Source: Escherichia coli (lineage in GTDB: Bacteria > Pseudomonadota > Gammaproteobacteria > Enterobacterales > Enterobacteriaceae). Taken from it: 64,000 nt of DNA. The DNA is taken from NCBI RefSeq assembly GCF_013315695.1, contig NZ_CP054353.1. One strand, 5' to 3'. The notes under the pieces were generated by a model. That model had not been told where the DNA came from. It saw only the letters and a program-made list of their open reading frames with translations, and made no database searches. Made by a program: the position numbers and the translations under genes. The stretch's first letter is position 1, and each line of letters opens with the position of its first letter. Positions 1-64,000 of this stretch are shown one piece after another.

Positions 1-684
<684 letters not shown>

Positions 685-685
<1 letters not shown>

Positions 686-1266
686 TACAACTTCACCAAA
701 CCACTAAAGCCCATAAAGGCCAGAGACATAAGACCTGCGGTAATTAACGCAATGGCATTACCGCGAAAAGGTGCCGGGACATCAGCCACAGCAAGGCGTT
801 CGCGGATGGCGGCGAAGAGCACCATCACCAGCGAGAAACCGACTGCGGCGGAAAAACCGTACAGCGCTGACTGCAAGAAATTGTGCCCGAGATTGATATT
901 CAGCAACGCCACGCCGAGCACGGCACAGTTGGTGGTGATAAGCGGCAAAAAAATCCCCAGCAGACGGTAAAGTACCGGGCTGGTTTTGCGCACCACCATC
1001 TCGGTGAACTGCACAACCACAGCAATCACCAGAATAAACGCCAGGGTGCGCAGGTAAATCAGATTAAGCGGGATCAAAATCCACGTATCGATAAGCCAGG
1101 CGCAAATAGACGCCAGCGTCATCACAAACGTTGTAGCCAGCCCCATGCCCATCGCGGTTTCCAGCTTTTTGGAAACCCCCATAAACGGACAGAGACCGAG
1201 AAACTTGACCAGTACAAAGTTATTGACCAGTACAGTTCCGACAAACAGTAACAGGTAGTCAGTCAT
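685..1266 (-). CDS. rsxA: RsxA, integral membrane subunit of the Rsx/Rnf complex
   Basis: 193 aa hydrophobic [31 protein letters not shown]; overlaps the rsxB start as in the rsx operon. Confidence 0.93.
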
Positions 1267-1342
1267 TTTTCGGCCTGAAATAAAAAAGCCGCCTATTATC
1301 CGTTAATCCAGAGCAGGCGACAACAGGTTAACTGTAAGGTTA

Positions 1343-1807
1343 TTACGGATTCACAAACGTCGCTTTCACCCGCGACGAGCGTTTAAAATAGGGGACGATC
1401 AATGCGGTTGCCAACAAAGTAAACAGCAACTGGCGAACGGCTATGCCATCTTCTACGGGTGAAAAAGCGAACGCTTTTACTGCCAGCAATACGGAAATAA
1501 GCAGCCAGATAATATAGTGTTTAGGAACACAACGCCGACGTTTAAAGAAAGCGATGGTCAACCACAGTGTGTAATACCACATGGCGATAGCGGTAATAAA
1601 AGAAACGCCCCATAAGATTTGTGTCGTCAGTGCTTGTCCGCCGAGCGTTTGAAATGTTTGCGGAGAAGATAACGCAGCGGTATACAGCAACAACGCCAGC
1701 GTCGTACTTAACAGAGCGACTAAAAGCCAGGCCAATGGGCCAAGCAACCAGCCTCCAATACGTTGTGGCGTTGTGGTGGTCATAGGTTCTCCAGAATAGC
1801 GGCGCAA
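1343..1807 (-). CDS. ydgK: Inner membrane protein YdgK (DUF2569); true start may be the internal Met near 1783
   Basis: 154 aa hydrophobic ORF positioned between rsxA and cnu as in K-12. Confidence 0.8.
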   Translation of the reverse strand: MRRYSGEPMTTTTPQRIGGWLLGPLAWLLVALLSTTLALLLYTAALSSPQTFQTLGGQALTTQILWGVSFITAIAMWYYTLWLTIAFFKRRRCVPKHYIIWLLISVLLAVKAFAFSPVEDGIAVRQLLFTLLATALIVPYFKRSSRVKATFVNP

Positions 1808-1868
1808 ACAGGCAAATCTAATTTTAGGGGCGTTATTATAAGGCTTTTATAACCGATCGCTACTTTCT

Positions 1869-2084
1869 TTATTGGACATAGTGCCAGACGGACTTCGGTA
1901 CCTGGCCGAGGTCAAACAAACGCCCGCCAGAAACCAGCTCTGCGCGACGGTGATCGGCAGCACGATACATATTGATCAGTTCCTGATCATCCGTCAGAGT
2001 GTAATTAAGATGGTCGTAGAGTTTTTCCAGACTTTCGAGTGAACTGATTTTGCGAAATTTTAATAAGTAGTCCTGAACAGTCAT
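1869..2084 (-). CDS. cnu: Cnu (YdgT), Hha-family H-NS-interacting nucleoid modulator
   Basis: 71 aa [29 protein letters not shown], matching the Hha/Cnu family. Confidence 0.9.
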
Positions 2085-2356
2085 AAAAGGTCCATAAAAT
2101 AATTAATACCAAAGGAGTAGGTATTATTAGTGATGATAAAATTTCACCAAAAGTGAACGCGTGTGTTATTACAATAATAAGAATGCGCTGATGGCAAATA
2201 TTCAGAGATGAAAAACTGCTCTGAAAAGAGTAACGCGCTTTACTATCCCTGACAATCACCAACAACATCGAACAAGATAATAAATTCCTGGTTTAATATC
2301 CGACAAGTGAAAACATGCACCCGGACGGGCAGCATGTCGCTCTACAAGCGCAGAGC

Positions 2357-2482
2357 TTACTTGTGTTGAACCGTAGTACTCTGTTCAGGTGGCTGATAGT
2401 TGTCAATGTGACTCGCCACGCCAAGAAGAATGACTGAAACGACAAGAACGATCCAACCTGTTAATTCAATAAGACGATTCAT
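2357..2482 (-). CDS. blr: Blr, 41 aa small membrane protein (beta-lactam resistance / divisome-associated)
   Basis: Internal Met of the 66 aa track ORF gives MNRLIELTGWIVLVVSVILLGVASHIDNYQPPEQS, matching Blr; lies between cnu and ydgJ. Confidence 0.7.
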   Translation of the reverse strand: MNRLIELTGWIVLVVSVILLGVASHIDNYQPPEQSTTVQHK

Positions 2483-2724
2483 TACAGCCCACATCTCTGT
2501 TGATTGATCCATTAACTTCAGGGGGTAAATGTTACTTAGCAATAATAGCTCCAGCAAGATTTTTACTGAGGTTTTTGCGATATTTAGCTTTTGTCGTTGG
2601 AAAATTCGCTATTTTTTTGACTTAAGTTAAACAACATCCCTTATTGCTGGCAGGTTATTAAACTGTTGAGCGAGGGTAAAGGATAGTGTCAAATAGCCAT
2701 TATACTTCAATGAGAGGCAATGAC

Positions 2725-3765
2725 ATGAGCGACAACATCCGTGTTGGGTTGATTGGGTATGGTTATGCGAGCAAAACCTTCCATGCGCCACTGATTGCGG
2801 GCACGCCCGGGCTGGAACTGGCGGTAATCTCCAGCAGTGATGAAACAAAAGTAAAAGCCGACTGGCCAACGGTTACGGTTGTCTCTGAGCCGAAGCATCT
2901 GTTTAACGATCCCAACATAGACCTGATTGTCATTCCTACACCCAACGATACCCATTTCCCGTTAGCCAAAGCGGCGCTTGAGGCGGGTAAACATGTGGTC
3001 GTTGATAAACCCTTTACCGTGACACTGTCACAAGCGCGCGAGCTGGAAGCGCTGGCAAAAAGCCTGGGGCGTGTGCTGTCTGTATTCCATAACCGTCGCT
3101 GGGATAGCGATTTCCTGACGCTAAAAGGTTTGCTCGCGGAAGGCGTACTGGGTGAAGTTGCTTACTTTGAGTCTCATTTTGACCGCTTCCGTCCGCAGGT
3201 GCGCGATCGTTGGCGTGAACAGGGCGGTCCTGGCAGCGGTATCTGGTACGATTTAGCACCGCATCTTCTTGATCAGGCCATTACGCTATTTGGTTTACCG
3301 GTCAGCATGACGGTTGATTTGGCACAGTTACGGCCCGGAGCGCAGTCGACTGATTATTTCCACGCCATCTTGTCCTATCCGCAGCGGCGAGTCATTTTAC
3401 ACGGCACCATGCTGGCAGCCGCTGAGTCAGCACGTTATATCGTGCATGGATCCCGAGGCAGTTATGTGAAATATGGCCTCGATCCACAGGAAGAACGTCT
3501 GAAAAATGGCGAGCGTCTGCCGCAGGAAGACTGGGGCTACGATATGCGTGATGGCGTACTTACCCGCGTGGAAGGTGAGGAACGTGTCGAAGAAACGCTG
3601 TTGACGGTGCCGGGGAATTATCCGGCTTACTATGCGGCTATTCGTGATGCGTTAAATGGCGATGGTGAAAATCCGGTTCCGGCAAGTCAGGCAATCCAGG
3701 TAATGGAGTTGATTGAGCTGGGCATCGAATCCGCCAAACATCGCGCGACGCTGTGCCTTGCGTGA
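2725..3765 (+). CDS. ydgJ: YdgJ, Gfo/Idh/MocA-family NAD(P)-dependent oxidoreductase
   Basis: ATG at 2725 gives MSDNIRVGLIGYGYASKTFHAPLI (Rossmann GxGxxG); the track ORF start at 2686 is an upstream GTG extension. Confidence 0.9.
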   Translation: MSDNIRVGLIGYGYASKTFHAPLIAGTPGLELAVISSSDETKVKADWPTVTVVSEPKHLFNDPNIDLIVIPTPNDTHFPLAKAALEAGKHVVVDKPFTVTLSQARELEALAKSLGRVLSVFHNRRWDSDFLTLKGLLAEGVLGEVAYFESHFDRFRPQVRDRWREQGGPGSGIWYDLAPHLLDQAITLFGLPVSMTVDLAQLRPGAQSTDYFHAILSYPQRRVILHGTMLAAAESARYIVHGSRGSYVKYGLDPQEERLKNGERLPQEDWGYDMRDGVLTRVEGEERVEETLLTVPGNYPAYYAAIRDALNGDGENPVPASQAIQVMELIELGIESAKHRATLCLA

Positions 3766-3770
3766 AAAGA

Positions 3771-3799
3771 GGATGGTGCAATTAGCACCATCCATTTTT
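3771..3799. terminator. Bidirectional rho-independent terminator between convergent ydgJ and add
   Basis: GGATGGTGC-AATTA-GCACCATCC 9 bp stem followed by a T-run; A/T-rich on both strands. Confidence 0.6.
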
Positions 3800-3800
3800 G

Positions 3801-4802
3801 TTACTTCGCGGCTACTTTTTCTCGCAGTGCGCGTTTTTCCTCTGCGCTGAGGAAAGCCATTTCCAGACCATTAATCTGCGCCTGGCGGATTTGCTCGCGG
3901 GATAACCCAGCAGCCGGCGCGGCAACGGTATATTCGTGAATGATATCCACTCCCTGTACGCCGGGATCGTCAGTGTTAATGCTGGCACGAATGCCATGCT
4001 CAAGGAACGTTTTCAGCGGATGTGCCGCCAGCTCTGCCACGGTGCTGGTCTGAATATTGGAGGTCAGACAGGATTCAATACCAATTTGCTGCTCGGCGAG
4101 AAAATCCATCAGCGCCCGATCTTCAATGGCTTTTACGCCATGTCCAATACGTTCCGCCCCCAGTTCACGAATCGCCTGCCAGATGCTTTCCGGCCCGGCA
4201 GCTTCGCCTGCATGGACGGTAATATGCCAGCCCGCATCACGCGCGCGGTTGAACTGAGAAAGGAACAGACTTCCCGGGAAACCAAGTTCATCACCGGCTA
4301 AATCAAGTGCGGTAATCTGGTCACGGTGGGCTAAAAAGGCCTCCAGCTCTTGCTGACAGGCGGCTTCACCGAAGGTCCGGCTCATAATGCCGATAAGCTT
4401 CGCCTGCACACCAAAGGTGCGGCAACCTTCACGTACGCCATCGATCACCGCTTCGACAACACCCGCTACAGGCAGCTGATGTGCCATTGCCATGTAGCCC
4501 GGTGAAAAACGCAGCTCGACATAGTGCAGGCCGTTACGGGCTGCATCTTCAATGTTTTCAAATGCCACGCGGCGGCAAGCATCAAGAGAGGCGAGAACTT
4601 TAACGCCCCAGTCAAGTTTAGTCAGAAAGCTCACCAGATCGGGTTCGTTGGCAATGACCTGAACGTGGGGAATCAGTGTTTCCAGGGATTGTGCAGGAAG
4701 CGAGATATTATACTGGCGGCCAAGTTCAAGAATGGTCTGGGGACGAATGTTGCCATCAAGGTGGCGATGGATATCAGTTAATGGCAGGGTGGTATCAATC
4801 AT
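3801..4802 (-). CDS. add: Adenosine deaminase
   Basis: 333 aa ORF starting [28 protein letters not shown] (metal-binding HxH motif); typical Add size. Confidence 0.95.
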
Positions 4803-4870
4803 GGTCGCACTCTTTTTCTGGATATAAAAGTGCGCACCATTATAAAAACAAAGCAGGGTAAAAATCCACG

Positions 4871-4900
4871 ATTGCGCAACGATTTTTTACGTTGCGCAAT
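4871..4900 (-). terminator. Putative malY terminator hairpin
   Basis: ATTGCGCAACG / CGTTGCGCAAT inverted repeat just downstream of the malY stop. Confidence 0.45.
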
Positions 4901-4905
4901 TGGGG

Positions 4906-6078
4906 TTAACGAACAGCGCGGATGGCGTTAATTAATCCAGCCACACCTTTTTCCAGTTTCGAACGCGGGCACCCGGCATTGAGTCGGACAAAACCACGAC
5001 CTTCTTCACCGTAGGTATATCCCGGCATGATCGCGACCTTCTCTTGCTCGATAAGCGCTTTTTGCAACGCGTTGTCGTCAATATTCAACGGACGTAGATC
5101 AATCCAGGCCAGATAAGTGGATTGCGGGATCTGCCAGTTGAGTTCAGGGAACGCGGCGTTCATTTTATCTGCGATATATGTCAGGTTATCTTTCAGATAG
5201 ACGCGTAAGGCATCCAGCCACGGCGCGCCTTGCTGATAGGCGGCGATATGGGCAGTTAACGCCAGTACTGAAGGGGAAGAAAGGCCATCACGTCCTTTCA
5301 GTGTCGATAAATAGGCATCACGGCTGCTGCTATTTTCTATAATCCCGTAAGCACCGGTCAGGGCGGGAATATTGAAACTTTTCGATCCCGACGTTAGCAA
5401 TGCCCAGTCTCCGCGCGCCACATTACTCCAGGGAATATGCGGCTGCTCGCCCCAAACCATATCCATATGGATTTCATCGGAAATAACCCGCACACCATGA
5501 CGCTCGCACAGGTCAGCCATGATCTCCAGTTCATCGCACGTCCACACTTTCCCGGTAGGATTCTGTGGGCTACACAGGAGCATAATTTTACATTCTGGTT
5601 TCGCCAGCACGGCTTCCAGCTTGCCCATATCGCAAAACCAGCCGTCAGCCTGCTTCTCTAAAGCAACGGGCATTACTGTGCGCTGGTTACCTTCAATGGC
5701 CTTGTAAAATGCGTCATAGGCGGGTGTGTGGATCACCACGCCTTCACCTGTTTCAGACCACTGACGAATCAGTTCTGAAACCATATAGATAACAGAAGGG
5801 CCATACACCACCGACTGAGGATCGATGGCGGTGTAATGCTGGGTGGAAAACCAGTGGGCAATAGCCGCGAGAAACTCATCGTTTTTCCAGCGGCTGTAGC
5901 CAAACACGCCGTGCATCAGACGCTGATTCAGCGCCTCGATAATGCAGGGGGCAGTGGCAAAATCCATGTCTGAAATCGTGAACGGTAACAGGTCAGCAGT
6001 GCCGAAACGGTCGGCGACATAATCCCACTGCGTACACCATGTGCCATGACGATCCACGACCTTTGAAAAATCGAACAT
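4906..6078 (-). CDS. malY: MalY, PLP-dependent cystathionine beta-lyase and MalT antagonist
   Basis: 390 aa ORF of aminotransferase class I/II type; position downstream of malX. Confidence 0.93.
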   Translation of the reverse strand: MFDFSKVVDRHGTWCTQWDYVADRFGTADLLPFTISDMDFATAPCIIEALNQRLMHGVFGYSRWKNDEFLAAIAHWFSTQHYTAIDPQSVVYGPSVIYMVSELIRQWSETGEGVVIHTPAYDAFYKAIEGNQRTVMPVALEKQADGWFCDMGKLEAVLAKPECKIMLLCSPQNPTGKVWTCDELEIMADLCERHGVRVISDEIHMDMVWGEQPHIPWSNVARGDWALLTSGSKSFNIPALTGAYGIIENSSSRDAYLSTLKGRDGLSSPSVLALTAHIAAYQQGAPWLDALRVYLKDNLTYIADKMNAAFPELNWQIPQSTYLAWIDLRPLNIDDNALQKALIEQEKVAIMPGYTYGEEGRGFVRLNAGCPRSKLEKGVAGLINAIRAVR

Positions 6079-6087
6079 ATCTTATCC

Positions 6088-8883
<2,796 letters not shown>

Positions 8884-8943
8884 TCCTCTCTTTATCTGCT
8901 ATACCTGGTAGTGTCCTTTCCTCAAGGTTAATGATAAAAAATG

Positions 8944-8970
8944 TGGCACACAGGCGGTGCCTTTTATTTT
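8944..8970 (+). terminator. Rho-independent terminator after malI
   Basis: GGCAC-ACAGGCG-GTGCC hairpin followed by TTTTATTTTT. Confidence 0.55.
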
Positions 8971-8994
8971 TACTGAAGTTCACAGGAGGTTTAT

Positions 8995-9762
8995 GTGTTT
9001 AATTCTGACAACCTGAGACTCGACGGAAAATGCGCCATCATCACAGGTGCGGGTGCAGGTATTGGTAAAGAAATTGCCATTACATTCGCGACAGCTGGCG
9101 CATCTGTGGTGGTCAGTGATATTAATGCCGATGCAGCTAATCATGTTGTAGACGAAATTCAACAACTGGGTGGTCAGGCATTTGCCTGCCGCTGCGATAT
9201 TACTTCCGAACAGGAACTCTCTGCACTGGCAGACTTTGCCGTCAGTAAGCTGGGTAAAGTTGATATCCTGGTTAACAACGCCGGTGGCGGTGGGCCTAAA
9301 CCGTTTGATATGCCAATGGCAGATTTTTGTCGCGCTTATGAACTGAATGTGTTTTCTTTTTTCCATCTGTCACAACTTGTTGCGCCAGAAATGGAAAAAA
9401 ATGGCGGTGGCGTTATTCTGACCATTACTTCTATGGCGGCAGAAAATAAAAATATAAACATGACCTCCTATGCCTCATCTAAAGCTGCGGCCAGTCATCT
9501 GGTCAGAAATATGGCGTTTGACCTGGGTGAAAAAAATATTCGGGTGAATGGCATTGCGCCGGGGGCAATATTAACCGATGCCCTGAAATCCGTTATTACA
9601 CCAGAAATTGAACAAAAAATGTTACAACACACGCCGATCAGACGTCTGGGCCAACCGCAAGATATTGCTAACGCGGCGCTGTTCCTTTGCTCGCCTGCAG
9701 CCAGCTGGGTAAGCGGACAAATTCTCACGGTCTCCGGTGGTGGGGTACAGGAGCTCAATTAA
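8995..9762 (+). CDS. hdhA: 7-alpha-hydroxysteroid dehydrogenase (SDR family)
   Basis: 255 aa ORF from GTG start, MFNSDNLRLDGKCAIITGAGAGIGKEIA; TGxxxGIG and YxxxK motifs. Confidence 0.9.
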   Translation: MFNSDNLRLDGKCAIITGAGAGIGKEIAITFATAGASVVVSDINADAANHVVDEIQQLGGQAFACRCDITSEQELSALADFAVSKLGKVDILVNNAGGGGPKPFDMPMADFCRAYELNVFSFFHLSQLVAPEMEKNGGGVILTITSMAAENKNINMTSYASSKAAASHLVRNMAFDLGEKNIRVNGIAPGAILTDALKSVITPEIEQKMLQHTPIRRLGQPQDIANAALFLCSPAASWVSGQILTVSGGGVQELN

Positions 9763-9982
9763 TACACTAACGGACCGGTAAACAGCCGTATGTGTTGTTT
9801 ACCGGGATAAACTCATCAACGTCTCAGCTAAATAACTGGCAGCCAAATTACGGCTATTGGTTAACCAATTTCCGAGTGAAAAGTATACGAATAGAGTGTG
9901 CCTTCGCACTATTCAACAGCAATGATAGGCGCTCACCTGACAACGCGGTAAACTAGTTATTCACGCTAACTATAATGGTTTT

Positions 9983-10573
9983 ATGATGGATAACATGCAG
10001 ACTGAAGCACAACCGACACGGACCCGGATCCTCAATGCTGCCAGAGAGATTTTTTCAGAAAATGGATTTCACAGTGCCTCGATGAAAGCCATCTGTAAAT
10101 CTTGCGCCATTAGTCCCGGGACGCTCTATCACCATTTCATCTCCAAAGAAGCCCTGATTCAGGCGATTATCTTACAGGACCAGGAGAGGGCACTGGCCCG
10201 TTTCCGGGAACCGATTGAAGGGATTCATTTCGTTGACTATATGGTCGAGTCTATTGTCTCTCTCACCCATGAAGCCTTTGGGCAACGGGCGCTGGTGGTC
10301 GAAATTATGGCGGAAGGGATGCGCAACCCACAGGTCGCCGCCATGCTTAAAAATAAGCATATGACGATCACGGAATTTGTTGCCCAGCGGATGCGTGATG
10401 CCCAGCAAAAAGGCGAGATAAGCCCAGATATCAACACGGCAATGACTTCACGTTTACTGCTGGATCTGACCTACGGTGTACTGGCCGATATCGAAGCGGA
10501 AGATCTGGCGCGTGAAGCGTCGTTTGCTCAGGGATTACGCGCGATGATTGGCGGTATATTAACCGCATCCTGA
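9983..10573 (+). CDS. uidR: UidR, TetR-family repressor of the glucuronide (uid/gus) operon
   Basis: 196 aa ORF with TetR-type N-terminal HTH; located immediately upstream of uidA. Confidence 0.9.
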   Translation: MMDNMQTEAQPTRTRILNAAREIFSENGFHSASMKAICKSCAISPGTLYHHFISKEALIQAIILQDQERALARFREPIEGIHFVDYMVESIVSLTHEAFGQRALVVEIMAEGMRNPQVAAMLKNKHMTITEFVAQRMRDAQQKGEISPDINTAMTSRLLLDLTYGVLADIEAEDLAREASFAQGLRAMIGGILTAS

Positions 10574-10730
10574 TCCTCTCTCTCTTTCCGCGGGCTGGTG
10601 ACAACTGAGCCCGCGTTTCATATCGTAATTTCTCTGTGCAAAAATCATCCTCCCCGGGATCGGAGAATCCCACCTAAATATTCATCATAGCAATATATCA
10701 TGAGGGTTTATCGTTCCCAATATGTTCGAA

Positions 10731-10740
10731 CGAACGTTCG
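10731..10740. promoter_or_regulatory. Perfect 10 bp palindrome CGAACGTTCG in the uidR-uidA intergenic region, candidate operator
   Basis: Palindrome seen directly; operator assignment is inferred from position upstream of uidA. Confidence 0.3.
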
Positions 10741-10962
10741 ATTGCTTATTTTGCGGCTTCTGTCAACGCTGTTTTAAAGATTAATGCGATCAATATCACG
10801 CTGTGGGTATTGCAGTTTTTGGTTTTTTGATCGCGGTGTCAGTTCTTTTTATTTCCATTTCTCTTCCGTGGGTTTCTCACAGATAACTGTGTGCAACACA
10901 GAATTGGTTAACTAATCAGATTAAAGGTTGACCAGTATTTTTATTTTAATGAGGAGTCCCTT

Positions 10963-13838
<2,876 letters not shown>

Positions 13839-13853
13839 GGTAATGACTCCAAC

Positions 13854-14357
13854 TTATTGATAGTGTTTTATGTTCAGATAATGCCCGATGACTTTGTCAT
13901 GCAGCTCCACCGATTTTGAGAACGACAGCGACTTCCGTCCCAGCCGTGCCAGGTGCTGCCTCAGATTCAGGTTATGCCGCTCAATTCGCTGCGTATATCG
14001 CTTGCTGATTACGTGCAGCTTTCCCTTCAGGCGGGATTCATACAGCGGCCAGCCATCCGTCATCCATATCACCACGTCAAAGGGTGACAGCAGGCTCATA
14101 AGACGCCCCAGCGTCGCCATAGTGCGTTCACCGAATACGTGCGCAACAACCGTCTTCCGGAGCCTGTCATACGCGTAAAACAGCCAGCGCTGGCGCGATT
14201 TAGCCCCGACATAGCCCCACTGTTCGTCCATTTCCGCGCAGACGATGACGTCACTGCCCGGCTGTATGCGCGAGGTTACCGACTGCGGCCTGAGTTTTTT
14301 AAGTGACGTAAAATCGTGTTGAGGCCAACGCCCATAATGCGGGCTGTTGCCCGGCAT
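13854..14357 (-). CDS. insB: IS1 InsB (expressed as an InsAB' fusion by -1 frameshift)
   Basis: 167 aa ORF overlapping the insA 3' end in the -1 frame; IS1 transposase core. Confidence 0.9.
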
Positions 14358-14551
14358 CCAACGCCATTCATGGCCATATCAATGATTTTCTGGTGCGTAC
14401 CGGGTTGAGAAGCGGTGTAAGTGAACTGCAGTTGCCATGTTTTACGGCAGTGAGAGCAGAGATAGCGCTGATGTCCGGCGGTGCTTTTGCCGTTACGCAC
14501 CACCCCGTCAGTAGCTGAACAGGAGGGACAGCTGATAGAAACAGAAGCCAC
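14276..14551 (-). CDS. insA: IS1 InsA
   Basis: 91 aa [43 protein letters not shown], matching IS1 InsA. Confidence 0.93.
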
Positions 14552-14606
14552 TGGAGCACCTCAAAAACACCATCATACACTAAATCAGTAAGTTGGCAGC
14601 ATCACC

Positions 14607-15310
14607 TTCGTGATGAAGGGGTGTATAACAGCCAGACGGGAAAATACGATAAACATCGCGCACGTTCTTTTTTAGCCGCCAGTTGGCATGATGATACCAG
14701 TCGCTATTCTCTGGGGGCATCGGTACAGAAAGATGTTTCCAATCAGTTACAAAGTATTCTCGAGAAAAGCATACCGCTCGACCCGAATTATACGTTGAAA
14801 GGGGAGTTGCTCGGCTTTTACGCGCAACTTGAAGGTTTAAGTCGTAATACCAGCCAGCCCAATGAAACGGCGTTAGTTAGTGGACAATTGACCTGGAATG
14901 CGCCGTGGGGAAGCGTATTTGGCAGTGGTGGTTATTTGCGCCATGCAATGAATGGTGCCGTGGTGGATACCGACATTGGCTATCCCTTTTCATTAAGTCT
15001 TGATCGTAACCGTGAAGGAATGCAGTCCTGGCAATTGGGCGTCAACTATCGTTTAACTCCGCAATTTACGCTGACATTTGCACCGATTGTGACCCGCGGC
15101 TATGAATCCAGTAAACGAGATGTGCGGATTGAAGGCGCGGGTATCTTAGGGGGTATGAACTATCGGGTCAGCGAAGGGCCGTTACAAGGGATGAATTTCT
15201 TTCTTGCTGCCGATAAAGGGCGGGAAAAGCGCGATGGCAGTGCGCTGGGCGATCGCCTGAATTACTGGGATGTGAAAATGAGTATTCAGTATGACTTTAT
15301 GCTGAAGTAA
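14607..15310 (+). pseudogene. uidC: C-terminal fragment of the outer-membrane glucuronide porin UidC; 5' part missing at the IS1 junction
   Basis: Open frame starts at the IS1 boundary; 229 aa beta-rich fragment; position between uidB and ydgA. Confidence 0.7.
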
Positions 15311-15319
15311 GAAAAAAAT

Positions 15320-15346
15320 GCCGGAGAGAAAAATCTCCGGCGTTTT
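15320..15346. terminator. Bidirectional terminator between convergent uidC and ydgA
   Basis: GCCGGAGA-GAAAAA-TCTCCGGC hairpin followed by GTTTT. Confidence 0.6.
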
Positions 15347-15355
15347 GGCTGTGAA

Positions 15356-16864
15356 TTACTGCTGCGGAATAGCGGGTACAGCCGGAACGTTTAATGCCGG
15401 CATCGCAAACATCCCAACAAAATCTTCCAGTGGCATTTTCTGCCCGTTTAACGTGATCTGACCGTTAGCATATTGCAGGCTGGTGGTGATGGTATTGTCC
15501 TGCAAGGTGGTCAGGCGGAACATCTGCCCCATTGCTGACGCACCTTCAACTTGCTGTTTCGCCAGTTTTTTTGCTTGATCTTCCTGATAACCTTCCAGCT
15601 TCGCTACCTGAGTCATAAACTCAGTTGCCATATCCACCGGAATGGTCAGTTTCGCATCCAGAGATTTAACCGAGCGGTCTACTTCCTGCGCCAGCGTTTG
15701 CGGCGCTTCTTTAGTCGTTGCCGGATCTTTCAGGAACAGCGACAGATTCAGCGCACTTTCACCCTGACTGTTTTTCCAGCTTAGCGGCGCGATAGTAATC
15801 ACCGGATCGCCTTTCAACATCAGCGGCAGGGCGCTAAAGAAGGCTTCCGTCACTTTCTCCTGATAAAGTTCGGGATTGTTGGCAATTTCTGGCTGTGCCA
15901 GCAGCGCCTGAGTTTGCGCGTTATATTGCTGGCTAAACTGATGCCAGGCTTCACCATCAATCTGGCCGACTTTTAAAGTCAGCTTGCCGCTGCCTAGATC
16001 CTGATTCTGTACCTTCAGGCTGTTTAGCGAGTAATCCAGTTGGCTATTGATCGTTTTACCGTCATTGACCAGATCCGATTTACCGCTGATCTCCATGCCT
16101 TCCAGCAGTGCCAGTTCTTTGCCTTCCACTGAAATGGTCATTTTTTCCAGTGACAGTTTTTGGTTTCCTACGCGCTCACCAAAACTTGCCAGCGTGCTGG
16201 AACCGTCGGTTTTCAGATTATTAAAGGTCAACTGCACTTTCTGGTTGTATTCGTTAACTGCGTCTATCCGACCACTTTGCGCCTCCCCGGAAAGGGAGAT
16301 AGCTTTGCCGTCTCTGTCCGCATTTAACTGGAACTCGCCGCCGCTAAAGGCGACTTTTTCATCCTTTTGCTCGTAATTCAGTGGCTTGAGCGAAATATCG
16401 GAACTGGAATCTCCGCTGTAACCAATGCGGGAGTTAATCTCAAAAGGCGTTTCACCTTTTGCCATATCAAACAGTGGCTTGCTAACTTCGTTATTAACCA
16501 GCGTGGTTTGAATTGATGCCATCGACGGGAGCAGGTTCAGTTTTTTTAGCTGGGCAAGGGGGAAGGGACCATGATCAACCGATTCGTTGAAGATGACGCT
16601 CTGACCGCTTTTAATCCACGGATTTTCTTTCCCGGCAATGGGTTTCACCAACAGTTGCAATTGGCTGCTGAATACGCCGCGATGATAGTTTTGATAACTC
16701 ACTTCCAGGTTGGATTCAGGAGCGGTCAGTTTGAGTTGCGCGTTCGCCTGCGCGACCATCTCTTCGAGATGGGTTTCAATCTTCTTGCCTGTATACCATG
16801 CGCCGCCTGTCCAGACTACGCCTAGCGCAACAATGACGCCTACCGCTACCAGCGATTTATTCAT
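15356..16864 (-). CDS. ydgA: YdgA, DUF945 periplasmic/membrane-anchored protein
   Basis: 502 aa ORF with N-terminal signal-anchor MNKSLVAVGVIVALGVVWTGGAWYTG. Confidence 0.88.
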   Translation of the reverse strand: MNKSLVAVGVIVALGVVWTGGAWYTGKKIETHLEEMVAQANAQLKLTAPESNLEVSYQNYHRGVFSSQLQLLVKPIAGKENPWIKSGQSVIFNESVDHGPFPLAQLKKLNLLPSMASIQTTLVNNEVSKPLFDMAKGETPFEINSRIGYSGDSSSDISLKPLNYEQKDEKVAFSGGEFQLNADRDGKAISLSGEAQSGRIDAVNEYNQKVQLTFNNLKTDGSSTLASFGERVGNQKLSLEKMTISVEGKELALLEGMEISGKSDLVNDGKTINSQLDYSLNSLKVQNQDLGSGKLTLKVGQIDGEAWHQFSQQYNAQTQALLAQPEIANNPELYQEKVTEAFFSALPLMLKGDPVITIAPLSWKNSQGESALNLSLFLKDPATTKEAPQTLAQEVDRSVKSLDAKLTIPVDMATEFMTQVAKLEGYQEDQAKKLAKQQVEGASAMGQMFRLTTLQDNTITTSLQYANGQITLNGQKMPLEDFVGMFAMPALNVPAVPAIPQQ

Positions 16865-16886
16865 AATGATTATCCATAAAATGAAA

Positions 16887-16907
16887 TCAGGCGGACTGGC
16901 CGCCTGA
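16887..16907 (-). terminator. Putative manA terminator
   Basis: TCAGGCGG-ACTGG-CCGCCTGA hairpin with a T-run on the minus strand. Confidence 0.45.
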
Positions 16908-16964
16908 AGGTGTTATAAGCCTTTAATAAGCTTAGCAAGAGATGTTAATTTTTTCAGTAAGCTC

Positions 16965-39886: not shown

Positions 39887-40909
39887 ATGACACTTCATCG
39901 CTTTAAGAAAATCGCCTTACTTAGCGCTCTTGGCATTGCCGCAATCTCTATGAATGTGCAGGCCGCAGAGCGTATTGCATTTATTCCCAAACTGGTTGGC
40001 GTGGGATTTTTTACCAGCGGTGGCAACGGCGCACAACAAGCGGGTAAAGAGCTGGGCGTTGATGTGACCTACGACGGGCCGACAGAACCCAGTGTTTCTG
40101 GTCAGGTACAGTTGATTAATAACTTCGTCAATCAGGGCTATAACGCCATTATCGTTTCTGCGGTTTCGCCTGATGGCTTGTGTCCGGCACTGAAACGCGC
40201 CATGCAACGTGGTGTGAGAGTGCTGACCTGGGACTCTGATACTAAACCGGAGTGCCGCTCTTACTACATTAATCAGGGAACGCCCGCCCAGTTGGGAGGT
40301 ATGTTGGTGGATATGGCGGCGCGTCAGGTGAATAAAGACAAAGCCAAAGTCGCGTTTTTCTACTCAAGCCCCACCGTTACGGACCAAAACCAGTGGGTGA
40401 AAGAAGCGAAAGCGAAAATCGCCAAAGAGCATCCAGGCTGGGAAATTGTCACTACGCAGTTTGGCTATAACGATGCCACTAAATCGTTACAAACCGCAGA
40501 AGGAATATTAAAAGCCTATAACGATCTCGACGCCATTATCGCCCCCGATGCCAATGCCCTGCCCGCTGCCGCACAAGCCGCAGAAAACCTGAAAAATGAC
40601 AAAGTTGCGATTGTCGGATTCAGTACGCCAAACGTGATGCGTCCATATGTGGAACGCGGCACGGTGAAAGAATTTGGCCTGTGGGATGTGGTTCAGCAAG
40701 GCAAAATATCAGTTTATGTCGCGGATGCATTATTGAAAAAAGGATCAATGAAAACGGGCGACAAGCTGGATATTCAGGGCGTAGGTCAGGTGGAAGTCTC
40801 GCCAAACAGCGTTCAGGGCTATGACTACGAAGCGGATGGTAATGGCATCGTACTGTTACCGGAGCGCGTGATATTCAACAAAGAGAATATCGGCAAATAC
40901 GATTTCTGA
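39887..40909 (+). CDS. lsrB: LsrB, periplasmic AI-2 binding protein
   Basis: 340 aa with signal peptide [26 protein letters not shown]; periplasmic sugar-binding fold. Confidence 0.9.
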
Positions 40910-40935
40910 TGTGCATTACTTAACCGGAGTACGTT

Positions 40936-41811
40936 ATGGCAGATTTAGACGATATTAAAGATGGTAAAGATTTTCGTACCGATCAACCGCAAAAAAATAT
41001 CCCTTTTACCCTGAAAGGTTGCGGTGCACTGGATTGGGGAATGCAGTCACGCTTATCGCGGATATTTAATCCGAAAACGGGTAAAACCGTGATGCTGGCC
41101 TTTGATCATGGTTATTTTCAGGGGCCGACTACTGGACTTGAACGCATTGATATAAATATCGCCCCGCTGTTTGAACATGCCGATGTATTAATGTGTACGC
41201 GCGGCATTTTGCGCAGCGTAGTCCCCCCTGCGACCAATAAGCCGGTGGTACTGCGGGCGTCAGGTGCGAACTCTATTCTGGCGGAATTAAGTAATGAAGC
41301 CGTGGCGTTATCGATGGATGACGCCGTGCGCCTGAACAGTTGCGCGGTGGCGGCGCAGGTTTATATCGGCAGCGAATATGAACATCAGTCGATCAAAAAT
41401 ATTATTCAGCTGGTCGATGCCGGAATGAAAGTGGGAATGCCGACCATGGCCGTGACTGGCGTGGGCAAAGATATGGTGCGCGATCAGCGTTATTTCTCGC
41501 TCGCGACTCGAATCGCCGCTGAAATGGGGGCGCAAATTATCAAAACCTATTATGTCGAAAAAGGTTTTGAACGGATTGTTGCCGGATGTCCGGTACCCAT
41601 TGTTATTGCTGGCGGTAAAAAATTACCGGAGCGCGAGGCGCTGGAAATGTGCTGGCAGGCTATCGATCAGGGCGCTTCTGGTGTGGATATGGGGCGTAAT
41701 ATTTTCCAGTCTGACCATCCGGTGGCGATGATGAAAGCCGTACAGGCGGTGGTACACCATAACGAAACGGCTGATCGGGCATATGAACTCTATCTGAGTG
41801 AAAAACAGTAA
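40936..41811 (+). CDS. lsrF: LsrF, class I aldolase-like thiolase acting on phospho-AI-2 product
   Basis: 291 aa DeoC/FbaB-type aldolase-fold ORF in lsr operon context. Confidence 0.9.
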
Positions 41812-41834
41812 CTGCGGATTTAAGGAGAAGAATT

Positions 41835-42125
41835 ATGCACGTCACACTGGTTGAAATTAACGTTCATGAAGACAAGGTTGACGAGTTTATCGAAGTTTTT
41901 CGCCAGAACCACCTGGGCTCGGTACAGGAAGAAGGCAATTTGCGCTTCGATGTCTTACAGGACCCGGAAGTGAATTCGCGCTTTTATATCTACGAAGCTT
42001 ATAAAGATGAAGACGCAGTGGCGTTCCATAAAACCACGCCCCACTACAAAACCTGTGTCGCAAAACTGGAAGCTTTAATGACCGGGCCGCGTAAAAAACG
42101 TCTGTTCAATGGATTGATGCCGTGA
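41835..42125 (+). CDS. lsrG: LsrG, phospho-AI-2 isomerase (ABM-domain)
   Basis: 96 aa [29 protein letters not shown]; last gene of the lsr operon. Confidence 0.9.
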
Positions 42126-42181
42126 GGCGAATTTATCAGTTTTATCTACACTAGGGGTAACGCGCTGACGGGAGTAAAAAT

Positions 42182-42940
42182 ATGTCTGACTGGAACCCCT
42201 CTTTATATCTGCACTTTGCCGCTGAACGATCGCGTCCGGCGATGGAGCTGCTTGCCAGAGTGCCGCTGGAGAATATCGAATACGTTGCCGATCTTGGCTG
42301 TGGCCCAGGTAACAGCACCGCACTGCTGCATCAACGTTGGCCTGCGGCCAGGATAACAGGCATCGACTCGTCTCCGGCGATGATTGCTGAAGCGCGCAGT
42401 GCTTTGCCAGACTGCCAGTTCGTGGAAGCAGACATCCGCAACTGGCAACCGGAACAGGCACTCGATCTGATTTTTGCTAATGCCTCACTGCAATGGCTGC
42501 CCGACCACTACGAATTGTTCCCTCATCTGGTTTCTTTACTTAATTCGCATGGTGTGTTGGCAGTACAGATGCCAGATAACTGGCTGGAGCCGACCCATGT
42601 GCTCATGCGCGAAGTTGCCTGGGAACAAAACTACCCGGATCGCGGGCGTGAGCCGCTGGCTGGCGTTCATGCTTACTACGATATTCTGAGTGAAGCCGGA
42701 TGTGAGGTCGATATCTGGCGAACCACTTACTATCACCAGATGCCGTCGCACCAGGCGATTATCGATTGGGTGACCGCCACTGGATTACGTCCGTGGTTAC
42801 AGGATCTGACCGAGAGCGAACAGCAGCATTTTCTTACGCGCTACCATCAGATGCTGGAAGAGCAATATCCCCTCCAGGAGAACGGACAGATATTGCTGGC
42901 ATTTCCGCGTCTGTTTATTGTTGCCCGCCGTACGGAGTAA
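42182..42940 (+). CDS. tam: Trans-aconitate 2-methyltransferase
   Basis: 252 aa SAM-dependent methyltransferase ([10 protein letters not shown] motif). Confidence 0.9.
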
Positions 42941-42943
42941 TTA

Positions 42944-43858
42944 TCACGTCAGCTGGTAATGGCGATCGGGAAGAATTTTCGCTGGAATTTCTGCTTCATC
43001 GTTCATCTGTAACAGGTCAATTTCAATAGCGTTGCAGATGGCATCCAGCGGTAAATCATTGTTTTCAGTACCGAAGGGATCTTCCAGTTCTTCCGCCAGA
43101 CAATCCAGCGAAATAAAAGTGTAGGAAATCAGCACAGAGATAAAAGGCGTCATGTAATGCAGATCCACGACCAGCGCGAACGGCAGCATGATACAAAACA
43201 GATAAACGGTACGATGCAAAATCAGGGTGTAGGCAAAGGGAATTGGCGTATAGGCAATGCGCTCGCAGCCTGCCAGAACCGCTGAAATATCATTAAGCCG
43301 ATCGTTGAGGCTAATAAACAGGATATCTGAAAGCTGCCCATTGCGGCGCTGAACCGCCAACCACTCCCCCATTATTAACAAGATGCGGTTAGCTGGAGAG
43401 TTCGAAGCCAGTACACGCTGAAGATCTTCAGTCTTGAGATAATGAGCCAGCACTTCCGCCTGTGGCTGTTTGCGTAATGTCATGCGTAAACAGTGGGCGA
43501 AGGCGATTTGCAGCCGGGCAAACTCCCTTACACTTGCCGAATCCGGTAATGTCGTTTTTACCTCGCGCAGTAACGACCGCGAGGCAATCATCAACTGCCC
43601 CCAAAGTTTTCGCGCTTCAACGTAACGGGCGTAACCGGCATTATTACGAAAACCAAGAAAAATGGCGATGGCGACACCGAGAATGCTGAACGGTGCGAGG
43701 GTGAATTTGATGCCCAAATGCGTGTACCAGGGCAGCATGAAAATAACAGCGATAGAAAAGAGAAAATTGAGTAGTAAGCGCGAGGATATCTTGGATAATA
43801 CTGAGCCGTGCCAGACAAAAATACGGCGCAGCCAGTGTTGTTGTGGACGAACAATCAT
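42944..43858 (-). CDS. yneE: YneE, bestrophin-like membrane protein; start uncertain (track ORF extends to 43909)
   Basis: Polytopic membrane ORF convergent with tam. Confidence 0.8.
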   Translation of the reverse strand: MIVRPQQHWLRRIFVWHGSVLSKISSRLLLNFLFSIAVIFMLPWYTHLGIKFTLAPFSILGVAIAIFLGFRNNAGYARYVEARKLWGQLMIASRSLLREVKTTLPDSASVREFARLQIAFAHCLRMTLRKQPQAEVLAHYLKTEDLQRVLASNSPANRILLIMGEWLAVQRRNGQLSDILFISLNDRLNDISAVLAGCERIAYTPIPFAYTLILHRTVYLFCIMLPFALVVDLHYMTPFISVLISYTFISLDCLAEELEDPFGTENNDLPLDAICNAIEIDLLQMNDEAEIPAKILPDRHYQLT

Positions 43859-44054
43859 GGTTATCTTCAGGCGTGGAAAAGTCGCCCTATTAAACGTGAT
43901 TACGATCACATTCTCAATACGCTACTTACAAATTACCTACAAGCTTACAACATTAACAGGCGCTGCATGTGACACCTGTTAATGATAAAGGCATATAGGA
44001 TGTTGTAACTAATATAGTAAAATAAGAAACCCGGTCGAAACCGGGTTCAGAGTA

Positions 44055-45506
44055 TTAGCACAACGGGCGTACTGCTTCGCGCATCCCTTTTTCGAGAATC
44101 GCATCCAGGTCATTAGCCACCTGCTCGACCAGACCAGGCACTTGCGTCAGGTCCTGCTTCCAGTGGTCTTTTTCTGCCAACACAATCGCTACCAGTTCCT
44201 GGGTACCTATAACACGGTCACGATGCTGACTCCAGAGTTGCTGATAACGTTCCAGCCAGTGAGCATCGTCCTGTACCGGATATGTTTCTCCATTACGCTC
44301 ACCGCGATAGAACGCAATCAATGCCGCTAATGCGAAAGTAAGGCGCGCCGGAAGTGTGCCGTTTGCCTTCTGCCCTGCCAGTAGCTGCGGCAGGATGCGG
44401 GTACGGAACTTGGTCATACCGTTGAGCGCGATAGACAGCAGCTGATGCTTGATGTACGGGTTACGGAAACGCCCGGTGACTGCACTGGCGAAAGACTCCA
44501 GTTCATCGCGAGGCAAATCCAGAACCGGAATAATTTCTTCGTAGATGGCTTTCTCAACGAATGCGCAAATTTCAGCATCGTTCATCGCTTCACCTACGGT
44601 ATCCAGCCCTGCCTGGAACGCCACCGGCACCAGCGCGGTGTGTGCACCGTTGAGTATTGCCACTTTGCGTTCTTTATACGGTTTAATATCGTCAACAATC
44701 AGCACGTTGAGCGGATATTTGTCCAGACGCAGTTCAGTCGCTAAGGATTTCGGCCCCTGAATCACAAACAGGTAAAAGTGTTCAGCGGTGTCGAGGAAAC
44801 CATCGTGATAACCCAGTTCTTCTTCCAGTTTAGCCACTTCATCACGCGGATAACCGGTAACGATACGGTCCACCAGCGTAGAACAGAAGCTGTTAGCCTG
44901 ATCCAGCCATTGAATAAATGCTTCTGGCAGTGCCCACTCTTGCGCGTAGCGCAGCACCAGTTCACGCAGTGCATCGCCGTTATAGTCGATCAGTTCACAT
45001 GGTATGATGATCCAACCTTTATCCTGCGCTCCGTTGAAATGGCTAAAACGTTCGAACAGCAGACGGGTCAGTTTTGCCGGATAACTTACCGCTGGCGCGT
45101 CATCGAATTTATCGCCCGCATGGTAGCTGATACCCGCTTCGGTGGTGTTAGAGAAAACAAAGCGCATTTCCGGGTTGTGCGCCAGTTTCAGGAATTCATC
45201 GTATTCACTGTAGACGCTGATTTCACGATTAACAGAGCGAATCAGACGCGCGTCGCTGACCGCTTCCCCCTTCTCGTTCAGACCACGGATAATGGTGGTG
45301 TACAGACCATCCTGCGTGCTCAGTGACGGCGGGAATGAAGTTTCAATCGGACGAACAACGACCACGCCAGAATTCAGATCGGTGTGCTCATTCAGGAGAT
45401 CGATTTGCCAGTCAACAAAGGCGCGCAGGAAGTTACCTTCACCAAACTGAATGATACGTTCTGGATACTGTGCACCGGGAAAATCGCGACGATTTAGTGT
45501 TTTCAC
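44055..45506 (-). CDS. uxaB: Altronate oxidoreductase (tagaturonate reductase)
   Basis: 483 aa mannitol-dehydrogenase-family [33 protein letters not shown]. Confidence 0.92.
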
Positions 45507-45733
45507 AATGGGTTCCCTTCTGATTAGTCATACAACCTGTTTGAATTGGTACGACAGGTTAGCAAACTTTAATACGCCGAACCCCTGTTTTGATCAACTC
45601 CTGATGATTAATGAGCAGTTTTATGAGAAAAGTGTGGCGCGGATCATGGTTTAATCGAGGAACTACGCCTTTTATTCGCTCAATAAAGTGGTAGAACACA
45701 TTCCATTTAAATCGCTGTGAATGAATAAAGATG

Positions 45734-47152
45734 TCAGACAACTTCCTCACCGTAACGCATAGTGCTGGTACGGTTGCGCCCATCTTTCTTCGAGCGATAC
45801 AGACATGTATCGGCTTCGACCATCAATTTATTAAAGTCATCGGTCAGCGTTCGGTACGATGCGCAACCACTACCGACGCCAATACTTACCGTGAGATAAA
45901 GCGTTTTTTGTTGCCAGGTGAACGGTTGCAGTTCAACGCCTTTACGGATTTTTTCCGCCATTAGCAGACCATCGACAGGATTCACCGATGGCACTGCAAC
46001 AGCAAATTCCTCGCCGCCCATTCGCGCCACCAGCCCCTTATCACCGACAATCTTCTGAATATGCTGGGCAAACACGCTTAACACTTTATCGCCACATTCA
46101 TGTCCATAGTTATCGTTAATGCTTTTGAAATAGTCGATATCAAGCAGCATGACAGTCAGATGTTGTGTCTGTTTCAGCGATGGACTTTTCAGCGCCTCAT
46201 AAAGACCGGACCGTGAGTAAACCTGAGTCAGAAAATCAAAGTCGGCTCGCAGCGCAACTTGCTTCATTAGCGAATTGATCGCTGCCACGCTAAAAGAAAC
46301 CATAATTGGGCATATCGCCATCGTGGCAATACCGAGACGTGCGGAGAACATTTCTGGAATGGAGAATGGCGAACCGACCGAGATATCAATCACCGAATTT
46401 GCCACCAGTACGATTTCCACCGCACCGGTGACAAAGGTCAACAGACATGTTACCTGCGGCGTATAGCGCACTGCACACCAGATTAATGCAGGCAGCGGGA
46501 ACGCCAGACTCCCCGCTCCGCCAATGACTACCGAGGCAATAACCGACACAATAAGCGCGATGGCGGGCATCATCTGTTCTGCTTTAAAGCGCGGCAGCAC
46601 TCCCGGAATAGCCAACGTCAGCATACAAGGCACGATCAACACGCCCGTTGAGAATTGCTCACTGAACCAGTCCGCAAGCAAAGGCCAGAAATCCAGACTA
46701 TCAATACTGACCGAACCAATCGCCCCGACAATAGCGCATAATAATGCGGCAATCAGACAGTAATTAAATAGCCGTAAGGCACTTACTGGCTCATACTTAT
46801 TTTTCCCCAAACGCTTATCCCGCACGACCAGTAAGGCGACGGTAACAATAAACATCATATTGGAGAAATTGATAGCCAGTGAAACCAGCCCCCATTCGGT
46901 GGTTATGGCATCATAAACCAGCATTGCCACATAACTGATCGCATAGTAATGCAGTCGATTAAGCCAGACATAGCGGGCAAACACCCCCGCCATTACGCCA
47001 TTCAGCGGCCAGAAAAGAGAAAGTTCGTGAACCAGCCGTAACTCTGCACCAATGAAATAGAACAGCGTGGTTAGCGCAAAAATAGCGATGCTATTACGTA
47101 GCAGATGACCTTCCAGGAACAAACGGAAAGTTGAAATGGGCTGTACATGCAT
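45734..47152 (-). CDS. dgcF: Diguanylate cyclase with N-terminal MASE1 membrane domain and GGDEF domain
   Basis: 472 aa; multiple TM helices then a GGDEF domain with an intact GGEEF motif (RMGGEEFAVAV). Confidence 0.85.
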   Translation of the reverse strand: MHVQPISTFRLFLEGHLLRNSIAIFALTTLFYFIGAELRLVHELSLFWPLNGVMAGVFARYVWLNRLHYYAISYVAMLVYDAITTEWGLVSLAINFSNMMFIVTVALLVVRDKRLGKNKYEPVSALRLFNYCLIAALLCAIVGAIGSVSIDSLDFWPLLADWFSEQFSTGVLIVPCMLTLAIPGVLPRFKAEQMMPAIALIVSVIASVVIGGAGSLAFPLPALIWCAVRYTPQVTCLLTFVTGAVEIVLVANSVIDISVGSPFSIPEMFSARLGIATMAICPIMVSFSVAAINSLMKQVALRADFDFLTQVYSRSGLYEALKSPSLKQTQHLTVMLLDIDYFKSINDNYGHECGDKVLSVFAQHIQKIVGDKGLVARMGGEEFAVAVPSVNPVDGLLMAEKIRKGVELQPFTWQQKTLYLTVSIGVGSGCASYRTLTDDFNKLMVEADTCLYRSKKDGRNRTSTMRYGEEVV

Positions 47153-47290
47153 TAATTATCTGTCCATACAATTGCGGATGGCAATTATCTCAACGTAATA
47201 AGTAAATTCTCATAAAGGATAGCATGTTCGCTGACAGCGGCGGCAAATAAAGATATCCTGGGAATGCTATTTTATCGTTTTCCGCAATTA

Positions 47291-47650
47291 TCATGGCTGA
47301 TTCATCTGTATAACCAACCAGTGATAGATTACCGCCACGATATAACGTTGTTGTTCTTCGCTTAACGAAACACCCTGCGGAATGTTATGCCACTTAGCCA
47401 GACAACCGCGACAACAGGTTGCAGTGGCGTGCTGAGCGATAAACACCGGATGCCCGCGCATGGGGGTTTGCTTACCGTCATTAGTCGGTAATGCCGGAGC
47501 AAGACGTTTAGCGACAAAATCTGCCGCATGTTGTTCAATGACTGGCGCGCCTTTCTCCAGACAATACTGACGCTCTTTCACACCCAAACGAAAGCGAGAG
47601 CGAAATTTTGAACGGGATAAACGCGCGAAGAGTGGATCGAGAGACTGCAT
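47291..47650 (-). CDS. yneG: YneG, DUF4186 protein
   Basis: 119 aa ORF immediately downstream of glsB, as in K-12. Confidence 0.8.
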   Translation of the reverse strand: MQSLDPLFARLSRSKFRSRFRLGVKERQYCLEKGAPVIEQHAADFVAKRLAPALPTNDGKQTPMRGHPVFIAQHATATCCRGCLAKWHNIPQGVSLSEEQQRYIVAVIYHWLVIQMNQP

Positions 47651-48576
47651 TAATAAACTGAACGCCCTAATTGTTTCGTCAATTGTTCAAGGACAGCAAT
47701 GCCCGCAAGCGAGTTACCGGCATCATCCAGTTCCGGGCTCCAGACTGCGATGGCCATTTCATGCGGAACAATCGCCACAATACCGCCACCAACGCCAGAT
47801 TTTGCCGGTAGTCCCACCCGCCAGGCAAACTCCCCCGCGTTCTGGTACATACCACTGGTCGCCATCAGCGCGTTAATTTGCCGCGCCTGCATTGGCGTCA
47901 CCACAGGTTCATCAATATGAATAGCTTTACCCTGATTAGCCAGAAAGACAAACGTCCGGGCCAGCTCTACACAGCTCATTTTCAGAGCGCAGTAATGAAA
48001 GTAGTTTTGCAGAACGGTTGTCACATCATGATGGAAATTGCCAAACGACTTCATCAGCCAGGCGATAGCCGCATTTCGCGCGGAGTGTTCAAATTCGGAA
48101 CGCGCTACCACCGTATCGTAGGAAATATCAGACACACCGCTTAAGCCGCGCACGACTTCCAGCATACGTTGCCGAGGAGCGCTTAATCGCCCTTGCAACA
48201 TATCGCAGACCACCAGCGCACCGGCATTAATAAACGGATTACGCGGAATACCCTGCTCCATTTCCAGTTGCACTAAAGAATTGAACGGTGATCCAGACGG
48301 ATCTTTGCCGACGCGTTGCCAGATTTCCTCTTCGGAGTAATGACGCATGGCGACAACGAGACTCAGCACTTTGGAAATAGACTGAATGGAAAAACGTTCT
48401 TGCGCGTCTCCGGCCTGAAAAAGCTGTCCGTCAACGGTACAGATAGCAATCCCCAATCGGGAACCGTCTACCGTAGCCAGCGCCGGAATATAATCCGCGA
48501 CTTTACCCTGACCAATGAGCGGCCGCACTTGCCGCAAGATGTTTTCTAAAATTGCATTATCCATGGCGACTGCCAC
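47650..48576 (-). CDS. glsB: Glutaminase 2
   Basis: 308 aa serine-dependent glutaminase family ORF. Confidence 0.9.
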
Positions 48577-48639
48577 TTTCTACTCCTGGACCGCAGGTCT
48601 GAAAAGACCTGCGAGTATATCAGAGCTGAATATATAGCG

Positions 48640-50028
48640 TCAGACCCGGTCTTTCCACACCGTCTGGATATTACAGAATTCGTGTAAGCCAAAATGGGAA
48701 AGCTCACGCCCAAAGCCACTCTTCTTCACGCCACCAAAGGCCACTCGCGCATCGCTGGCACAATAACCATTGATAAACACCCCACCGCATTCCAGACGTG
48801 CCGCCATCTGTCTGGCCTGTGTTTCGTCAGTGGTAAAAATGGTCGCTGAAAGGCCGAACTCGCTATCATTAGCCAGTTCCAGTGCATGTTCTGCATCTTT
48901 CGCAATGGTGATTGCCGCAACGGGGCCAAACATTTCTTCCCGAAACGCGGTCATTTCTGGGGTAACATTCGCCAGAACCGTTGGCGGATAGTAGTTACCT
49001 GCCCCAGCCATCTTTTCCCCGCCCAGTAACAAACGCGCACCCTGCGCCAGGGTTTTCTCCACCTGATGATGCAGCTCATCACGTAAATCAAAACGAGCCA
49101 TTGGTCCGAGAGTGTTCTCTTCGTCACGGGGATCGCCCATTTTCAAGGCTGCCGCAGCTGCCACAAAACGTTCGGTAAATGCCGAAGCAATTCCCTCTTC
49201 GATGATAAAGCGTTTTGCCGCTGCACAAACCTGTCCGGTATTCTGATAACGTCCGGCTACCGCCGCTTTAACCGCCAGTTCCAGATCGGCATCGTTAAGC
49301 ACAATAAATGGATCCGAACCGCCAAGTTCCAGTACGCATTTTTTCAGTGCCGCTCCAGCCTGTGCGCCAATAGCCGCTCCCGCACGAACACTTCCGGTCA
49401 CCGTGACAGCAGCAATGCGCGAGTCTTTAATCATCTGACTGACGCCGTCGTTGTCGGCATTCAGCCAGCCATATACGCCTTGTGGGATACCCGCATCTTT
49501 AAACACCTGGGCAATGAGCTGTGCACAGCCCATCACATTCGGCGCATGTTTAAGTAAGTAGCCGTTACCTGCAAGAATGATGGGAACCGCGCCACGCATC
49601 ACCTGCCATAACGGAAAATTCCACGGCATAATCGCCAGAATTGTCCCCAACGGTCGATACTCAATAACTGCCTGCTGATTTTCCACCAGCGCAGGTTCCG
49701 CCTTCAGCATTGCCGGACCATGTTCTGCATACCAGTCACACAAATTCGCCGATTTCGCCACTTCAGCGCGCGCCTGGTTGATTGGTTTGCCCATTTCACG
49801 GGTGATCATTTGCGCCATTTCTTCGCTACGGACACGCAGAGCCTTACCGATATCACGCAGTTTTTCAGCACGATAATCTATATTTGTCTCGCGCCAGTCG
49901 CGAAAGCCTGCTGCCGCCAGCTGAAGTGCGTTTTCGATATCATCAGCGCCAGCCCACGGCAGCACAGAAAGTTGTTCACCGGTGGCAGGATTTATCGAAA
50001 TTGCATGAGTTGCCGGAGTAATGGTCAT
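48640..50028 (-). CDS. sad: NAD(P)-dependent succinate-semialdehyde dehydrogenase
   Basis: 462 aa aldehyde dehydrogenase with catalytic Cys/Glu motifs ([16 protein letters not shown]). Confidence 0.9.
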
Positions 50029-50128
50029 CGGGGTATCTCCTTTATGGGTTATGGTAAAAAGATACGTAGATTTACTCTTGCTTGAAAATGAATAATATTA
50101 AGCCACTTATTCACGAATCGAGAATATT

Positions 50129-51010
50129 ATGGATCTGACCCAACTGGAGATGTTCAACGCGGTTGCCGAAGCTGGCAGCATTACCCAGGCTGCAGCAAAA
50201 GTGCATCGCGTGCCGTCGAATCTCACTACCCGTCTACGCCAGCTGGAAACAGAACTGGGGGTTGATCTGTTTATTCGCGAGAATCAGCGTTTACGTCTCT
50301 CGCCTGCCGGGCATAACTTTTTACGCTATAGCCAACAAATTCTCGCGTTAGTGGATGAAGCGCGGAGCGTTGTCGCTGGCGATGAGCCGCAAGGTTTATT
50401 TTCTCTTGGTTCGCTGGAAAGCACCGCAGCAGTACGCATTCCGGCCACGCTGGCGGAATTTAACCGTCGATATCCCAAAATTCAGTTTTCACTTTCCACC
50501 GGCCCTTCCGGCACTATGCTGGAAGGGGTGCTGGAGGGAAAACTGAATGCAGCGTTTATTGATGGGCCCATTAACCATACTGCCATTGACGGGATACCGG
50601 TCTACCGCGAGGAGCTGATGATCGTCACGTCACAAGGACATGCGCCAGTAACCCGCGCCAGTCAGGTTAATGGCAGTAACATTTATGCCTTCCGCGCCAA
50701 TTGTTCGTATCGTCGCCACTTCGAGAGCTGGTTTCATGCTGACGGTGCCGCTCCGGGAACTATCCATGAGATGGAGTCTTATCACGGAATGTTGGCCTGT
50801 GTGGTCGCAGGAGCAGGTATTGCGCTTATTCCGCGTTCTATGCTGGAAAGTATGCCGGGGCATCACCAGGTTGAAGCGTGGCCGTTAGCTGAGCAATGGC
50901 GTTGGTTAACAACCTGGCTGGTCTGGCGTCGTGGTGCGAAAACGCGTCCGCTCGAGGCATTTATTCAACTGCTGGATGTGCCTGACTCGGCAAAACAGGG
51001 TTACCAATGA
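50129..51010 (+). CDS. yneJ: LysR-family transcriptional regulator
   Basis: 293 aa ORF with N-terminal LysR HTH; divergent from sad. Confidence 0.88.
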
Positions 51011-51087
51011 GCTATTTTTGATAGTTCTTGCGGCTAATATGCTCTATATAGTGATGTTCCGATGACTTATGACTATATGGGGCAAAT

Positions 51088-52203
51088 ATGGTTACGCCAG
51101 TAAGCATCAGCAATTACATATCTCTTCCTGATGATTTTCCCGTACGTAATATTGCACCGCAGGTAAAAGAAGTTTTAAAGGATTTCATTGATGCACTTAG
51201 TACAATAATATGTGATGAAGAGTGGCGCACGTCTTTAAACATCAACTCAGCCACAAAAAAGATATTTAATAACCTTGACAACTTATCATATATTCAGAGG
51301 ACTTCTTTTCGGGGTAACGACACGCTATACAATGAAAAGGTTCAGTTTAAACTCACTTATCCCGTCAAGAATGGAAGACACAAAGAAAATATTGAATTTC
51401 AGGTAGTAATAAATTTAAGCCCTATTTATTTAGATAATTTCCGCCATGATGGGGAAATTAATATTTTTTGCGCTCCCAACCCAAAGCCTGTCACTATGGG
51501 GCGCGTATTTCAGACCGGCGTCGAGCGTGTGCTCTTTCTGTTTCTGAATGACTTTATAGAACAATTTCCAATGATCAACCCTGGCGTTCCTATCAAAAGA
51601 GCGCATACGCCACATATTGAACCCCTGCATCCGGATCACCATACCGCTGCAGATTACATACGCCAGTTTGATTTGCTTGTCCTGAATTTTATCTCTCGCG
51701 GTAATTTTGTCATACTCCCCCGATTATGGAATAACTCTGAGGTTCACAGATGGTTCGGGAATAAAGAACCTAACTTGCTCACCGCTATTCTCGACATAAC
51801 GGACAGCGAATTAAAAGAGGATTTATTGCAAAGTCTGATGGATTCACTAGGTTCTAACAAACATGTACTACCCGAAGTCTGCATCTGCTTTTTATCCCTT
51901 TTAGCAGAACAAGATTTTCCACATTTTCAGGAGTTGTTTTTATTTTTCGCCAATATGTTATTGCACTATCACCAATTTATGAATCCCAATGAAAGTGATT
52001 TGATTGACGTGTTGATGCCAGCATCATTAAGTGATGATAAAATTATCAAACATATGGCGCGCAAGACCCTCAAACTTTTTGTAAAAAATGAAACGCCGCC
52101 AAAAGTTACTCATGAAGACCTGGTGAAAAACAGGCCTCGCTCCCCTGTCAGACCACCTATACCCGCAACCTCCAAAACGCCAGACCTCCCTGAACGTCAT
52201 TAA
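51088..52203 (+). CDS. yneK: YneK, uncharacterized protein
   Basis: 371 aa ORF in K-12 synteny between yneJ and ydeA; no recognizable motifs by eye. Confidence 0.75.
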   Translation: MVTPVSISNYISLPDDFPVRNIAPQVKEVLKDFIDALSTIICDEEWRTSLNINSATKKIFNNLDNLSYIQRTSFRGNDTLYNEKVQFKLTYPVKNGRHKENIEFQVVINLSPIYLDNFRHDGEINIFCAPNPKPVTMGRVFQTGVERVLFLFLNDFIEQFPMINPGVPIKRAHTPHIEPLHPDHHTAADYIRQFDLLVLNFISRGNFVILPRLWNNSEVHRWFGNKEPNLLTAILDITDSELKEDLLQSLMDSLGSNKHVLPEVCICFLSLLAEQDFPHFQELFLFFANMLLHYHQFMNPNESDLIDVLMPASLSDDKIIKHMARKTLKLFVKNETPPKVTHEDLVKNRPRSPVRPPIPATSKTPDLPERH

Positions 52204-52352
52204 ACCGTGATGTGACCGACTCTCTGACGCGTGAAAGAATCAGCGTCAGAGAAACGGAAAACGCGATCCAGATCACAAATGCATTGTATTCACATCATTA
52301 ACCGTTTTAAGATCATTTCATCACTTTTTCGCAACTCACCCGATAATCTGTT

Positions 52353-64000: not shown

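Follow-up and report, generated by a model that had tools for sequence, protein, structure and literature searches.

A stretch of 64,000 nucleotides from Escherichia coli (assembly GCF_013315695.1, contig NZ_CP054353.1), referred to here as the window, carries an insertion sequence between the frames of uidB and uidC. In general, IS1 generates 9-bp duplications of its target, shows regional and site-specific target preference and promotes adjacent deletions in which the element itself is retained. The locus therefore raises the question of whether this copy is a simple insertion or part of a deletion, by which route the structure arose, and where it stands in time relative to the frameshift in neighbouring uidA.

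The uid operon in the window

The gene order hdhA, uidR, uidA, uidB', IS1, 'uidC, ydgA, manA matches the context of the uidRABC (gus) operon, and the RefSeq annotation of identical or near-identical records agrees with these gene assignments. The repressor gene uidR (9983-10573, plus strand, 196 aa) is intact and is annotated as UidR (WP_000969092.1) in the near-identical genome MSB1_4I. The uidA gene (10963-12769, plus strand) is a pseudogene, split into open reading frames of 149 and 466 aa and annotated as 'frameshifted' in MSB1_4I. The frameshift described in the initial annotation of this DNA is real: one copy of a tandem pentamer was lost (GAACTGAACT to GAACT, uidA nt 408-417, window position ~11370). 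This 5-bp deletion is a slippage event.

The uidB fragment (12766-13838, plus strand) comprises nt 1-1073 of 1374, i.e. codons 1-358 of 457. Its open frame continues for six codons (VMTPTY) inside IS1 up to a stop at 13858-13860, which gives a fusion product of 364 aa. The truncated UidB matches positions 1-354 of the 427 positions of Pfam MFS_2. The uidC fragment (14607-15310, plus strand) comprises nt 563-1266 (codons 189-421), without start codon, signal peptide and the first 188 codons. The annotation of MSB1_4I lists a partial UidC with a missing N-terminus, and RefSeq also annotates a partial uidB and an IS1 transposase in identical genomes. From the sequence, the clone to which the window belongs is predicted to have lost glucuronide hydrolysis, uptake across the inner membrane and the outer-membrane porin.

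The spacer between uidC and ydgA (15311-15355) is ~150 bp longer in K-12 and several other strains, with K-12 positions 5949-6100 being skipped in the alignment. This length difference is probably a polymorphism of a REP-type intergenic element.

The IS1 element

Window positions 13839-14606 comprise a complete, IS1A-like IS1 of 768 bp on the minus strand. Its terminal inverted repeats are imperfect, 23 nt long and begin with GGTRATG; the two arms are 78% complementary. The IRR end (13839-13861) begins with GGTAATGACTCC, and the IRL end (14584-14606) finishes in GGCAGCATCACC. A degenerate pattern of the inverted repeats gave four matches in the 64-kb window, equivalent to two IS1 copies, vs zero expected from shuffled sequences.

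The insA gene (14276-14551, minus strand, 91 aa) encodes a Zn-ribbon and a helix-turn-helix and matches the Pfam profiles Zn_ribbon_InsA and HTH_Tnp_IS1 (PF03811, E = 1.3e-21; PF12759, E = 4.7e-31). The insB' frame (13854-14357, minus strand) encodes the DDE transposase domain (PF03400, DDE_Tnp_IS1, E = 2.3e-78). All three IS1 Pfam scores were far above the cut-offs. The two frames are joined by an A6C programmed -1 frameshift motif (AAAAAAC; TTAAAAAACTC, 14294-14300, minus strand), and the transposase coding sequence is annotated with 'programmed frameshift' in MSB1_4I. From its sequence, the uid copy is complete and apparently functional.

A second complete IS1 is present in the window (32459-33226), in the same orientation as the uid copy and placed between lsrK and the 5' end of an autotransporter gene of the ECSE_1600 family. 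It is flanked by a perfect 9-bp duplication (AAAACTCTT) and serves as an internal control for a simple insertion. The two copies differ by 1 nt, and the uid copy differs from IS1A-like copies of other strains by 1-4 nt. At IS1 position 507, a private base is common to the uid copy and the other copy of the window only.

Junctions and the extent of the loss

At the IRR end of the element, uidB is cut off after nt 1073, and the first uidC base behind the IRL end is nt 563. The left 9-bp flank is CGGCGTGCG (13830-13838, uidB nt 1065-1073), which has no duplicate across IS1, and the right 9-bp flank is TTCGTGATG (14607-14615, uidC nt 563-571). The two are identical at one of nine positions, i.e. 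there is no target-site duplication (TSD). Microhomology between the flanks and the IS1 termini was found at neither junction.

In comparison with K-12 MG1655 and with the IS-free relatives MS 21-1 and AF14, exactly 901 bp are missing. They comprise uidB nt 1074-1374 (301 nt), the 38-bp spacer and uidC nt 1-562; the loss amounts to 910 bp if one lost copy of the TSD is counted. Both breakpoints coincide with IS1 termini, and IS1 itself is intact. MS 21-1 and AF14 match the right flank at 100% over 3,599 bp and the left flank at 99.85% over 6,844 bp; the identity of the locus to K-12 is ~98%.

Since the flanks lie 901 bp apart in every reference and a 9-bp duplication is lacking, the structure is an IS1-associated deletion and not a simple insertion. 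The lack of the duplication is expected if DNA was lost after insertion. Had the 901 bp already been gone when IS1 inserted, a TSD should flank the element, which is not the case. The initial annotation had placed an IS1 with differing 9-bp flanks between the uidB and uidC frames and had preferred an IS1-adjacent deletion to a simple insertion. The exact 768-bp element, the frames abutting both of its termini and the single matching flank position agree with this description. The deletion as such is borne out, and its route is favoured only. The two findings that had been named as speaking against a deletion, flanks contiguous in a reference or a 9-bp duplication, did not appear. The size of about 0.85 kb proposed for the loss between uidB and uidC was slightly low.

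Relatives and the order of the lesions

Over uidB-IS1-uidC, the window is 100% identical to MSB1_4I (rectal swab, Australia) and differs from AF3 (blood culture, UK) by approximately one base. In total, 3 of 10,545 aligned bases differ between the window and MSB1_4I. Because its arrangement beyond ~25.4 kb departs from both genomes, the window is a third member of the MSB1_4I/AF3 clone. The source is a human-associated E. coli clone, commensal or extra-intestinal. The 5-bp deletion in uidA was found in two of 5,426 complete RefSeq genomes (MSB1_4I and AF3), and these are the same two complete genomes that carry the IS1 junctions of the window. The exact 364-aa UidB::IS1 product is on record on 425 public contigs (indexed in 910 blocks), including KTE143 and other NCBI drafts. 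In all nine places examined that carry this product, the uidA deletion was present.

The nearest IS-free relatives, MS 21-1 and AF14, have an intact uidRABC. The complete chromosome OZ038680.1 carries the uidA 5-bp deletion but no IS1, and its uidB (457 aa) and uidC (421 aa) are intact. Across 5 kb, the variable sites give a conflict-free nesting of (AF14, MS 21-1, (OZ038680.1, IS1 clone)). Hence uidA was inactivated first, and the IS1-associated loss in uidB and uidC came later.

This stepwise nesting fits relaxed selection on the transport genes after loss of the enzyme. The initial annotation had argued for relaxed or negative selection on the pathway. The first part is in line with the nested lesions, which are as relaxed selection predicts; for the second part, selection against the glucuronide pathway, no evidence was found. 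The annotation gives an intact uidA for most other strains that carry IS1 in uidB or uidC.

The locus is a clean natural case of stepwise operon decay in which the order can be recovered: the enzyme, then transporter and porin. The uidB/uidC lesion and the uidA frameshift together are a marker of a widespread human-associated clone. The clone is predicted to be beta-glucuronidase-negative and would hence be missed or misclassified by E. coli tests based on MUG or X-gluc. In a literature search covering IS1 in uidB or uidC, this strain and GUS-negative lineages, no publication was found on the locus, the predicted GUS-negative genotype of the clone or the uidC hot spot described below.

A Logan contig (SRR8428032) with an apparent uidA frameshift and intact uidB and uidC was rejected because it is a chimera assembled from two strains. 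It mismatches the lineage allele at 22 positions, 20 of which lie at contig positions 3045-3995; this interval corresponds to the 901-bp segment plus at most about one k-mer per side. The flanks of the contig are those of the clone, uidA frameshift included, and enclose a 2%-divergent copy of exactly the segment missing from the clone. The allele switches within about one k-mer of the IS1 junction positions, and the contig is an example of a chimera at an IS breakpoint.

Recurrent IS1 sites in uidB and uidC of other strains

In strain 3908, FDAARGOS_943, the AVS0223 group (five genomes) and ET5, a simple IS1 insertion abuts TTCGTGATG in the same register, with a 9-bp duplication of this sequence. 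The ET5 copy has the opposite orientation. An opposite-orientation IS1 at this site was also found in ERR12830928, the background of which is identical to MS 21-1; the contig ends inside IS1, and only the left junction is visible. Up to 43 nt separate the IS1 copies of these events, and differences between the adjoining uidC alleles appear within 14-141 nt of the junction. Because both the IS1 variants and the flanking alleles differ, at least six events, in both orientations, are independent as judged from sequence, which identifies uidC nt 563-571 as an exact IS1 hot spot. Eight of 20 mapped IS1 events across the 2.7-kb uidB-uidC span use this site, some of the loci having been retrieved through that very junction. 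Such a share would not be expected by chance under uniform targeting.

Strain 1506, Res13 (opposite orientation) and the window all keep the junction at uidC nt 563, and the uidB side has lost 270, 757 and 901 bp, respectively. These three belong to different lineages, so that they support an adjacent deletion in the window only indirectly. T16R and AB66 form a mirror set with a common uidB junction near nt 1121 and differing end points in uidC. The left junction of the window (uidB nt 1073) was found in two of 5,426 complete genomes, i.e. in this clone only. It lies in a cluster of IS1 sites (uidB nt 1065-1094), which includes simple insertions with TSDs at nt 1070-1078 and 1086-1094. A separate IS1-plus-deletion event, from uidB nt 1068-1070 to uidC nt 608, is present in 2018-01-1CC and ET220.

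Further sites of this kind were seen in uidB. At nt ~1119-1122, IS1 junctions occur in three lineages (ET650, T16R group, AB66), in both orientations and with differing IS1 variants. The uidB breaks of N54 and B27 are 1 bp apart (nt 1263/1264; loci within nt 1255-1264).

Altogether, IS1 was found in uidB-uidC in at least 29 genomes in the orientation of the window and in at least 49 in the reverse orientation, with one genome having both, which gives at least ~77 of 5,426. The loci retrieved at first all shared the orientation of the window, but an orientation bias was rejected as an ascertainment effect: the reversed query gave 49 vs 29 genomes. Judged from the spans, adjacent DNA is gone from approximately a third to half of the IS1-bearing loci listed, and many of the ~77 genomes show convergent deletions of roughly 750-950 bp. 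Among these at least ~77 loci, two IS1 copies were found in one (EC-107), and this pair is inverted.

A strong target-site preference explains the IS1 matches in uidB-uidC in part. That loss of UidC and/or UidB is in addition advantageous in some niches is improbable in our assessment. If it were true, a surface-exposed receptor or a costly or toxic uptake route might, for example, be removed, and TTCGTGATG would act as a mutational shortcut to an adaptive loss. For a role of UidC as a phage receptor driving the loss, no support was found: a uidC knockout has no phenotype for any phage of the BASEL collection. The site at uidC nt 563-571 and the uidB junction clusters are a natural target for studying IS1 site selection and the formation of adjacent deletions.

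Further IS copies and rearrangements

In two members of the clone (OZ039495.1 and GCA_000461175.1), the left junction of uidB' with IS1 is kept (IS1 at locus positions 5074-5841), and beyond IS1 a region with Lactamase_B, tautomerase, flavin reductase and N-acetyltransferase genes replaces 'uidC. The exchanged right flank means that the uid copy continues to mediate rearrangements.

Three further IS copies are located within 11 kb: an IS4 (~20005-21430), an IS2 (~24150-25480) and a second IS4 (~29110-30547). The IS2 splits a ydeT-like fimbrial usher gene into parts that match profile positions 615-877 and 401-610, and the second IS4 splits the autotransporter gene of the ECSE_1600 family (profile positions 555-1177 and 1-534). 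At ~19985-21430, the window has a class I fumarate hydratase gene, IS4 and then the fimbrial genes ydeQRST; the same order is present in MSB1_4I. AF3 has fumarate hydratase-IS4-fumC-tus instead, an order that matches K-12. The difference points to an inversion or other rearrangement bounded by IS4 in the terminus-proximal region, with its far end outside the window. Beyond ~25.4 kb, MSB1_4I, AF3 and the window are mutually different.

The gene lsrK (autoinducer-2 kinase; 33457-35045, minus strand) consists of two overlapping open reading frames (profile positions 238-521 and 2-235) and is probably frameshifted. The adjoining lsrR is intact.

Route to the present structure

The right flank is identical to that of the IS-free relatives, and IS1 shares the private base at position 507 with the other copy of the window. 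Hence IS1 arrived in situ and was not imported with a foreign uidC allele. Import of an IS1-bearing uidC allele by horizontal transfer was rejected on the same two observations.

We consider it probable that IS1 inserted first and then promoted a transposase-driven deletion of adjacent DNA. The sequence of events starts with the slippage deletion of 5 bp that frameshifted uidA. A resident IS1 copy would then have inserted into the uidB-uidC segment, most likely at TTCGTGATG (uidC nt 563-571), with IRL facing the 3' part of uidC and with a 9-bp duplication. In the next step, the IRR end would have attacked a nearby uidB target in an intramolecular transposition of the cointegrate type, with loss of the left copy of the TSD plus 901 bp. 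IS1 would have stayed intact, its IRR now joined to uidB nt 1073. The end state is a UidB cut at residue 358 of 457, a lost uidB-uidC spacer and a UidC fragment without its first 188 codons.

In the mirror order, IS1 would have entered uidB first (nt 1065-1073), and the deletion would have extended rightwards to the uidC hot spot; the sequence fits this order equally well. If insertion and intramolecular attack have the same site preference, the hot spot is uninformative, and the two orders are therefore equally likely. Use of the hot spot as a guide to the ancestral junction was rejected on this logic of a shared target preference. In a precursor with IS1 first in uidC, the junction would read CAACAACCGGTATTCGTGATG followed directly by GGTAATGACTCC, in the lineage allele with the uidA 5-bp deletion. 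In a precursor with IS1 first in uidB, the IRL sequence GGCAGCATCACC would be followed directly by CGGCGTGCGAAT.

A simple insertion of the same lineage and the same orientation was absent at either junction from the 5,426 complete genomes and from the exact-protein look-ups, so we infer the two-step path. The TTCGTGATG junction with a 9-bp TSD was found in four to five other lineages and not in the lineage of the window in the same orientation. ERR12830928, considered as a precursor via a predicted 191-aa UidC::IS1 product, was rejected: its IS1 has the opposite orientation and its uidA is intact, which makes it a separate event.

Insertion followed by adjacent deletion is favoured because it needs two events only, because the precursor state is common at TTCGTGATG in other lineages and because the nested deletions share an anchored end. 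Losses of 270, 757 and 901 bp from one junction are the pattern classically made by IS-anchored adjacent deletions. Moreover, directly oriented IS1 pairs were not seen among the at least ~77 IS1-bearing loci, and the IS150 cases of the E. coli long-term evolution experiment (LTEE) took the two-step path: all 14 TSD-less IS150 insertions with deletions turned out to be an insertion and then an adjacent deletion (PMC11708052).

A less probable but serious rival route is that two IS1 copies inserted in the same orientation (at uidB nt 1065-1073 and uidC nt 563-571) and that RecA-dependent recombination between them deleted one copy plus 901 bp. What remained would be one IS1 between unrelated flanks, an end product identical to that of an adjacent deletion. 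Since the IS1 copies of the genome are almost identical (the two of the window are a single base apart), a recombinant element would not be recognisable as a chimera. As the model predicts, both junctions lie in IS1 target clusters (uidB nt 1070-1078 and 1086-1094; the uidC hot spot). The clone is also rich in IS1 (at least 40 matches per genome), the uid copy was later rearranged in OZ039495.1 and GCA_000461175.1, and loss of TSDs is known to result from recombination between IS copies (PMC11708052). However, three events are needed instead of two, including two same-orientation insertions within 1 kb in one lineage. EC-107 does have IS1 copies in both uidB and uidC, but they are inverted, and no directly oriented pair was found among the at least ~77 IS1-bearing uidB-uidC loci. 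The loss of adjacent DNA at about a third to half of the listed loci rather fits a frequent one-step process starting from a single IS1.

It is very improbable that insertion and deletion were simultaneous, i.e. that an IS1 from elsewhere joined its ends to two targets 901 bp apart and a TSD was never formed. To our knowledge, such a one-step insertion with deletion is undocumented for IS1. In its favour, no intermediate of any kind turned up, even though 425 contigs carry the final form, and a TSD-less IS at the centre of a deletion has been proposed to arise in this way for IS5 and IS481 (PMC11708052). Against this stand the simple insertions at TTCGTGATG, a precursor state that is common in other lineages, and the IS150 deletions, every one of which was an insertion followed by an adjacent deletion (PMC11708052).

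A simple insertion with a decayed duplication, or an assembly artefact at a repeat, for which only the general fact speaks that IS elements often break or confuse assemblies, is already refuted by the 901 bp missing relative to relatives with 99.85-100% identical flanks and by two independent complete genomes, as well as further assemblies and scaffolds, that have the identical structure.

Comparison with known systems

The classical cases of IS1-promoted adjacent deletions come from DNA next to IS1 in the gal region and from Tn9 and R-plasmids; the 1975 work of Reif and Saedler is reported to be an example. As in these cases, an intact IS1 is kept at the uid locus, the deletion starts at an IS1 terminus and there is no TSD. 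The end point is at a site that is also used as an IS1 insertion target, and nested deletions are found in other strains. Unlike the classical deletions, the uid case is derived from comparative genomics and concerns a natural clone with an operon that was already inactive.

GUS-negative E. coli O157:H7 resembles the clone in that GUS was lost clone-wide (predicted here) through a short indel that shifts the uidA frame. O157:H7 is another lineage with another mutation (the clone lost a 5-bp pentamer at uidA nt 408-417), and in the clone the 3' end of uidB and the 5' end of uidC have also been lost via IS1.

In Shigella and other IS1-rich E. coli, IS elements drive pseudogene decay, with many IS copies, interrupted non-essential catabolic or surface genes and IS-bounded rearrangements. 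Similarly, five IS copies are located within ~20 kb of this window. In contrast to Shigella, the clone of the window is a commensal or extra-intestinal E. coli, and the operon is still intact in its closest relatives.

The uid locus shares with the LTEE IS150 cases the TSD-less IS copies at deletion junctions and their explanation by several steps (PMC11708052). IS150 belongs to the IS3 family, and its intermediates were recovered from frozen time points, whereas the uid case concerns IS1, for which a same-lineage intermediate was not found. In sum, the uid case is ordinary IS1 behaviour and leaves the current understanding of IS1 unchanged.

Follow-up and report, generated by a model that had tools for sequence, protein, structure and literature searches.

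An intact, full-length dgcF (yneF) allele in Escherichia coli with a predicted MASE1-like membrane sensor domain

The dgcF locus and its genomic setting

We analyzed a 64,000-nucleotide stretch of Escherichia coli DNA (contig NZ_CP054353.1), hereafter the window. Its list of open reading frames places dgcF (yneF) at positions 45734-47152 on the minus strand, as a 472-aa frame with an ATG start. The gene is flanked by uxaB (44055-45506), yneG (47291-47650), and glsB (47650-48576), all on the minus strand, and the order uxaB-dgcF-yneG-glsB is the one annotated in K-12 MG1655 and in E. coli MSB1_4I. Synteny and near-identity to annotated dgcF both assign the frame to the E. coli DgcF/YneF orthologue group. 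A 1.8-kb query spanning the locus (window 45500-47300) matches MSB1_4I at 100% identity, and PGAP names the same 472-aa CDS in that strain a "sensor domain-containing diguanylate cyclase" (WP_016234359.1). The features discussed below are as follows.

45734..47152, minus strand: full-length coding sequence of dgcF (yneF), 472 aa plus stop (ORF list; equals CDS WP_016234359.1 in MSB1_4I; K-12-like synteny)
45770..46246, minus strand: GGDEF catalytic domain, residues 303-461 (PF00990, TIGR00254; PDB sequence matches)
46004..46018, minus strand: A-site motif GGEEF, residues 379-383 (regular expression on the translation; codons GGC GGC GAG GAA TTT)
46034..46045, minus strand: slot expected for the I-site RxxD, residues 370-373, which reads GDKG (motif scan of the translation)
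46247..47128, minus strand: N-terminal membrane sensor, residues ~9-302, predicted to be divergent MASE1-like with at least 8 transmembrane helices (profiles, hydropathy, AlphaFold2)
46720..47217: 498-bp segment deleted in K-12 and in 1,216 complete E. coli genomes (blastn against MG1655, junction sequences)
47153..47290, minus strand: yneG-dgcF intergenic region, 138 bp (consensus scan; sequence)

The protein closely resembles the full-length DgcF/YneF of EAEC O104:H4, EHEC O157:H7, UPEC CFT073, and Shigella flexneri S1698, which is encoded at the same locus with 98 to 100% DNA identity and shares the length of 472 aa, the GGEEF motif, and the lack of an I-site. Only a few substitutions separate the present allele from the commonest E. 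coli DgcF cluster: it carries Q4, L13, Q363, and C430 where that cluster has H, Q, R, and R, and none of these lies at a conserved position of the family.

Positions 24150-60527 of the window are collinear with the genome of MSB1_4I and 99.99% identical to it. A Shigella origin of the window was considered and is ruled out by its 99.99 to 100% identity to this E. coli strain. The left part of the window (positions 1-24200, the uidA, fumB, malX, and ydgA region) also matches MSB1_4I at 100%, about 90 kb away and on the opposite strand. The breakpoint of these displaced 24 kb lies at one edge of an IS2 copy (~24150). As judged from their sequences, this suggests that the two strains differ by an IS-bounded inversion.

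The window holds six IS copies: two of IS1, two of IS4, one of IS2, and one IS5-like. The first five occupy positions 13838-14606, 19995-21430, and 24241-33230, and between 24 and 33 kb they lie amid pieces of a fimbrial usher, an HTH protein, and an autotransporter. The IS5-like (ISKpn26-family) element lies at ~60527-61723, with a 326-aa transposase frame at 60674-61654 on the minus strand, and sits between the IIC and IIB genes of a cellobiose/lactose-type PTS operon, a site that is empty in MSB1_4I. The autoinducer-2 kinase gene lsrK (33454-35045) is split into two overlapping minus-strand frames (33454-34308 and 34263-35045) and is likewise marked as frameshifted in the MSB1_4I annotation, while the remaining lsr operon is intact.

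An earlier note on this DNA, made from the sequence alone, had described a genome in which many accessory functions are decaying. Locally this description holds, given the six IS copies, the frameshifted lsrK, and the gene fragments, but it does not extend to the genome, since the closest one, MSB1_4I, measures 5.28 Mb and has 5,314 annotated features. The IS-rich stretch at 24 to 33 kb was probably the source of that impression. Decay is limited to an IS-rich part of an E. coli genome of otherwise normal size (~5.3 Mb) and lends dgcF no particular importance.

The catalytic domain and the deletion in K-12

Residues 303-461 of the protein form a GGDEF domain that is recognized by both Pfam PF00990 (E=4.5e-41; 140.7 bits against a cut-off of 23.8, with profile positions 1-161 fully covered) and NCBIfam TIGR00254 (E=4.6e-38; 130.6 bits against a cut-off of 37.4). 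Sequence matches in the PDB, including WspR, PleD, DgcZ, and others, are limited to this part of the protein. The catalytic motifs and those binding metal and GTP are intact, namely, RMGGEEF at residue 377, DIDYFKSIND at 338, GHECGD at 350, and KKDGRN at 455, in agreement with a published table in which all catalytic residues of DgcF/YneF are conserved (Spurbeck 2012, PMC3484386). The ORF list, Pfam, the motifs, and the AlphaFold2 model described below thus confirm the earlier note's description of a 472-aa frame with an intact GGEEF motif and a complete membrane sensor.

The note had also proposed looking for an I-site upstream of GGEEF. With the I-site defined as RxxD five residues upstream of GG(D/E)EF, the search came back empty: RxxD occurs nowhere in the 472-aa protein, and the expected slot (residues 370-373) reads GDKG. 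DgcF accordingly falls outside the I-site class of product-inhibited diguanylate cyclases. Published descriptions likewise give DgcF no I-site (Richter 2014, PMC4287979), and the table of Spurbeck 2012 (PMC3484386) gives "GK" for it. The best-known relatives of the domain differ in this respect. The catalytic domains of PleD and WspR are homologous to that of DgcF (E~1e-20 to 1e-22) and share its active-site motifs, but both are soluble response regulators that the product inhibits through an RxxD I-site, whereas DgcF is membrane anchored and has GDKG in the slot.

The earlier note gave, without certainty, a shorter annotation for this gene in K-12. This was accurate: dgcF of K-12 MG1655 (b1522) is annotated with 315 aa from a TTG start, so that the K-12 orthologue is not of equal length, the one finding that the note thought would make the frame unremarkable. 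The 315 residues align without gaps to the C-terminal part of the present protein, with the substitutions E267Q, Q363R, C430R, and R434L. The cause of the difference is a 498-bp deletion. The uxaB-yneG interval is shorter by this amount in MG1655, and blastn returns two collinear blocks around a clean gap at window positions 46720-47217. The K-12 junction is blunt, and no microhomology was found there. The frame loses its first 433 nucleotides (codons 1-144 plus the initial base of codon 145), and a further 65 bp are missing in front of the ATG; gone with them are sensor helices 1 to 4 (half of the domain), the ribosome-binding region, and promoter-like sites. The window contains the 498-bp segment and thus carries the full-length rather than the K-12-type deleted allele.

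Could the two lengths simply reflect different start codons chosen on the same DNA? The K-12 CDS does begin with TTG, with 29 further in-frame codons open upstream, and Richter et al. (2014, PMC4287979) report that the K-12 start codon is misannotated. The same study, however, describes K-12 yneF as truncated at its 5' end by a deletion and not expressed. In its account, the full-size protein begins with a hydrophobic domain of some 300 aa, keeps its A-site intact, and lacks an I-site. Both the gap in the blastn alignment and the junction sequence itself reject start-codon choice as the explanation. Of 5,426 complete E. coli genomes, 1,216 contain a 40-mer that crosses the K-12 junction; with the genomes carrying the segment added, 5,412 of the 5,414 that have the locus are accounted for. 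We give an annotation artefact almost no credence. The K-12 form of dgcF is effectively a dead allele; when four transmembrane cyclases were cloned to serve as YfiN controls, K-12 DgcF was the only one that did not inhibit motility (PMC10127611).

We assessed the distribution of the two forms across all 5,426 complete E. coli genomes. Of these, 5,414 have the locus, at 98 to 100% identity, and 4,196 contain the 498-bp segment. A 121-bp junction query did not separate the alleles, and the 40-mer was used for this purpose. The polymorphism is essentially two-allelic (4,196 and 1,216 genomes, or 5,412 together). The identical junction in 1,216 genomes points to one deletion that was then passed down within a lineage. 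Alignment of orthologues, which the earlier note had suggested alongside that with K-12, showed that the proteins of E. fergusonii, Citrobacter, Enterobacter, and Lelliottia are 472 to 483 aa long and cover the whole N-terminal domain, in contrast to K-12, which lacks window positions 46720-47217. Their lengths speak against reading the 498 bp as a gain in the long form instead of a loss in K-12. The full-length majority within E. coli and the full-length orthologues in other genera indicate that full length is ancestral. The claim that retention of an intact c-di-GMP synthase is notable here does not stand, as the full-length form is both the ancestral state and that of 4,196 of the 5,426 genomes.

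Several exceptions to the common pattern were observed. In strain MLI104K2 all but the final 97 bp of the 498-bp segment are gone, evidence of a different and rarer deletion. Five matches to the locus are on records classed as plasmids. Two E. coli proteins (514 and 460 aa) contain 100% of the DgcF N-terminal domain at 97 to 98% identity, with HipA (PF07804) in place of GGDEF; they may be chimeric frames that arose through rearrangement within dgcF in some strains.

The membrane sensor domain and its relation to MASE1

The N-terminal 300 residues are hydrophobic. AlphaFold2 models the full-length protein with a pLDDT of 91.6 and a pTM of 0.86 (pLDDT 88.6 for the N-terminal domain alone) and places at least eight membrane helices in this region, the helices spanning residues 17-37, 49-60/67-84, 89-111, 122-151, 155-179, 191-210, 213-229, 232-251, and 265-304. 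The last of these (~265-304) is a single long, unbroken helix that leads straight into the GGDEF domain as a linker. A Foldseek search with the N-terminal model found no PDB structure resembling the membrane domain at E<=0.001. Motifs conserved in the sensor of the enterobacterial DgcF clade are FWPxN, WFSEQF, GGxG, and PALxWCA. By hydropathy and in the model, the domain has the architecture that characterizes MASE1, an integral membrane module of about 300 aa with about eight transmembrane helices, located N-terminal to a signaling output. The MASE1 proteins DgcE, PdeF, PdeA, and UhpB likewise have an N-terminal sensor of about 300 aa with at least eight transmembrane helices and short loops upstream of the output domain. 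DgcF differs from DgcE in that GGDEF follows the membrane domain directly, whereas PAS domains intervene in DgcE.

The earlier note had called this domain MASE1, a label that survives only in part. Direct membership in the Pfam family fails: PF05231, with a gathering score of 29.8 bits, gave no match at E<=10 to either the whole protein or its N-terminal 302 aa, and the only Pfam match to those 302 aa at E<=10 was a spurious one to SAYSvFN. The close orthologues of DgcF have no Pfam MASE1 match either. The profile performed as expected on positive controls, detecting K-12 UhpB, DgcE, PdeF, and PdeA at 60 to 240 bits. What stands is a remote homology, which emerges from distant relatives and from the comparison of profiles.

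An exhaustive phmmer search with DgcF residues 1-303 yielded 405 cluster representatives, of which 57 members were aligned. Many of these relatives are about 470 to 490 aa long and 25 to 40% identical to DgcF across the entire domain. PF05231 matches 43 of the 57 at E<=1; 25 of them reach E<=1e-4, the strongest at 3.2e-11, and the relatives that it matches align to DgcF over the whole domain with phmmer E values of 1e-15 to 1e-54. Their MASE1 alignments are collinear and nearly full length (profile positions ~4-297 of 299), although most of them score under the 29.8-bit gathering cut-off. Repeated matches to a second membrane-domain family were not seen among the 57; MASE9 matched a single member at E=0.014. 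Some distant relatives of the sensor are fused to hybrid histidine-kinase outputs (HisKA-HATPase-REC, in some cases followed by Hpt) instead of GGDEF, and the domain thus behaves as a portable module.

Comparison of the family with individual MASE1 proteins gave uneven results. An HMM of the family's N-terminal domain scores the MASE1 region of K-12 DgcE (residues 13-250) at 30.7 bits and PdeF at 4.6 bits, and UhpB and PdeA escape its detection; no reversed decoy of these proteins scores above 0 bits. In hhalign, an alignment of 27 N-terminal sequences matches DgcE residues 1-305 with 92% probability over 218 columns (E=6e-7). Two further hhalign queries, a profile of close orthologues only (Neff 2.3) and the 57-sequence profile, were run against a MAFFT alignment of the four K-12 MASE1 domains, where neither surpassed the reversed control (E=0.11 and 0.34). 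We attribute these negative runs to the poor, shallow reference alignment, since against DgcE alone the family profile does find a match, in HMMER as well as in hhalign.

These uneven results bear on whether the N terminus of DgcF instead represents a membrane-domain family of its own without kinship to MASE1, as Richter et al. (2014, PMC4287979) imply, with the weak MASE1 scores produced by a shared hydrophobic composition. The missing Pfam matches in DgcF and its close orthologues, the hhalign values against the four-sequence alignment, and the failure of the family HMM to find UhpB and PdeA would all be expected of an unrelated family. Composition alone, however, is preserved in the reversed decoys, which reach no positive score where DgcE reaches 30.7 bits. 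Nor would it readily produce repeated matches to MASE1 and to no other membrane family, collinear over nearly the whole profile, or a 92% probability across 218 columns. We therefore regard an unrelated family as unlikely and conclude, on the basis of sequence comparison, that the N terminus of DgcF is probably a divergent MASE1-like sensor whose homology is at the level of the superfamily and below the Pfam threshold. The profile-level similarity to the DgcE domain and the many relatives that match PF05231 tie the two together; the enterobacterial DgcF clade differs from the MASE1 proteins in lying beneath Pfam detection and in having its own conserved motifs. Whether it should be ranked as a distinct branch of MASE1, defined by those motifs and placed under the Pfam threshold, is a more tentative matter; we consider such a placement possible but doubtful.

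Expression, proposed mechanism, and significance

The intergenic region upstream of dgcF contains two sigma-70-like consensus matches (47213-47184 and 47184-47155), both located inside the K-12 deletion. The scan returned 6 sites where 3.1+/-2.1 were expected, which is weak evidence, as these are consensus matches only. The Shine-Dalgarno sequence (GGA) is weak and lies within the 65 bp lost in K-12, and a scan of the dgcF region revealed no terminator or strong promoter. In reporter fusions, transcription of full-length dgcF is weak and mainly RpoS dependent (Richter 2014, PMC4287979).

Functional data come from two other strains. The S. flexneri orthologue raises c-di-GMP as measured by LC-MS/MS and a GG-to-AA mutant does not; this DgcF also affects acid resistance, invasion, and plaque size (PMC11327459). 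Deletion of dgcF in CFT073 lowers biofilm formation on glycerol and adherence to bladder cells, and both are rescued by the heterologous cyclase WspR (PMC3484386).

The dgcF gene might be intact here yet silent, either cryptic or heading toward decay like its IS-riddled surroundings, in which case the open frame would say little about its use. Very weak, RpoS-dependent expression of the full-length gene in the published fusions (PMC4287979) would fit such a state, as would the weak Shine-Dalgarno sequence, the lack of a strong promoter or terminator in the scan, and the IS-dense window with a frameshifted lsrK 11 kb away. Against it, the frame and all near-invariant family residues that were checked are intact, and only 4 to 6 nonconserved positions differ from the major E. 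coli allele. Deleting the gene produces phenotypes in CFT073 and S. flexneri (PMC3484386, PMC11327459), and the 498-bp segment is kept in 4,196 genomes, mostly within an annotated diguanylate cyclase CDS, and in several genera, which argues for purifying selection. A silent gene is improbable on this evidence. We instead read the locus, with a probability of roughly 0.9, as an intact, ancestral E. coli dgcF (yneF) allele encoding an inner-membrane diguanylate cyclase.

A mechanism can be proposed from the domain composition. The GGDEF domain would condense two molecules of GTP into c-di-GMP, and the protein would work as a membrane-anchored homodimer in which the membrane domain sets the pairing of the GGDEF domains, or their catalytic geometry, through the linker helix. 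Because the I-site is missing, the enzyme would presumably escape feedback inhibition by its product. The MASE1 domains of DgcE and UhpB signal through membrane partner proteins. By analogy with these two, the input to DgcF is probably a partner protein in the membrane or the state of the membrane itself; a periplasmic ligand seems less likely because the loops are short.

The dgcF gene examined here is a known gene in its usual state, and its deletion in K-12 is already published (Richter et al. 2014, PMC4287979). Beyond correct annotation its importance is small, and the modest addition made here is the evidence, drawn from sequence profiles, that the DgcF sensor is probably a remote MASE1 relative. 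For work on the gene itself, K-12 serves poorly as a reference, because the single 498-bp loss-of-function deletion that it carries is shared by 22% of complete E. coli genomes, and 77% have the full gene. Studies of DgcF would be better based on a full-length allele such as the present one. In hypotheses about the input signal, the sensor can reasonably be handled as a remote relative of MASE1, and if it does form a divergent MASE1 branch, the partner-protein signaling of DgcE and UhpB would become a testable hypothesis for DgcF.
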